DNA from: a virus
Length of the DNA: 64,000 bases
Direction: 5' to 3' (one strand)
Virus record (IMG/VR): IMGVR_UViG_3300042691_008527
Location: 1-64,000 of that record
Part shown: positions 1 to 64,000 of the stretch, one piece after another
How the letters are laid out: each line of letters opens with the position of its first letter
How positions within the stretch are numbered: the first letter of the stretch is position 1
The notes under the pieces: model-generated
What the model was told of the DNA's origin: nothing
Database searches by the model: none
The model's input: the letters and a program-made list of their open reading frames with translations, nothing else
Position numbers and translations under genes: made by a program

Positions 1-97
1 TACGGATAGGTGTGAAAGAGTTGATTCTTCCAGTTACTCCCACTTTGCTAGTAGTGAAGAGATCTCCTACTTGATAGGTATATCCTCCGAGAGTCAT
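1..97 (-). CDS. Small SH3/KOW-like early protein, runs off window edge
   Basis: ATG at 97 after GAAAGGA RBS; MTLGGYTYQVGDLFTTSKVGVTGRI resembles 698..862. Confidence 0.65.
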   Translation of the reverse strand, partial: MTLGGYTYQVGDLFTTSKVGVTGRINSFTPIR

Positions 98-125
98 TTG
101 CTTTTCCTTTCTGTTAGTGTTTGGT

Positions 126-157
126 GGGCAGTTTTACCTTAGGTGATGCCCAGCACC
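126..157 (-). ncRNA. Candidate H-type pseudoknot, copy A
   Basis: GGTG-CTGGGCAT-CACC-TAAGGTAAAAC-TGCCC; covaries with copy B. Confidence 0.55.
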
Positions 158-166
158 AAGTCTCAT

Positions 167-589
167 TTAGAGATAACGAGCAACTGCCTGATATGTAGAT
201 GTGGAGACTACTTCCTCATCGGTCATCTTGAGAATACGAATCGCATTAGAGATTTCCTCTTTTTGCTGGTCATATTCATAGCGACCAAGAGTTACGAAGT
301 CACGCTTTGGCTCATCAGGAATAGTGATAGTTCCTGCTGGTAGGTTGAAATCAACATTTATTGTGCCGTTCCAACGAGTATTGGCAGACAACTCTGTTGC
401 CTTTGCGATATGTGCTAGAGCCAACTTAGCAACTTCCTTGTTGTGCTTCTCTTGTGCCTTCTTGAACTTTGCCTCATTAGCCTCTTGAGTAGAGTAATCC
501 TTCTCAAGTTTTGCGAGGGCAGATTCAAGTGCCTTGATTACCTTAGTTGTTGCTATCTTTACTGAGATAGCCTTACCTCTGCTTGCCAT
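167..589 (-). CDS. Hypothetical early protein (coiled coil)
   Basis: ORF track 167..619; start moved to ATG 589 because of RBS GAAAGGG and the promoter at 618-646. Confidence 0.75.
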   Translation of the reverse strand: MASRGKAISVKIATTKVIKALESALAKLEKDYSTQEANEAKFKKAQEKHNKEVAKLALAHIAKATELSANTRWNGTINVDFNLPAGTITIPDEPKRDFVTLGRYEYDQQKEEISNAIRILKMTDEEVVSTSTYQAVARYL

Positions 590-617
590 TTGTTTCCCTT
601 TCTGTTTGGTGGTTTCC

Positions 618-646
618 ATCTTAGCATTTTGCTAAGTGAATATCAA
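618..646 (-). promoter_or_regulatory. SigA-type promoter
   Basis: TTGATA-17-TAAGAT with TG extension. Confidence 0.7.
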
Positions 647-649
647 GTT

Positions 650-679
650 GAGCAGTTTATCCTCCACTTGCTCAGGTGG
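650..679 (-). ncRNA. Candidate H-type pseudoknot, copy B
   Basis: CCAC-CTGAGCAA-GTGG-AGGATAAAC-TGCTC. Confidence 0.55.
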
Positions 680-697
680 CGTTAGCGTTTGCTAAAC

Positions 698-862
698 CTA
701 CTTTTGCTTCCAAGTAGTCCAACGAGTCTTACCCTCAACATCAAGACGAACACGAACTGTGCCGTTTGCCTGTGGGTTGATTTCCTTGATGACTCCTGTG
801 ACCTTGCTCTTTTGCGAGGTGTAGGTATCGCCTACCTTGTATAGTGCTGTGGCTACTGCCAT
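698..862 (-). CDS. Small SH3/KOW-like early protein (54 aa)
   Basis: Hand-translated MAVATALYKVGDTYTSQKSKVTGVIKEINPQANGTVRVRLDVEGKTRWTTWKQK; AAGGAG RBS. Confidence 0.75.
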   Translation of the reverse strand: MAVATALYKVGDTYTSQKSKVTGVIKEINPQANGTVRVRLDVEGKTRWTTWKQK

Positions 863-959
863 TTTCTTTCTCCTTTGTTTGTTTGTTGCTTACTGTATTA
901 TTATCGCATTATTTACTTGTGTCCGTCAAGTTATTTCTGATATTTCTCATATTTTGAGA

Positions 960-1028
960 TTATTTATCCCATAGACCTGCTAGCGTTAGGATTAGCAGAA
1001 CAAGGAATAAGATTATTATTATGCTCAC
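960..1028 (-). CDS. Putative 22-aa membrane peptide
   Basis: GTG start; MSIIILFLVLLILTLAGLWDK. Confidence 0.4.
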   Translation of the reverse strand: MSIIIILFLVLLILTLAGLWDK

Positions 1029-1037
1029 CCATGCCCC

Positions 1038-1760
1038 CTACTTTTTCTTAGCAGAGAACACTATATCAGATTTTTGGTATACGCACAAGCCACAAGAGAC
1101 ACAAGCAGATCCCTTCTCAGATATTAGCGGGATAGCCTTTTTATTCTCAGGACACTTTGCCCCTACCCTGCCAATCATGGCTTTCATGTCTGCCTGCCCA
1201 ATAGCGAATGTATCAGCAAGATAAGCTAATCTTACTTCTTTACTAGCTAGGGTAACGGCAATATCTTTATTATCTTGATCTGTTGAGAAATAGAGAGATA
1301 GGTTATCAATACCCTTGAGGATATTAGTTGCGGAGGGTACACGAGTATAAACCCAGAATCTAATATCAGGATTATCTAGAATCGTGTTCCTCCATGCCCA
1401 TGTATATGAATCATTGAAGAAGTCCCCGTCCCAGTGAATACGGAAGAGTTTTTCAGCATTGCGCTTATCACAATCTTTGCGGAAGTCTTCAATCATTTCT
1501 GACAATAGATCTTCCATAGTATCTTGATCTGCGTCTTTCAATAGATCCCAGTTATGGATTAGAACATTTCTAACACCCTTATAGATCTTTTCTAACTTAC
1601 CCGCATAGCAGACTTTGGCGCATGTAGGTGTTTGACCAGGGCATGAATATTCTTTCCCTGCGGGTAGTCCGAATGTATTAGCAATAGTAGGTGTCTTGCC
1701 ATTAGGTGAAACGGCATTAGTAACTTTTCTGTCCTTAGATCTAATAAGCATAATAGTCAT
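1038..1760 (-). CDS. GP88-like protein (radical-SAM-like Cys motif)
   Basis: FGLPAG..SCPG.T..C..VCYA, FRIHWDGDF, FWVYTR, C-terminal CVSCGLC. Confidence 0.8.
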   Translation of the reverse strand: MTIMLIRSKDRKVTNAVSPNGKTPTIANTFGLPAGKEYSCPGQTPTCAKVCYAGKLEKIYKGVRNVLIHNWDLLKDADQDTMEDLLSEMIEDFRKDCDKRNAEKLFRIHWDGDFFNDSYTWAWRNTILDNPDIRFWVYTRVPSATNILKGIDNLSLYFSTDQDNKDIAVTLASKEVRLAYLADTFAIGQADMKAMIGRVGAKCPENKKAIPLISEKGSACVSCGLCVYQKSDIVFSAKKK

Positions 1761-1872
1761 TCTCCATTTCTAGCCATACTGTTTCCTTGATTGATTGATC
1801 AGATCCGTATAGAGATCCATTACAATCATTCATTTCATGACCGCAACATGGAAAGTCTTCACAAGTATTCAT
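1741..1872 (-). CDS. Small Cys-motif protein (43 aa)
   Basis: MNTCEDFPCCGHEMNDC...; GAAAGGG RBS; promoter TTGATA-17-TAGACT at 1897-1925. Confidence 0.65.
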   Translation of the reverse strand: MNTCEDFPCCGHEMNDCNGSLYGSDQSIKETVWLEMENDYYAY

Positions 1873-1993
1873 TTTATTCCCTTTCTGAATAATCCAAGTC
1901 TAGCATTTCAGGGAAAAAATATCAACTTAGCGTAATAGGGTGTTTCTACGTAAATAGGGCAAAACGGACAGCGGCCGGGCCCCTTTCGGAGCT

Positions 1994-2221
1994 TTACTCT
2001 ACATAGACATAGAGTTCAATTTTTTCATCATCAAAGAAGAATGTATCAATAACTTCTTCATATTCATCAATAATGGCAACATTACATCCTTCTTCGCCTT
2101 CATTGATATTTTTGATAGTGAAGAACTCTCCATCAACTTTTATTAGATCGCCTTCCATAAGTTGATTTGGATAGAGTAAGTCAGCAAAGCGTATTTCCAT
2201 ATCCATCATTGTAGCAGTCAT
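1994..2221 (-). CDS. Hypothetical acidic SH3-like protein
   Basis: ORF track; LMEGDLIKVDGEFFTI. Confidence 0.7.
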   Translation of the reverse strand: MTATMMDMEIRFADLLYPNQLMEGDLIKVDGEFFTIKNINEGEEGCNVAIIDEYEEVIDTFFFDDEKIELYVYVE

Positions 2222-2427
2222 TTTATTACTACCTCGCCATTCGCATAGAAAGTTTTTGTGAACATTTTACCTGTTGGGTCAGTTAGATTATATCTAGCAT
2301 AGACCTTAGCATTTCCATAGTCCTTACACTTAGCCCAAGCGTCATGAGCCTCCATGAAGTCATGAAGTCGCAAGGTAGAAACGAGTTCATCGTCATACCA
2401 AGTTGTTAGTGCGTATGCGTATTCCAT
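2218..2427 (-). CDS. Hypothetical early protein
   Basis: ORF track 2218..2448; likely start MEYAY at 2427 after GAGAGG. Confidence 0.7.
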   Translation of the reverse strand: MEYAYALTTWYDDELVSTLRLHDFMEAHDAWAKCKDYGNAKVYARYNLTDPTGKMFTKTFYANGEVVIK

Positions 2428-2428
2428 T

Positions 2429-2728
2429 TTAGTATTCCTCTCTCTCAATAATCCAAGCGTCTAGGTGGTGTGCCTCAATAATAGCATGGGCAGGTGCCAT
2501 GTCCTCACCACGCCACGAAACACCCTCTGGTAACTTGATAGGCAAATCCCAAAGTCCTAAGTCATTTACTGCGTCAATAGCCTGAATACATGGCTGAATC
2601 ATAGTGCTAGGAACGGGAGGGTAGTGATTAGATGAGAGATGAATCCCTATCTGTTGCTCAATGCTTAGCATGATACCCATATCTTCTAAGACTCCGCTTG
2701 CCATTTCATTTGCCATATTGCTTCCCAT
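2429..2728 (-). CDS. Conserved phage hypothetical protein
   Basis: HLSSNHYPPVP...HHLDAW; AAGGGG RBS. Confidence 0.75.
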   Translation of the reverse strand: MGSNMANEMASGVLEDMGIMLSIEQQIGIHLSSNHYPPVPSTMIQPCIQAIDAVNDLGLWDLPIKLPEGVSWRGEDMAPAHAIIEAHHLDAWIIEREEY

Positions 2729-2739
2729 TTTATTTCCCC

Positions 2740-2904
2740 TTATCGTGCTTCTGGTGTAGTGAATAGTTCGCCTACTAAGTATAGGCTATGTTGGTTATAC
2801 TTCTCAAGTCCTGCCTCACAATGGCAATACTCAAAGTCAAACTCCTCGCCAAGGGCAAAGTATATCTCTCCGCTATCATAGCAAAGAAAGCAGTTAGTTT
2901 TCAT
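2740..2904 (-). CDS. Small Zn-finger-like protein
   Basis: MKTNCFLCYDSG...YCHC; GAAAGGA RBS. Confidence 0.7.
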   Translation of the reverse strand: MKTNCFLCYDSGEIYFALGEEFDFEYCHCEAGLEKYNQHSLYLVGELFTTPEAR

Positions 2905-2930
2905 TTCATTTCCTTTCTTCCAATACGATA

Positions 2931-2953
2931 AACTTATCACAACCCTCCGACAA
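2931..2953 (-). promoter_or_regulatory. PafBC/RecA-NDp-type promoter 1
   Basis: TTGTCGG-AGGGTTGTGA-TAAGTT. Confidence 0.75.
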
Positions 2954-3021
2954 CCTCAAACCGACACGCCGAGTTCTGCAAAAAATTTCTGGGTCGCCGT
3001 AAAGTGTAACGTAAATCATAT

Positions 3022-3041
3022 TGTGGATAACCTGTGGAAAA
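3022..3041. promoter_or_regulatory. Tandem DnaA boxes
   Basis: TGTGGATAA (perfect, reverse complement TTATCCACA) and TGTGGAAAA. Confidence 0.55.
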
Positions 3042-3066
3042 CGCCCCGGCGCCCTCGGGCGTGTTG

Positions 3067-3174
3067 CTATTTCTTTTTTATTTCTCTTTCTGCGATTGAG
3101 ATCTCTAGCAAAGTTACCAAACTATAAGCAAGAATAAAAATCGTTGCCAAAGTTGCGAAGTCACTTATTCCCAT
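3067..3174 (-). CDS. Small membrane protein (35 aa)
   Basis: MGISDFATLATIFILAYSLVTLLEISIAEREIKKK; TAATG coupling to upstream gene. Confidence 0.6.
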   Translation of the reverse strand: MGISDFATLATIFILAYSLVTLLEISIAEREIKKK

Positions 3175-3362
3175 TATGCTAAAACCTTTCCTAGTTCATC
3201 AACACCGCAGGCTTTTTCAAACCTTGCTTTATCAAAGTTTTCATTATCACTCTGAAACCAATCAGCAAATAAATCTACCATATCCTCAAACACTCTCGCA
3301 GGAATTTCATCAGCGAAAGAGTTGAGAATGTTGGCGGTCTTTATGTAGTCCTTGCGAGTCAT
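3174..3362 (-). CDS. Conserved phage hypothetical protein
   Basis: MTRKDY...DNENFDKARFEKACG motif. Confidence 0.75.
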   Translation of the reverse strand: MTRKDYIKTANILNSFADEIPARVFEDMVDLFADWFQSDNENFDKARFEKACGVDELGKVLA

Positions 3363-3613
3363 TAGTTATTTTCTCCTAAGTCTATGAATGCTTCACTACC
3401 ATTTTCATTGATACGCTCTAACTCTGAGATAAGTTGCTCACGAGTTAGTTTTGAAACATTTCCTAGAATACTTCTAAGGCATTCCTTATTCATAGCGATA
3501 AACATTTCCTGAGGAATGCTAGAGATTTGAATTCCCATCGGTGAATCTGGGTTATAGCGTGAGACGAAGTTGATACCATCAACCTCAAACGGAACAGTTA
3601 CGAAGTTAGACAT
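3362..3613 (-). CDS. Hypothetical early protein
   Basis: ORF track; GAAAGGA RBS; coupled stop/start. Confidence 0.7.
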   Translation of the reverse strand: MSNFVTVPFEVDGINFVSRYNPDSPMGIQISSIPQEMFIAMNKECLRSILGNVSKLTREQLISELERINENGSEAFIDLGENN

Positions 3614-3726
3614 TAGTTTTCCTTTCTTGTTGTATTATTCATTGTAGCGGTTAGCACCGACAAGGCTTGCGCTTGGCTTTCCTTGCGTTGCTGGATTACA
3701 TGCTGGCGGAATTCTTCTAGATTCAT
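3613..3726 (-). CDS. Small hypothetical protein (37 aa) with an internal promoter
   Basis: MNLEEFRQHVIQQRKESQAQALSVLTATMNNTTRKEN; GGAGGA RBS. Confidence 0.55.
   Translation of the reverse strand: MNLEEFRQHVIQQRKESQAQALSVLTATMNNTTRKEN
3641..3663 (-). promoter_or_regulatory. PafBC/RecA-NDp-type promoter 2
   Basis: TTGTCGG-TGCTAACCGC-TACAAT. Confidence 0.75.
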
Positions 3727-3728
3727 TT

Positions 3729-3893
3729 CTAGTCCTCCTCTATTTCTGTAACTTTGATTAGGTGAATGCCAAAGGCAGGATTACTTAGCGCATCAAGACG
3801 CCTTAGCATATTCTCGTAGTTTTCTTCATAGGATAGAAACTCGTCAAAGTCTCCTTCGATATGAAACTCAGCGGTTAGTGTATAAGTAGGCAT
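3729..3893 (-). CDS. Small acidic hypothetical protein (54 aa)
   Basis: MPTYTLTAEFHIEGDFDEF...; GAAAGGGG RBS; promoter TTGCTA-17-TAAGAT upstream. Confidence 0.65.
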   Translation of the reverse strand: MPTYTLTAEFHIEGDFDEFLSYEENYENMLRRLDALSNPAFGIHLIKVTEIEED

Positions 3894-3951
3894 TTTTGCC
3901 CCTTTCTTTTTGTTGAGATAATCTTATCGTATTCAGTTATTTATAGCAAGC

Positions 3952-4110
3952 CTAAGCGTTGTGAGGTTGGTCACATGGACACTTAGGATTAGTCTTAGCA
4001 AAGTAGCGAATCAACATCATTCGCTCATTAGTAGTTAGTCCAAATACTGAGCGGATACCGCCGTCATTGTATTCATGGATTAGCTTTATTACTTTTTCAT
4101 CAGTGAGCAT
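3952..4110 (-). CDS. Small hypothetical protein (52 aa)
   Basis: MLTDEKVIKLIHEYNDGG...KCPC; GAAAGGGG RBS. Confidence 0.65.
   Translation of the reverse strand: MLTDEKVIKLIHEYNDGGIRSVFGLTTNERMMLIRYFAKTNPKCPCDQPHNA
3960..3975. promoter_or_regulatory. CRP-family box
   Basis: TGTGA-GGTTGG-TCACA. Confidence 0.65.
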
Positions 4111-4141
4111 TTTTGCCCCTTTCTTATTTTCTTACTCTGTA

Positions 4142-4170
4142 AGTTTATCACTTTGGTCTGACAATATCAA
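4142..4170 (-). promoter_or_regulatory. PafBC/RecA-NDp-type promoter 3, with an additional -35
   Basis: TTGATA-TTGTCAG-ACCAAAGTGA-TAAACT. Confidence 0.75.
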
Positions 4171-4211
4171 CTTAGAAATGCGGATAAATCGGACAATCTG
4201 CAAAATATTTT

Positions 4212-4227
4212 TGTGAGTCGTATCACA
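4212..4227. promoter_or_regulatory. CRP-family box
   Basis: TGTGA-GTCGTA-TCACA. Confidence 0.7.
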
Positions 4228-4313
4228 TCGTACGTAAATGGTACAAAACGGACATAGGGCCCGGCATTTTTCGGCGCATTGTCAAATCAACACGCCGATT
4301 TTTTATTTATTTT

Positions 4314-4502
4314 TTATGGATATTTCTTTTCATCTTCATCAACTAGAAACGAGATGTATTCAGAGAATCCAATATCATACGCAATCGGATCAACTGCTTT
4401 CAGAACATCAGACGGGGAATAAAGAAGATTCCCAATCACTATCTGCTCATTCGTTTCATCTAACATCTGGTCATACAGCGGAAGAAGTAAATCTTCATTC
4501 AT
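4314..4502 (-). CDS. Conserved phage hypothetical protein
   Basis: YDQMLDE...YSPSDVLKAVDPIAY. Confidence 0.75.
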   Translation of the reverse strand: MNEDLLLPLYDQMLDETNEQIVIGNLLYSPSDVLKAVDPIAYDIGFSEYISFLVDEDEKKYP

Positions 4503-4651
4503 CGCTTTACCTCCATTACTGAATAACTAGCCTTAGGGTCTAGTTGCTTTACAATATCCATGAACTCATTTAGTTCTTTTACACTTGCGAATGTCTCCTT
4601 AGCAATAGCCTTAGAGATAAGTCCGTCAAATACGATGACCTTGATTTCCAT
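4499..4651 (-). CDS. Small hypothetical protein (50 aa)
   Basis: MEIKVIVFDGLISKAIAKETF...; GAAAGGA RBS; ATGA overlap with next gene. Confidence 0.65.
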   Translation of the reverse strand: MEIKVIVFDGLISKAIAKETFASVKELNEFMDIVKQLDPKASYSVMEVKR

Positions 4652-4745
4652 TTCAGTTTTCCTTTCTTAGTTGAGAGTTATTACTTAGGACATTAGGCGA
4701 GAACACTCTCAAACTGCCTCTGTTTCCTTATTTAGTTATGAGATA

Positions 4746-4774
4746 AGCCTAGCACTACCCACCGACAATATCAA
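4746..4774 (-). promoter_or_regulatory. PafBC/RecA-NDp-type promoter 4, with an additional -35
   Basis: TTGATA-TTGTCGG-TGGGTAGTGC-TAGGCT. Confidence 0.75.
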
Positions 4775-5007
4775 GCGGTAGGGATGTGATTTCTATCACG
4801 ATAGATTTCATAGTCATTAGGACTCCACCTAGTGATATGAAACACACCGCCATTTGATGTCTTGATGGTCTTGGCGTATTGATTCACGCCCTTGATTTCG
4901 GTGATGATTCCACCCTTGATTAGTGATGAAGATTTGGTCATTGCGATTCTATCGCCAACTCTCATCATGTTGTATTTACTTAGGGTTACAGTTGCCATGT
5001 TTGGCAC
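4771..5007 (-). CDS. Hypothetical SH3-like early protein
   Basis: ORF track; GAAAGGAA RBS. Confidence 0.7.
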   Translation of the reverse strand: MPNMATVTLSKYNMMRVGDRIAMTKSSSLIKGGIITEIKGVNQYAKTIKTSNGGVFHITRWSPNDYEIYRDRNHIPTA

Positions 5008-5032
5008 TTCCTTTCTTTCTGCTTACTCCGTA

Positions 5033-5054
5033 AGTCTAACACACACCTCCGACA
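5033..5054 (-). promoter_or_regulatory. PafBC/RecA-NDp-type promoter 5
   Basis: TGTCGG-AGGTGTGTGT-TAGACT. Confidence 0.75.
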
Positions 5055-5103
5055 TTACCTAATCAGAAATGCATACAAAATGGACATTTTGCAAACTATT
5101 TTT

Positions 5104-5119
5104 TGTGAGTATAATCACA
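5104..5119. promoter_or_regulatory. CRP-family box
   Basis: TGTGA-GTATAA-TCACA. Confidence 0.7.
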
Positions 5120-5183
5120 TCATACATAAACGGACAAATCGGACATCGGCCCGGCGCCTATGGACAAATCGGACATTTCGGAC

Positions 5184-5199
5184 TGTGGCAAAGATCACA
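5184..5199. promoter_or_regulatory. CRP-family box (1 mismatch)
   Basis: TGTGG-CAAAGA-TCACA; upstream of + strand promoter TTGCTT-17-GATACT at 5221-5249. Confidence 0.55.
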
Positions 5200-5286
5200 T
5201 GCGACACGCCGTGTTTGAGTTTGCTTTTTTTCTGAGGGTGTGGGATACTTGCTGCCATGAACGGACAACAGGAAGGTAGTAGTTAC

Positions 5287-5344
5287 GGTGTGAGGCATAT
5301 CACACCACGATAACTTGACCAGCAAAAAGAGGGTGTGCTAAGAT
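5287..5344 (+). promoter_or_regulatory. CRP box plus SigA-type promoter
   Basis: GGTGTGA-GGCATA-TCACACC (5287-5306), then TTGACC-18-TAAGAT. Confidence 0.7.
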
Positions 5345-5372
5345 TCACCCATTGAAAGAAAGGAGTCATCAA

Positions 5373-5600
5373 ATGTATGACTACGCAGAAGAAATCAGAA
5401 GCGATGTTCGCTATTATCATGGTGAGCGATTCGCACCAAAGAATCCACCTAAGGATTACAAGAAAGAAATCGCAGAGGCTATCGCAGTAACAGATGCGAT
5501 GACGCAAGATGAGAGAAATGCGATTCGCTATCTCTCAGAGAATAACAGAGAAGAGTTACACGCTCTCTATGTGCGAGTGAAAGAAAGGGCAGGTCTATAA
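5373..5600 (+). CDS. Hypothetical early protein
   Basis: ORF track 5352..5600; ATG 5373 after GAAAGGAG. Confidence 0.7.
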   Translation: MYDYAEEIRSDVRYYHGERFAPKNPPKDYKKEIAEAIAVTDAMTQDERNAIRYLSENNREELHALYVRVKERAGL

Positions 5601-5601
5601 C

Positions 5602-5709
5602 ATGGCTAAGTGCTCAATGTGTGGGGGTAGTGGTAGAATCTATTACTACCTAGCAGGAGAACATGAAGTCACACCTTGTGACCATGTAGCAGAAAGGAAA
5701 ACAAAGTGA
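5602..5709 (+). CDS. Small Zn-finger-like peptide (35 aa)
   Basis: MAKCSMCGGSGRIYYYLAGEHEVTPCDH; resembles 2740..2904. Confidence 0.55.
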   Translation: MAKCSMCGGSGRIYYYLAGEHEVTPCDHVAERKTK

Positions 5710-5888
5710 GACTACGGATTACTAACATGGCAGGCGATACGCACGACATGGAAATGAAATCAAAAGAAGAGGTTAGTTATTTTATTGAGATGTATCGCAA
5801 GAACCTGCGAAGAAATCAAAGAGTAAAAGTTACTTGCGATATTCTAGGTATTGACGGATACTTACAAGGAACGCTAACTAATCGCTAG
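5706..5888 (+). CDS. Hypothetical protein
   Basis: GTG start after GAAAGGA; ORF track. Confidence 0.7.
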   Translation: MRLRITNMAGDTHDMEMKSKEEVSYFIEMYRKNLRRNQRVKVTCDILGIDGYLQGTLTNR

Positions 5889-5896
5889 ATAAATAA

Positions 5897-5935
5897 AGTG
5901 AGCACATCTCAGACAGTGTGCTCACTATTTTTTTT
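5897..5935 (+). terminator. Intrinsic terminator ending the early region
   Basis: AGTGAGCACA/TGTGCTCACT stem followed by a T-run. Confidence 0.85.
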
Positions 5936-6025
5936 ATTTTATTTTTTTCAAAACATGCATCATACATCTTAGAAAAATATTCAGATTTTGGTAAAACCAA
6001 AAAATAAAAATTTTTTCAGATTTCA

Positions 6026-6412
6026 CTAAAGTGGAAGATGTCCGCTTTGCTCAAGGACAAACCCATTAGCCCTATCGAACAGCTCATAATCAAGCTCTAC
6101 AATATTAAAAGCCTTTGCGAACTCTTCAAAAACAATCGGTACATCTAAAGCACCACATGTATAAAGATCGAACTGAACTAACGAAGGATCTCCCTCATCC
6201 CAAATATGAAATGCAATGTGGCTAGTCTCAATCATGACAATAGCCGTAAGACCACGATTTCCTTCTTTGTCGACATAGCTAGCAAATGGACCCTTAATAA
6301 TCTTCATATCAATTTTCTCAACTAGGCGGGTAAGGAAATCAATAGCCTCTTCCTCTGATCGCATAGGATTATGCACCTTAGCATTAACAAGCAGGTGTTT
6401 GTGAAATAACAT
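6026..6412 (-). CDS. speD: Pyruvoyl-dependent S-adenosylmethionine decarboxylase family (class 1b)
   Basis: HKHLLV, GLTAIVMIETSHIAFHIW, FDLYTCG. Confidence 0.85.
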   Translation of the reverse strand: MLFHKHLLVNAKVHNPMRSEEEAIDFLTRLVEKIDMKIIKGPFASYVDKEGNRGLTAIVMIETSHIAFHIWDEGDPSLVQFDLYTCGALDVPIVFEEFAKAFNIVELDYELFDRANGFVLEQSGHLPL

Positions 6413-6466
6413 ATCTCTCCTCTGTTTGACGAATTACCATTATAGCGTATATGATAGAATAAAACA

Positions 6467-7111
6467 ATGTTTGTCCATGCAGAGTTTGCTAATAAATATT
6501 ATAAAATTTTAAATAGAATAAAGCCAGACGTTGCTATTGAAATTGGAGCATATGATGGAGAATTTTCTCAATATATGGCAACCGTTATTGATCCTAAAAA
6601 TGTTTGGGCATTTGAAGCAAATCCAGATACTTACAACAAATACAAAGATTCTTTATATCATATAAATTATATAAATATAGCTATATCTGACAAACAAGAA
6701 GAAACTGCTTTATATATAGTAGATACTGAAGAAATATGGGCTCCTGGAGCGGTAAGTATTAAAAATAGAAATGATGGACAACAAGAAAAAATAATATCTT
6801 TAATACAAACAAACACATTGGATAGTTTTGTAAAAGAAAATAATATCTCAGGAAATATATCATTATGGGTAGATGTCGAAGGTGCAAATAAAGAAGTTTT
6901 ATTAGGATCTATTGAAACACTAAAAAATGTAACATCAATATATATCGAAGTAGAAACATATGAATTTTGGAAGAACATATGGTTTAAAGATGATGTTTTA
7001 AACTTTTTGCAAGGATATAATTTTACTGCAATAGATCAGTCTACTGACTGGAAGCAGCATGATGTAATTTTTATTAGAAATGACTATTTAGAAATGGCAG
7101 GGTATAAATGA
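6467..7111 (+). CDS. FkbM family methyltransferase
   Basis: IEIGAYDG, AFEANP, LWVDVEGA..EVLLG, IYIEV. Confidence 0.85.
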   Translation: MFVHAEFANKYYKILNRIKPDVAIEIGAYDGEFSQYMATVIDPKNVWAFEANPDTYNKYKDSLYHINYINIAISDKQEETALYIVDTEEIWAPGAVSIKNRNDGQQEKIISLIQTNTLDSFVKENNISGNISLWVDVEGANKEVLLGSIETLKNVTSIYIEVETYEFWKNIWFKDDVLNFLQGYNFTAIDQSTDWKQHDVIFIRNDYLEMAGYK

Positions 7112-7839
7112 TCTCAAAGTTAGAGGGCATGCCAAAAATAGTTTACATAAACATATATTCACAATATAAAAGACGTGAACATATGGAGTCTATGTTTGCA
7201 AAGTATCAGATAGATGACTATCAACACTTTAATGCTATAACTCCATCAAAATCTCATCATCAATATTTAAACAAGGGGGAGTTTGGATGCATGCTTTCCC
7301 ACTTGATGATCATATCTGACTTTTATAAAAATAGCCCAGATGATATGTTGATCGTAATGGAAGATGATGTTGATATTTCTAGCATAGATAATTGGGATTT
7401 TTCTTGGCGGGAATTCATAGAGGCAATGCCTAACTTTGAAATATTACAACTTATTAGAAACCAAGAACACCAACAATACGCCAAACTCAAACAATGGCAT
7501 TGGAGAGATAAATCAACAGCTGGATATCTAATCACAAAAGACTATGCTAAAAAAATATATGATATGTACATGTATTCTCAAAAAAATTTGTCGGGGTTTC
7601 CAAATCTCCATGACGATCCTGAATTTCCATGGACACACAAAGTAGGCCCAGTAGCCGATTATGCTCTATATAAAAACTTTAACTCTTGGTCAATAGGTAT
7701 TTTTACTTACCTATTAAATACTGAAATAGGCTGGAGTTCTACATCTCCTGATAAAGAACCACCCAATTGGCTTGTCAAATATAACACTGAAATAAACGAA
7801 TATTGGTCAAAGCCACATAGCCTCAAAGATATTTTATAA
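7108..7839 (+). CDS. Glycosyltransferase family 25
   Basis: YINI...RRE, GEFGCMLSH, VMEDDV, STAGYLIT. Confidence 0.8.
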   Translation: MISKLEGMPKIVYINIYSQYKRREHMESMFAKYQIDDYQHFNAITPSKSHHQYLNKGEFGCMLSHLMIISDFYKNSPDDMLIVMEDDVDISSIDNWDFSWREFIEAMPNFEILQLIRNQEHQQYAKLKQWHWRDKSTAGYLITKDYAKKIYDMYMYSQKNLSGFPNLHDDPEFPWTHKVGPVADYALYKNFNSWSIGIFTYLLNTEIGWSSTSPDKEPPNWLVKYNTEINEYWSKPHSLKDIL

Positions 7840-8001
7840 TTACCATTTCCCAATAGGACAATGAGAGTTTTCTAGACGTGTTTTGATTTTCATAAAGCAC
7901 CCGCACTTTTTACAGACTTCTTTGCGTTTATTAAAAAATGGGCATTCACGACATATTTGCATACGCCTATCAAATTCTTCTTCAGATATTTCTTTGCCCA
8001 T
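7840..8001 (-). CDS. Small Cys-rich protein (DUF6171-like)
   Basis: RMQICRECP...CKKCGCFM..K.....HCPIGKW; leaderless ATG at 8001 below TATAAT at 8009-8014. Confidence 0.75.
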   Translation of the reverse strand: MGKEISEEEFDRRMQICRECPFFNKRKEVCKKCGCFMKIKTRLENSHCPIGKW

Positions 8002-8149
8002 ATGTTTAATTATAGCGGATACTGAGAATACTAACAAATACTAGACCATGTTTGTATGTTTCATACATGTATTGGTCTATGGGGTGTTTGGTGTTCTATT
8101 TAGCGCTTCGCTTTAAATTCCCGCATAAAAAAATGCTATAATATTGCTT

Positions 8150-8446
8150 ATGTCCGTCAACGAATGGCTAGGCGTAATCATAAGTGTGATGTCAATCATA
8201 GGATCCTTTGTATTGGCCATACGTTGGCTTGTAAAGCACTATTTCGAGGAGATGCGGGCGGAACTTAAACCCAACTCGGGAAAGAGCCTTAAAGACCAAG
8301 TAAGCCGTTTAGAAGAACGTGTCAATGAAGCTGAATATCTTCGCCGAGACATGAATGAAAAAATTGACAAAATGTATTTGATTTTGATTGACTATATCGC
8401 TGGACAAAATTCTAAGAAACGATCTAAATCTAAATCTGAATTCTAG
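8150..8446 (+). CDS. Membrane-anchored coiled-coil protein (lysis-cassette or holin-associated type)
   Basis: N-terminal transmembrane helix, LKPNSGKSLKDQVSRLE motif; leaderless ATG 8150. Confidence 0.65.
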   Translation: MSVNEWLGVIISVMSIIGSFVLAIRWLVKHYFEEMRAELKPNSGKSLKDQVSRLEERVNEAEYLRRDMNEKIDKMYLILIDYIAGQNSKKRSKSKSEF

Positions 8447-8520
8447 TATATACTATATATAAGATATATAGATATTATATATATTAGATATATCTTTTAT
8501 CTTTATATATTTAAATTATA
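8443..8520. repeat. AT-rich low-complexity block with ATATATA/GATAT repeats
   Basis: Almost all A/T, alternating AT. Confidence 0.8.
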
Positions 8521-8543
8521 CACATTGATTTGATAGTTGTCAA
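8515..8543 (-). promoter_or_regulatory. Perfect consensus SigA promoter with no downstream gene
   Basis: TTGACA-17-TATAAT. Confidence 0.75.
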
Positions 8544-8625
8544 GTTTTAATACCTTTTGAACTATAACGATTTGATAAACTTTTATATACTTGTACCTTT
8601 TGTCCTATTATGATATAATTTCTTA

Positions 8626-8677
8626 GTTGGCCCCTGAGTCTCTACCCCACCCCTCTGCAGCTCAGGGGCTGACCTTT
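8626..8677 (+). ncRNA. Candidate small hairpin RNA with C-rich loop
   Basis: TGATATAAT at 8611-8619; 14-bp stem 8626-8639/8660-8673; loop contains CCCCACCCC. Confidence 0.55.
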
Positions 8678-8699
8678 ATTATGGTATAATTTTCACATA

Positions 8700-9116
8700 A
8701 TGTCATGTGCAACATGCCCCCCAGATATTGAAAAAATTGGTGCTAATCCATCAAATATTCAGTGGTGCGTAGTTCGTGGCGATACCGCAACTTTAAGAAT
8801 TGACTTTGTTGAAGATGATGAGGTTACTTATTTAGATACTTCGACTTGGTCCTATGATGCTACAGCATATGATCCATCTACAGATATTTCTTTTACTTTG
8901 ACTACAGAAGATGAACCAGGATATGTTTTAATTACCGCTCCAGCTAGTATGACTGAAGACTGGGGAAATATATATTCTTCAGTTGTAGCAGAACTTATTT
9001 TTGATTTACAGGTAACAATACCATCTGACCTTATTGGAGGTCTAGATACAATTTGGACCCCAGTTATTGGTACAATATCAGTACTAGGTGATGTTACTCT
9101 AGGAGGAAGTTTATGA
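8700..9116 (+). CDS. Virion protein, BppU N-terminal-like adaptor
   Basis: VVRGDTATL...FDLQVT...GTISV; paralog of 12659..13003. Confidence 0.6.
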   Translation: MSCATCPPDIEKIGANPSNIQWCVVRGDTATLRIDFVEDDEVTYLDTSTWSYDATAYDPSTDISFTLTTEDEPGYVLITAPASMTEDWGNIYSSVVAELIFDLQVTIPSDLIGGLDTIWTPVIGTISVLGDVTLGGSL

Positions 9117-9958
9117 CAGTTATAAAAGTTGTTCCAATGCCAGGAGTTGAGGGTCCACAGGGACCAGTAGGTGCAACAGGTGCCACTGGTGCTACAGGTC
9201 CACAAGGAGCAACAGGGGCTACGGGTACAGCTGCCACAATAAGCGTTGGGTCTGTTACAACTGGAGCGCCTGGATCTTCTGCAACAGTAACAAATGTTGG
9301 AACATCTAGTGCTGCAGTATTTAATTTTTCAATACCACAAGGAGATACTGGCGCAACAGGTGCAACTGGAGCAACAGGTGCAACTGGCCCTGCTCCCTGG
9401 ACTTTAATTGGTGCATACGATAATGGATATAGTTATAACATTGGTGATGCAGTAACTTATCAAGGTGGATTTTATTATAGAACTGGTAATCCATTGAACC
9501 CAGGATATCCACCAACACCAGGCTCTATAAACGCATCATGGACTCCAGTTGCAGATAGGGGAGAGCAGGGAATACAAGGAATACAGGGAATACAGGGAAA
9601 TACTGGTCCACAAGGTGCAACTGGGAATGTTTTTGCATATACAATTAATTCACAAACTGGAGTATCATATACCGCACAATCTGGTGATGAGCAAGCAATT
9701 ATTAGAATGAATAACGGTTCTCCAAATGTTGTTTATATACCAACAAATACAACTTGGCCAGTAGCAATAGGATCATCTATAACTGTAGTTAGAACTGGTT
9801 CAGGATCTACTAAAATTCAAGCAACAACTCCAGGAACTACAACTATTGTTTCTACTGGTGCTACCGCTGCACAACCAGCAGCTAGGGCTCAGTACTCTTT
9901 TATGACAGCTGTAAAAGTTGAAAGCGATGTTTGGTACGTTACTGGAGACATTTCTTAA
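9113..9958 (+). CDS. Collagen-repeat fibre protein
   Basis: Three GXY tracts, a CBM5/12-like YNIGDAVTYQG segment, C-terminal WYVTGD domain. Confidence 0.8.
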   Translation: MTVIKVVPMPGVEGPQGPVGATGATGATGPQGATGATGTAATISVGSVTTGAPGSSATVTNVGTSSAAVFNFSIPQGDTGATGATGATGATGPAPWTLIGAYDNGYSYNIGDAVTYQGGFYYRTGNPLNPGYPPTPGSINASWTPVADRGEQGIQGIQGIQGNTGPQGATGNVFAYTINSQTGVSYTAQSGDEQAIIRMNNGSPNVVYIPTNTTWPVAIGSSITVVRTGSGSTKIQATTPGTTTIVSTGATAAQPAARAQYSFMTAVKVESDVWYVTGDIS

Positions 9959-10872
9959 TGCAATCAATTATAGGAATTAACTCTGCATCATTTAGAGTTC
10001 CACCTAAACCAATAGTTACAGGTGGAACTTTATATTCTGATTCTACATATTATTATAGAAAGTTTACTTCTTCAGGAACTTTAACAGTATCAGAAGTGCC
10101 ATTATCACCAATAGATATTATTCTAATTGGAGGTGGTGGTGGAAGCTCCTCTGGTGGTGGAGGTGGTGGTGGAATTTATGATCCAGTAGCACTTGATTCC
10201 TATACTATTACTGTACCAATAGGATCTACAACTGTAACTATTGGTGCTGGAGGAGCTGTTCAGTCAAAGGGTGGAGATACTTCCTGCCCAGTGTTAAGAA
10301 ATGGTGGACTTCCATTACCTAATCCAGCTTATGGTGGTGGTCAAGGTGGTCTAAGGCTTGGCCCAAGACCATCTTCAACTAATATTGGAGGTGGAGGTGG
10401 CGGAGGTAATGGGTATCTTGGTGGTTTTAGAGGTTATGGTCAAGGAGCTAGTGGAGCTTTTGGAGCAAGTGATTATGCCTATGGTGGTGGTGGCGGCGGA
10501 GGATGGCTTTGTGCACAAGATGGTGGAACAACAACCACTGTAGATGGATATAATGTTCAAGGATCAAAAGGTGGTGATGGATGTAATGCATATGCAACTT
10601 GGGCATCTGTAACATCTTCTGGAGCAGATGGTGGATATTTTGCTGGAGGTGGATCTGGTGGAAATGCTGATTATAATTTATTTAAAGCTCTTGCTGGAGG
10701 ACTAGGTGGTGGTGGCGGTGCATCAAGTGGTAGAGGGAACTATTCTCAAGCTGGAATAGCTAATACTGGCGGTGGTGGCGGAGGAATTATATCTTGGCTA
10801 AATGGAGGTACTGGACAACCTGGTGGATCAGGAATTGTAATTATTAGATATCTTAAATCATTAGTTGACTAA
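9958..10872 (+). CDS. Glycine-rich adhesin/tip protein
   Basis: TAATG coupling; GGGGG loops; ends GGSGIVIIRY. Confidence 0.75.
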   Translation: MQSIIGINSASFRVPPKPIVTGGTLYSDSTYYYRKFTSSGTLTVSEVPLSPIDIILIGGGGGSSSGGGGGGGIYDPVALDSYTITVPIGSTTVTIGAGGAVQSKGGDTSCPVLRNGGLPLPNPAYGGGQGGLRLGPRPSSTNIGGGGGGGNGYLGGFRGYGQGASGAFGASDYAYGGGGGGGWLCAQDGGTTTTVDGYNVQGSKGGDGCNAYATWASVTSSGADGGYFAGGGSGGNADYNLFKALAGGLGGGGGASSGRGNYSQAGIANTGGGGGGIISWLNGGTGQPGGSGIVIIRYLKSLVD

Positions 10873-10892
10873 TAATATGTTATAATAAGTTT

Positions 10893-11162
10893 ATGGCCAG
10901 TACAAAAACAGTTACAATTACATCTACAGCACCAGTAATCCTTACTCCAGCAGCAGTTCATTCTGGCGTTGATATTACTATACAAAATCAAGGTAGTGCA
11001 GATATCTATGTTGGCACATCGTCAGTTACAAGTACAAGTTACGGAGTTAAACTTGCTAGCGGCTCTGGACTTGGACTTACTGTTCCAGCAAGAGATGAAG
11101 TTTATGCAATTACAGCATCTGGAACAGCTACTGTAACAGTCTTGACGATGGGGCTACCATAA
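10893..11162 (+). CDS. Small beta-rich virion protein
   Basis: ITIQNQGSADIYVG; leaderless start. Confidence 0.7.
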   Translation: MASTKTVTITSTAPVILTPAAVHSGVDITIQNQGSADIYVGTSSVTSTSYGVKLASGSGLGLTVPARDEVYAITASGTATVTVLTMGLP

Positions 11163-11163
11163 A

Positions 11164-11766
11164 ATGGGTCAAATATACGGTCCTAGTGCACAACAAATTA
11201 TTGCAACAATTGTTGATAGCGCCCCAGCAACACTAGATACACTTAAAGAAATTGCAGATTCTATAAATGATGATGCTAACTTTGCAGTTACTGTTACAAA
11301 TGATTTAGCATTAAAAGCTCCATTAGCTTCGCCAACATTTACTGGATCTCCAAGTCTTACTGGTACAACATCAGTTCAACAGCTTTTAGAGAAAGCAACT
11401 GTGTCTGCAACAGCAGCAAACGGTACAATAAATTATGATTTGCTAACAAATGGATCCGTTACATACTACACATCTGATGCTGCTGGTAACTGGACATTGA
11501 ATGTTCGTGGAAATAGCACAACAAAATTAAATGCCTTAATGACTACTAACCAATCATTAACAATAGCATTTTTAGTAACAAATGGAGTATCAGCAAAATA
11601 TCAAACAGCTTTTCAGATTGATGGTGCACCTGTATCTCCAAAATGGCAAGGTGGAGCTGCCCCAACCTCTGGTAATGCAAGTGCTATAGATGTTTATTCA
11701 ATTACAATTATTAAAACAGCTGATACTACTTTTACTGTATTAGCGTCTCAAGTTAAATTTGCTTAG
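11164..11766 (+). CDS. Tail fibre stalk protein
   Basis: APATLDTLKEIAD..NDD.NF, KAPLASPTFTG, C-terminal PKWQGG.APT...DVY domain. Confidence 0.8.
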   Translation: MGQIYGPSAQQIIATIVDSAPATLDTLKEIADSINDDANFAVTVTNDLALKAPLASPTFTGSPSLTGTTSVQQLLEKATVSATAANGTINYDLLTNGSVTYYTSDAAGNWTLNVRGNSTTKLNALMTTNQSLTIAFLVTNGVSAKYQTAFQIDGAPVSPKWQGGAAPTSGNASAIDVYSITIIKTADTTFTVLASQVKFA

Positions 11767-11774
11767 GAGATTAT

Positions 11775-12626
11775 ATGCCATTACTATCTACTCGTGGCGC
11801 AGCATCAGCTAGATCATTTGGATTTTCTGGATCACTTCCTGAAGTTTTAGTTGAATATCTCGTAGTAGCAGGTGGAGGTGGTGGTGGCACAAATATTGGA
11901 GGAGGTGGTGGTGCAGGGGGATATTTAACTAATTATGGATCATCAACACTTTCTTTATCTAGTGGTGTAGCGCACACAGTAACAGTGGGTGGAGGTGGAG
12001 CCTCTGTTAATCCACAAGGTGTACTTGGATCAAGTTCTGTTTTTGCATCTATAACGGCAACTGGTGGTGGAGGTGGTGGAACATGCTGCAGTGGAACTAC
12101 GACTGGTGGAAATGGTGCTTCTGGTGGTGGAGGCAGTACAGCTGTTAGTGGTGGAACTGGAATTCCTGGTCAAGGAACTAATGGTGGAAATGGTGCATAT
12201 GGTGGAGGAGGATTTATTGCAGCAGGTGGTGGTGGAGGAGCTGGGGTGGCTGGAACAGCAGCATCAAATGGCTCAAATGGTGGAAAAGGTGGAAATGGAC
12301 TATCTTCAAGTATCACAGGAACTGCAGTAGTTCGTGCAGGCGGAGGAGGTGGTGGAGCAAATACAACATATTCATATCAGAGCGTTGGTCAGGGTGGTAC
12401 AGGTGGTGGAGGAAATGCTGGAACACCAAATGCAGCTTCTGGTAGCGCTAATACTGGTGGTGGCGGAGGTGGTGGAGGAAATGCAAGTGGCGGTTCAGGA
12501 GGTTCTGGAATAGTTATTATTAGAGCTCCTAAAGCTGCAGTTTCAACAACTGGATCTCCAACATATACAACTTCTGGCGGAAGTCATATTTATCAGTTTT
12601 TAACAAGTGGTAGTATAACATTTTAA
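11775..12626 (+). CDS. Glycine-rich adhesin/tip protein
   Basis: VEYLVVAGGGGGG...GGSGIVIIR. Confidence 0.75.
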   Translation: MPLLSTRGAASARSFGFSGSLPEVLVEYLVVAGGGGGGTNIGGGGGAGGYLTNYGSSTLSLSSGVAHTVTVGGGGASVNPQGVLGSSSVFASITATGGGGGGTCCSGTTTGGNGASGGGGSTAVSGGTGIPGQGTNGGNGAYGGGGFIAAGGGGGAGVAGTAASNGSNGGKGGNGLSSSITGTAVVRAGGGGGGANTTYSYQSVGQGGTGGGGNAGTPNAASGSANTGGGGGGGGNASGGSGGSGIVIIRAPKAAVSTTGSPTYTTSGGSHIYQFLTSGSITF

Positions 12627-12658
12627 TTCTTTGTGCTATAATTTAACTGGAGGAATCA

Positions 12659-13003
12659 ATGGCATTTCCAGGTACATATAATTTTAACTACTATCGTGGC
12701 GATACATTTCAGTTTATCGTAAGACCAAAAGATGCAAATGGTGCTCAGTTTGATTTAACTGGTTATACCGCTGGATTTACTATTGCAAGTTCTCGTGGTG
12801 CAACACCAACATCATTTTATTCTGGTACAACAGTTATCAATACAGTCGATGATATCGTTACTTGTACTATCTCATCTACAGTTGGAAATAACCTTACACC
12901 TGGAACAACATGGGTGTATGATGTTCAAATTACAGACGGCACTGTTGTATACACACTTTTGACTGGATCAATCACAGTAACAGACGATGTAAGGGAGCCA
13001 TAA
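12659..13003 (+). CDS. Virion protein, BppU N-terminal-like
   Basis: YRGDTF...YDVQI...LLTGSITVTDDV. Confidence 0.65.
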   Translation: MAFPGTYNFNYYRGDTFQFIVRPKDANGAQFDLTGYTAGFTIASSRGATPTSFYSGTTVINTVDDIVTCTISSTVGNNLTPGTTWVYDVQITDGTVVYTLLTGSITVTDDVREP

Positions 13004-13006
13004 ACA

Positions 13007-13543
13007 ATGGCTGAAATCGTTTTAAGCACCGTAGACTTAGATGTTTTTGGTGGCCCCACAAGTCTGGATGTATCTGTTGATTTCGGGGCTCAAGGAGTCC
13101 GTGGAAGCCGTTTCTGGGCAGGTGCCAATGGTCCCACGGTAGATCTAGTAGGCCAAGATGTAGAACTTTATGATGTATATCTTAATACTAATACTGGAGT
13201 ATTTTCACAATATATTTTACAGGTTGGTAGCCCAACATGGACACCATTATTAGATATTGATGTTCCACAATATTCTTTAATTTCTGCCACTACTTTTACT
13301 GCAGGGTCTGGATCGGTAACAATTCCAATTTCAAGCTTAACGTCAGATACTGGAACAACGGCATCAGACTATGTTATTCGATATAATATTTCTAATACAA
13401 ACCCAGTAGCCTCTAGTTTTACATCAAGCATTGTTTCTACAAATATTGTAGTAACACTAAATGCTATTGAATATTCTGGTGGAAGCTGGTCTAATTTATC
13501 AGGAAGTAAGAATGTACACTTGTTCATTTCTTACATAGGATAG
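13007..13543 (+). CDS. Minor virion protein
   Basis: ORF track; GAQGVRGS motif. Confidence 0.65.
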   Translation: MAEIVLSTVDLDVFGGPTSLDVSVDFGAQGVRGSRFWAGANGPTVDLVGQDVELYDVYLNTNTGVFSQYILQVGSPTWTPLLDIDVPQYSLISATTFTAGSGSVTIPISSLTSDTGTTASDYVIRYNISNTNPVASSFTSSIVSTNIVVTLNAIEYSGGSWSNLSGSKNVHLFISYIG

Positions 13544-13551
13544 GAGCATAA

Positions 13552-14886
13552 ATGTCAGAGTCAGTAGGTACGCTTTATCCAACACAGATACCATCGCTTT
13601 CTGATGCTGCTGATATTCAAGAAGCTCTTAGGCTTTATCATTATGGCGCATATCCAGGCACAGATCCTGGAGAATATAATCCTACAAACTCAAACCCAGC
13701 AAGCCTTGTATCAAGCTCAATAGCTGGAACATTTAATAGCTTACAAGGTCAAATTACAACTCTTTCTGGCAGCTTAGGTATTCAGCCTAGTACCCTAACC
13801 ACTAAGGGAGATATTCTTGCTGCAACTGCTGCATCTACTGTAACACGTTTTGGTGTGGGAGCAAATGGAACGGTACTAACTGCAAATAGTGCAACTGCTA
13901 CTGGTTTAGAATGGGCTACCCCAGTTGTAACAAACTCAAGCACCAACACGTTTACTAATAAAACAATGAATAATTTTTCTGTTACAGCAGGATCAAGCAT
14001 TCTTGATACCAACACAAATGAGCTTTTGACTTTCCCATCTTTAGTGGCATCAGCAGTTAATAATATACAAATAAATAATTCTGCTACTGGCGTAGCCCCA
14101 AGCCTTCAATCAATTGGAAATGATACAAATGTTGGCTTTAATATTATAACTAAGGGTACTGGATTAGCTCAAGTAAACGGTGTTCCAATTGCAACAACTA
14201 CAGACTCTCAAACTTTAACAAACAAAACTTTAACATCACCTTTGATAACTCTTAGTACAACATCTTCTACAACTGATGCTAGAATTTCTTGGGACACTAC
14301 AAATAAAAAGATTCAAGTTGGTGATGGAACATCTGCAACAGATTTTGCGTCATCGACATTGAGAACAAATGCTGCAACGCTTTCATCTAATAACTATACT
14401 ATAGTTCTTGCTGATAAAGATAAAATGGTTGAAATAGATAATGGTGCCACTGCATCTACTGTTACCATTCCAGCAAATGCAACAACTGCATTTTTACCAG
14501 GAACTCAAATTAATATTATTCAAACTGGAACTGCACAAGTAACTATATTGCCAGCATCTATAACAACTGCAACATTTTCTTCTGGAGGAGCTGCAGCAGC
14601 TACTACTTTTGTTATATCTACGCCAAATGCTAGCATTGCAGTTGGTCAAAAAGTTACGGGTACTGGTTTTGCAGATAATACATATGTTACAAATGTTGCT
14701 GGAACGACAATAACAGTAAGCCCAGCAATATCTTCACAGGTATCTGGAACAGTTACATTTAGTGTTGGAGTTATGGGAACTCCTGGACTTAAACTTAGAT
14801 CACGATGGTCTTCTGCAACTCTTATTAAGCGACCAACAGCAGCTGGTGTAGATGCATGGGTAGCAATTGGAGACCTTAGTGCATGA
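13552..14886 (+). CDS. Tail fibre stalk protein
   Basis: TTKGDIL, QTLTNKTLTSP, C-terminal WSSATLIK...WVAIGDL. Confidence 0.8.
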   Translation: MSESVGTLYPTQIPSLSDAADIQEALRLYHYGAYPGTDPGEYNPTNSNPASLVSSSIAGTFNSLQGQITTLSGSLGIQPSTLTTKGDILAATAASTVTRFGVGANGTVLTANSATATGLEWATPVVTNSSTNTFTNKTMNNFSVTAGSSILDTNTNELLTFPSLVASAVNNIQINNSATGVAPSLQSIGNDTNVGFNIITKGTGLAQVNGVPIATTTDSQTLTNKTLTSPLITLSTTSSTTDARISWDTTNKKIQVGDGTSATDFASSTLRTNAATLSSNNYTIVLADKDKMVEIDNGATASTVTIPANATTAFLPGTQINIIQTGTAQVTILPASITTATFSSGGAAAATTFVISTPNASIAVGQKVTGTGFADNTYVTNVAGTTITVSPAISSQVSGTVTFSVGVMGTPGLKLRSRWSSATLIKRPTAAGVDAWVAIGDLSA

Positions 14887-16172
14887 AAATAGGCAACTCT
14901 GCTTCTTCATTTTTAAACGCCAATACAGATAGTTTTAATAGGGCTAATGATCCTACATCTCTTGGAATTTCTGATCGTGGAATTAGGTGGGGTGCTGTAA
15001 GAGATACCTGGCAAGTACTAGACAATGAAGCATATTCTGCAGCAAATCAAGCCTCATATGCTTTGGCAGCTGGTAGTGTCGGTATAAATAATATTAATTC
15101 TAGAATTGTAATACCAGACGGTACTTCTGGAGCAGGTTTGGCATTTTGGGTAGAAGATGCAAATAACTGGTATGGTGTATTCCCATATTATAATCAAACA
15201 GGAACTGCTGGATGCTTTGGTAGTGTCGTATATAATAATTCTGGTGCTTGTGGTGGATGTCCTACTACTAGTTATAGCTATCAAGTATGCGATGTTTATA
15301 GTACAGACACTTCTAGCGGTTGCTGTAGCGGCATAACTAATGTTGCATCATCTACATATTGTGCTGGACCTTCCATTACTGGTCCTACATCAACTGGTGT
15401 AATTACACCCGCTGGATGTTGCCCTGGGACTGCAACAACGTCTACATCATCTACTTGTACAACTGGTGGAACTGGGAATGTTTGTAATACTGAAACCACA
15501 TATGTAGAGTCTTGTTCTGGAAGCCAGCTATTTTGTTATCATAGTGGTGGTGGATGTACGCCGTCTGGATGTGGTGGTTGCTATGTCTATGATAGTGGAC
15601 AAACAACATACTATACTTCTACATGTTCATACTCTGGACAATTTGTTAGTGGCAATGCCCCAGGTTGCGGTACATTCGGTGATCAGTGTGATTTTCCAGG
15701 TCAAGTATTTTCATTAACATGTTATGCTAGATATTGTTTTCAGCCAGTATATGAGCCAGTATATACTTATTATTATACTACGCTATACTATACTGTATCT
15801 TGTTCTCAAACACAATATACTAGCCCAGGATATTCATATTGCTATAAGCCAAGGACAGAGAGTGGATATTATTGTAATCCCTATACGACTACAATAACTA
15901 CTACCTATGCTTATAAAGTAATAAAGATGGTTTCTGGTGTAGTTACAGAAATAGCTACTGTAACAGTACCTTCTGCTATACTAGGATTAAGGGCCCAAAC
16001 AAATGGTACCTCAATAAATATAACTGCATATTCTGATGTTAATCTTTCTAACATTATTGGACAGAGTAGCTATTCTGAGCTTTCTGCTACAAGAGGTGTT
16101 GGAGTTGGGGTACTATATGCTCCAACGCTGTATAATGGTTCATCAGTGTTAGATAATTTTGGAGTGGAGTAA
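14883..16172 (+). CDS. Tip protein with a 24-Cys insertion
   Basis: DSFNRAN beta-domain halves flank a Cys/Tyr/Thr-rich core. Confidence 0.7.
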   Translation: MKIGNSASSFLNANTDSFNRANDPTSLGISDRGIRWGAVRDTWQVLDNEAYSAANQASYALAAGSVGINNINSRIVIPDGTSGAGLAFWVEDANNWYGVFPYYNQTGTAGCFGSVVYNNSGACGGCPTTSYSYQVCDVYSTDTSSGCCSGITNVASSTYCAGPSITGPTSTGVITPAGCCPGTATTSTSSTCTTGGTGNVCNTETTYVESCSGSQLFCYHSGGGCTPSGCGGCYVYDSGQTTYYTSTCSYSGQFVSGNAPGCGTFGDQCDFPGQVFSLTCYARYCFQPVYEPVYTYYYTTLYYTVSCSQTQYTSPGYSYCYKPRTESGYYCNPYTTTITTTYAYKVIKMVSGVVTEIATVTVPSAILGLRAQTNGTSINITAYSDVNLSNIIGQSSYSELSATRGVGVGVLYAPTLYNGSSVLDNFGVE

Positions 16173-16407
16173 CATGGAAAAAGGTGCAAGACCGTGGGAT
16201 ATTTTTAATAGAAATATTAAAAAGGTAGATGCAAGTATAGGTGATGAAAGAATGGAGATTTGTAATGCATGTCCATTTTTAATACAGGCGACTAAAACAT
16301 GTACGAAATGCGGATGCTTTATGACTGCTAAAACAAAACTTCCGCATGCTTCATGTCCAGAAGGAAAATGGGGAGCTATCAAGATCTCTTTGAAAGAGGA
16401 TATGTGA
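16159..16407 (+). CDS. Small Cys-rich protein (DUF6171-like)
   Basis: RMEICNACP...CTKCGCFM..K.....SCPEGKW. Confidence 0.75.
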   Translation: MEWSNMEKGARPWDIFNRNIKKVDASIGDERMEICNACPFLIQATKTCTKCGCFMTAKTKLPHASCPEGKWGAIKISLKEDM

Positions 16408-16598
16408 TGAATAATATTGCTTTTGTAATTGATGAAGAAATTGTTTCTGTAGTTAACTGTGACGATCAACACGCTGCGGTTTTGTTATCTGAGCCAATTA
16501 TGGTTGATATCACGGATATGCCAAATGTTCATATAGGTTGGAAATATATTAATGGACAGCTTATCGCCCCAGAAATGCCAAGACCTGTAAATTCATAA
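16407..16598 (+). CDS. Small fibre-associated or assembly protein
   Basis: MNNIAFVIDEEIV...IGWKYING; start overlaps the upstream stop. Confidence 0.65.
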   Translation: MNNIAFVIDEEIVSVVNCDDQHAAVLLSEPIMVDITDMPNVHIGWKYINGQLIAPEMPRPVNS

Positions 16599-16608
16599 TT
16601 TTAAATAT

Positions 16609-16652
16609 AAAAAATACCCCCCGCTTTTAAACAGGGGGTATTTTATTTTTTT
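16609..16652. terminator. Bidirectional intrinsic terminator
   Basis: AAAATACCCCC/GGGGGTATTTT between convergent genes. Confidence 0.85.
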
Positions 16653-16655
16653 ATA

Positions 16656-17234
16656 TTATGCAGGGAACTTTTTCATCCACTGCTTAGTTCTTGGAGTCAT
16701 ACCTTTCCAGGCAGTCCAATTTTTACCCCCAGCGCTCATATGATATGCAACCTGTGCATTAATGACAGGGTTCAGCAATTCGCTGGAAAAATTAATACCA
16801 TATTTTTCTCTACGATCGGGACCAAGCATTCCAATCATATTGATTTGGAAAATACCAAAAGAACTGTCTCCAGTATTTGAATTTCCATTAAATGCCAATG
16901 GTCTTCCATTAGATTCTTTTTTTGCTACAGCCCAAGCCTTCTTGAGACCTTCCCCACGAAAACCGACGGCATGTAAAAGTTTCTTCAACTCTCTATCAGT
17001 CAAGCTGGTAGCATTCTGAAATTTATGAAGGTCGTTGAGATCTTTTTTGACCCTAACTAAGCTTTTAGGCTTAGAAACCAAAAAAACCGCCTTAGCGGTC
17101 TTATCAGCAACTACCTTGGTTTCCTGTTTAATAAAATTATTCTCTGAGCTAAGGGCATTAGCCTTATTAGCCAAGATAGCAACTGCAAAAACAGTAGCCA
17201 AGACTCCAATCAGAAATTTTTGATCTTGCTTCAT
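16656..17234 (-). CDS. Secreted lysozyme-like (lytic transglycosylase) protein
   Basis: Signal or TM N-terminus; AVAKKESNG, SFGIFQIN, NPVINA, WTAW; ATG 17234 after AGGAGG. Confidence 0.8.
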   Translation of the reverse strand: MKQDQKFLIGVLATVFAVAILANKANALSSENNFIKQETKVVADKTAKAVFLVSKPKSLVRVKKDLNDLHKFQNATSLTDRELKKLLHAVGFRGEGLKKAWAVAKKESNGRPLAFNGNSNTGDSSFGIFQINMIGMLGPDRREKYGINFSSELLNPVINAQVAYHMSAGGKNWTAWKGMTPRTKQWMKKFPA

Positions 17235-17282
17235 ACTTTTTCCTCCTAGAAACAAAAAACACCTTTTCGGGTGTTAAGTATT

Positions 17283-17311
17283 AGTATAACACCTAAAAAT
17301 ATTATTGTCAA
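17283..17311 (-). promoter_or_regulatory. SigA promoter for the lysozyme-like gene
   Basis: TTGACA-17-TATACT. Confidence 0.75.
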
Positions 17312-17375
17312 ACCAGTTTACGCATGAGTAGGAAAACTTTTTTATTAATTTTGAGCGTGGTATAATTAAATCACT

Positions 17376-18863
17376 ATGGCATCAGGCTTTACACCTACAT
17401 ATCTTATCCCTTATCCACTGCCTACAGATCCAGTCAATGTGGCTTCTGATATGGAAGAAATGGCTGATAGGTTAGAAACTTTATTCACAAATACCGTTCA
17501 GCTATCTGCTGCCAATATATTTACAAATACAAATATTTTTAGTGTTAACTCTTCCTCTGCCGCAGTTAGAATTACACAGGTAGGATCAGGAAATGCCTTC
17601 CTCGTTGAAGATGATGCCAATCCAGACACTAGTGCTTTCGTTATTACAAATGCTGGAGATGTCGGTATTGGAAAGTTATCTCCACAAGAAAAAGTTGATG
17701 TAATAGGAAATATTAAACTAAGCGGTAATCTTATTTTTGAGGGTACTGATGATACTTATGAATTATCATTTGCATACACAGATCCGACAGCAGATAGAAC
17801 TATTACTCTGCCAGATGTAACAGGAACAGTTATAACAAATGGTAATTTGACAGATATTACTACAGTTGGTACTGTGATTGCTGGTTTGTGGAATGCATCA
17901 ACTATTGGTGCAAATTATGGTGGCACTGGTATAAGTACATATTTAACTGGAGATATTTTATATTCTAGCTCAACCAATGTTTTGTCAAAGCTGGCTATTG
18001 GAACATCTGGACAGGTGTTAAGAGTTTCTTCTGGCGGTATACCAGAATGGGCAACAATTTCTGTATCTGCTGCAACACCCACCGTAGCTGGAACAGTATT
18101 TGGATATACAAATGCAGTTGGTGGAAATATTGGTCTTGGATATAGCGCTCTTGGTAGTCAGTCAGCATCAAATGATGAACATATAGCAATTGGATATGAG
18201 GCTCTTTCATCAATAACAAATACCGCATTTGCAGATGTTATGGTTGGATATAGGTCTGGATATGGTCTAACTACTGGCGATTATAATATCGGCATCGGAG
18301 GATTTAATTTTTGGGGAACAACTACTGGAAGCTATAATATAGCAATCGGTTACGAAACACTTCCAGCTTATGCAGTGGGAGGTTTAACATCTAGTCATAA
18401 CATATTTATTGGGCATACATCTGGATATAATGCTGCATCAACTATTGTTGACAATGTTTCTGTAGGTAACGGAAATTTGTATGCTTATCAGGGAGCATAT
18501 ACGGTAGCTATTGGTAATGGAGCTCTTGCAGCAAGCACAACGGGGAATGAAAATACTGCAGTAGGATTTTATGCTGGAGGAGCGATAACAACTGGTGCAC
18601 AAAATACTCTTCTAGGATCACGAGCTGCCAATGATGGTGGTGGACCAAATATAGAGTTAACAACTGGATCTAACAATATTATTATTGGATATGAGTCTGC
18701 CCCTACCTCTTCATCTGTATCAAACGAAATAACTATCGGAAATGCATCTAATAATAGGTTTAGAGTTCCAGGCCTTGGTATTGATTGGACACCAGCAACA
18801 GTTCCTAGTGGATCTGGTGGAGGAGCTTCTCTTTCACAAGTTTTTATGTTGATGGGTGCATAG
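17376..18863 (+). CDS. Tail fibre with trimeric-autotransporter-like N-x-A-I-G repeats
   Basis: IPYP N-terminus, PTADRTITLPD, NIAIG/NTAVG repeats, C-terminal FMLMGA. Confidence 0.8.
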   Translation: MASGFTPTYLIPYPLPTDPVNVASDMEEMADRLETLFTNTVQLSAANIFTNTNIFSVNSSSAAVRITQVGSGNAFLVEDDANPDTSAFVITNAGDVGIGKLSPQEKVDVIGNIKLSGNLIFEGTDDTYELSFAYTDPTADRTITLPDVTGTVITNGNLTDITTVGTVIAGLWNASTIGANYGGTGISTYLTGDILYSSSTNVLSKLAIGTSGQVLRVSSGGIPEWATISVSAATPTVAGTVFGYTNAVGGNIGLGYSALGSQSASNDEHIAIGYEALSSITNTAFADVMVGYRSGYGLTTGDYNIGIGGFNFWGTTTGSYNIAIGYETLPAYAVGGLTSSHNIFIGHTSGYNAASTIVDNVSVGNGNLYAYQGAYTVAIGNGALAASTTGNENTAVGFYAGGAITTGAQNTLLGSRAANDGGGPNIELTTGSNNIIIGYESAPTSSSVSNEITIGNASNNRFRVPGLGIDWTPATVPSGSGGGASLSQVFMLMGA

Positions 18864-18887
18864 TGTATAATAGATCAGGAGGAAAAT

Positions 18888-19127
18888 ATGTCTGAAGAAA
18901 TTTTAACAAAGATTGTAGTTGATTGTTCTACTGGAGAACAAAAGGTGGTTCCTCTTACCCCAGCAGAAATTGCACAGAGGGATCAAGATGCAGCTGCATT
19001 TGCAGAAGCAGAAGCTGCACGAAAAGCAGAGGAAGATAGAATTGCTGCTCTTAAAGAGTCAGCCAAAAAGAAACTAATTGCGGGAACAAAGCTTACTGCT
19101 GAAGAAGCAGAAGTATTGGTAATTTAA
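18888..19127 (+). CDS. Fibre-associated small protein
   Basis: VDCSTGE...KLTAEEA. Confidence 0.7.
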   Translation: MSEEILTKIVVDCSTGEQKVVPLTPAEIAQRDQDAAAFAEAEAARKAEEDRIAALKESAKKKLIAGTKLTAEEAEVLVI

Positions 19128-19137
19128 GGAGAATATA

Positions 19138-19521
19138 ATGGCACACTTTGCAGAAGTAGACGAAAATAATATTGTTACTCGTGTACTAGTTGTTGGAGAT
19201 GATCAAGAGCATCGTGGACATGACTTTCTTGCTAATGACCTTGGTCTTGGCGGTACATGGATTAAAACTTCATACAATACATTAGCTGGACAACATACTA
19301 AGGGTGGAACACCACTTAGATATAATTATGCTGGTATTGGTTATACTTGGGATCCAGGGTTTGGTGAAGATGGAGCATTTATTCCACCAAAGCCTTTTGA
19401 TTCTTGGCTACTTGATAATAATACTGCAACATGGAATCCACCAGTTGCTTATCCAAATGATGGAAAGCTTTATAGTTGGAATGAAAAAGACGGTACTTGG
19501 GATGAGGTTGTAGCAGAGTAA
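19138..19521 (+). CDS. Fibre-associated protein
   Basis: MAHFAEVDENNIV...TSYN...RYNYAGIGY...FIPPKP. Confidence 0.75.
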   Translation: MAHFAEVDENNIVTRVLVVGDDQEHRGHDFLANDLGLGGTWIKTSYNTLAGQHTKGGTPLRYNYAGIGYTWDPGFGEDGAFIPPKPFDSWLLDNNTATWNPPVAYPNDGKLYSWNEKDGTWDEVVAE

Positions 19522-19883
19522 TGGCAACAGCATACAAGGTATTAGGACAAACTGGATCATCTGGAAATTTTGGTAATGGTGCACAAACATTAACAGCTAA
19601 TACAAATACAAATGTTTACACAGTTCCAGCAGCAACAGAAACAGTTGTTTCTACTATCACGGTATGCAATCAGGCATCTACTGCAGCTACTTTTAGAATT
19701 GCTGTAAGACCAGATGGTGCTGCTATTGCAACGCAACACTATCTTGCGTATGATACCCCAATTGCTGCAAACGATACTGTTGGCTTAACACTTGGTATTA
19801 CAATAAATGCTGCTGATATTATTACAGTTTATGCTTCTGCAGCAACAATGTCATTCTCAGTCTTCGGCTCTGAAACAACGTAA
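19521..19883 (+). CDS. Virion beta-sandwich protein
   Basis: MATAYKVLGQ...YTVPA...FSVFGSE. Confidence 0.75.
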   Translation: MATAYKVLGQTGSSGNFGNGAQTLTANTNTNVYTVPAATETVVSTITVCNQASTAATFRIAVRPDGAAIATQHYLAYDTPIAANDTVGLTLGITINAADIITVYASAATMSFSVFGSETT

Positions 19884-19895
19884 GGGGGTAGGCTA

Positions 19896-20483
19896 ATGTC
19901 AGTTAGCAGATTTTCCCAATCATCTTTACAAAATGGTTTTGAAAAATTTAATACCATTTGGGATGGAAAAACTGCTGTTGGCTCAATGGAAGCCATCAGT
20001 TCTGTTACTTTGTCTAGTACTCTTGGATCTGTTAGCTTTAATAATATACCGCAAACATATCAACACTTAGAGCTTAGGACAATGGCTCTTGGAAGTAGCT
20101 CAAATCAGGATATTTTAATTAGATTTGGGTCTTCATCAACCATAGACTCAGGATCTAATTATTCTTGGCACGAACTTCGTGGAACTGGAACAAATCCTGT
20201 ATCATCTACTGCAACTCCAAATGCATCTGCATTATATGTTTCATCTAATGCTATAGATTCAGCATTTCCAGATATTTCTATACTTAGTATTGTAGACTAT
20301 TCAAATATAAATAAATATAAAACTCTCAGGGTTTTACGTGGTGGAGATAGAAATGGTAGCGGTACCATGGGTATCTTCAGTGGTAATTGGAGAAGCTTTA
20401 ATGCAATAGATAGTCTATTAATATATGTATCTGGTGGAAGCTTTAATGCAAATTCAACCTTTTCTTTATATGGGATTAAATAA
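19896..20483 (+). CDS. Adhesin cassette 1, subunit A (beta domain only)
   Basis: FNNIPQTYQHLELR...FSLYGIK. Confidence 0.75.
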   Translation: MSVSRFSQSSLQNGFEKFNTIWDGKTAVGSMEAISSVTLSSTLGSVSFNNIPQTYQHLELRTMALGSSSNQDILIRFGSSSTIDSGSNYSWHELRGTGTNPVSSTATPNASALYVSSNAIDSAFPDISILSIVDYSNINKYKTLRVLRGGDRNGSGTMGIFSGNWRSFNAIDSLLIYVSGGSFNANSTFSLYGIK

Positions 20484-21853
20484 TGCCTACATATACACCA
20501 ATACAATCTATCACAACATCTTCAGTATCAACTGAGGTAAACTTTTCTAACATTCCTCAAACTTATCAAGATTTAGTTATTGTTGCTTCAATGAAAGGAA
20601 CTACTGGCACTAACTCTGGAGTTGGTCTTCAGTTTAATGGAGACACCTCATCTCTATATTCGTTTACATATGCTCAGGGAACTGGATCAGCAGCAGAAAC
20701 TGCTAGATTGGCAAACTCATCTAGTATAAATGTTGGTCCAGGAAATGCTGGAATACCAACTGCAAGTAATACTTTTGGTCCATCTGTTTTTAGTATTCAA
20801 AACTATTCGAATACAACAACAAATAAAGCAGTTATGCATAGAGGAAACAATTCAGCCAATATGGTTGGTTTATTGACTGGACTATGGAGGTCAACCTCTG
20901 CAATAACAAGTATAAGATTATTCATTTATGCTGGAAATTTTGATTCTGGATGTACTTTTGATCTTTATGGAATATCGCCAGTTGCAGCACAAGCAACAAA
21001 AGCATCTGGTGGCACAGAGATATATTATGATTCAACATATGCTTACCACGTATTTAAGGGATCTGGAATTTTTACACCAAACCAATCATTAAGTGCTGAT
21101 ATTTTAGTAATAGCTGGTGGAGGTGGAGGAGCTGGAGGAGGTGGAGGAGCTGGAGGACTTCTTGAATGGCAGTCTTGGCCCCTTACGGCACAAAGTTATC
21201 CTGTTGTGGTCGGTGCTGGAGGTCCTGGAGGAACAGATACCTTGCAGGGAGGAAATGGTCAAGACTCTCAATTTGGAACATTAGTTTTAGCAGGAACATA
21301 TCCTCGTGGAGGTGGAGGTGGTGGTGCTATAACCACAAATCTTAGTGGTATTACTGGAGGTTCTGGAGGTGGAGGTGGGCCAGCAGATCTAAGTGCTGGT
21401 TCTGGAGGAAGTGGTTTAGCTCCTGGACAAGGCAATTCTGGCGGTACGGCATTTCAAAGACAAGCAGGAAATGGCGGTGGCGGCGGTGGAGGTGGTTGTG
21501 GAAACCAACCTAGTGGAAGTGCTGGTGGTGTAGGAACTGGTGGAACTGCAACATCTGGTGCTGCTGGAAATGGAGGTAGAGGAGCATTATATTACTCTTC
21601 ATGGGGAGCCGTTACTAATACTGGACATAACGTAGGTGGAACATATTATTATTGTGGTGGTGGAGGCGGTGGATCAAACCTTGCAACTCGTGGTACTGGT
21701 GGTCTTGGCGGTGGAGGAGATGGATATAAGCAAACAGGTCCAGTGCTTGGATCAAGTGGTATGACAAATACAGGAGGCGGTGGTGGCGCAGGATGGAACA
21801 CTACTGGATATAATGGTGGTTCTGGTCTTGTAATTGTGAGGTATCCAAAATGA
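20483..21853 (+). CDS. Adhesin cassette 1, subunit B (beta domain + Gly-rich domain)
   Basis: FSNIPQTYQDLVIV...LYGI, then Gly-rich domain. Confidence 0.75.
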   Translation: MPTYTPIQSITTSSVSTEVNFSNIPQTYQDLVIVASMKGTTGTNSGVGLQFNGDTSSLYSFTYAQGTGSAAETARLANSSSINVGPGNAGIPTASNTFGPSVFSIQNYSNTTTNKAVMHRGNNSANMVGLLTGLWRSTSAITSIRLFIYAGNFDSGCTFDLYGISPVAAQATKASGGTEIYYDSTYAYHVFKGSGIFTPNQSLSADILVIAGGGGGAGGGGGAGGLLEWQSWPLTAQSYPVVVGAGGPGGTDTLQGGNGQDSQFGTLVLAGTYPRGGGGGGAITTNLSGITGGSGGGGGPADLSAGSGGSGLAPGQGNSGGTAFQRQAGNGGGGGGGGCGNQPSGSAGGVGTGGTATSGAAGNGGRGALYYSSWGAVTNTGHNVGGTYYYCGGGGGGSNLATRGTGGLGGGGDGYKQTGPVLGSSGMTNTGGGGGAGWNTTGYNGGSGLVIVRYPK

Positions 21854-23190
21854 GTATAGAAACAATGACAAAGCTTTCTTCATATACGGTTGGTGTTGGA
21901 GGCATATCAGCTATTGATTTTATAAATATACCACAAGAATATACTGATCTTAAAATTGTTATAAGTGGAAGAACTGACGAATCAAGTGATCGCTCTGTTC
22001 CGTATGTTTATTTTAATAGTGATACTTCTGCAACAACAAACTATTCATATAGAAGGCTTTATGGTATAGCATCAATAGCTACAAGTTCTGACAATGGAGC
22101 AGGAGTTATTGGTGGATATATTTCTGGTGCAACTGCTACGGCAGGAGTATTTGGAAATTTAGAATTTTATATTCCTAATTATAGTCAATATATGCAAAAA
22201 AGTATTACATCAGACGGAGTATCTGAAACTAACGCTTCTCCAGCAGGAATAGCCATAACAGCATCTTTATGGAATCAGGTAGCGCCAATAACATCTATAA
22301 AAATATATGCTGGACTAAACACATCTATAAAGTTTGTTCAACATTCTACTGCTACATTATATGGAGTAAAAAATGCTCGTGCTACTGCAGGTAATTCAAT
22401 AAAAGCAACAGGTGGATCAATTAGTTTTGATGGTACATATGTTTATCATACTTTTAATAATAGTGGTAGTTTTATACCTACAGCTGGACTAACTATTGAT
22501 TATTTAGTTGTTGCTGGCGGTGGGGGTGGAGCAAATGGCGGTGGTGGTGCAGGTGGTTTTAGAACATCTGCTGGAACTTCTGGTGCTAACTCTGCTTCAG
22601 AGTCAAAACTATCTTTATTTGCAAATACCCCATATACAGTTACAATTGGCGCAGGTGGAGCACCAGTTGCTTGGGCTAATAGCGGAAATGATGGAAACAA
22701 TTCTGCTTTTAGCACTATAAGTTCTTTAGGTGGTGGAGGTGGTGGTGGTCCAAATGCAGCTGGTAGAAATGGTGGTTCTGGCGGTGGAGCTGGAAATATT
22801 GCAGCGGGTGGTGCACCAGCTGCTGGAAATGGAACTGCTAATCAAGGCTTAGGCGGTGGTGGTGCAGTAAGTAATGGAAATAATCAAAGCGGAGGAGGTG
22901 GCGGCGGCGGAGCAAGTGTTGCTGGAGCTAGTTTTGGCTCTGGTGGTGCTGGTGGAGCTGGACTTGCTTCCACTATCAGTGGACGTTCTATAGTATATGC
23001 TGGTGGTGGCGGTGCAGCAAATATTGCTGGTGCTGGTGGTTCTGGTGGAGGTGGTGCTGGTGGTAGTGGTACTAATGGCGCTGGAATAAATGGAACTGCT
23101 AATACTGGTGGTGGGGGTGGAGGCTCTATTTTTGGTACGCATGGTGCGGGTGGATCTGGAGTAGTAATTATTCGTTACTTAGCACAATGA
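21850..23190 (+). CDS. Adhesin cassette 1, subunit C (beta domain + Gly-rich domain)
   Basis: TVGVGG...FINIPQEYTDL...ATLYGV, then Gly-rich domain. Confidence 0.75.
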   Translation: MSIETMTKLSSYTVGVGGISAIDFINIPQEYTDLKIVISGRTDESSDRSVPYVYFNSDTSATTNYSYRRLYGIASIATSSDNGAGVIGGYISGATATAGVFGNLEFYIPNYSQYMQKSITSDGVSETNASPAGIAITASLWNQVAPITSIKIYAGLNTSIKFVQHSTATLYGVKNARATAGNSIKATGGSISFDGTYVYHTFNNSGSFIPTAGLTIDYLVVAGGGGGANGGGGAGGFRTSAGTSGANSASESKLSLFANTPYTVTIGAGGAPVAWANSGNDGNNSAFSTISSLGGGGGGGPNAAGRNGGSGGGAGNIAAGGAPAAGNGTANQGLGGGGAVSNGNNQSGGGGGGGASVAGASFGSGGAGGAGLASTISGRSIVYAGGGGAANIAGAGGSGGGGAGGSGTNGAGINGTANTGGGGGGSIFGTHGAGGSGVVIIRYLAQ

Positions 23191-23225
23191 TATAATAGAC
23201 ATGAAATACTTACTAGGAGAAAAAA

Positions 23226-23819
23226 GTGGCATTTAGAAATCTAAGCACATCAAGTATCTTCACTGGTGTTAAAACTAGTAAGCTATGGGATCAAACCACT
23301 TTTCCAGGTACTTTTGAAAGTATACAGACTGTTTATTTAGCTAGTGCTCAAAGTACTATTTCTTTTACTAATATACCCCAGACTTATTCACATTTACAAA
23401 TTAGAGTACTATCTCGTGACAATAGAGCAGCTACTGCTAATAGTGTTTTTTATCGTATTAATGGAGATACAGGTTCTAATTATTCCTACCATATTCTTGC
23501 TGGAGATGGTTCAAATACTAGTGCTGGTGCAGCAAGTTCCACTACTTTTACTTATGGAATGATACAAACATCAGCCAGCACAACTTCTAATATATTTACC
23601 GCTGGTATTATAGATATACTTGATTATTCAAACACAAATAAAAATACTACAATTAGAACTCTTCAGGGTTATGATTCTAATGGTAGCGGTCATATAAGGT
23701 TAAATTCTGGTCTTTGGATGAATACTGCTGCTGTAACCTCATTTTTAATTTATGCTGATGCTAGCGCTAATTTTGTAGCAAATTCACATTTTGCGTTATA
23801 TGGAATTAGGAGCGCATAA
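23226..23819 (+). CDS. Adhesin cassette 2, subunit A
   Basis: FTNIPQTYSHLQIR...FALYGIR. Confidence 0.75.
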   Translation: MAFRNLSTSSIFTGVKTSKLWDQTTFPGTFESIQTVYLASAQSTISFTNIPQTYSHLQIRVLSRDNRAATANSVFYRINGDTGSNYSYHILAGDGSNTSAGAASSTTFTYGMIQTSASTTSNIFTAGIIDILDYSNTNKNTTIRTLQGYDSNGSGHIRLNSGLWMNTAAVTSFLIYADASANFVANSHFALYGIRSA

Positions 23820-25141
23820 TGCCAGCAGGAGAAACATATATAAAACTTAGGTCTACTACGCTGAGTAGCACTGCTTCATCTGTGGTTTTTTCTAACATCC
23901 CACAAACATTTACAGACCTTATCATAGTATTCAATGGAACTTTGAGTTCTGGAACAAGCGTTTATGGATTGCGATACAATTCAGATAGTTCAGGCCTTTA
24001 TTCTTGGACTTCGCTTCGTGGTGATGGATCTGCCGCAAGTAGTGCAAGAGACACCAACTCTTCTCGAATTTTATGTGGATGGATTGGAACAAGTCAAGTA
24101 ACTGAAATAATACAGATTCAAAATTATTCAAATAGCACAACGAATAAAACAAACATTACCCGCAACAATTCAACTGTTGCAAGCACTTATGTTTCCGCAA
24201 ACGTTGGTCTATGGAGAAACACTGCTGCAATTACGTCTGTAACTTTATTGCCAGATAGCAGCACGTTTGCCTCTGGCTCTACCTTTACGCTCTACGGCAT
24301 AGCAGCATCTGCTTCACCACAAGCATCTGGTGGAACTATTACAACTGATGGAACATATTGGATACATACATTTACAAGTTCTGGAGTTTTTACCCCAATA
24401 AATGGTTTACAGGATGTTGACTATATGGTTCTTGCTGGTGGAGGCGGAGGAGCAGCAGGTGGTGGTGGTGCGGGGGGTTTACGCTCTACTGTAACAGCTT
24501 CTGGAAGAGGGTCTTCAGTTGAGTCAAGAATAAATTTAAGCCCTGGATCTTATGTTGTAACTGTAGGGGCTGGCGGTAACGGTAACAATTCTTATAGCGG
24601 TGGTGCTGCTACTAAAGCAGGTGACAATGGTAGTGATTCAGTATTTGCAAGCATTACATCTTTAGGCGGCGGCGGTGGTGGTTCTGCTGGAAATAATTCT
24701 TTCCCATATGTAGCAAAGAACGGTGGTTGTGGTGGTGGCGCCTCTTATTCATCAGGAACTGCAAATAGAGGTTTAGGAACAGCTGGACAAGGATATGATG
24801 GTGGTGCAGATACTATTGATGCAGCACCTTACCCTGGTCCTGGCGGTGGTGGTACTGGTCAAGATGGTCAAAGTCCACCAAACTCAAGCACTGCTGGAGC
24901 TGGTGGTAATGGAACCGCAGTAGCTATAAGTGGTTCATCTGTAACTTATGGTGGCGGTGGCGGAGGCGGCGTTTATGGAGGTGGCAGCGGTGGTGCTGGA
25001 GGATCAGGTGGTGGAGGAAGTTTTAGTAATCCAGGAGGAAATGGAACAGTTAATCTTGGCGGAGGTGGAGGAGGTACAGTAAATAATGCTGTTGGAGGTA
25101 ATGGTGGAAGCGGTATTGTAATTGTGAGGTATCCACGATAA
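23819..25141 (+). CDS. Adhesin cassette 2, subunit B
   Basis: FSNIPQTFTDLIIV...TLYGI, then Gly-rich domain. Confidence 0.75.
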   Translation: MPAGETYIKLRSTTLSSTASSVVFSNIPQTFTDLIIVFNGTLSSGTSVYGLRYNSDSSGLYSWTSLRGDGSAASSARDTNSSRILCGWIGTSQVTEIIQIQNYSNSTTNKTNITRNNSTVASTYVSANVGLWRNTAAITSVTLLPDSSTFASGSTFTLYGIAASASPQASGGTITTDGTYWIHTFTSSGVFTPINGLQDVDYMVLAGGGGGAAGGGGAGGLRSTVTASGRGSSVESRINLSPGSYVVTVGAGGNGNNSYSGGAATKAGDNGSDSVFASITSLGGGGGGSAGNNSFPYVAKNGGCGGGASYSSGTANRGLGTAGQGYDGGADTIDAAPYPGPGGGGTGQDGQSPPNSSTAGAGGNGTAVAISGSSVTYGGGGGGGVYGGGSGGAGGSGGGGSFSNPGGNGTVNLGGGGGGTVNNAVGGNGGSGIVIVRYPR

Positions 25142-26511
25142 TGGCTAAAACATATAAAGCATTACAGACTGTTGTTGTAGGAGCAGGAGGTGCTGCAAGC
25201 ATTAATTTTACAAACATTCCACAGAACTATGATGATCTTATTATAAAACATAGTCTTAGATCTAATCATGCACAAATTTATGAATATTGTGGGGTAAGGT
25301 TTAATAGTAACAGTTCATCAATTTATAGTCTTAAAAATCTTCGTGGTAATGGCTCTACCGTAATTAGTCAAACTCTTACCAATCAGACAAGATTTGAGTT
25401 TGAAATGGCGGAAGGAAATACAGCAACATCAAACACATTTAGTAATGGTGAGTTTTATATCCCAAATTATAGAGGAAGTGCAAATAAGTCTGTAAGTTCT
25501 GAATCGGTCCAAGAAACAAATGCCACCCTTGCTTATTCTGCTATGGATGCTGGAATCTGGGCAAGCACTGCAGCAATTACAGATATTCAAATTTTTCCTA
25601 CTGTTGGAACTTTATGGAATCAATATTCTATGGCTACTCTCTATGGCGTAGGTGGTGCTCGTGCAACTGGTGGTACTATAACTGCTGATGGATTATATAC
25701 ATATCATACTTTTACATCAAGTGGAGCTTTTATACCTCTTGAAAATATAGAAGGAATTGATTATCTTGTTGTTGCAGGTGGTGGAGGCGGAGCTGGATGG
25801 TACGGTGGCGGAGGTGGAGCTGGAGGTCTTAGATCTAGTAGAGTAAGAACTGGTGGTGGGGGATCAGTTCAAAATCAAATTAATGCTATTGCTGGAACAA
25901 CATATTCGGTAACTGTTGGTTCTGGAGGTGCATCTCAAACAAATGGAAATAACTCTATATTTGCTAATGTAATGTCTACTGGAGGAGGACGTGGTGGAAG
26001 CTATCAGTCTAATGCTCCTGGTGGTAACGGAGGTTCTGGAGGAGGTGGTGGTGCTGGTAATGCTGTAGGTGGTGTTTGGCTTCCAGGAGGAACTGGAACT
26101 GCAAATGAAGGATATGGCGGTGGTACTGGACATGCATCTAATGCTGGTGCTCCAGGAGGCGGTGGTGCAGGTGCTGCTGCTAGTAATGCACCAGCTTCTC
26201 CAAATGGAACTGCTACAGATGGTGGCATAGGTGTTGAGCTTGCTGTTTTTGCTAATCCAACAGGAACTGGCTCTAATAATTATTATGCAGGTGGTGGAGG
26301 TGGTGGCTCTACTGTTGGCGGTGGTAATGGAGTATATGCTGGAGTTGGCGGTCTTGGTGGTGGAGGCGCTGGCTCTCTTGTTGCAAACAGTGGAACTGGT
26401 GTGGCTGGAACTGCTAATACTGGTGGTGGGGGTGGAGGATCTGCCTACAATGTAAACTCTGGTGGAGCTGGTGGATCTGGTATAGTAATTGTTAGATATC
26501 CAAACACTTGA
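25141..26511 (+). CDS. Adhesin cassette 2, subunit C
   Basis: VVGAGG...FTNIPQNYDDL...ATLYGV, then Gly-rich domain. Confidence 0.75.
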   Translation: MAKTYKALQTVVVGAGGAASINFTNIPQNYDDLIIKHSLRSNHAQIYEYCGVRFNSNSSSIYSLKNLRGNGSTVISQTLTNQTRFEFEMAEGNTATSNTFSNGEFYIPNYRGSANKSVSSESVQETNATLAYSAMDAGIWASTAAITDIQIFPTVGTLWNQYSMATLYGVGGARATGGTITADGLYTYHTFTSSGAFIPLENIEGIDYLVVAGGGGGAGWYGGGGGAGGLRSSRVRTGGGGSVQNQINAIAGTTYSVTVGSGGASQTNGNNSIFANVMSTGGGRGGSYQSNAPGGNGGSGGGGGAGNAVGGVWLPGGTGTANEGYGGGTGHASNAGAPGGGGAGAAASNAPASPNGTATDGGIGVELAVFANPTGTGSNNYYAGGGGGGSTVGGGNGVYAGVGGLGGGGAGSLVANSGTGVAGTANTGGGGGGSAYNVNSGGAGGSGIVIVRYPNT

Positions 26512-26557
26512 CAATAAATAATCTTAATGCTACAATATAGAAAACAAAGGAGAAATA

Positions 26558-26797
26558 ATGACAATTGATTTTGCATCAATGTTATCAAATGATCAAAAGC
26601 GACAACTTATTCTTAATCGTATTCAGCAGTTTGTTGCTGAGGGGTATCAATTAACTCTTAATAAACGTACCGCTGAAAGTCTGGGATCTAATACACAAGT
26701 AGAGTCTACAGAAAAAGCAATTGCAGTTCTTGAAGAAGCAATTCGTGTTCATAAAGAAGAGCTTGATAAGATTCCATCTACTGAAGAACAGGCATAG
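26558..26797 (+). CDS. Hypothetical helical protein
   Basis: Own promoter TTGACA-17-TACAAT (26508-26536); AAGGAG RBS. Confidence 0.75.
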   Translation: MTIDFASMLSNDQKRQLILNRIQQFVAEGYQLTLNKRTAESLGSNTQVESTEKAIAVLEEAIRVHKEELDKIPSTEEQA

Positions 26798-26821
26798 TTA
26801 GCACTTTAAAAAACTTATAGT

Positions 26822-26857
26822 CCTATACCTATACAAAAGGTATAGGCTTTAGTTTTT
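26822..26857 (+). terminator. Intrinsic terminator
   Basis: CCTATACC/GGTATAGG stem and T-rich tail. Confidence 0.6.
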
Positions 26858-26959
26858 ACGTTTGCAACTTAATAAATAAAGTGATATACTTAGGGAGTAC
26901 TTGCAAAAAGTTCAAGTACTATCATTATAAATCTAAAATTTGAAAGGTAAGTGTTATAA

Positions 26960-28990
26960 ATGTCAGAGTTCTTTTCTTTTCGTTTGCTAGATGAGTTTGT
27001 TTCAAAATATGAATCAACTCCCGCCCCATTTGGTTTTGCCGATGCAGGGGGTAACTCTTTAGGAGAAATTACGTTTATTCGTACATATTCTCGTGTAAAG
27101 GAGGATGGCACAAAGGAAAAATGGCATGAGGTATGTCGTCGTGTTATTGAAGGCATGTATTCAGTTCAAAAAAATCACGCTAAAGAAAATCGTTTGCCTT
27201 GGAATGATAATAAGGCTCAGAAGTCTGCTCAGGAAGCCTATGATCGTATGTTTAATCTTAAGTGGACTCCCCCAGGTCGTGGCCTATGGGCATTTGGTAC
27301 CCCTATGACAATGGAGAAGCGTAACTCTGCTTCTCTACAAAACTGCGCTATGGTCTCTACTCGTGACCTTGATAGAAATGATCCAGGGGCATTATTTGCT
27401 TGGGTTATGGATGCTTTAATGCTTGGTATTGGTGTTGGGTTTGATACTGTTGGTCAGGATAAGGATCTTCTTATCTATGCCCCCACAGAACCAGCGGTAG
27501 TGTATGAAATCCCAGACACAAGAGAAGGATGGGTAGAAGCAACAAGACTGCTTATAAACTCATTTTTAAGGCAAAATCAGCCTATACAGGATTTTGACTA
27601 TAGCCTTATCCGACCCATGGGTGCCCCAATTAAGGGCTTCGGAGGCGTTGCAAGCGGTCCACAACCACTCATTGACCTCCATACACGGATTCGTAAAGTT
27701 ATTGGCTCCAGAGCTGGAGAAAAGCTAGACTCTCGTGCAATTGTTGATATCGTAAATCTTATTGGAACATGTGTTGTTTCTGGAAATGTTCGTAGATCAG
27801 CAACTCTTGCTTTAGGTGCTGCTGGCGATGATGCATTTATTAATCTTAAGAATGCAGAAATATTCCCAGATCGTAACTCGTTTGATCCAGAAAATCCAGG
27901 GTGGGCATGGATGTCAAATAATTCTATCTCTGCTACTGTAGGAACAAAGTATGAAGACTATGTTGATCTTATTGCAAATAATGGAGAGCCAGGTTTTATT
28001 TGGCTTGATGTTGCTCGTAATTTTGGTCGCCTTGCAGATCCAGCAGATGGAAAAGACTATCGTGTTATGGGATTCAACCCATGTGCTGAACAGCCACTAG
28101 AATCATATGAGCTTTGTACTCTAGTTGAGGTTCATCTTAATAGGCATGACTCAAAAGAAGACTTTCTACGAACATTAAAATTTGCATATTTGTATGGCAA
28201 GACGGTAACTCTTATGCCTACACACTGGCCTACAACAAATGGCATTATGCAGCGCAATCGTCGTATTGGAACATCTCTTACTGGTATTGCATCTTTTGCA
28301 GATACCCACGGTATGCCAACGACTCGTGAATGGATGGATGAGGGATATAAGACCATCCGTAAATACGATCACTCATATTCTGAGTGGCTTTGTGTTCGTG
28401 AATCAATTCGTGTTACAACCGTAAAGCCATCTGGCTCTGTCTCAATTCTTTCTGGTGCTACCCCTGGAGTTCACTGGGGACCTGGAGGAAACTACTTCCT
28501 TCGTGCCATTAGATTTGGTGATGCAGATCCTATGCTTCATTTATTTAAAGCCGCAGGGTACAAGATTGAAAAAGATCTAGTATCTGCCAATACTCAAGTA
28601 GTATATTTCCCAGTAGCATCTGGACATCCAAGATCAGAAAAAGATGTAAGCCTATTTGAAAAAATTGGTCTTGCTGCCAGCACACAAAAATATTGGTCAG
28701 ATAATGGTGTTTCTGTCACATTATCTTTTGATAAAGAAACAGAGACTAAGCACATTGCTCCAGCTCTTCATATGTACGAAGGGCAGCTAAAAGCAGTTTC
28801 ATTCTTGCCAATGGGCAACACTGTTTATCCTCAGCAACCATATACTCAAATTACAAAAGAAGAGTATGAGTCATATATCGGAAAGATTGCAAAGATTAAT
28901 TTTAATGCAATTTACGACGGTGTTGAAAATCTTGAGGCTCAGGGAGAAATGTACTGCACTACAGATGCATGTGAGATAAAAATATCTTAA
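26960..28990 (+). CDS. nrdJ: Class II (adenosylcobalamin-dependent) ribonucleotide reductase, RTPR type
   Basis: RTYSR, PPGRGLW, LQNCA, GNVRRSA, GFNPCAEQ, TTVKPSGSVS, C-terminal CTTDAC. Confidence 0.95.
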   Translation: MSEFFSFRLLDEFVSKYESTPAPFGFADAGGNSLGEITFIRTYSRVKEDGTKEKWHEVCRRVIEGMYSVQKNHAKENRLPWNDNKAQKSAQEAYDRMFNLKWTPPGRGLWAFGTPMTMEKRNSASLQNCAMVSTRDLDRNDPGALFAWVMDALMLGIGVGFDTVGQDKDLLIYAPTEPAVVYEIPDTREGWVEATRLLINSFLRQNQPIQDFDYSLIRPMGAPIKGFGGVASGPQPLIDLHTRIRKVIGSRAGEKLDSRAIVDIVNLIGTCVVSGNVRRSATLALGAAGDDAFINLKNAEIFPDRNSFDPENPGWAWMSNNSISATVGTKYEDYVDLIANNGEPGFIWLDVARNFGRLADPADGKDYRVMGFNPCAEQPLESYELCTLVEVHLNRHDSKEDFLRTLKFAYLYGKTVTLMPTHWPTTNGIMQRNRRIGTSLTGIASFADTHGMPTTREWMDEGYKTIRKYDHSYSEWLCVRESIRVTTVKPSGSVSILSGATPGVHWGPGGNYFLRAIRFGDADPMLHLFKAAGYKIEKDLVSANTQVVYFPVASGHPRSEKDVSLFEKIGLAASTQKYWSDNGVSVTLSFDKETETKHIAPALHMYEGQLKAVSFLPMGNTVYPQQPYTQITKEEYESYIGKIAKINFNAIYDGVENLEAQGEMYCTTDACEIKIS

Positions 28991-29016
28991 GCATGGTAAA
29001 ATAGGGTAGGAGCAAA

Positions 29017-32000
29017 ATGACTATCCAATCTAACCTGTATGTAGAAAAAGTAAATTCGGAGCATCCGCTTGCAGTATGGATGCTTAATGATCAGCTTGAC
29101 TATATTCAGTTAGTTACTGAGGCTGAAAGATACTTTGAAGACTCTGGAGAGTGGACATTAACAAATGCCACGGCATCAGCAGAACCATTAAGCTCAAATA
29201 CTCCATTTAGGGATAGTCACTCAAGTAGAATAATTGGCTCTGTTCCATCTGGGCCAACTATGACTATACAAGCCCTTAGTGTATTTGAACAGGACCTAGC
29301 AGATTATAATAATGATCTTGCTAATTTTGCTATGGCATTTCATATATATTTTGATACAACATATCAAACATCTCTAACTTATGGGTATCAATATTATGAT
29401 CCAATCTCATTACTTACTGTTGAGGTAACAACATCTGATAGTCTTAACTCATCAGATTCTAATATATGGAAGTTTTTTTCTCATACTTTTGAAAATCCTC
29501 CAGCAACAGCTCAAAATATAAAATTAATTATTAGAGTTAATGTTGACTCTGGTGGATCTGCTGGAGAATATGATTTTATTATAAACGGATTAACTCTAGG
29601 TCAATGGTCAGAAGAATTTAATAGAACTTCTTTGGGTGTAAATCCAACACCTCTACCAGCAGGAATTGCATTCAATGGTTCTCCAGACTGTATAGAGGCT
29701 CTTCCATATGGAACATCCTCCCTGAGTGGATACTATATAGCGCATGATGATAAGTTGTATGCAATTAACTATGGCATTCCTTTAGTTTATGGATCATCAA
29801 ATGTGACTAGAACTGCCCCACATGAACACAGCGGTGAGTATTGGCCAAGCGTTATTTTTCCAGGGTACGGATTTTTAAATGAACGTGGCAAGTTTAATGA
29901 ATATACAGTAGAGATGTGGGTAAGTCTTAATAGTGATGCAATTGCTCCAAGAAAATTTTTCGGTCCAATTACTGGCAATGATGGCTTGTATGTAGAAGAT
30001 GGATTCTTGACAATGGTTGTTGGCAAAAACTTTGGATCTTACTTTGTTGGCGAGTGGTCTAGGCCAATGCTTATTCAAATACGATATGTACAAAATAATA
30101 TATCTATGCTTGTAAATGGTGAGCAGGTTGTATCTTTTGATTTTGTTGAGTCAGACTTAATTCTTCCAGATGAATATAATTCTTCTAATGAAAGCCAAGA
30201 TTGGTTAGCATTTTACTCCTATGAAGACTTAAGGAATATTGATATTGACTCTTTTGCCATTTATCCATATTCTGTGCCAGTTGAAGTAGCAAAACGTAGG
30301 TGGGTTTGGGGTCAGGGTGTGGTAGCTCCAGAAACTACTAATGCATCTCTTAATGCTACTACAGCTTTTAACGATTATGCATTTGCCGACTATTCTGTAA
30401 ACTATAATTATCCAGACTTTGCTTCATGGAGGCAGGCATATTTTTCTAATGTTGAAACATCTTCAAATTATCTTAGTCTTCCAAATTATGCAAAGCCAGA
30501 GGTGTATACTCAAGATTTTACAGAGCAAGAGTGGTATGATGATAATCAAGCTGCACAAACATCGAATGCTTTGAAGTATTATACCTTTAGACCAAATGCT
30601 GGATGGAACTCAAAAACCTGCTATATCTACTTTGATAATTTTGCAGTATTAAATGATCGGGTAGAGTCATTTTATGGAATATTTGAGTCTGATGGAACAT
30701 CTGTAAATGAGCCGTTATTTAAAATACAAAACACAGTAACCAAAGATTATTTAACGTGTAGTATCAATTCAACAACTGTTACATATACTATAAATATAAG
30801 TGGAACAAATACTACACTAGCAACTAAAACAATTACCGCCAATAATAAATTTGTTGTTGGTTTTAATATTCCACTGCTTTCATTGAGAGCAATAACTGGA
30901 ATTAATAAATTCTTTACAAACCAATCCTTGCTTAATCTTTATGTTCATGGCGATGGTACTACAACATTTAAAGGCAAAGGATATGCTATAGGCTTTAATA
31001 ATGTTTATAATAATAAAAAAATACAGAATGCTTATGACTCTACTGGTATTTTTAAAATATCTGATACCGAATCAATAACAAATGCTGTAGCATCCAATAA
31101 TCAGATAACGTTTACAGCAAACAATACTTTTATTTTAGGAGACAAGGTTACAACGTCTGGTGTAACATCCTCGCCAGCTGGAAACTTTAATTTATCAGAT
31201 CAAACCATAGTAAAAAGATCAGATGCCAACTTTATAATTTCTAATGCTGCAACCGGAACTTATACGTCTGGAGGTACAGCCACGGTATCTCAAGAAAACA
31301 GAGCAATGAATATCCTAAACTATAAGGCAAACTATACCTTTATCCCATTGGAACAATATAATATATTTTTTACTGACATTGCTGTATCTGGATATTGGGA
31401 AGACTATATGCCATTGTCATATTTTGGCAGGTTTACTGAAGACTATGATGGAGAAACATACTACGATGTTGACTCAATTCAGGTAAATCTTGATTACCCA
31501 GAACCTTTAGAGATTGACTCTATCGAATCTACAGCTTCGTGGATATATAGTGACCTTGAAGCAAGATATGATTCTCCAGTTCAGCAAACATATTCTGAGT
31601 TAGATAATAACGTTTATTCTGGCTGGGATGATTATGAAGATATGGAAGAAGATTCTACTAAATATTATTATTATCCTACAACAGATAATACAGTTAGGTC
31701 GTTTGTTTCATTTCAAAGAATTTCTCAGGGTGTAAATAAAAAACTAATAGATTTTGAAAACTTTGATGTGGCACGAGTAAAGGGAGTTGTTGATCCAAGC
31801 CTTGTTTCAACTCCATGGGAAACCACAGCCTTTGAGTTTGTTGACGGCTCTGTTATTTATCCACCTACCGTTGATCAAAACAACGATCCAGTTGACTTTA
31901 ATGATTTAGCTCTCGTATATCATTTAGATTTTAATTGTCAGGGTATCGTGCATCATCCAATTATATTTAGAGAGCTTCAATTTGCATCAGAAGTTCTAGA

Positions 32001-32895
32001 AAGACAAGAGTTTACTCCAATAGGAACAAAGTTTGGTGCACAGGTCTACCCATATAGCCGCCTTGGTCTTTATTTTAATTTTAAAGAAAAAAATCCAATA
32101 TCTATTTATAAAGGAAGCACCCCACACTTATATCTAAATAGACACTCTGGTTGGAGAATACGTGGAGACTTCAATTTCTTAGTTGATAGAGGGGTATCAT
32201 TGCCAGTAAATCCACAAGGAGGTATTGATATAGACGTAAGTGCTATTCAGATGTGGATTCGTTTTGCAGACAGGGTATTTCCAACTGCTGATCTAGAAAT
32301 ATTTTCTATAGATTTTAAAGATGCTATTTATGATTTTTATATTCATGCAGATGAAAGCACACAGCGTGGATATATTTATGCAAAGAATAGAGAAACTAGT
32401 GCGATAGTGGATACTATTCAGTATTATGTTAATGGTCAATATGTGGATACCCCATATATTGTAAACGAACAATGGACAGTCCTTGGTATGTCGTTTCCTG
32501 CATTGCTCAGCTTTGATTCCTATGTTGGAAGAATTAATCTAAATGGCCCACTGACATATAATAATATTTCTTATTATTTATCAACTAATCTCCAGCAAAC
32601 CCAGCAGGTTATTTCTAGAATCTGGGGAGACGTAAATAATGAAACATGGAACTATTGGAAGAACCTTCCTATCATAGAGCCTGACGGATCTACACATTTA
32701 GCATATTGGAATAATATTAGTGTACTTAGTTCTACAAATATTTATGATATTAATCCAGAATTTATCTATAAAAAGTATGTTGGAACTGATCGAATAATAA
32801 TTGATGACAATAGTGGCCCCCTGTCGCTTGAACCAGAAGAATTTACATTCTATAATGAGGTAATTTGGTCAACTTCAGTATCTAACGCTGTATAA
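29017..32895 (+). CDS. Large virion protein with LamG/ConA-like domains
   Basis: PLAVWMLND, YTVEMW, LVNGEQV; 1292 aa, beta-rich. Confidence 0.65.
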   Translation: MTIQSNLYVEKVNSEHPLAVWMLNDQLDYIQLVTEAERYFEDSGEWTLTNATASAEPLSSNTPFRDSHSSRIIGSVPSGPTMTIQALSVFEQDLADYNNDLANFAMAFHIYFDTTYQTSLTYGYQYYDPISLLTVEVTTSDSLNSSDSNIWKFFSHTFENPPATAQNIKLIIRVNVDSGGSAGEYDFIINGLTLGQWSEEFNRTSLGVNPTPLPAGIAFNGSPDCIEALPYGTSSLSGYYIAHDDKLYAINYGIPLVYGSSNVTRTAPHEHSGEYWPSVIFPGYGFLNERGKFNEYTVEMWVSLNSDAIAPRKFFGPITGNDGLYVEDGFLTMVVGKNFGSYFVGEWSRPMLIQIRYVQNNISMLVNGEQVVSFDFVESDLILPDEYNSSNESQDWLAFYSYEDLRNIDIDSFAIYPYSVPVEVAKRRWVWGQGVVAPETTNASLNATTAFNDYAFADYSVNYNYPDFASWRQAYFSNVETSSNYLSLPNYAKPEVYTQDFTEQEWYDDNQAAQTSNALKYYTFRPNAGWNSKTCYIYFDNFAVLNDRVESFYGIFESDGTSVNEPLFKIQNTVTKDYLTCSINSTTVTYTINISGTNTTLATKTITANNKFVVGFNIPLLSLRAITGINKFFTNQSLLNLYVHGDGTTTFKGKGYAIGFNNVYNNKKIQNAYDSTGIFKISDTESITNAVASNNQITFTANNTFILGDKVTTSGVTSSPAGNFNLSDQTIVKRSDANFIISNAATGTYTSGGTATVSQENRAMNILNYKANYTFIPLEQYNIFFTDIAVSGYWEDYMPLSYFGRFTEDYDGETYYDVDSIQVNLDYPEPLEIDSIESTASWIYSDLEARYDSPVQQTYSELDNNVYSGWDDYEDMEEDSTKYYYYPTTDNTVRSFVSFQRISQGVNKKLIDFENFDVARVKGVVDPSLVSTPWETTAFEFVDGSVIYPPTVDQNNDPVDFNDLALVYHLDFNCQGIVHHPIIFRELQFASEVLERQEFTPIGTKFGAQVYPYSRLGLYFNFKEKNPISIYKGSTPHLYLNRHSGWRIRGDFNFLVDRGVSLPVNPQGGIDIDVSAIQMWIRFADRVFPTADLEIFSIDFKDAIYDFYIHADESTQRGYIYAKNRETSAIVDTIQYYVNGQYVDTPYIVNEQWTVLGMSFPALLSFDSYVGRINLNGPLTYNNISYYLSTNLQQTQQVISRIWGDVNNETWNYWKNLPIIEPDGSTHLAYWNNISVLSSTNIYDINPEFIYKKYVGTDRIIIDDNSGPLSLEPEEFTFYNEVIWSTSVSNAV

Positions 32896-32913
32896 TCTGG
32901 TATACTTGTGGTT

Positions 32914-33312
32914 ATGAATCCGCTTATTAGTCAAAAAACTGGTAAACCACTTGTTAGTAATGTCAGAAAAAAAGTTATTGATAAGAGCTATGACTGGGGT
33001 CTATATGTATATAAGAAGTCTACTGGAAAATGGTTTACAGACGGAGAAGGAAATGTTTTAAATATCCCTTCAATGAAAGGTGATATTTCTAAAATTTCAG
33101 AACTTAAGAAAGCCGCTATGCACTACGGAGATGATGGTCAGGGTGAAGCAATATTTGTTCCAGGCCTTACCAGGATTTCAGATGAAGAATATACAGAGCA
33201 AATGGAAAGAATGAAGCAAGGCTTAATCCCATCCATGAATGATCTCGGTGCTTGGCATGCTGCACAACAAACTTTAGACACACACGGGAGAGATATTTAC
33301 GAAAATGGATAG
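32914..33312 (+). CDS. Hypothetical protein preceding the portal
   Basis: ORF track; leaderless ATG 32914 below TGGTATACT. Confidence 0.7.
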   Translation: MNPLISQKTGKPLVSNVRKKVIDKSYDWGLYVYKKSTGKWFTDGEGNVLNIPSMKGDISKISELKKAAMHYGDDGQGEAIFVPGLTRISDEEYTEQMERMKQGLIPSMNDLGAWHAAQQTLDTHGRDIYENG

Positions 33313-34918
33313 AGACTACAATTATATTGAAGCTAGCATAAATACTCAGTCTGAAGATGACAATATTTTTAGGGGTCAGGATCCGTTTAGCAAAAGCTGG
33401 TCAGACCTAAAAGAACTAACTGGTATGGACGCTAATTTTAAGCGTAGAACTGTTAGGAGTATGTCAAAATATGTTAATACTACTAATCCATCTCCAAAGT
33501 ATTTAGAAGATGCACTTAGCACTTCCACTGGTCGGGATGGTACAAAGTCTAAGCAACTAAATCCAGGAACAATATATCAAAACGGATATGGCATGTTTGA
33601 TGTTATTACCCCACCATATAATATGTATGAGCTTTCTAGCTTTTATGATACATCTTTTGCCAACCATGCAGCTATTGATGCTAAGGTAGAAAATACAGTA
33701 GGCCTTGGATATCGCTTTGATCTAACAGATAAAACAATGCTTAGGTTTGAAATGAATGACGATGCAGATGCAGTAAATCGTGCAAGAAAGCGCATTGAAA
33801 GACTTAAGATCGAACTTCGTGATTGGCTTGAATCATTAAATGATGATGATAGTTTTCAGAAGACAATGGAAAAGTTTTATACAGATGTTCAAGCTACTGG
33901 AAATGGATATCTTGAAATAGGTCGTACAGTAAGTGGAGAAATCGGATATGTTGGTCATATCCCTGCAACTACGGTTCGTGTTCGCAGACTTAGGGATGGT
34001 TTCGTTCAGATTATTGGTCAGAAGCTAGTTTACTTCCGTAATTTTGGAGCTACAAACACTAATCCAATAACATCAGATCCAAGACCAAATGAAATTATCC
34101 ATTATAAAGAGTACTCCCCATTAAACACATTCTATGGTGTTCCAGATATTATTGCTGCTATGCCATCTTTAATTGGTGACTCTCTTGCTGCACAATATAA
34201 TATTGATTATTTCCAAAATAAAGCGGTTCCACGATATGTCATCGTAACTAAGGGAGCAAAACTCTCTGCCGATGCAGAAGATAAAATGTTTAGATTTTTG
34301 CAGACTGGGTTAAAGGCTCAAAATCACAGGACTCTGTATATTCCACTTCCTGGCGATACCGATAATAGCAAGGTAGAGTTTAAGATGGAGCCTATTGAAA
34401 ACGGTATACAAGAAGGTTCATTTAAAGAATACCGTAAACAAAATCGTGATGATATTTTAATTGCACATCAAGTTCCTATCTCTAAACTTGGTGGAGCGGA
34501 GTCTGGTGCTATTGCTGCTGCTTTAGCACAAGATAGAACATTCAAAGAGCAAGTATCTAGACCAGCACAGAAGCATTTAGAAAAGGTAGTAAATAAGATT
34601 ATTCGTGAAAAAACAGATATTCTTGATCTTAAATTTAATGAACTTACTTTGACTGATGAAATTACACAATCTCAAATTATTGAAAGATATGTAAAGGCTC
34701 AGGTTATGACTCCAAACGAAGCTCGTGAAAAGCTAGATCTTCCACAGAGGCCAGATGGTGACGATCCATTCGTAATGTCCTCAAGGGAAGCAGCTGATGC
34801 TAGAGCAAATTTTGCTGGGAATCGTGAAAGAGACTCTGAAAGAACAAATAATCAATCAGATGGCGAGGCCACTATATCTGGAAGAAATCCACAGGGAGAG
34901 GGTCGTTCATCCACATAA
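33305..34918 (+). CDS. Portal protein (PBSX/HK97-like)
   Basis: TGNGYLE, EIIHYKEYSP..FYGVPD, YFQNKAVP, MTPNEARE. Confidence 0.9.
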   Translation: MDRDYNYIEASINTQSEDDNIFRGQDPFSKSWSDLKELTGMDANFKRRTVRSMSKYVNTTNPSPKYLEDALSTSTGRDGTKSKQLNPGTIYQNGYGMFDVITPPYNMYELSSFYDTSFANHAAIDAKVENTVGLGYRFDLTDKTMLRFEMNDDADAVNRARKRIERLKIELRDWLESLNDDDSFQKTMEKFYTDVQATGNGYLEIGRTVSGEIGYVGHIPATTVRVRRLRDGFVQIIGQKLVYFRNFGATNTNPITSDPRPNEIIHYKEYSPLNTFYGVPDIIAAMPSLIGDSLAAQYNIDYFQNKAVPRYVIVTKGAKLSADAEDKMFRFLQTGLKAQNHRTLYIPLPGDTDNSKVEFKMEPIENGIQEGSFKEYRKQNRDDILIAHQVPISKLGGAESGAIAAALAQDRTFKEQVSRPAQKHLEKVVNKIIREKTDILDLKFNELTLTDEITQSQIIERYVKAQVMTPNEAREKLDLPQRPDGDDPFVMSSREAADARANFAGNRERDSERTNNQSDGEATISGRNPQGEGRSST

Positions 34919-34937
34919 TTATCCACATATTGGATAA
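34907..34937. promoter_or_regulatory. DnaA-box cluster
   Basis: TCATCCACA, TTATCCACA (perfect), inverted ATTGGATAA. Confidence 0.45.
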
Positions 34938-34961
34938 AATATTTGGTATAATTGGTTTGAT

Positions 34962-36278
34962 ATGAATATCAATAAAGCACACTGGGTTACTGAAGGAGAT
35001 AATGTCCGTCTATCAATGCCTATTGGCAAGGTAGATGTTGAGCGTAGAATAGTATCTGGTTTTGCAACACTAGACAATATTGATAAGCAAGGCGATATTG
35101 TTACTACAGAAGCTAGCCTAGATGCATTTAGAAAATTTCGTGGCAATCTTCGTGAAATGCATCAACCATTAGCGGTTGGAAAAGTTTTATCTTTTAAGGA
35201 GGATCGCTACTTTGATCCAAATACAAAAAAGTTTTATAGTGGTGTTTATGTTTCATCATATATATCAAAGGGTGCACAAGATACTTGGGAAAAAGTTCTT
35301 GATGGAACACTAACTGGTTTTTCTATCGGCGGGAATATTACAAAGTCCGATGACTCATATGATGATAAGCTAGACAAGTCAATTAGAATTATTAAAGAAT
35401 ATGATCTACACGAGTTATCATTAGTAGATAATCCTGCAAACCAATTTGCCAATGTCGTTTCTATTGAAAAGGTAAATGGAGAAACTAAGATGGGTGGATA
35501 CCTTTCAAAGGCAGAAATTGAAAATGTTTTCTGGGATCAAGATAATGATGTTGTTCTTGTGTCAGCAGCTGATAATGAAGTAAGTCCACACTCTGGTAAG
35601 CCTATGCAGAATATTGGTTTTGTTGAAAAAAGTGATTCAGATAATGTAGAAATAATAAAGTTCTTAGTTGATAGTGCAAAAGGCATTAAGACAATTAAGA
35701 TGCAAAAGGAGGAAAGTCCTATGACAGAAGAAACAACAACAGAAGCAGTTGCTACAGAAGTTACTGCAGAAGAAGTAGTTGAAAATGTTGAGGTCGCTCC
35801 AGAGGCACAGCCAGCAGAAGCTACAGATCCTGTGGTTGAAGAAGCTGCTGCTCCTGCTGAAGAAGGTGCTCCTTCTGAAGAGCCTGCAGTTGAACCTGCA
35901 GCTCCAGAAGTCACAGAGAGTGCAGATGTTGCAAAATCCGAACAGGCTATCGCTGACGCCGTTGCAGACATCAAAAATTCTCTTACTAATGCCTTTGGCG
36001 ATCTAGCAGCAACCGTTAAGTCAATTAACGATAAAGTTGCTGAGTTAAGCAAGTCCCTTGCAGATGTAACAACAAGTGTTGCTGCGGTAACAACTGAAGT
36101 TACAGGTGTAAAGAACGGCTTTAACGAGTTTGGCAAGCGTGTCGATAAAGTTGAGGCTGACACAGCTTTCCGCAAGTCTGGCGATCTTGGCGAGATCGTT
36201 CAGGAATTGGTGGAAACACCAGTTCAAAAATCCCTATGGGGCGGTCGTTTCCTCAAAAATACCGACCTATTTAATTAA
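34962..36278 (+). CDS. Prohead protease fused to scaffold
   Basis: VSGFAT...DKQGD, REMH, GFSIGG, ELSLVDNPAN; acidic/coiled-coil C-terminal half. Confidence 0.9.
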   Translation: MNINKAHWVTEGDNVRLSMPIGKVDVERRIVSGFATLDNIDKQGDIVTTEASLDAFRKFRGNLREMHQPLAVGKVLSFKEDRYFDPNTKKFYSGVYVSSYISKGAQDTWEKVLDGTLTGFSIGGNITKSDDSYDDKLDKSIRIIKEYDLHELSLVDNPANQFANVVSIEKVNGETKMGGYLSKAEIENVFWDQDNDVVLVSAADNEVSPHSGKPMQNIGFVEKSDSDNVEIIKFLVDSAKGIKTIKMQKEESPMTEETTTEAVATEVTAEEVVENVEVAPEAQPAEATDPVVEEAAAPAEEGAPSEEPAVEPAAPEVTESADVAKSEQAIADAVADIKNSLTNAFGDLAATVKSINDKVAELSKSLADVTTSVAAVTTEVTGVKNGFNEFGKRVDKVEADTAFRKSGDLGEIVQELVETPVQKSLWGGRFLKNTDLFN

Positions 36279-36300
36279 AAATCACTAGGAGGTGAAATAT

Positions 36301-37443
36301 ATGTCGGAACAAGAAAACAATGAGATCGTAAAGAATTACCCAGGCGCTCCAACAGTTGCACATCAGCATGCTGGAGATGGATCTTTTGCTTCAGGTGGTA
36401 TTGGTGATGCAACAGCAACCAGCCCAACCTCTAACAATATTGGTTCAAACCTTGGTAACATCGCAACACCTTCGTGGGGCGATACTACAGGTCCAAACGC
36501 AGTAAACCCAACTGGTACACCAGGTGGTATTCTGCTTCCAGAGCAGGCTCGTCGCTTCATCGACTATGTGTGGGATGCAACAGTTCTCGCCAAAGATGGA
36601 CGTAGAGTTACAATGCGGGCTAACACCATGGAACTTGAAAAAGTTAACGTGGGTGAGCGAGTAATTCGTGCTGCTGCACAAGCAAGCAACGACTATACAA
36701 ACGCAGGTGCTACATTCACAAAGGTAGAGCTTACAACCAAGAAGATTCGTCTTGATTGGGAAGTTTCAACTGAAGCATTAGAAGACAATATTGAAGGTGG
36801 TGCTCTTGAAGATCACCTCGTTCGATTGATGACAAATGCTTTCGCTAACGATATCGAAGATCTCGCTATCAATGGTGACGGCGTTACTGGTGACTTCCTT
36901 TCCATTATGGAAGGCTTCGTCTATGGTGTAACAACCTCAGGCGACGCTCATGAGGCAGTCGTTTCTGTCACAAATGACAACTGGACAACCGAGGTAATGC
37001 AGGAGATCATCCTTGCAATGCCACGTAAGTATCGTGCCGTAAAGCAGAACCTCAAGTTCTATGCTGGTACAGATGCATTCCAGGGTATTGTCAAGAACAA
37101 CGGTACACTTGCTGATGCAATTGCTGAAGCATTTGCTCCACGCACTGGTGGTACAGAGCGTAACCGTCAAGCATACCTTGATGGCGCTGCTCAGACCTTC
37201 GGTGGAGCACGTACAACCCGTGTTCTCGGTGTTGACGTTATGGAAGTTCCTTACTACCCAGCAGATTATGTCGATTTGACATTCCCTGCTAACCGTGTTT
37301 GGGGTTTCCAGCGAGACATCACTGTGAATCGTGAGTACAAGCCAAAGAAGGATACAATTGAATACACTGTATTCGTCCGCTTTGGTGTGCAATGGGAAGA
37401 GCTTGATGCTGTTTCCTTCGCAGATGTCAGCACAGGTTCATAA
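36301..37443 (+). CDS. Major capsid protein (HK97 fold)
   Basis: GGILLPEQ, EALEDNIE, FANDIEDLAINGD; GGAGGTG RBS; high-expression codon usage. Confidence 0.9.
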   Translation: MSEQENNEIVKNYPGAPTVAHQHAGDGSFASGGIGDATATSPTSNNIGSNLGNIATPSWGDTTGPNAVNPTGTPGGILLPEQARRFIDYVWDATVLAKDGRRVTMRANTMELEKVNVGERVIRAAAQASNDYTNAGATFTKVELTTKKIRLDWEVSTEALEDNIEGGALEDHLVRLMTNAFANDIEDLAINGDGVTGDFLSIMEGFVYGVTTSGDAHEAVVSVTNDNWTTEVMQEIILAMPRKYRAVKQNLKFYAGTDAFQGIVKNNGTLADAIAEAFAPRTGGTERNRQAYLDGAAQTFGGARTTRVLGVDVMEVPYYPADYVDLTFPANRVWGFQRDITVNREYKPKKDTIEYTVFVRFGVQWEELDAVSFADVSTGS

Positions 37444-37466
37444 TTAGTCTTTTAGACTAAAAAAGA

Positions 37467-37500
37467 TAAGGGGAGTGAGTAAAATCGCTCCCCTTAATCA
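37467..37500 (+). terminator. Hairpin terminator after the capsid gene
   Basis: TAAGGGGAGTGA/TCGCTCCCCTTA. Confidence 0.7.
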
Positions 37501-37526
37501 TATTCTGGTATAATTGCTGTAAAGGA

Positions 37527-37934
37527 GTGATTATGGAAAGTTTAGAAAATAATGAAAATAAAATTTTAGATCAAGAAGATGACGGAAAAACGTTTGCTGG
37601 TGGAGCACTTTTTGGTGATGATGTAGAGTCAGACGAATTAGAGTCAGATTTAGCTGAAGAACCAAAAGTAGAAAATCTTAAAGCTGAAGAGCCTAAAGTT
37701 GAAAAGGTAAAGGAAGAAAAACCTAAAAAGGCTGTTAAAAAAGAAGAACCTAAACCAGAAGAAGTAAAGGAAATAGCTCTTCATGCTGAGGCTAATCTGT
37801 TTAAGTTTGGCCTTGGAGAACTTAAGAAAGGCTATAATATTGTTGATAAAGAAGCAGCAGAGTTTTGGTTAAAACACAGAAAGGTAAGGATTGCAACTCC
37901 AAGAGAGTTAGCAAGATATTACGGTAAAGAATAA
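37527..37934 (+). CDS. Acidic/Lys-rich hypothetical head-region protein
   Basis: ORF track; EEPK repeats. Confidence 0.7.
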   Translation: MIMESLENNENKILDQEDDGKTFAGGALFGDDVESDELESDLAEEPKVENLKAEEPKVEKVKEEKPKKAVKKEEPKPEEVKEIALHAEANLFKFGLGELKKGYNIVDKEAAEFWLKHRKVRIATPRELARYYGKE

Positions 37935-38902
37935 TGAATGTTCTCAGAGTTCCGCCATACCCACTAACAATATCTTATACTGTTCCAGATCCTAATGAAG
38001 AGTATTACTTAGTCATAAAGGAAAAAGACAGAAATATTATTGAGGATGAGCTTGCTCTGACATCTGATTCTAATAGTGTTATTACTTATACTCTTCCAGA
38101 ATGGTTCTCTGATTATGATGAGTCTTATTATGTAACTATTTATACTACCTTGCTTGGTGATCCAGACGAGGTAGTTATAGAAGATAACTTAAATATTGAA
38201 AGACCATATGTAAATCCAGCAACCCTTGGCACAACTGCAACGGAGATAGCTGAATATACACAGTATGAATTTATTGCTAGGGCACTTATAGATTCTATAG
38301 TTCCAGGTGGATTCTATTATATGACATATTGGTTAGAAACAACTGGACAAAATACAGACTATTTACCAGTTTGGCCAAGAACATATAAAATTCTAAAGGC
38401 TTATGAAAATACAGAATTAGTTTGGGACTCAAGCGAATCCCCATCTGCTTTAGGTGATTGGAACTATATCTTAACTAAAGATAAAACAGCTATATTAAAA
38501 GATCCAGTTCAGGCAGTTGATTCTATTAATTACCTAGCATCTAATCCAGTCGGAGTAGATCTTGCAATTTCAGATTCATTTGCTTTTTATGATACTCAAG
38601 ATAGTGGCAACATGTTTGCAGTTAAGCCAGGTGTAACATTTCCAATGGATGTAGATTATCTTATCTTGCTGGAGACTGGGTATAAAGTTGTTCCATATGA
38701 TATTCAAGAAGCAACTAAACTTTTAATCAACGATATTAAATGTGGAAAGCTAGAATATTTTAAGCGTGGTATTACAAGTTATTCAACTGATCAGTACAGA
38801 ATGCAGATTGATAAATCAGTTTTAGACGGTACTGGCAATATTATTGTTGATAAAATATTAGATAAGTATATAGTAAATGTCAATAAACCTGGGATGTTGT
38901 GA
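37934..38902 (+). CDS. Head-tail adaptor
   Basis: Position; C-terminal GY..VP.DI.EAT..L motif. Confidence 0.65.
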   Translation: MNVLRVPPYPLTISYTVPDPNEEYYLVIKEKDRNIIEDELALTSDSNSVITYTLPEWFSDYDESYYVTIYTTLLGDPDEVVIEDNLNIERPYVNPATLGTTATEIAEYTQYEFIARALIDSIVPGGFYYMTYWLETTGQNTDYLPVWPRTYKILKAYENTELVWDSSESPSALGDWNYILTKDKTAILKDPVQAVDSINYLASNPVGVDLAISDSFAFYDTQDSGNMFAVKPGVTFPMDVDYLILLETGYKVVPYDIQEATKLLINDIKCGKLEYFKRGITSYSTDQYRMQIDKSVLDGTGNIIVDKILDKYIVNVNKPGML

Positions 38903-39348
38903 TGGAATGCGAAACACCAGACTTTATGTTTCCACTTTATGCAGATATTTACTACCCGATAATTACGCAAGGAGCATATAATGAAGTTAAAAAAGAGTGG
39001 GTTTTTGATCGGACTATTATTTGTAACGCTTCCCCTGTTGGTGGTGCTGGCGAAGAAGATATTAAGCCAGCTGAATTTCTCCAATATGAAAATAAACTCG
39101 TGGCACGAAGCAGAACCGACCTCAGAATAACATCTAATGAAAATAAACAAGCAGTAACAAATATTTTAATTACTAATATTAGAAATATGGGCGGCGAATT
39201 AATTTACAAAGAAACTGCTGGCACTAGAAAAGGTCGTGGAACAATATATGAAGTTGCCACCCTAGAACCATTTCTTGGACCATTTAATACTATAGAATAC
39301 TATAAAATGCTATGGAGACGTTCTGAAAATCAGAGCGCTGGAGATTAA
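38899..39348 (+). CDS. Head closure/stopper protein
   Basis: Position and size. Confidence 0.55.
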   Translation: MMECETPDFMFPLYADIYYPIITQGAYNEVKKEWVFDRTIICNASPVGGAGEEDIKPAEFLQYENKLVARSRTDLRITSNENKQAVTNILITNIRNMGGELIYKETAGTRKGRGTIYEVATLEPFLGPFNTIEYYKMLWRRSENQSAGD

Positions 39349-40037
39349 TGAGAGTAAGAATGAATACCAAAGCGCTTGAAGCAGATCTTGCTAATCTAGT
39401 TGAGTATTCTGTGGGATATCTAGATGGTATACAAAAAGGGAAAAAAGAATTTTTAAATGGGCTTGGGGTTATTACAATCCAGGCATTGGGCCAATACATA
39501 GATGCAAGTGCTAGAGGAAATAGAGAAGCTCTTCATCACGTTTATGAGTGGTATCAAGAAGGCAGCCCTTCTGCAAGACTGTTTGATTTACAATATACTG
39601 TTAGCAATTTAGGTCTTTCAATAGGATCTACGTTTAGACAGTCAAGCACAATGTCTCGTGACGCTAATAAGCCATTCTATGATAAGGCTAGAATTATGGA
39701 GCTCGGTCTCTCTGTAATTGTAAAACCAAAAGGAGATAACCCACTTGTTTTTGAAGCTGGTGGAGAAACAGTTTTTACTAAAAAGCCAGTCACTATTGAG
39801 GCCCCTGGAGGCATAGAAACCCAGGGATCGTATGAAAGAGTATTCGATCAGTTTATGTTACAATATTTTAAGCAATCATTTTTGAAGGCCTCTGGAATTT
39901 ATGATTATATTAAAAAGCCAGTTTTATATAAGAAGAATTTTAAGGCTGGAATTAAAGGCGGAGGCAGATCAAAAGGGTATCAAACAGGATACCGATGGAT
40001 TGCTAATGCTACGACTGGAGTTGATATAAGTGCCTAA
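39348..40037 (+). CDS. Neck/tail completion protein
   Basis: Position; KARIMELG motif. Confidence 0.5.
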   Translation: MRVRMNTKALEADLANLVEYSVGYLDGIQKGKKEFLNGLGVITIQALGQYIDASARGNREALHHVYEWYQEGSPSARLFDLQYTVSNLGLSIGSTFRQSSTMSRDANKPFYDKARIMELGLSVIVKPKGDNPLVFEAGGETVFTKKPVTIEAPGGIETQGSYERVFDQFMLQYFKQSFLKASGIYDYIKKPVLYKKNFKAGIKGGGRSKGYQTGYRWIANATTGVDISA

Positions 40038-40590
40038 TTTAGCAGCAAATCTACCATATCCACCACACTGGATAAATGCATATTTAAGAGCAGAGCTAGA
40101 AAAATATGACGATATTGGTGTAAGTAGCACACAGGCCCTATCTCCTATTTTTGCTACAACTCCTACTAATATAACTGAATTATGGAACCAGATACTCCAG
40201 TCTGGGGAGGTATCTAATCCGCTGCTTATCCAGTATGAGCACTTGATGAGGTTTAGGTCTAGACCATTTTATGGAGTAAGAAAAGAGCAGATTGTCTATT
40301 ATTTATATAGCGATACAACAGCAAATATTTATAATGCAATAAATGTAATAACTTACCTGTTTGACCGAGAAGACGCTGCGGCACAAGATCTAAATAAATG
40401 GGCAGTAGAAAATGCAGCTTCTGTAGGACAGCCACATAATGTATATTTTCACAATATGAAGGTTTACCATATAGATGAATCTAGGGATGTTATTGAGCTT
40501 GGATCTGCAAAGACATTTACTGCAAATAAGATTATTGTTGAGTATGACTATCACCTTTCTGTAGACCCTCAGACTTTTCCATATACCTAA
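40030..40590 (+). CDS. Tail terminator-like protein
   Basis: Position just before the tail tube gene. Confidence 0.5.
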   Translation: MPNLAANLPYPPHWINAYLRAELEKYDDIGVSSTQALSPIFATTPTNITELWNQILQSGEVSNPLLIQYEHLMRFRSRPFYGVRKEQIVYYLYSDTTANIYNAINVITYLFDREDAAAQDLNKWAVENAASVGQPHNVYFHNMKVYHIDESRDVIELGSAKTFTANKIIVEYDYHLSVDPQTFPYT

Positions 40591-40663
40591 AAATGATGTT
40601 ATAATTGGTGTGAGGAAACACGCCAACAATTTAATAACAATTTAAGAAATAAGAGGTGAAAAT

Positions 40664-41299
40664 ATGCCATATAGCCGTGGTAATTCTAATAATATCATCG
40701 TCGGTGCTGCTGCGTTCTTCGTTGCAGACACAACGCTTGATAATTCCACACTGCCAGCTTTTGTAAGCTCTGAGTCTTATAAGGACACCCTTTCTGACGA
40801 AATCGACTTCACAAACGTTGGTTATACAATGAATGGTCTTGAATTACAATTCCAACCAGATTTCGGTGAAGTTCAGGTTGATCAGCTTCTTGACGTTGCT
40901 AAGCTCTTCAAGCAGGGTATGCAAGTTAATCTTGTTACTGCTTTTGCTGAAGCAACACTTGAAAACCTTCTTCTTGCAATTGCAGGACAGAGCGCTGATC
41001 TTACTGGTACCAAGTCAACATCCGCAGGTCAAGTTCTTAACATGTCCGCAGGAGAGCTTGGTGAATGCCCAGTTGAGCGAGGAATCATTGCAGTCGGTCC
41101 AGGAACTGGAGACTGTGCAGAATCTGATGTGATTGAGCGTGTTTACGCTGCATATCGTGCACTCTCTATTGAGAGCGTTACAGTATCTGCAAAGCGTGAT
41201 GAGCCTTCGATGTTCGAAGTTTCATTCCGTCTTCTTCCAGATGATACAGATGCATCATATGGAAAGCTCATAGACCGTACTTGGACACCAGCTTCGTAA
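40664..41299 (+). CDS. Major tail (tube) protein
   Basis: NIIVGAA, VGYTMNG, EVQVDQL, AEATLENL; followed by a terminator. Confidence 0.85.
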   Translation: MPYSRGNSNNIIVGAAAFFVADTTLDNSTLPAFVSSESYKDTLSDEIDFTNVGYTMNGLELQFQPDFGEVQVDQLLDVAKLFKQGMQVNLVTAFAEATLENLLLAIAGQSADLTGTKSTSAGQVLNMSAGELGECPVERGIIAVGPGTGDCAESDVIERVYAAYRALSIESVTVSAKRDEPSMFEVSFRLLPDDTDASYGKLIDRTWTPAS

Positions 41300-41321
41300 T
41301 TTAGCTTCCAAGTCCAACATT

Positions 41322-41350
41322 GCCCACCCATAGCGGTGGGCTTTGTTGTT
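41322..41350 (+). terminator. Intrinsic terminator
   Basis: GCCCACC/GGTGGGC stem followed by TTTGTTGTT. Confidence 0.8.
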
Positions 41351-41368
41351 TATGATAGAATGGTATGA

Positions 41369-42106
41369 ATGGCTACTAAATTATACAAAAATAATTATGT
41401 TCAAACTATTGATGGTAAAAAAATAAAAATAACACCATTAAAGTTAAAATATTTGTATGATTTTATGGACCATTTTGAAACTATAGGTAACAGCAAAAAT
41501 GATGAAGAAGCCATAGAAGTTTTAGTTGAATGTGTCAGAATTTGTATGATGCAGTATTATCCAGAAATATCTAATTCAACTGAAGATATAGAGGATAATT
41601 TTGATATGCCAACAATATATGAAATATTAGATTATAGTGCTGGCATTAAGATGAATAAAAATAAACAAGATAAAGATGTAAAACAGCAAGCTGTAGAAAG
41701 CAAAGATAAAAATGACTGGGCTAGTTTTGATTTATTGTCTATAGAGTCCGAGGTTTTTTTACTCGGTATGTGGAAAAATTTTGATGAAATGGAAGAGTCT
41801 ATTTGTTTGCCAGAACTTATACATTTAATATCTACACAAAGAGATTTAGATTATAAAGAAAAAAGATTTATGGCAGCTCTGCAAGGTGTTGATCTTGATA
41901 AGGGGACAGGGTATTCTGGTGGAGAACAGGCAAAGGGGCAAAAAGAATGGGAAGATCTTAAAGCAAGAGTTTATAGTAAAGGCAAAGCTACAGATAGTAA
42001 TGATATTCTTGCTCTTCAAGGACAAAATGCAAAGAAGGCTGGCTTTGGTATTGGCATGGGGCTAGACTATGAAGATTTAAGAAGTTCTCCAAATAAAAAT
42101 GTTTAG
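41369..42106 (+). CDS. Tail assembly chaperone, long (GT-like) form
   Basis: N-terminal ~95 aa homologous to 42146..42472; between tube and tape measure genes. Confidence 0.65.
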   Translation: MATKLYKNNYVQTIDGKKIKITPLKLKYLYDFMDHFETIGNSKNDEEAIEVLVECVRICMMQYYPEISNSTEDIEDNFDMPTIYEILDYSAGIKMNKNKQDKDVKQQAVESKDKNDWASFDLLSIESEVFLLGMWKNFDEMEESICLPELIHLISTQRDLDYKEKRFMAALQGVDLDKGTGYSGGEQAKGQKEWEDLKARVYSKGKATDSNDILALQGQNAKKAGFGIGMGLDYEDLRSSPNKNV

Positions 42107-42145
42107 CTATGCTATAATTGAGTTACCTATATATATGGAGGAAAA

Positions 42146-42472
42146 ATGGCTACAACAACGCATGAGGCTAAGACCCTCACGCTAATCGATGGAACAACCA
42201 TCGAAGTTCGTCCGCTTAAAATATCGCTTCTCAAGCCTTTTATGGCAAAATTTGAGGGCATTGCATCAGTTCAGGAAGACAATGATAAGTCATTAGGTCT
42301 TCTTATGGAGTGTGTACAAATAGCAATGAAACAGTACAAGCCTGAAATGTCTGCTGATATTGCTAAGTTGGAAGATGTTCTTGATCTACCGACTGTGTAT
42401 AAGATTGTCGAAGCAGCTTCTGGAATTAAGCTTTCAGAGGTTACAGACCTTCTTAATACCACAATTGAATAA
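42146..42472 (+). CDS. Tail assembly chaperone, short (G-like) form
   Basis: IDG..I...PLK, ECV.I.M.QY.PE, D.PT.Y.I. Confidence 0.7.
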   Translation: MATTTHEAKTLTLIDGTTIEVRPLKISLLKPFMAKFEGIASVQEDNDKSLGLLMECVQIAMKQYKPEMSADIAKLEDVLDLPTVYKIVEAASGIKLSEVTDLLNTTIE

Positions 42473-42492
42473 AAATTAAAAGAGGTGAGTAA

Positions 42493-45400
42493 ATGGCTGA
42501 CGTTAATTCTAATATTAGTATTAATATAGATTCGTCTAAAGCCTTAAGTCAACTCAAATCTTTACAACGACAGATAGCTCAATTTCATCTATCTGTAGCA
42601 AAGTCTAGCGAAGCAGCTGCATTAGCTCAGCGTGACCTGCAGAGAAATCTTATAAATAGTATTAACTCTATTGGAGCTTTCTCTGCAGAGCTTCGTACCG
42701 TAAAAACATCTGCTGAAAACTTTACAACATCGCTTGAAAAGAATAAATTTTCAATGCGGGAATACTTCCGCTATGCTGGTGCATCTACAAAAACATTTGG
42801 CAGACTATTTAAATCTGAATTCGACACAATCGGCAGGGTAGCAGAGGAAAGAGTAAAAAGGCTTCAGACTCAATACATAAAGCTTGGTCGTGATACTACT
42901 GGCGCAATGAAGGCTATTGCTGTCATGCCAACAGAGCTCAATCTTAAAGATCACTCTACACAGCTTCAGCTAACTGCACAAAGACAAGCAATCTTTAATC
43001 AACTTGTAAAACAAGGATCTACTAATCTTCTTAATTTTGGTAAAAATACTCAATGGGCTGGTCGCCAGCTTATGGTTGGTTTTACCATACCAATTACTAT
43101 GCTTGGCACCGCTGCTGCAAAAACATTTATGGATATGGAAACTGCAGCAATTAAATTTAAAAAAGTATATGGAGATTTATTTACACCAGCCGCAGAAACC
43201 CAACAAGCGTTAGATAGCATTCAACAGCTTGGAAATGCTTTTACCAAATATGGTATTGCTGTATCAGATACAGTTTCATTAGCAGCAGAAGCAGCTGCAG
43301 CTGGCTTCCAAGGTTTAGATCTACAAAGACAAACAACAGAAGCAACACGACTACAGGTTCTTGGTCAGATTGATGCACAAAAAGCATTAGAGACGACCAT
43401 ATCTCTTCAGAATGCATTTCAGATGTCATCAGAAGATCTGGCTGAATCTATTAACTTCTTAAACGCAGTAGAAAACCAGACTGTCGTATCTCTTGATGAT
43501 ATTACAACTGCAATACCTAAAGCAGCACCAGTGGTAAAACAACTTGGCGGAGATGTTAAAGATTTAGCATTTTTTATGGCTGCTATGAAAGAGGGTGGTA
43601 TCAATGCATCAGAAGGAGCTAATGCTCTAAAGTCTGGTCTTGCTTCATTAATTAATCCTACTGATAAAGCAAGAGAGATGATGCAAGGATTTGGCATAGA
43701 TATTGATTCTATTGTTAATAAAAATGCAGGCAATGTAAAGCAAACAGTTATAGAGTTTGCAATGGCATTAGACAACTTATCTGATCTTAATAGGCAAAGA
43801 GCTATAGAGCAGTTGTTTGGTAAGTTCCAGCTAGCACGTCTATCAACTTTATTTGAAAATGTTACAAAAAGTGGTAATCAGGCATCAAGAGTATTAGATT
43901 TAGCAACAGCCTCTACTGGTGATTTAGCTGCTATGGCTGAAAAAGAATTAGGAATGACTGCCGAATCAGCAATGAATAAATTTAGAAAAGCAGTTGAAGA
44001 TTTGAAGGTTGCGCTTGTTCCACTTGGCAAGGTATTTCTTGAGACCGTTACTCCAATATTAGAAAGTTTGGGTGGCATACTAGATAAATTTGCTTCATTG
44101 TCAGAGGGTAGCAAAAAGGCTATTGCTATTCTAACCATTGCTGTTGGAGGAATTGCCCCAGTATTACTTATGACATTTGGCTTGCTTGCCAACTTTATCG
44201 CTAATGGAATTAAATTTTTTGCACTACTAAGAAATGGATATTTAAGATTAACTGGACAATCAAAGATACTTGGAGCTCAAACTCAATATCTTACTACAGA
44301 ACAGCTTGATGCGGCGGCAGCAGCACATTCATTAAATCAATCTCATGCTAACTTAACCCAAACATTTAGTGTAGAAACAAAAGCTCTTAATCAACTAATT
44401 GCTGCATATAGATCTGCTGCTACAGCTGCTAGAAATTTTGCACAAACAAATCCAGGAATGATGGCTCCAATTCCAGGCAGACGTGGTGGTAAAAAATACT
44501 CTGACGGAGTCTCAAGTGTTCCAGGACCAAGAGGAGCTGGAGATATTGTTCCTGCGATGCTCTCTCCTGGTGAAGCGGTTATTCCAGCAAAAATGGTTGA
44601 AAAATATGCTCCACTTATTCAGGGAATGGTAGCAGGAAATATTCCTGGATTCCAAAAAGGTCTTTTCCCAGGGTATACAAATGCAGTAACTCTACTAAGC
44701 AGTGCTGCTAATCAAGGATTAAAAGGCAAAAGTGGATATTCTGCATCTGCATTAGCAAAAGAATTTTCGAAAGGTGGAGCTGGGATACAAGCACCAATTG
44801 TTAGAGCAATGGCAGAAGCTATGGGTGCTACAAATGCAAACGATGTTGTTAAAATGATTAAAAATGATCCTAATTTAGCAAAATTTGGAGAAAGCATTTC
44901 TAAGGGTGTTGCAGAAGAGCTTGCTAAAAAAACTGGTAAGGTAACAGATCCAGAATTATCAAAGATATATAATAAAGTAGCTAGAACACAAGCCAAAAAA
45001 TTTGGCAAAACATATCAAGCTGCTACTAATAAATTTTTAACACAAGTAACTACTTTTGAAGATGTAACTAGGACACGAGTTTCACAGTCAACTGGCAGAA
45101 AGCGTTCTATTGGTAGGGCAGCTATTTTCAAAAATGTTGGATCATACAGAGGAAAGGAATTTGGAAAAATTGCTGGAGCTCTTGGACTTTCTAGTATTGC
45201 TGGATTAGTAAAAGCACATATGACTCCAGCACAAGAAATAAATCTTATGGAAATGGCTAAAAGTGGAGAATTGACACCAACAGCTATTGCTGCAGCAGAA
45301 AGAGCTGGAACAGTTATTCCAGTAGAGGTAAAGAAAGAAGTTAAAAAACAAGCTTCAAAGAAAAAAACAACTGCTACAAGAAGACCAACTACTCAATCTG

Positions 45401-48400
45401 GTAAAACAGTTGCACCACCAAAAACAACATTTAGACAAAGAGCTGGAACAGTTGGAAGGAGTCTTGTTGGTGGTAGAGCTGGAATGGCTGCTAGTGCTGG
45501 ACTCATGGCTGCATCATTTTTACCAGGCAAGGTTGGGCAGGTTGCGGGAACTGCTGCAACAGCAGCTTTTGGTATCCAGGCTATAACACAGTTTGCTAAA
45601 ATTCTTCCAATACCACATTTAAAAGTTTTTGCTTTAGGACTAACTGCAACAGTTGGAATTATTAAAGCAGTAAATGCAGCAAGAGAAAGAGAACGAGTTT
45701 CTATAGAAGGCTTATCTGATGCTGCAAGTATAACAGCAGAAAAAACAAAACTTCTAGGTGATTTTTTTGGGGTTGCTGCAACAGAAACACCATTTGAAAA
45801 AGATTTAGTTACTGATGTATTAACTCCACAAACACGATCACAAATCTCTTTACTTAGAGAAAATAAAGATTTTCAAAAACAATATAAGACAGATATTGGT
45901 GTATTAAGAGGTGCTACAGATCAAGAAGCATCAAGAGTTTTCCAGTCATTGGCTATAGGATTACAAGGAAAAGGATTTGCAAAAGAGCAGATAAATGTTC
46001 TTATTGCAGCATTACGTGAAGAATCTGGAAAGACTAATGTAACGCTTGATTTTGAATCATTAGATTTAACCACTAAACAAGGCAGGGCTGGAATAAAGAA
46101 AAGCGTTGATAATTTACTTAAAGATTATCAAAAAGAATTTAAGAGTGGTTTTGTTGAAGATTTAGTTGCAGTTGCTTTAGCTCCATCACCAACTCGCTCT
46201 GGTGGTGCAGGAACAAGAGGTGGTGCACAAGGTGGAATTTCATGGGTAAAGCAACTTGTACCATCAAAAGAACTTAAAAAAGAAACAAAACTTATGGCAG
46301 AAGAATTAAAAAATGTTTTTACTGGACTTAGTGGTGCTTTACAAAATGGAGTTATAACAGGAGATCAATTTAATAATACTTTTGAAAAAATACAAGATAG
46401 CATTATGGCTTTGAATGAAAGTAACCCAGCTGCAGCATTAATGATTATAAACGGTGTAATATCACAAATGCCAAAGAAATTTCAAAAAGCTGTAGAAGGT
46501 GTAGATAGTTTGAAAGGAAAAATGCTTCTTCTTAGAATGCAAGCAGTAGGACTTACCTCTAATCTTGCAGGAGTAGCAGAAGCATTAAGGCTAATTGCTA
46601 ATCCAAATGCAGACGTAAGCGATAGAGTTAAGGCTCAGCTTTTGGTAGAAAAAACAATGAAGCAGGTTGCAGAAGCTGCAAAGATAACAGAAAAAGAACT
46701 TAAGAAACTATTTGCTACAGAATCTGCTGGTGGTGGAGGTGGGGGTAAGAAATTTAACCTACTTAAATCCTTAGAGGATAGAATTAAAGCTACACAAAAT
46801 CAAACAAAAGCTTTAAAGGCAATGGAAAAAGCAGGAATTGCTGCATCAGTAGCTACCCAGCTAGCTTCTGATCCAGAAACTGCTGCTGCAATTGCAGCTC
46901 TTGCTGAAAAACCTGGCAAAAAATGGGATGAAGCAACGGAAAAAATAAAAGCTTATGCAGAAGCATTAAGAATGTTGAGAAAATTTGAAGAAGAGCAAGA
47001 GGAAAAAGAAAAAACTCAAGTTGAAAGAATGGGCGAGTCTCTTGATAAACTTAATGCATACTATGACTTACAAGAAGAATTAATCAGATTAAACTATGCA
47101 AACGAGCTAGAAAAAGAAACTAAAAATCTTGAAGATCAGCAAACTGTCCTTGATGATATTAATCGATCAATTGAAAGTATCAATAGAACAATTGAACAAA
47201 AGACAGCCCCACTAACTAAGATTTTAGAAAATAATAATTATGAGCTTGAAAGAATATCTTTTATCGAAGATAAAATTAATGAAAAATATGATAAACAAGA
47301 AGAAGCACTTGACAGAATTGCATCACTACAACAAGATATAGCTAATATTCAAAAGGGTAGGCTATCTATAGCAGATGCTTTGACTCGTGGAGATATTTCC
47401 GCTGCCGCTTCTGCTATCCAAGAGCTTAGAGCAACTCAATCATCAGAGCAAATATCTTCTCAAAGAGATGTCATTGCTGTCGCTAGAAAACAAGAAATAT
47501 CTGCACTCAAGAGAGTAGATATTGAAAAAGAAAATAAATTACTTCAGTTTGAAATAGCAACAATTCAAAGGAATACAGATAAAGCAAGACTAGATGCTCT
47601 TGAACTGCAAAAGAAAACGGTAGAGTCTAATATATTTTTAATTGAAGGAAATATTACATCCATAGAGTCTACAATTCAATCTAAGATAGCTGCTATGGCA
47701 ACAAGATTCCAGGCAATGTTTGGTATAACTAAAACTCAAATAGAGGGAATAGTTAAAGCTTTAGACTTAACTGAGGCTGCTGGTATAAAAGGAAATAAAA
47801 AGACACTTGATTTTGTGTTAGGAGCTGCATCTGGTAATGCTACTGCTTTAAACCATGCATTAGAGGACGCTCCAGCATTATTTGATCCAATCTTAACAAA
47901 ATTTGGAAAGCTATATGATTCTATTAAATCTATATTTGATTATGCTGAAGAATCTACCAAGCCTGCAAAACCAAAGGGTGTTGCTGGACAAGAATGGGTA
48001 TGGGAAAATAATAAATGGGTATTAAAGCCATTAATAAAAGATAAAACATCTACACCACAACAAACTACAGCATTAACAAAAACAGAAGAGGAAATATTTA
48101 AACCTAGCGGACAATCTAGCACTTCTGCACCTATAACTTTTAGAGATATGCCAGATATCGGATTTAGCTCGGGAGCATCTTCTGCTTATACTTCGGCACA
48201 AAAAGATATTGCAGAAAGCACTAAAATATTTGACGATAAAATGGAAAAAGCTACTAGCCTTCTTCAAGATATAAATTCTGCACTACAGGCTGCTGCAAAA
48301 GGAACAATTATTGGGAAACTGGAGGCACTAAATATTCTTGCTCCTGAAGACAAGAGTGTGTCTCTTGTTGGAAGTAAGATAGTTGTTGAAGATTATAGCA

Positions 48401-48768
48401 GTAAATCAACTATAACTTCTTCGGGCGGCGGTGGCGGCGGTGGTGGTGGCATGATGCTTATGATGGCAAAGGGTGGTATGGTAAAACCAAGATATTTTGC
48501 TAATGGAGCATTTGCAAGAGGAACAGATACTATTCCAGCAATGCTATCTCCAGGAGAATTTGTTGTTAGAAAATCTGCTGTAGATAATATTGGAGTAAAT
48601 GCACTTAATAGAATTAATGATGGGGCATCTAGTGGCTCAGGGGTGTATAATTATAACCTCAATGTTACACTCAATGGAACTGACATGGATGCAAACGATG
48701 TTGCTAATGTCGTAATGTCTAGAATTAAACAAATTGATGGACAAAGAATTAGAAGGCAGGTGATTTAG
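42493..48768 (+). CDS. Tape measure protein
   Basis: 2091 aa, helical, TP901-type core, PAMLSPGE motifs. Confidence 0.92.
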   Translation: MADVNSNISINIDSSKALSQLKSLQRQIAQFHLSVAKSSEAAALAQRDLQRNLINSINSIGAFSAELRTVKTSAENFTTSLEKNKFSMREYFRYAGASTKTFGRLFKSEFDTIGRVAEERVKRLQTQYIKLGRDTTGAMKAIAVMPTELNLKDHSTQLQLTAQRQAIFNQLVKQGSTNLLNFGKNTQWAGRQLMVGFTIPITMLGTAAAKTFMDMETAAIKFKKVYGDLFTPAAETQQALDSIQQLGNAFTKYGIAVSDTVSLAAEAAAAGFQGLDLQRQTTEATRLQVLGQIDAQKALETTISLQNAFQMSSEDLAESINFLNAVENQTVVSLDDITTAIPKAAPVVKQLGGDVKDLAFFMAAMKEGGINASEGANALKSGLASLINPTDKAREMMQGFGIDIDSIVNKNAGNVKQTVIEFAMALDNLSDLNRQRAIEQLFGKFQLARLSTLFENVTKSGNQASRVLDLATASTGDLAAMAEKELGMTAESAMNKFRKAVEDLKVALVPLGKVFLETVTPILESLGGILDKFASLSEGSKKAIAILTIAVGGIAPVLLMTFGLLANFIANGIKFFALLRNGYLRLTGQSKILGAQTQYLTTEQLDAAAAAHSLNQSHANLTQTFSVETKALNQLIAAYRSAATAARNFAQTNPGMMAPIPGRRGGKKYSDGVSSVPGPRGAGDIVPAMLSPGEAVIPAKMVEKYAPLIQGMVAGNIPGFQKGLFPGYTNAVTLLSSAANQGLKGKSGYSASALAKEFSKGGAGIQAPIVRAMAEAMGATNANDVVKMIKNDPNLAKFGESISKGVAEELAKKTGKVTDPELSKIYNKVARTQAKKFGKTYQAATNKFLTQVTTFEDVTRTRVSQSTGRKRSIGRAAIFKNVGSYRGKEFGKIAGALGLSSIAGLVKAHMTPAQEINLMEMAKSGELTPTAIAAAERAGTVIPVEVKKEVKKQASKKKTTATRRPTTQSGKTVAPPKTTFRQRAGTVGRSLVGGRAGMAASAGLMAASFLPGKVGQVAGTAATAAFGIQAITQFAKILPIPHLKVFALGLTATVGIIKAVNAARERERVSIEGLSDAASITAEKTKLLGDFFGVAATETPFEKDLVTDVLTPQTRSQISLLRENKDFQKQYKTDIGVLRGATDQEASRVFQSLAIGLQGKGFAKEQINVLIAALREESGKTNVTLDFESLDLTTKQGRAGIKKSVDNLLKDYQKEFKSGFVEDLVAVALAPSPTRSGGAGTRGGAQGGISWVKQLVPSKELKKETKLMAEELKNVFTGLSGALQNGVITGDQFNNTFEKIQDSIMALNESNPAAALMIINGVISQMPKKFQKAVEGVDSLKGKMLLLRMQAVGLTSNLAGVAEALRLIANPNADVSDRVKAQLLVEKTMKQVAEAAKITEKELKKLFATESAGGGGGGKKFNLLKSLEDRIKATQNQTKALKAMEKAGIAASVATQLASDPETAAAIAALAEKPGKKWDEATEKIKAYAEALRMLRKFEEEQEEKEKTQVERMGESLDKLNAYYDLQEELIRLNYANELEKETKNLEDQQTVLDDINRSIESINRTIEQKTAPLTKILENNNYELERISFIEDKINEKYDKQEEALDRIASLQQDIANIQKGRLSIADALTRGDISAAASAIQELRATQSSEQISSQRDVIAVARKQEISALKRVDIEKENKLLQFEIATIQRNTDKARLDALELQKKTVESNIFLIEGNITSIESTIQSKIAAMATRFQAMFGITKTQIEGIVKALDLTEAAGIKGNKKTLDFVLGAASGNATALNHALEDAPALFDPILTKFGKLYDSIKSIFDYAEESTKPAKPKGVAGQEWVWENNKWVLKPLIKDKTSTPQQTTALTKTEEEIFKPSGQSSTSAPITFRDMPDIGFSSGASSAYTSAQKDIAESTKIFDDKMEKATSLLQDINSALQAAAKGTIIGKLEALNILAPEDKSVSLVGSKIVVEDYSSKSTITSSGGGGGGGGGMMLMMAKGGMVKPRYFANGAFARGTDTIPAMLSPGEFVVRKSAVDNIGVNALNRINDGASSGSGVYNYNLNVTLNGTDMDANDVANVVMSRIKQIDGQRIRRQVI

Positions 48769-49448
48769 TGACTACTACTGGATACATGGCTGGACGACAA
48801 AAATGGTATCGACCACAGGCAATGTTGTGGTCAGAAGATCAGGGTACCCTAGTAGATGGTAAATATATTCCTCTAGGAGTAGAAACCTTGTCTGACCTAT
48901 CTGGAGTTCAACCAGCAAATAGATTCTTAATTTTATCAGATCATAATCGTGCACCAATTGATATTTATCCAGAAAGAATAGAGCAAAAGCGTAGAATGGT
49001 CAATGGGACTTTACGATCATATCATATAGCCGATAAATTAAAAATTTCAACCTCATGGTCGTTATTACCATCACGAAGCTTTTCTTTTAGACCAGATTTT
49101 AATCAATCTACTGGATTACCAGATACTACATCTACTATTGCAAATCCTAATCCGCCACCAGCATTTTATCCAGTAGAAGAATATACTGCAGATGGTGGTG
49201 CAGGTGGAGTGGAAATGTTATCTTGGTATCAGTCTCATACTGGACCATTTTGGGTATTCTTAGCGTACGATAAATATATTAATTTTGGTGTAACAGATAC
49301 AGCATATACAAACTTACCTAATTATAATCAAATTGTACAAATGCAAATATCATCTTTTGATTACTCTATTATAAAAAGAAGCGGAGCTAACGCTAGTTTT
49401 AACGGTTACGACATGTGGAATGTCTCCGTAACATTGGAAGAGGTATAG
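48768..49448 (+). CDS. Distal tail (Dit-like) protein
   Basis: Follows tape measure; RRMVNGTLRSY; ends WNVSVTLEEV. Confidence 0.7.
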   Translation: MTTTGYMAGRQKWYRPQAMLWSEDQGTLVDGKYIPLGVETLSDLSGVQPANRFLILSDHNRAPIDIYPERIEQKRRMVNGTLRSYHIADKLKISTSWSLLPSRSFSFRPDFNQSTGLPDTTSTIANPNPPPAFYPVEEYTADGGAGGVEMLSWYQSHTGPFWVFLAYDKYINFGVTDTAYTNLPNYNQIVQMQISSFDYSIIKRSGANASFNGYDMWNVSVTLEEV

Positions 49449-49449
49449 T

Positions 49450-52400
49450 ATGTTTCAAGATGAAGATTTAAAGGATCATCTTGAATCCTCATTTAGTATT
49501 AATACTGGGTCTTTATTAACTGCAGAATGGAATATGAATATTCCTGGCAATATTTTTAAATTAGGTAATTATAGATATCGTAAAAATTCTGCACAGTTTT
49601 CTGCATTGCCAAATATATTTGATAGGAATGATGCTGGTGGATTTTATACTGGTGCAACAGATGCTGATATAACAATAGAATCGGGTCTTGAAAGTGATGG
49701 TATTACACCAATGCTATTTACATACAATAAAGAAAAAGAAAAGCTTTATTATTCTTTAGAGGATTGCATTAAACCATTTAGGCCAAGATCTGGAATAAAC
49801 AAAGCTTCATTTTTTACAAATAATTATTTTGCCCATGCAAATCAAAATATGTATCAAAGACCAAGATTTTATATGCCAGATAAAGAAGATCAGTTTAAAT
49901 ATTGGAGATCATACAGAACAGAAAGTTCTGGTTCCACTATTCAGTCAAGCAATAAAGAATATGGGATATCTAAAAATGATAGCAATGGTTTATTTACGAT
50001 TGATGATGCAGTTCCATTTGTTGTATATAAAAATGAAGTTCCAACTAATAGAATTATTTTAAAAACTCAAACATATGTTGGCAACGTAAACCTTGGTCCT
50101 TTTACAACTCAAACAGCTGTTAATGCTACAGATCCATTCTACGGTGAAGAAAATAAAAGGGTGCCAGTTAGGTTTATTGTTCAATATCTTGATAGCGATA
50201 ATAAATGGAATGATGCTTATGAATTTGATGAAAATAGTTTACGTCCAGATAATATAAGTCCAATATTTAATTCAGATGGATATTTAAGTTTAGAGTATGG
50301 ACTAAGCGTTCCAGAACAATATCAAGAAAACTTTGTATTTGTTGGAACAGTTTACGATACTTCTGCATTGCCAACAACAACTACTATTGGTCACGCATAC
50401 CTATATACCGCAGAATTATTTACCCGTGGAACTTTATATATTTATAACGGAGTTACATATGATACTTTTACTCCAGAATATATATGGCAGATAGGATCAG
50501 ATTCTGTTGGGGAGTCAACCCCATTTGTATCTGATTTAACTGATCCAGATTATTTTTCTAATCCAGGCGATGGTAAAAAAATATACCGTGAAATGGTATT
50601 TATCAAAGGTATTCGTATAGTTGTAGAAACAATGTCATTGCCAAATATACCGTTTGAATTGATTGAAATGTCACCTAGACTTGTAGTAGATCTTAGTGAA
50701 AGATTAACTAATTTTGAGGTAAACAAAGTGTTATCAGATATAGGAATAACTGGATTACCAGTTGGACAAATTAATGCTTCTACTGGAAGTTTAGAACTAT
50801 TTGATGATGATAGCGCTTTTAATGTGAATAATGCCTGGAATGGTACCACTGGTAGTATCATTTCTGGATATTTAGATACAAATATAAAATTTGTTTTTTA
50901 TGAAATAATTAAAAATGTTAATAATGTTAATTATTTAATTCCTATCAAAACATTGTACTCAGAAGGTATCCCGCAGGTTGACCAATCAAATGGGACTATC
51001 TCTGTTGATCTTAGAGACTTATTTTTTTACTTTGAGTCATTAGATGCTCCGCAAGTTTTACTATCTGAAATATCTTTGAGTCAGGCTATTTGTATATTAT
51101 TAGATTCTATTGGATTTTCTAATTATATTTTTAAAAGATTATCTGATGAGTCAGATCCAGTAATACCATTCTTTTTTGTAGCACCAAATCAAAATGTTGC
51201 AGAGGTATTAAATGAACTTGCCATAGCAACACAATCTGCAATGTTTTTTGATGAATATAATAATTTTGTCATAATGTCTAAAGATTATCTTTTAGATGAT
51301 ACTGGAGAAAGACCAGTAGATTTAGTTCTATATGGATCAAGCAATCCAACAATGACGGGCATTGTAGAAAATAACTATACTGCACCACTTTCTAATATTG
51401 CTGCCATAGCATCTGATGAAAGAAAAGTTTTTAATGATGGACAAATTAATTATACTTCAAGATATATCCAAAGATCTTACGGAAGCTTAAAACAAGCTCA
51501 ACTTGCTGATCAAGATAGAACATGGATATATAAACCAGTTCTTTTGTGGGAGGTTGCTGGAACAGAGGCAACAAAAAGCTTAAATAATGAAAGACAAGAA
51601 AAGTATACTCTTGGAGCAATGCCGCTAAACTCTGATTTATCTATTCAAGTACCATATGTACAAAATAGAGAGTTAAAGTCAAACGTTATGGATTTCGGTG
51701 AGAACATCTATTATATAACCAGATTTCAAGGTTATTTTTATTCTAGTGGAGAAATAATCAAATATGATGCTGTTCAGCATAACATCACTTTGCCAGTCTG
51801 TTATCCAAAAAATACTGATGGGTCTATAAATACAAATAAACCATTAATATTGACAAGAGACCAATCTGTTCCCGCTGGATATGTTATTGGAAGCAGTAAC
51901 GTCTGGATTACAAACAATCTTGATTATCAAAAATATTTTTCATCATTACCATTTAATGGAAAAATGTATCCAACTGGTCTAGTTAGAATATATGCTGAGC
52001 CGTACTATGAAACGATTGATGGAATTACAAAGATAAAAAATGGACCAGTTGCAGAGCATGGTCGTGGTCAGTTTGGAACCCCAATTGTTGCACACAGCGC
52101 TGGGCTGGATTCATATTGGACTAACAATGCATATGTGCAAGGATGTCAGATGGCATCACAGTACTTGTATACAACAGACCTTGACCCAACATCTAATCCA
52201 TCATTTCCTAGCATTACAACAGGAGTAGCAGGACTTAGTACAAATATTGCAGCTAAATCTCAAAGAAATGGAATTATTAGAAACTTTTTATCATCTGGAT
52301 ATTCTACAGAAACTAGCGTTTCATTTCTTAAAACAGCACAAACTGGAACAGTCCAATCTTCAGCTTTGGTATTTAATGGACCTTCATTTGAAGCAACAGA

Positions 52401-53916
52401 AAATCCAAGAAATTTTATAAGTTATGCATGGAAAACCTTGGCTGGAGCATATAAACATTTTGGTACGAGAATGAGAATTGTTGGCAAGGTAGAGTCAGCG
52501 TCTGATAATGCTCAAAGTCCAGTTGGCGGCATGACATATTATAGTGTTACTAGTACAGATCCAACCCAGCCAATTACAATTGGTGGTGGTTCTGGCGGTG
52601 TAGCAATTGTTAATCCACTTACAAATAATGGTTACTTTTTTGAAATTGCTGCATTAACATCTGCAGACATAACATCATATTTAAACCTTGATCAGGAAGG
52701 TCAGCCAAGTATAGCAATTGATAATATTATGTTTTATAAAATACAGCAGCAAACATCGACTACAAATGCAATACCATATAAACTTTGGGGCGGAAATGGT
52801 AAGATTTTGGTAGATGATGGTAGCTTTGTTGGTCAATACAGATTTATTGGTGATGAAAATCCAACAGTATACGATCTTGCTATAGAGTATGTTGATATTA
52901 ATGAAACAACTAGGGTATTTTATTTATATATTAATCAAAGGCTTATTCGTGTAGTTACTGATACAAATCCAATACCGCTTATTAATACATCTGTAGCTAT
53001 GTTTGTTCGTGGCACATCTAAGATTATGTTTGAAAATATTTATGCTCTCAGTAAAAACTATGCAGACAATTCAGTATATGATCTTAATGCCCCGATAGCC
53101 TCGGCGTTTATCGGGTTTGATGACAAAGAAATTGACGCAAGCGAAGCATTAACAAAATATGCAATAAGCGGTGTTGTACAAAAAACATATTTAAGTGGAA
53201 TTAACACTTCTACCACAAAAAGCTTTGACATGTATTATGATGAGTTTGGTTCTATAATGAGAGAGTGTGCATACTTTAATGTTAAATATGATCGTGCATT
53301 CCCTGCTCTTTACGCACAGATAGCTCCAACATTTAATAAGATTCGTGGGTATACAATATCAGGGTTTTTGGCTGGGGCATATGGAGCAGAATTCTTAGTA
53401 TTTAATAATACAGATACACTACTTAACCTAGATGAAACAACTGGAAACTATCTAAGAATTCTTGGTGTTACTTTTACCCAAGACACAACTAATACAATAA
53501 CGGTTGATGATTATTTTAAGAAAATAGGTAATTTTTCTAATCCAATGCTACAAGGAGATGTTGTTTTGCAATCTCCATATAGAGTTTTACAAGATTATGA
53601 CCAAGTTAGAACTAGTAGAATTCTTTATGGCAAAAGTAGCTTCGCAATTGAAAGCATGTATATTCAAGATCAAGATACTGCTGAAAATCTCATTGGATGG
53701 ATTGTCGGCAAAAGCTTAAGGCCTAGAAAAGTTGTTGGCATTGACTTATTCTCTATGCCAATTCTGCAGCTAGGAGATATAGTAAATATTAACTATAAGA
53801 ATAATGATGATATTGATGTGGTTGCGCCAGCAGATACAAGGTTTGTAGTATATAATATAGACTACTCAAAATCTTTGGAAGGACCTGAGATGACTGTATA
53901 TCTCAGCGAGGTGTAA
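49450..53916 (+). CDS. Baseplate hub/Tal-like tail protein
   Basis: 1488 aa; FFDEYNNFV; PILQLGDIV. Confidence 0.7.
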   Translation: MFQDEDLKDHLESSFSINTGSLLTAEWNMNIPGNIFKLGNYRYRKNSAQFSALPNIFDRNDAGGFYTGATDADITIESGLESDGITPMLFTYNKEKEKLYYSLEDCIKPFRPRSGINKASFFTNNYFAHANQNMYQRPRFYMPDKEDQFKYWRSYRTESSGSTIQSSNKEYGISKNDSNGLFTIDDAVPFVVYKNEVPTNRIILKTQTYVGNVNLGPFTTQTAVNATDPFYGEENKRVPVRFIVQYLDSDNKWNDAYEFDENSLRPDNISPIFNSDGYLSLEYGLSVPEQYQENFVFVGTVYDTSALPTTTTIGHAYLYTAELFTRGTLYIYNGVTYDTFTPEYIWQIGSDSVGESTPFVSDLTDPDYFSNPGDGKKIYREMVFIKGIRIVVETMSLPNIPFELIEMSPRLVVDLSERLTNFEVNKVLSDIGITGLPVGQINASTGSLELFDDDSAFNVNNAWNGTTGSIISGYLDTNIKFVFYEIIKNVNNVNYLIPIKTLYSEGIPQVDQSNGTISVDLRDLFFYFESLDAPQVLLSEISLSQAICILLDSIGFSNYIFKRLSDESDPVIPFFFVAPNQNVAEVLNELAIATQSAMFFDEYNNFVIMSKDYLLDDTGERPVDLVLYGSSNPTMTGIVENNYTAPLSNIAAIASDERKVFNDGQINYTSRYIQRSYGSLKQAQLADQDRTWIYKPVLLWEVAGTEATKSLNNERQEKYTLGAMPLNSDLSIQVPYVQNRELKSNVMDFGENIYYITRFQGYFYSSGEIIKYDAVQHNITLPVCYPKNTDGSINTNKPLILTRDQSVPAGYVIGSSNVWITNNLDYQKYFSSLPFNGKMYPTGLVRIYAEPYYETIDGITKIKNGPVAEHGRGQFGTPIVAHSAGLDSYWTNNAYVQGCQMASQYLYTTDLDPTSNPSFPSITTGVAGLSTNIAAKSQRNGIIRNFLSSGYSTETSVSFLKTAQTGTVQSSALVFNGPSFEATENPRNFISYAWKTLAGAYKHFGTRMRIVGKVESASDNAQSPVGGMTYYSVTSTDPTQPITIGGGSGGVAIVNPLTNNGYFFEIAALTSADITSYLNLDQEGQPSIAIDNIMFYKIQQQTSTTNAIPYKLWGGNGKILVDDGSFVGQYRFIGDENPTVYDLAIEYVDINETTRVFYLYINQRLIRVVTDTNPIPLINTSVAMFVRGTSKIMFENIYALSKNYADNSVYDLNAPIASAFIGFDDKEIDASEALTKYAISGVVQKTYLSGINTSTTKSFDMYYDEFGSIMRECAYFNVKYDRAFPALYAQIAPTFNKIRGYTISGFLAGAYGAEFLVFNNTDTLLNLDETTGNYLRILGVTFTQDTTNTITVDDYFKKIGNFSNPMLQGDVVLQSPYRVLQDYDQVRTSRILYGKSSFAIESMYIQDQDTAENLIGWIVGKSLRPRKVVGIDLFSMPILQLGDIVNINYKNNDDIDVVAPADTRFVVYNIDYSKSLEGPEMTVYLSEV

Positions 53917-53918
53917 TA

Positions 53919-54419
53919 ATGGTTCAAGCAACTCCTTACAGCAGCGGATACTCTGTTTCTCCAGATATAATGAGTCTTTTAAATTTAAATAAAAATGTTA
54001 AAACTGCAACTCCAGACATTATTGAATTTGATGATGCAGATTTAATTGCAAATGCAGAGATTATTGCTGATCTGCTATTTGAAAATATTGGTGGACAAGA
54101 AATTCTTAGCATGGCACGATATGATACTGTAAATGGACAGGATATTGCCTATCAGCCAATAAAAAACTTAAAAATAATTAATCAAGAATTTAGTCCAACC
54201 AACCTACTTAGATTACAAAAAACATCAGATAGAATTTTTGCAAACTTTCCAATTAAACTGCTAACTAAAGTTCCAAATGAGGGAAACGGTCCAGATGGAA
54301 CAAATGTATACAGAAATACAGACGGATCTATTGTTTTAGAATTTGTTAATTTAGCAGAAGATGAGCAAATTGAAATTCAAATAGCTACTAGTGGTACAAT
54401 ATATGAGGCAGGTATATAA
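53919..54419 (+). CDS. Minor tail protein
   Basis: Operon context. Confidence 0.6.
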   Translation: MVQATPYSSGYSVSPDIMSLLNLNKNVKTATPDIIEFDDADLIANAEIIADLLFENIGGQEILSMARYDTVNGQDIAYQPIKNLKIINQEFSPTNLLRLQKTSDRIFANFPIKLLTKVPNEGNGPDGTNVYRNTDGSIVLEFVNLAEDEQIEIQIATSGTIYEAGI

Positions 54420-55981
54420 TGATAACTAATACTGGTAAAGAGATTATTGCAAAATATCTTTTGGGCACTGCCCCAGCCTATGCATCTTATATTGCGTTGG
54501 GCTGTGGTGCCAAACCTAGGCCTGCCGCTACAACAATATCTAGCATAAGCTCTGCCTCAACTACATTCACTGTTGGAGGCGGCGGCAATACTGATGCTCT
54601 TTGGGTCGGTGCAAAAATAACAAAGACTAGCGGCACAGGAACACTAAATACATCTGGAGACACTATTGTTACAGCAGTTAATAGTTCTACAACCTTTACA
54701 GTTAATCTTGCCCCATCTGTAGCCCTTTCTGGTGCAACAATTTCAATAATGGCAGACCCATCCACTGAAGTATTAGATTTTGAAATGTTTAGAATTCCTA
54801 TTACTTCTCAAGGATATATTAATGATAGTGGAATCAACAAAATAGTTTTAACTGCAGAGTTACCAACAGAAGAAAGATATGAAATTACTGAAGTTGGTAT
54901 TTTTTCTGCTGGATCAAATTCGCTTGCTGGTGCACAGGATAGCCGAGTAATATATTCTTTCTCGGGGGATGAAAACTGGGAGTATCATGGCCCTGGATCT
55001 GCAATAGATATTCCAACTGTCTTGGCTCCACTAGATTCTGCAAATGATGATGTCATTGACGTTACATATCCAGTATTTGAGACAAATGCAGATAATAGAA
55101 CTTTTAGTTCTCAAGATAGAATAGACAGATATGAAGAGCCAAGATTTTTAAATAATACAATTATCATGATTGGTAATAACTCAAATCTAGGTAAGTCAGT
55201 ATCAGTAACAAATGCAGCAGGAACTGGAGCTGTAGTTACATATACAACTGCTCTACCACATACATTAGTTCCAGGAGATACAATCACAGTAACTGGAGTA
55301 AATCCATCCGCATACAATCTTACTGGTGTAACTGTTGCAACTACCCCAACAAATACAACCTTTACTGTAAACAATGCAGCTACTGGAGCATATGTGTCTG
55401 GGGGCAGCATTGCCACTACACATCTTATAGTTAATAGCGGCTCCTATCATATTCACTTGACTGGTGCAAATGTTAATTTTGATAGAAATTCCCCATCTGA
55501 TCTTATGAAGCTTGCATTTTCTGTTATCAATAAAGATGGGGATAGCCTAGATGTTCCAGATACAGTAAGAATATTATTAGATTTTGCATCAACAGATGTT
55601 GCTGGAACTGGTGAGTTTGCTAGATTTGAAGTAGATATTACAAATGGTACTGGTGTTGGACAATATGATTTAGAAAGTAATAGATATGTGGTTATTGAAA
55701 AACAACTTCAGGAACTATATAAAAGCTCAGGATTTACTTGGGAAGCAGTTGATGTTGTAAAAATTTATGCTTGTGTTATTGATGGCGGATCTCCATCATC
55801 AAATTTCTATGTAGCATTAGACGCAATCAGATTAGATAATGTTGGAACTCCAAACCCACTATATGGAATGACTGGGTATTCAATTGTTCAAGACTCCATT
55901 AATACAATTCCACAACCAGTTGTTAAGTTGTCAAACACTACAAACTTTATTGAATTTAGATTTGGGTTAGAGGTTTCATAA
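54419..55981 (+). CDS. Minor tail/baseplate protein with inserted beta domains
   Basis: MITNTGK..IAKY, YIALG, EITEVGIFS. Confidence 0.7.
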   Translation: MITNTGKEIIAKYLLGTAPAYASYIALGCGAKPRPAATTISSISSASTTFTVGGGGNTDALWVGAKITKTSGTGTLNTSGDTIVTAVNSSTTFTVNLAPSVALSGATISIMADPSTEVLDFEMFRIPITSQGYINDSGINKIVLTAELPTEERYEITEVGIFSAGSNSLAGAQDSRVIYSFSGDENWEYHGPGSAIDIPTVLAPLDSANDDVIDVTYPVFETNADNRTFSSQDRIDRYEEPRFLNNTIIMIGNNSNLGKSVSVTNAAGTGAVVTYTTALPHTLVPGDTITVTGVNPSAYNLTGVTVATTPTNTTFTVNNAATGAYVSGGSIATTHLIVNSGSYHIHLTGANVNFDRNSPSDLMKLAFSVINKDGDSLDVPDTVRILLDFASTDVAGTGEFARFEVDITNGTGVGQYDLESNRYVVIEKQLQELYKSSGFTWEAVDVVKIYACVIDGGSPSSNFYVALDAIRLDNVGTPNPLYGMTGYSIVQDSINTIPQPVVKLSNTTNFIEFRFGLEVS

Positions 55982-56538
55982 TGGCTGATGCAGGAATAAA
56001 AAAGGTAACAATTGCTCCACAATCTTTGCCTTATGTAGATATAGATTCTAATGGTTTATTTTATAATATTAGATATAGAGTTATTTCTGAAGATAGAAAC
56101 CGAATTTCACACTGGTCAAAAGTATATCGTGTAGATATGCCCTCAACAACAGACGCAGATCTTCCATATACAACAGATGAAAGAATACATGTTAATAAAG
56201 TGGGTTCAACACCAAAAACTGTTATAGTAACATGGTCGCATCCGCTAGAATCTGGACTTAATCCAGACCCAGTAAAAGCACAACTAGAAAGAATATTTGA
56301 TGAAACAATTGCTTATGATGTTTGGATTAGATGGTCTACATTAAATACTCCAGATCCAAATAATCCAGCTAACTGGGCAACAGATTGGACATATTTTTCT
56401 ACTGTATCTGCTGATACATTTTCTATCTTTGTTCCAACAGGATATAATGCAATCGGGGTAGCTATACAACTTCCTACTGTAGAAAAAACTAGAGATGTTA
56501 GACTTACTCTTTTTCAAACCCAGGGGAATAACTTATAA
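55981..56538 (+). CDS. Minor tail protein
   Basis: RYRVISEDRNRISHWS. Confidence 0.65.
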   Translation: MADAGIKKVTIAPQSLPYVDIDSNGLFYNIRYRVISEDRNRISHWSKVYRVDMPSTTDADLPYTTDERIHVNKVGSTPKTVIVTWSHPLESGLNPDPVKAQLERIFDETIAYDVWIRWSTLNTPDPNNPANWATDWTYFSTVSADTFSIFVPTGYNAIGVAIQLPTVEKTRDVRLTLFQTQGNNL

Positions 56539-56547
56539 AGGAGAATC

Positions 56548-56991
56548 ATGGCTAAAGTACCACTACCAGAACGAGGACAACCACTTGATGTTAGTTATAT
56601 TTATCAAGTAACAAATGCACTAAATCAGTTATCTGATCAAGTATCAAATGCTACTTATAACTATACAACTATCGATACAGTATCTGCTGGCAAGCAAAAT
56701 GTTAAAACTTCTGAAGCTAGAATGATCGGTGGATTTGTTACTGTTGCAAGTAATGCAACTGTTTCAGCATCTAGCACTAAAACTTTTAATTATACATTTC
56801 CAGCAGATTTTAAATATACCCCAATTGTGACGGCTTCACCAATTAATAGTGGAAAAACTGCTGCTGGAGAAAATGTATCAGTTGTATTAACAGATGTTAC
56901 AAGATCAAATGTAAGTGGCCTGGTTAGGTTCAACGCATCTGGTGATGTATCAATAGTTGTAAACCTGATTATCATAGGTATCCCTAACTAA
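56548..56991 (+). CDS. Minor tail protein (H-type lectin/gp53-like C-terminus)
   Basis: FPADFKYTPIVTAS...NLIIIG. Confidence 0.6.
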   Translation: MAKVPLPERGQPLDVSYIYQVTNALNQLSDQVSNATYNYTTIDTVSAGKQNVKTSEARMIGGFVTVASNATVSASSTKTFNYTFPADFKYTPIVTASPINSGKTAAGENVSVVLTDVTRSNVSGLVRFNASGDVSIVVNLIIIGIPN

Positions 56992-57003
56992 TAGGAGTTT
57001 AAA

Positions 57004-57195
57004 TTGATTACTTGTAATAAATGCAAAAAACGCATGTTTGTTGATAGGCAGTATAGTTCTATTCAGCACCTTGAAATTTTTTGCATTTGCTGCGGATCTC
57101 GTAGATTTTTTCATCCACCAGAGAGCTCAATGGAGGGGCTATGGCTACTTCAAAAAGAAAAGACTTTAGCGAAGAATATAATAGTGAGCCTATAG
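57004..57195 (+). CDS. Zn-ribbon protein
   Basis: CNKC...FCICCG; AGGAG RBS, TTG start. Confidence 0.7.
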   Translation: MITCNKCKKRMFVDRQYSSIQHLEIFCICCGSRRFFHPPESSMEGLWLLQKEKTLAKNIIVSL

Positions 57196-57683
57196 TAAAA
57201 GGAAACAAAAAAGTTTGGTTCCTTAATGGTGATTTGGTAAGACCACATCATCATAGTAGGTCTACTGGCATGGTTACATTCTATAATATAACACAGGATA
57301 GAATGGAAACCTGTTTTATATCTGACTTTAAAAGAAATAGAGAAAAAGCATATACTGTTGGAGAAACGGCTGAACTAGTTCATAGACATAAAAAATATAT
57401 GCCAAGATTAATAAAAAGAGGGGTTATCCCACCACCAACTGGATCTCAAAAGGGTGGCAAGACTGGATGGCAAGTAAGATCATATTATTCTGAATCGCAG
57501 GTAAAAGAGATACGTGATATACTGGCTAGTCTACATATTGGTAGACCACGCAAGGACGGCCTGTTGACAAATAATATGACTCCTAATAAACAAGAGTTGA
57601 CACGTAGAATGGGCGATGGTATACTTACATATACAAAGACTGAGGATGGTAGATTTATCCCAGTTTGGAATGAAAGCATTTAA
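57141..57683 (+). CDS. MerR-like HTH DNA-binding protein
   Basis: YTVGETAELV.RH....RL...G.IPPP...YYSE. Confidence 0.65.
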   Translation: MATSKRKDFSEEYNSEPIVKGNKKVWFLNGDLVRPHHHSRSTGMVTFYNITQDRMETCFISDFKRNREKAYTVGETAELVHRHKKYMPRLIKRGVIPPPTGSQKGGKTGWQVRSYYSESQVKEIRDILASLHIGRPRKDGLLTNNMTPNKQELTRRMGDGILTYTKTEDGRFIPVWNESI

Positions 57684-57700
57684 TAGTACCTGGAGGGGTA

Positions 57701-57913
57701 ATGGTAGAAAAAGATACAACAAAAGTCTCAGTAACGCTTGGATATACCCTTAATTTGGGCAATTTCCAGTCTTTAAGGCTAGATCTTGGAGTGGTTGACT
57801 ATACCCGTAGTGAAGAGACAACTAACGACGCTATGGACCGTGTATACCAGTTTGTTGAAAACAAGCTGATCTCAAAAATACAAGAAGCGAAAGAACAGCT
57901 GGCTGACGAGTAA
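57701..57913 (+). CDS. Conserved phage protein
   Basis: GYTLNLGNFQSLRLD motif. Confidence 0.75.
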   Translation: MVEKDTTKVSVTLGYTLNLGNFQSLRLDLGVVDYTRSEETTNDAMDRVYQFVENKLISKIQEAKEQLADE

Positions 57914-58221
57914 TGGCTGACCGCAAAGACCGTATGGCTTTGCTGAGCAGATACTCAAAATTTCATACCCAGCGGTATGAGGCAAAGCCTTCTCTTAATA
58001 TTAATGTAGAGCAGTGGGCTGCTGATGCACTTGTTGAGTCCTATGGACTACACGGCTGTTATGATATTTTAGAGTATTACTTTAATGTAAGCCAAAATCC
58101 TTCTTGGAATTATTTTGCATATAATGCAGAGAAGATTTTACAGGCTAAAAAAGATAAAGAGCAAGATGCTAAAGACAGGGCAGAGCGAAGGAAGATGGCT
58201 AAGGAGTGGTTGAGTGAATAA
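57913..58221 (+). CDS. Hypothetical protein, possible helicase loader
   Basis: Coupled upstream of the helicase gene. Confidence 0.6.
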   Translation: MADRKDRMALLSRYSKFHTQRYEAKPSLNINVEQWAADALVESYGLHGCYDILEYYFNVSQNPSWNYFAYNAEKILQAKKDKEQDAKDRAERRKMAKEWLSE

Positions 58222-59440
58222 TACAGAGTCAAAACTAATAAGTGCTGTTCTAGAAGATAAGCAGATGCATGTATTATTACAGGCCAATGTGGATAACATC
58301 CTTAGAACTCATAGTGATATTTGGAACTTTATGCGCCGATATTTTGAGAGCAATGGTACAGTTCCTCCTAAAACTCTTGTAGTAGAAAAGTTTAGAGATT
58401 TTGTTCCTGCAGAAGATGTTGGATCTACTAAGCATCATCTAGAAGAGTTACAGTCAGAATATCTTACAGATAGCCTTAAAGATATTATTCGCAATGCTGC
58501 TACAGAAATTCAATCTGGGTCTGGCACAGAGGCATTAAATCAACTTATCACAAAAACTTCTGAGTTAAAGAAAAACACATCTGCAATTAGAGATATTGAT
58601 GCTACTGATCTAGAGTCTGCAGTTGCTTATTTTGAAGAGGTAAAGAAACAAAAAGAAGCAGGTCTTGTTGGTATAAAGACTGGACTTCCAGGATTTGATA
58701 ACTATCTTCCAGCAGGTATTATGCCAGGACAACTTGGGGTATTTTTAGCATATCCAGGAATAGGTAAATCATGGCTTGCTTTATACTTTGCAGTTCAAGC
58801 TTGGAAGCAAGGAAAATCCCCATTAATTATTTCTCTTGAAATGTCTGAAACCGAAGTTCGCAATCGTGTATTCACTATTATGGGTGAAGGCTTGTGGTCG
58901 CATAGAAAGATATCTAACGGAGATATTGAAATAGATATGTTAAAGAAATGGCATGCTGATAAATTAGAGGGCAGGCCAGAGTTTCATATTATTTCAAATG
59001 ACAATGGTGGTGAGATTACGCCATCGGTACTTCGTGGAAAGATTGATCAGTATAAGCCAGACTTTGTTATTGTTGACTATCTTCAGTTGATGTCGCCTAA
59101 TCAAAAGTCAGATAATGAAACTGTTCGTATGAAAAATTTATCTCGTGAGCTTAAGCTTATGGCTATTGGTGAAGAGGTTCCTATTATTGCTATCTCCTCT
59201 GCTACCCCAGACGATGTTACGGATCTGAGTACAGTCCCCACTCTTGGTCAAACGGCGTGGTCTAGGCAGATTGCGTATGATGCTGACTGGGTTATGGCTC
59301 TAGGTCGTAGTGCCAATAGTGACGTGATTGAGTGTGCCTTTAGAAAGAATCGTAATGGATTTATGGGAGATTTCCTAGTTCAAGTCGATTTTGACCGAGG
59401 GTATTATAGATATAAAGATTTTGAAGATAAGCAGGTATAA
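58214..59440 (+). CDS. dnaB: DnaB-like replicative helicase
   Basis: AYPGIGKS, ISLEM, IVDYLQLM, SRELK, IAYDAD, KNRNG. Confidence 0.92.
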   Translation: MNNTESKLISAVLEDKQMHVLLQANVDNILRTHSDIWNFMRRYFESNGTVPPKTLVVEKFRDFVPAEDVGSTKHHLEELQSEYLTDSLKDIIRNAATEIQSGSGTEALNQLITKTSELKKNTSAIRDIDATDLESAVAYFEEVKKQKEAGLVGIKTGLPGFDNYLPAGIMPGQLGVFLAYPGIGKSWLALYFAVQAWKQGKSPLIISLEMSETEVRNRVFTIMGEGLWSHRKISNGDIEIDMLKKWHADKLEGRPEFHIISNDNGGEITPSVLRGKIDQYKPDFVIVDYLQLMSPNQKSDNETVRMKNLSRELKLMAIGEEVPIIAISSATPDDVTDLSTVPTLGQTAWSRQIAYDADWVMALGRSANSDVIECAFRKNRNGFMGDFLVQVDFDRGYYRYKDFEDKQV

Positions 59441-59446
59441 TATTAT

Positions 59447-59773
59447 GTGCGACAATTTCATCATAAACCAATTAAAAGGGTACACCTTAGCGGTGAGATT
59501 TTTGATGAAGCAGCCATCCCTAGACTTAAAAACGAATACATAAGACTTTTATGTTTTCAAATGAAATCGTCTGGCTATGTGATAAGACTTGACATAGAAC
59601 CAGACTTTACAATAGAATATATAGAAGAAAAGAATATATTTAAGTTTAAACTATCAGTATATGGCGTTTATGTAGGGAGAAAGAGTAGCGAATGGATATT
59701 AGGGATAGACGGAACAAAAGTGATATCTATACAAAAGAGCAGATCAAGAGAGTACTCACAGGAGCAGGTATAG
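59447..59773 (+). CDS. Hypothetical protein
   Basis: ORF track; overlaps the primase start. Confidence 0.65.
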   Translation: MRQFHHKPIKRVHLSGEIFDEAAIPRLKNEYIRLLCFQMKSSGYVIRLDIEPDFTIEYIEEKNIFKFKLSVYGVYVGRKSSEWILGIDGTKVISIQKSRSREYSQEQV

Positions 59774-60636
59774 ATATAGAGAAAGAGATAGACTCTGACT
59801 ATATTATTTTCTGCCCATTTCATCCAAATCATAGAACACCAGCTGGCGAAGTAGATAAAAGCACTGGAATGTTTTACTGTTTTTCTTGTCAAAAGATTGC
59901 TGATATCATAGAGTTTGTTATGTTTGTTTCTGGTAGATCTTATTTTGAATCTATAAGATTTATTAAAGATAAAGAGCAGAATATTGATCTAGAAAAGCAA
60001 ATCAACCAACAGCTTTATGTTAAGCCAGACTATATTCAGTTTGATGAACTATTAATCAAACGACTAAATACTCAGGCACTGGAATCTCCTAGGGCAACCA
60101 CATATTATCATGGTCGCAGAATTACAGAAATGTCTATCAAAAAGTTTCATCTTGGATATTCTGAAAAACAGGACATGGTAACTATACCAGTTCATTCTCC
60201 AGATGGAATGTGTGTTGGCTTTGTTGGAAGATCTATAGAAGGAAAAGATTTTAAAAATACTCCAGGCCTTCCTAAGTCAAAGGTATTGTTCAACCTACAT
60301 AGAATAAAAAATTCTGATAAGGTATACATAGTGGAATCCTCATTTGATGCTATTAGGCTAGATCAGGTCGGGCTACCAGCAATTGCTACGCTTGGTGCCA
60401 ATGTATCAAATACACAAACTGAATTGTTAAAAAAATATTTTAATAACATTATTGTTATAGCTGATAATGATGAAGCTGGTAACAACATGAAACAACGAAT
60501 ATCTGATAAACTTGGTTCAAGGGTATCAGTAATCGAAATTGATCCAAAGTATAAAGACATTGGTGATATGGAAGATGAAGCAATAAAGAAGCTAGAGTAT
60601 AGGTTTGACAACTCAATCATAGCTATGCTAAAATAG
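59692..60636 (+). CDS. dnaG: DNA primase (Zn finger + TOPRIM)
   Basis: CPFH...TP, CFSC, IVESSFDA, ADNDEAG, KDIGD. Confidence 0.9.
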   Translation: MDIRDRRNKSDIYTKEQIKRVLTGAGIDIEKEIDSDYIIFCPFHPNHRTPAGEVDKSTGMFYCFSCQKIADIIEFVMFVSGRSYFESIRFIKDKEQNIDLEKQINQQLYVKPDYIQFDELLIKRLNTQALESPRATTYYHGRRITEMSIKKFHLGYSEKQDMVTIPVHSPDGMCVGFVGRSIEGKDFKNTPGLPKSKVLFNLHRIKNSDKVYIVESSFDAIRLDQVGLPAIATLGANVSNTQTELLKKYFNNIIVIADNDEAGNNMKQRISDKLGSRVSVIEIDPKYKDIGDMEDEAIKKLEYRFDNSIIAMLK

Positions 60637-60662
60637 AAAAACAGAAACAAGAGGAGAAAAAC

Positions 60663-61316
60663 ATGAGCGTAATTAAGGGACTAAAGAATATTAATACCCT
60701 GCTCGACAAGTCAAAGGTAGAATCATCAGGAATCAAAGTTCGTTGGGTAAAGCTTGCCGACGGACAATCAGCAAAGATTCGTTTCATTGAGGAGTTGGAT
60801 TCAGATTCAGCACACTACAATGAGATTCGTGGTCTTGCTGCAGTAATCTCAGAGCATGTAAATCCAAAGGATTACAAGCGTCGTGCTGCATGCACAATGG
60901 AATCTATGGGTCGTTGCTTTGGTTGTGAAATGGCACGTAAAGAACCAAAGAGTGGCTGGAGAGCAAGACTTCGATTCTATTGCAACGTACTAGTTGATGA
61001 TGGTCTAGAAGATCCATATGTTGCAGTATGGTCTCAGGGTATCAGCAAGCAGTCTGCATTTAATACAATTCGTGAATACGCATTAGAAACTGGAAGTGTT
61101 TCTAACCTTCAGTGGAAGCTAAAGCGTAATGGTCAGGGAACTGAGACTAACTATACCCTCATCCCAACTGCACCAGATGCAGAACCATATAAGTGGGATG
61201 GCATTGAGCCATACAATCTAGATAAGGTTGTTCGTGAAGTACCGTATCCAGAGCAAGAAGCATTTTACTTCGGCTTTGATACGCCTTCTACTACTGCTAC
61301 CAATACAGACTGGTAG
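60663..61316 (+). CDS. Single-stranded DNA-binding protein (gp32-like)
   Basis: KLADGQSAKIRF, C.....CFGC, KRNGQGTETNY, acidic/aromatic tail. Confidence 0.7.
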   Translation: MSVIKGLKNINTLLDKSKVESSGIKVRWVKLADGQSAKIRFIEELDSDSAHYNEIRGLAAVISEHVNPKDYKRRAACTMESMGRCFGCEMARKEPKSGWRARLRFYCNVLVDDGLEDPYVAVWSQGISKQSAFNTIREYALETGSVSNLQWKLKRNGQGTETNYTLIPTAPDAEPYKWDGIEPYNLDKVVREVPYPEQEAFYFGFDTPSTTATNTDW

Positions 61317-61319
61317 TAG

Positions 61320-64000
61320 ATGAACTACGTAGGCTTACATGTCCACACACACTATTCCTTGATGGATGGTGTCGCTACTCCAGAAGAATACGTGAACCGA
61401 GCAGTTGATCTTGGTATGCCAGCGCTTGCTATCACAGATCATGGTACATTATCTGGGCATAGGGAACTGCACCGTGTTGCAAAAGCAAAGGGTATTAAGC
61501 CTATCCTTGGCGTAGAAGGCTATATGACTACCAATCGCTTTGATAACAGAGCGAAGGCAGATAGAACAGATCCATTAGATCAAAACTATCATCATATAGT
61601 CCTTCTCGCCAAAAATCAAAAAGGTCTAGAGAATCTTAATAAAATAAATGAGATTGGTTGGACTGAGGGATTTTTTAGTAAGCCAAGGTTTGATTTTGAA
61701 ATTTTGTCAAAATACAAAGAAGGAATTATTGTAACATCTGCATGTCTTAGTGGCTGGATAGCAAAGGCTGTAGAACTTGGAGAACTCGCTATCGCCAAAA
61801 AGCATATTACTTGGTTTAAAGAAGAGTTTGGAGATGATTATTATTTAGAGATAATGCCACACAATCCTCCCCATGTTAATAAGGGCATTTGTGATTTAGC
61901 AGATTCTATGGGGGTCAACCTTGTGGTTACACCAGATTGCCACCATTCAGATACCAGCCAAAAAGAAATACAAGAGCTTATGCTTATCCTTAATACACAC
62001 GCAAAGCTTGAAAAAGATGCAACATATGATAAGTCTAAAAAGTTTGATAACTTCATGGAAAGACTTGATTATTTATATGGTGCAGATAGACAAATGAGTT
62101 TTAATAAGTTTGACATTCATCTGCTCTCTTATGATGAAATGAAAGCTGCTATGAAAAAGCAAGGCATTGAAAGAGAAGACATGTTTCAGTCTACCCTAGA
62201 TATAGCCAACAAGGTAGAAGAATATGACATTAGGTCTGGCATGGATCTATTACCAGTGCAATATCGCAAGCCAATGGAGGAGCTTAAAAACCTTGCTTGG
62301 GAGGCAATGGAAGAAAAGAAGCTTACATCTAACTGGATTGGTAATGATGTATATGAACAAAGACTTTATGAAGAGCTTGATATCATTGAGCAAAAGAATT
62401 TTGGTCCATACTTTCTTGTAGTCCGTAATATGATTAATTGGGCTAAGAAGGAAGGAATCATGGTTGGTCCAGGTCGTGGTTCATCTGCTGGCTCTTTGCT
62501 TTGCTACCTTATTGGTATTACAGATATTGATCCAATTGAACATGGTCTTCTGTTCTTCCGATTTATTAACCCAGAGCGTAATGACTTCCCAGATATTGAT
62601 ACAGATATTCAAGATTCTAGACGTGATGAAGTAAAAGATTATTTGGTAAGGCAGTATAAACACGTTGCATCTATTGCTACATTTTTAGAGTTCAAAGATA
62701 AAGGTGTTGTTCGTGACGTAGCAAGATCACTCAATATACCACTAGCAGATGTTAATAAAGTGCTAAAACTTGTAGATACATGGGATGAATTTTGTACATC
62801 TAGAACTACACAATGGTTTAGAGATAAATATCCAGAAGTAGAAAAATATGGAGAACAACTTCGTGGTCGCATTCGTGGAACTGGTATTCATGCTGCTGGT
62901 GTTGTAACAAGTAAAGAGCCTATCTTTAGACATGCTCCATTAGAGACACGATCATCTACTGGCAGTGACGAAAGAATTCCCGTTGTTGCAGTCGATATGG
63001 AAGAAGCTGAACGTATCGGTCTAATTAAGATTGATGCTCTTGGTCTAAAAACACTAAGCGTACTGAAGGACACCTTAAATATCATTGAGGAAAGACACGA
63101 TAAAAAGATTGATCTATTATCTATTGATATGGAAGATGTTAAAGTATATGAGATGCTTTCAGATGGATATACAAAGGGTGTATTTCAATGCGAAGCAACT
63201 CCATATACAAACCTTCTGGTTAAAATGGGTGTGAAAAATTTATCAGAACTTGCTGCATCAAATGCTCTTGTACGCCCTGGCGCTATGAATACTATTGGAA
63301 AAGAATATATTGAGCGTAAGCATGGTAGACATAACATTAATTATTTGCATCAAATTCTTAAGCCATTCACAGAAGAAACATATGGGTGTATCCTATACCA
63401 GGAACAGGTTATGCAGGCTTGCGTTGAATTGGGTGGTATGACAATGGCAGAGGCAGACAAGGTTCGTAAGATCATTGGTAAAAAGAAGGATGCTAAGGAG
63501 TTTAATGTCTTTCAAGATAAGTTTGTTGCTGGTGCTTCTAAGTTTATTAGTCCTAATAATGCTTTGGATCTATGGAAAGACTTTGAGGCGCATGCGGGAT
63601 ATTCGTTCAACAAGTCTCATGCGGTTGCTTACTCTACGCTCTCGTATTGGACGGCATGGCTAAAGTATCATTATCCGCTTGAGTTCATGTATTCTTTATT
63701 AAAAAATGAAAAAGATAAAGATGCAAGAACTGAATACCTTATTGAAGCAAAAAGAATGGGGATTAGCATTAAACTACCTCATATTAATGATTCAGATATT
63801 GATTTTAAGATTGAAGGTAAGGGTATTCGGTTTGGACTTAGTGCTATTAAATTTATATCTGATAAAATTGCAGAAAGATATATTGCAGCACGACCATTTA
63901 GTTCGTATAAAGAACTTGAAGAGTTTACCTTTACTAAAGGAAATGGGGTAAATAGTAGAGCACTGCAGGCATTAAGAGTTATTGGTGCTGCAACATTTAC
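61320..64000 (+). CDS. dnaE: DNA polymerase III alpha subunit, truncated by window end
   Basis: MNYVGLHVHTHYSLMDG, AITDHG, GPGRGSSAGS, FPDIDTD, IHAAGVV, KIDALGL, YSFNKSH. Confidence 0.95.
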   Translation, partial: MNYVGLHVHTHYSLMDGVATPEEYVNRAVDLGMPALAITDHGTLSGHRELHRVAKAKGIKPILGVEGYMTTNRFDNRAKADRTDPLDQNYHHIVLLAKNQKGLENLNKINEIGWTEGFFSKPRFDFEILSKYKEGIIVTSACLSGWIAKAVELGELAIAKKHITWFKEEFGDDYYLEIMPHNPPHVNKGICDLADSMGVNLVVTPDCHHSDTSQKEIQELMLILNTHAKLEKDATYDKSKKFDNFMERLDYLYGADRQMSFNKFDIHLLSYDEMKAAMKKQGIEREDMFQSTLDIANKVEEYDIRSGMDLLPVQYRKPMEELKNLAWEAMEEKKLTSNWIGNDVYEQRLYEELDIIEQKNFGPYFLVVRNMINWAKKEGIMVGPGRGSSAGSLLCYLIGITDIDPIEHGLLFFRFINPERNDFPDIDTDIQDSRRDEVKDYLVRQYKHVASIATFLEFKDKGVVRDVARSLNIPLADVNKVLKLVDTWDEFCTSRTTQWFRDKYPEVEKYGEQLRGRIRGTGIHAAGVVTSKEPIFRHAPLETRSSTGSDERIPVVAVDMEEAERIGLIKIDALGLKTLSVLKDTLNIIEERHDKKIDLLSIDMEDVKVYEMLSDGYTKGVFQCEATPYTNLLVKMGVKNLSELAASNALVRPGAMNTIGKEYIERKHGRHNINYLHQILKPFTEETYGCILYQEQVMQACVELGGMTMAEADKVRKIIGKKKDAKEFNVFQDKFVAGASKFISPNNALDLWKDFEAHAGYSFNKSHAVAYSTLSYWTAWLKYHYPLEFMYSLLKNEKDKDARTEYLIEAKRMGISIKLPHINDSDIDFKIEGKGIRFGLSAIKFISDKIAERYIAARPFSSYKELEEFTFTKGNGVNSRALQALRVIGAATF

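Follow-up and report, generated by a model that had tools for sequence, protein, structure and literature searches.

Candidate PafBC-type promoters in the small-gene arm of an uncultured freshwater actinophage

To our knowledge, PafBC "sigma adaptation" has been described only for the chromosomal DNA-damage genes of cultured actinobacteria. PafBC-dependent promoters (RecA-NDp, recA P1-type) of Mycobacterium and other Actinobacteria follow the consensus tGTCgg(N10)tA(N3)T, in which GTC is invariant and the upstream portion occupies -28 to -23; the published examples lack a good -35, and RNA polymerase (RNAP) with SigA alone does not recognize promoters bearing the PafBC box (PMC8635444). PafBC is activated by single-stranded DNA, ssDNA (PMC11804915). 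Among phages, the middle promoters of T4 (a MotA box at -30 with a sigma-70 -10) likewise carry an element between -35 and -10 that replaces the -35, and LexA/RecA-controlled prophage induction links phage genes to the host DNA-damage signal. We found no report of phage promoters of the PafBC type among the best-ranked papers on PafBC and phages or among those on RecA-NDp promoters.

We analyzed a 64-kb window (positions 1 to 64,000) of the 73.9-kb IMG/VR virus record IMGVR_UViG_3300042691_008527, and a pattern scan of both strands returned 6 exact matches to TGTCRG-N10-TANNNT, whereas 100 shuffled controls averaged 0.9 matches and none had more than 4. Five matches (P1 to P5) lie on the same strand within 2.1 kb, exactly where the sequence-only reading had placed five minus-strand elements (Table 1). 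The hexamer is TGTCGG or TGTCAG and the spacer to the TAnnnT -10 is exactly 10 nt in all 5. One-mismatch variants occur in the window at chance level (25 vs. 29.5 expected), and the motif is therefore sharply defined. The remaining match, at 13553-13574 on the plus strand, shares bases with the ATG of ORF 13552-14886 and probably arose by chance, and the rest of the record beyond the window yielded no further match to the pattern. We read the 5 elements, with a probability of roughly 0.6, as sigma-A-type promoters with a host-PafBC box, placed in the small-gene arm of what is probably a virulent freshwater actinophage.

Table 1. Candidate promoters, genes, and other elements of the leftward arm and its surroundings (window coordinates)
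Feature	Position	Strand	Description
Candidate promoter P1	5033..5054	-	TGTCGG, N10, TAGACT -10; -35 position TAGGTA (3/6); leads leftward arm
Candidate promoter P2	4746..4767	-	TGTCGG-TGG, TGc extended -10, TAGGCT; TTGATA -35-like hexamer 4769-4774 (5/6)
Candidate promoter P3	4142..4163	-	TGTCAG, TGa extended -10, TAAACT; TTGATA -35-like hexamer 4165-4170 (5/6)
Promoter-like element P4	3641..3662	-	TGTCGG-TGC, TACAAT; without -35 (CAAGCC, 1/6), without TGn
Candidate promoter P5	2931..2952	-	TGTCGG, TGa extended -10, TAAGTT; TTGAGG -35-like hexamer 2954-2959 (4/6)
75-aa ORF after P1	4771..4998	-	GAAAGG at ~5015
50-aa ORF after P2	4499..4651	-	then 62-aa ORF 4314-4502
52-aa ORF after P3	3952..4110	-	
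83-aa ORF after P4	3362..3613	-	
54-aa Cys-rich ORF after P5	2740..2904	-	
Predicted canonical promoter, box-less	1897..1925	-	TTGATA-N17-TGc-TAGACT
Second predicted canonical promoter, box-less	618..646	-	TTGATA-N17-TGc-TAAGAT
Divergent rightward predicted canonical promoter	5315..5344	+	TTGACC-N18-TGc-TAAGAT; precedes plus-strand ORF 5373-5600
CRP/GlxR-type palindrome TGTGA-N6-TCACA	5104..5119	.	starts 65 nt upstream of P1 box start
CRP/GlxR-type palindrome	4212..4227	.	starts 64 nt upstream of P3 box start
GP88-family gene (PF17338)	1038..1760	-	within same leftward arm as P1-P5
GC-rich hairpin and T run, terminator-like	3036..3066	-	closes cassette upstream of P5

The geometry of the elements equals the published PafBC consensus, as had been claimed (PMC8635444). 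Each of the 5 is followed by GAAAGG and then the start codon of a small ORF, again in agreement with the earlier claim, with 26-34 nt from the -10 to the start codon in 4 cases and the GAAAGG and ATG (at 4651) of the 4746 element lying ~95 nt downstream. The TTGATA said to stand 17 bp from the -10 is present at both elements for which it was described, 4142 and 4746. With PafBC-dependent promoters, the phage sites share TGTCRG including the invariant GTC (PMC8635444; PMC11804915), the 10-nt gap to a SigA-type TAnnnT, and a frequent TGG extension, and the -35 is likewise weak or absent in about half of the sites in the phage family. In contrast to those promoters, they head arrays of uncharacterized small genes rather than repair genes; many copies additionally have an extended -10 (TGn) and a hexamer resembling the -35, and many have helically phased CRP-type palindromes upstream. 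We infer dependence on PafBC, its binding to the sites, their activation by ssDNA or damage, the early timing of the genes, and the identity of the host.

In the mechanism we propose, ssDNA arising from infection, replication, or DNA damage would bind the WYL domains and activate host PafBC. The box of the 5 promoters, at -28 to -23 and the same as the one read by the host heterodimer, would be bound at TGTCRG by the HTH of PafB, PafBC would connect to housekeeping sigma domain 4, and RNAP could then start at promoters whose -35 is weak or absent. The box would boost or replace the -35 in this phage: P1 and P4, without a usable -35, would depend on PafBC, and P2, P3, and P5, whose -35 hexamers agree with the consensus at 4-5 of 6 positions, could be transcribed at a basal level without the factor. 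As in T4 middle transcription, the housekeeping sigma would still read the -10. T4, however, encodes its own factors and remodels sigma domain 4, whereas searches of the lake phage for WYL, HTH_PafC, PafB-like, and sigma region 2 domains found no phage factor, and the box equals the site of a host activator. The link to the host signal would likewise differ from LexA/RecA prophage circuits in using the activator PafBC and ssDNA, not LexA or repressor cleavage. It counts against this reading that a lytic phage using a damage-activated factor for early genes would need the signal at infection, and we assume that this signal is present.

We gathered relatives with the GP88 gene as a marker (80 IMG/VR phage loci, 1.3 Mb), and the scan of related phages proposed in the sequence-only reading gave 469 + 85 matches vs. 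5 + 12 in the reversed control (554 vs. 17). When spacings of 4 to 21 were compared across the family, the count was 554 at spacing 10 and at most 110 at every other spacing. TGTCAG accounted for 484 matches and TGTCGG for 70, with other single substitutions at 56 or fewer each, and all 6 hexamer positions are constrained family-wide. The trinucleotide after the hexamer is most commonly TGG (102 of 439 family sites, in DNA of ~38% GC), the same preference as in chromosomal boxes. A Shine-Dalgarno sequence and start codon lie within 60 nt of 89% of family sites, at a median of 31 nt. We reject chance or base composition as the source of the motif, at a probability of virtually nil: the single match of 6 on a start codon (13553) is the kind of hit this would predict, but no shuffle reached the window count and the family excess over the reversed control is confined to one spacing.

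Further, the family data bear on whether the promoters need an activator at all. A match of at most 2/6 to the -35 consensus was found at 52% of family sites and one of at least 4/6 at 29%, and in the same loci the mean -35 score was 3.39/6 for boxed promoters vs. 4.10/6 for box-less ones (p = 3e-8). Weak or absent -35 hexamers at boxed promoters are the pattern expected of a -35-substituting element. However, a good -35 at ~29% of family sites, and at 3 of the 5 elements here, is unlike published PafBC promoters and counts against the PafBC reading. Moreover, ~70% of family sites have a TGn extended -10 with consensus-like -10 hexamers, so that many could need little upstream help, and the boxes might be spacer elements of strong constitutive early promoters, read directly by the host RNAP holoenzyme or by a different host factor in place of PafBC. 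Contigs from RNA libraries of three studies, which cover parts of 1-5100 and hardly any of 5100-9000, would weakly favor this, but such contigs cannot reveal start sites or expression levels and may stem from DNA carry-over, and we excluded them as evidence. We know of no such spacer element for actinobacterial SigA. RNAP-SigA alone fails to recognize box-bearing promoters (PMC8635444), and we regard direct reading of the box by host polymerase as distinctly improbable.

The box turns over among close relatives. In a relative with 89% identity (L009), 2 of the 5 boxes persist and 3 do not: P1 is identical in sequence, and P2 retains box and -10 with an altered spacer. At P3, TTTTCT stands in place of the box and TTGATA is retained; at P4, the box is destroyed (TGACAG); and at P5, TGTCGT is combined with an improved -35, TTGATA. 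P3 and P5 show the same trade-off between box and -35 in the window and L009 as is seen across the family. Together with the 3 promoters that could fire without an activator, this qualifies the earlier claim that the promoters are wired to PafBC; as an instance of the type, the present copy is weak. The loss or exchange of the P3 and P5 boxes with retention of the promoter, the position of the box between -35 and -10, and the -35-like hexamer at many sites would also suit an operator in the promoter spacer, at which a phage or host repressor shuts the genes off. Such an operator is nonetheless quite unlikely, given that about half of the family sites lack a usable -35 and boxed promoters have significantly weaker ones, that the excess TGTCAG copies sit almost all at a single, fixed distance from the -10, and that the family logo has no palindromic or repeated partner half-site.

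The lineage is, by its homologies, actinobacterial: WhiB is present in 5 of 5 relatives, 386 of 389 records matching GP88 are Mycobacterium and Streptomyces phages, including cluster A mycobacteriophages (e.g., D29 gp88), the other 3 being weak partial matches in Synechococcus phages, and the portal is 46% identical to Streptomyces phage portals. No tyrosine integrase was found in the record or four relatives, and the phage, an uncultured actinophage of lake water, is therefore probably virulent. The window encodes no WYL domain, as the sequence-only reading had noted, and neither does the whole record; searches for WYL, HTH_PafC, PafB-like, and sigma region 2 domains found none in the record and four relatives that are 95-100% complete.

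Box usage is confined to one broad freshwater clade with portal identities of 50-100%, because box enrichment is absent in six cultured actinophages (Phredrick, Coruscant, BoomerJR, Daubenski, D29, and Vanisoa) whose hosts have PafBC. Among cultured relatives, neither Stanwilliamsviridae nor cluster A mycobacteriophages are enriched for the box, and a megablast of 2500-7500 against cultured phages gave no match. We searched for unrelated box-using lineages by an IMG/VR pattern scan, tblastn, and a portal search, and tested ten multi-box contigs: the 5 with a detectable portal all fell within that broad clade (portal identity 50-71%), with no unrelated lineage among them, and the other 5, which are 24-75% complete, had no portal match.

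This restriction to one clade, with absence from cultured relatives on PafBC-bearing hosts, would also be explained by a clade-specific phage factor. Such a factor, a non-WYL DNA-binding protein reading TGTCRG and recruiting or remodeling host RNAP, would make the boxed promoters a MotA/AsiA-like "middle" class, and their identity with the PafBC box would be convergence or mimicry. The box-less canonical promoters in the genome could express it first. WhiB, a binder of sigma domain 4, is encoded by all relatives (5 of 5), and small HTH-like ORFs exist, although their matches are weak: a 56-aa ORF at ~68.3-68.5 kb of the record resembles sigma region 4 and 57141-57683 matches HTH_17. We nevertheless judge a phage-encoded reader unlikely. 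The hexamer, spacing, and TGG extension all equal the host PafBC box, which is unlikely by chance, and no protein resembling PafB or PafC was detected. A site read by a phage-specific factor usually changes along with that factor, but the box is unchanged among phages whose portals are only 50% identical.

The PafBC reading further presupposes a host with PafB and PafC. The sequence-only reading had proposed checking candidate hosts for pafB/pafC and for the motif upstream of recA, and the candidates, small actinobacterial genomes, retain both. In genomes of 1.3-1.5 Mb, the box was found at 23 of 27 recA loci, where it mostly has the TGTCAGTGG form and precedes the start codon by 175-250 nt. 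An adjacent WYL pair (pafB-pafC) was present in 22 of 22 single-contig small genomes and in three drafts, and in the one small genome examined it consists of HTH_PafC+WYL and WYL+WCX proteins. The PafB of that genome aligns full-length to chain 7p5x_AY with RMFERDK (R46, R50) conserved, these being the predicted GTC-reading arginines. The box was enriched in most large genomes in a class-wide actinobacterial scan; in genomes of 1.2-1.5 Mb, the loose pattern occurs at control level and a small regulon is visible only with the stricter TGTCRGTGG form (TGTCRGTGG-N7-TANNNT, 68 vs. 5 in the control for 22 small genomes). The box in small genomes also heads non-repair genes, namely one for a trypsin-like peptidase and one for a TPR protein with a subtilase gene after it. 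Other host clues were tried. No tRNAs were found in the phage. The RNR gene was discarded, its 81-87% matches among genome contigs coming from phage sequences that had been binned into MAGs across many phyla, with the best true cellular match in Terracoccus (59%). The WhiB of a relative gave only 25-49% identity throughout 201 actinobacterial genomes, without resolution.

The geometry, the actinobacterial lineage, the lack of a phage PafBC, the PafBC pair and recA box of candidate hosts, and the strict spacing of the element before genes across the family thus partly support the first interpretation. Its "host-takeover" and "early" labels are unsupported, since Pfam and PHROG scans assigned no function to any of the ten small proteins. 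A second input may act on the arm. The palindrome TGTGA-N6-TCACA occurs in 338 copies in the family vs. 5 in the control, at N6 only, and the spacings between palindrome start and box start cluster at 44, 54, and 65 nt, which suggests that these CRP/GlxR-type sites lie on one helix face upstream of the core promoter, as in class I promoters. Tentatively, and at somewhat below even odds, we suggest that an abundant, cosmopolitan clade of freshwater actinophages times a possibly early small-gene block by the host PafBC ssDNA alarm and a CRP-type input, and that possible host defense genes may answer to the same alarm, in what would be an arms race over one sensor. If so, this would be the first virus using the PafBC activator, and phages of the most abundant lake actinobacteria would build whole gene arrays on PafBC-type promoters. 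The box would also offer a sequence-based host clue for uncultured actinophages, and the dozens of natural variants with and without -35 or box could serve to probe sigma adaptation. The hypothesis is directly testable in M. smegmatis, for which pafBC mutants and purified components exist.

Some smaller features of the arm were also recorded. P4 sits within a possible 37-codon ORF (3612-3725) and is the weakest of the 5 cases. The 62-aa ORF downstream of P2 matches phrog_9294, an uncharacterized family. A T7-promoter-like string near 4215 is actually half of the CRP-type palindrome there. The box-less module at 1897-1925 is homologous to P3, with TTTTCC occupying the box position.

A pattern scan of the window confirmed the five minus-strand TGTCRG-N10-TAnnnT elements proposed by the sequence-only reading (P1 to P5), at the same coordinates. 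Exact matches totaled 6 against 0.9 expected, with none of 100 shuffles attaining six, and one-mismatch variants occurred at chance level; the sixth match (13553), which overlaps a start codon, is probably due to chance. At 4 of the 5 elements a GAAAGG motif follows, with the start codon 26-34 nt past the -10; at P2 the real gene start (4651) lies about 95 nt downstream. The P4 element is located within a possible 37-codon ORF (3612-3725, minus strand) that has a GGAGGA ribosome-binding site and a stop overlapping the next ATG (TAATG).

Coordinates of promoters, repeats, and gene arms (positions in the window unless a locus is named; L009 is an 89%-identical relative)
Feature	Position	Strand	Remark
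P1	5033-5054	-	identical in L009
P2	4746-4767	-	box and -10 kept in L009; spacer differs
P3	4142-4163	-	TTTTCT in place of box in L009; TTGATA retained
P4	3641-3662	-	box destroyed in L009
P5	2931-2952	-	box is TGTCGT in L009; -35 improved to TTGATA
Box-less promoters, leftward arm	1897-1925, 618-646		
Divergent box-less promoter	5315-5344		
CRP/GlxR-type palindromes, exact (four)	3960-3975, 4212-4227, 5104-5119, 5289-5304		
CRP/GlxR-type palindromes, one mismatch	4785-4800, 5184-5199		
Repeated 15-nt box ATGTCCGATTTGTCC and variants	5132-5146, 5162-5176, 4241-4255, 4182-4196, 1957-1971		intergenic modules upstream of promoters
Perfect TTATCCACA	near 3022-3030	-	
Boxes of chromosomal locus L157	locus positions 2842-2863, 4044-4065, 9316-9337	-	TGTCAGTGG type
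Leftward arm	~5054 to left end	-	small ORFs and GP88-family gene (1038-1760)
Rightward arm	from ~5315	+	tail-fibre-like proteins, RNR, portal, protease, tail genes, DnaB, primase

A GP88 (PF17338) protein search drew at least 595 related IMG/VR contigs, from which 80 loci (1.3 Mb) were retained. The related-phage scan set as a check on the motif gave 469 gene-strand and 85 other-strand matches against 5 and 12 in the reversed-sequence control. Only spacing 10 far exceeded the control (554 vs 17), other spacings from 4 to 21 each giving at most 110, and the hexamers comprised 484 TGTCAG and 70 TGTCGG, with at most 56 for any other single substitution. Given these counts and the shuffles of the window, the idea that the motif arose by chance can practically be set aside. 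A Shine-Dalgarno sequence and start codon lay within 60 nt of 89% of family sites (median 31 nt). Because of the enrichment, the fixed spacing, and these downstream signals, the family elements are promoters or promoter-linked elements of one defined class, with the logo ttgAAAW-TGTCAG-T-S-S-N4-TGn-TAgAAT followed by an A/G-rich leader. Sites in complete relatives cluster on one strand over about 10 kb, one relative having 15 sites in 9 kb. Comparison of loci L061, L062, L064, L068, L069, L071, and L082 with the rest of the family identified sub-lineage preferences, most phages carrying nearly all TGTCAG, a few both forms, and the window's own sub-lineage mainly TGTCGG. With only five sites, mainly of the rarer TGTCGG form, the window is a modest example of the class.

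The proposed match to the PafBC promoter is borne out in hexamer and spacing. The in vivo consensus is tGTCgg(N10)tA(N3)T, which has its 5' part at -23 to -28, lacks a -35, and includes an invariant GTC that R46 and R50 of PafB read (PMC8635444). PafBC is activated by single-stranded DNA binding to its WYL domains (PMC11804915). In the AT-rich phage DNA, TGG is preferred after the hexamer (102 of 439 sites), and chromosomal boxes likewise favor TGG. In the parts of the literature searched, no phage promoter of PafBC type is described. We give a probability of about 0.6 to the five elements being PafBC-type hybrid promoters, boosted or enabled by host PafBC.

A strong PafBC-dependence reading is weakened by the presence of -35 elements, poor box conservation, box-less promoters, box-free cultured relatives, restriction to a single clade, and downstream genes without recognizable function. 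Usable -35 elements were identified at P2 and P3 (both TTGATA, 17 bp from the -10, as the sequence-only reading had it) and P5 (TTGAGG), with none at P1 and P4. The family -35 position showed a weak TTGAAA-like consensus, with 29% of sites matching TTGACA at 4 or more of 6 positions (random hexamers, 4.7%) and 52% at 2 or fewer. Such -35 elements bear on the view of the box as a repressor operator within the promoter spacer, which we consider improbable; box promoters scored a mean of 3.39/6 at the -35 against 4.10/6 for box-less promoters of the same loci (p=3e-8; random, 2.56), as would be expected if the box stands in for the -35. The states of P1 to P5 in L009 leave 2 of 5 boxes conserved and show the trade-off between box and -35 again. 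No box enrichment was found in six cultured actinophages with PafBC-bearing hosts.

Direct recognition of the box by host RNA polymerase or another host factor seems comparably improbable. Candidate hosts were sought among 30 small Actinomycetes (class) genomes of 1.0-1.5 Mb, a size typical of streamlined lake actinobacteria; their link to acI/Nanopelagicales is inferred. None of the host findings draws on the genomes flagged as unpublished (G266, G376, G010, G039, G033, G046, G035, G027, G018, and G307), which entered only a tally of 401 genomes. The proposed search for pafB/pafC found two adjacent WYL genes in all 22 single-contig genomes and three of the drafts. In the one genome examined, the pair (HTH_PafC+WYL and WYL+WCX) adjoins trmI; the RMFERDK motif (R46, R50) is conserved in its PafB-like protein, whose alignment to chain 7p5x_AY is full-length (E=3e-41). 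A box, mainly of TGTCAGTGGCGCCTGCTACCTT type, was likewise present 175-250 nt upstream of the start codon in 23 of 27 recA loci, and TGTCRGTGG-N7-TANNNT occurred 68 times vs 5 in the control across 22 small genomes. At L111-L132, the long, highly conserved leader between box and recA start holds a second CGTCGG...TACCTT-like element and could represent a structured 5' UTR or second promoter.

An actinobacterial lineage is supported by a true WhiB in 5 of 5 complete or nearly complete relatives, a portal sharing 46% identity with its counterparts in Streptomyces Stanwilliamsviridae, and an actinobacterial best cellular RNR homologue. GP88 homologues comprised 389 records, 283 from Mycobacterium phages, 99 from Streptomyces phages, and 7 others, namely four from Fromanvirus (the genus of D29) and three from Synechococcus phages, among which the match listed is weak and partial. 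Contigs with this phage's RNR at 81-87% identity (L088-L099) were binned into MAGs of mixed phyla, labeled Chitinophagaceae, Flavobacterium, Luteolibacter, Gammaproteobacteria, Bifidobacterium, Paceibacteria, and others; most likely they are of phage origin and were mis-binned because of their composition.

In an IMG/VR pattern scan, every multi-box contig whose portal could be detected fell into one broad clade (portal identity 50-71%). A clade-specific phage factor could read the same box, though we regard this as rather unlikely. The reported absence of a WYL protein from the window extends to the full record, G000; this record and four relatives (95-100% complete) gave zero matches to WYL, HTH_PafC, PafB-like protein, or sigma region 2, leaving as weak candidates a 56-aa HTH-like ORF, a weak HTH_17 match at 57141-57683, and WhiB. 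The 56-aa ORF (68342-68512 of G000, outside the window; L155:1453-1623, plus strand) lies 3' of a 191-aa ORF and shows a weak, sub-threshold sigma-70 region-4-like HTH that recurs in two relatives; it may encode a small DNA-binding protein.

The window, with a GC content of about 38%, covers the initial 64 kb of an IMG/VR virus record of 73.9 kb classed as linear (CheckV completeness estimate, 68%). More than 10 studies have freshwater or aquatic metagenomes that contain near-identical DNA. No tyrosine integrase was identified in G000 or the four relatives. GP88 sits in the right, early-lytic arm of L5/D29-type phages, and by analogy the small-gene arm may be called early. The small proteins downstream of P1 to P5 had no recognizable function, so "host takeover" serves only as a label.

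CRP/GlxR-type palindromes (TGTGA-N6-TCACA) occur in the box-bearing modules and were identified 338 times vs 5 in the control, with N6 only, across the 80 loci. Their starts precede the PafBC-type box start at peaks of 44, 54, and 65 nt, placing the palindromes on one helix face; they were absent from loci grouped at about 0.41 GC (e.g., L163-L165, L218, L227, and L229), which have many boxes. The ATGTCCGATTTGTCC box, in which TGTCC is directly repeated at intervals of about 10 nt, may be a further regulator site, for example DnaA-box-like (TTGTCC). With the palindromes, TGTCC-containing boxes, and TTATCCACA, the region resembles a series of regulator sites of host type.

In one 1.4-Mb actinobacterial genome, a 6.5-kb stretch carried three boxes of TGTCAGTGG type (L157, G143:C1:440500-451000). 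One precedes a 161-aa gene without assigned function, another a trypsin-like peptidase, and the third a TPR protein, after which come a subtilase and a dual-specificity phosphatase. None is a repair gene, and the stretch may be an island for stress or defence under PafBC control. For two boxes the ORF begins only 6-7 nt away, a distance suggestive of leaderless transcripts.
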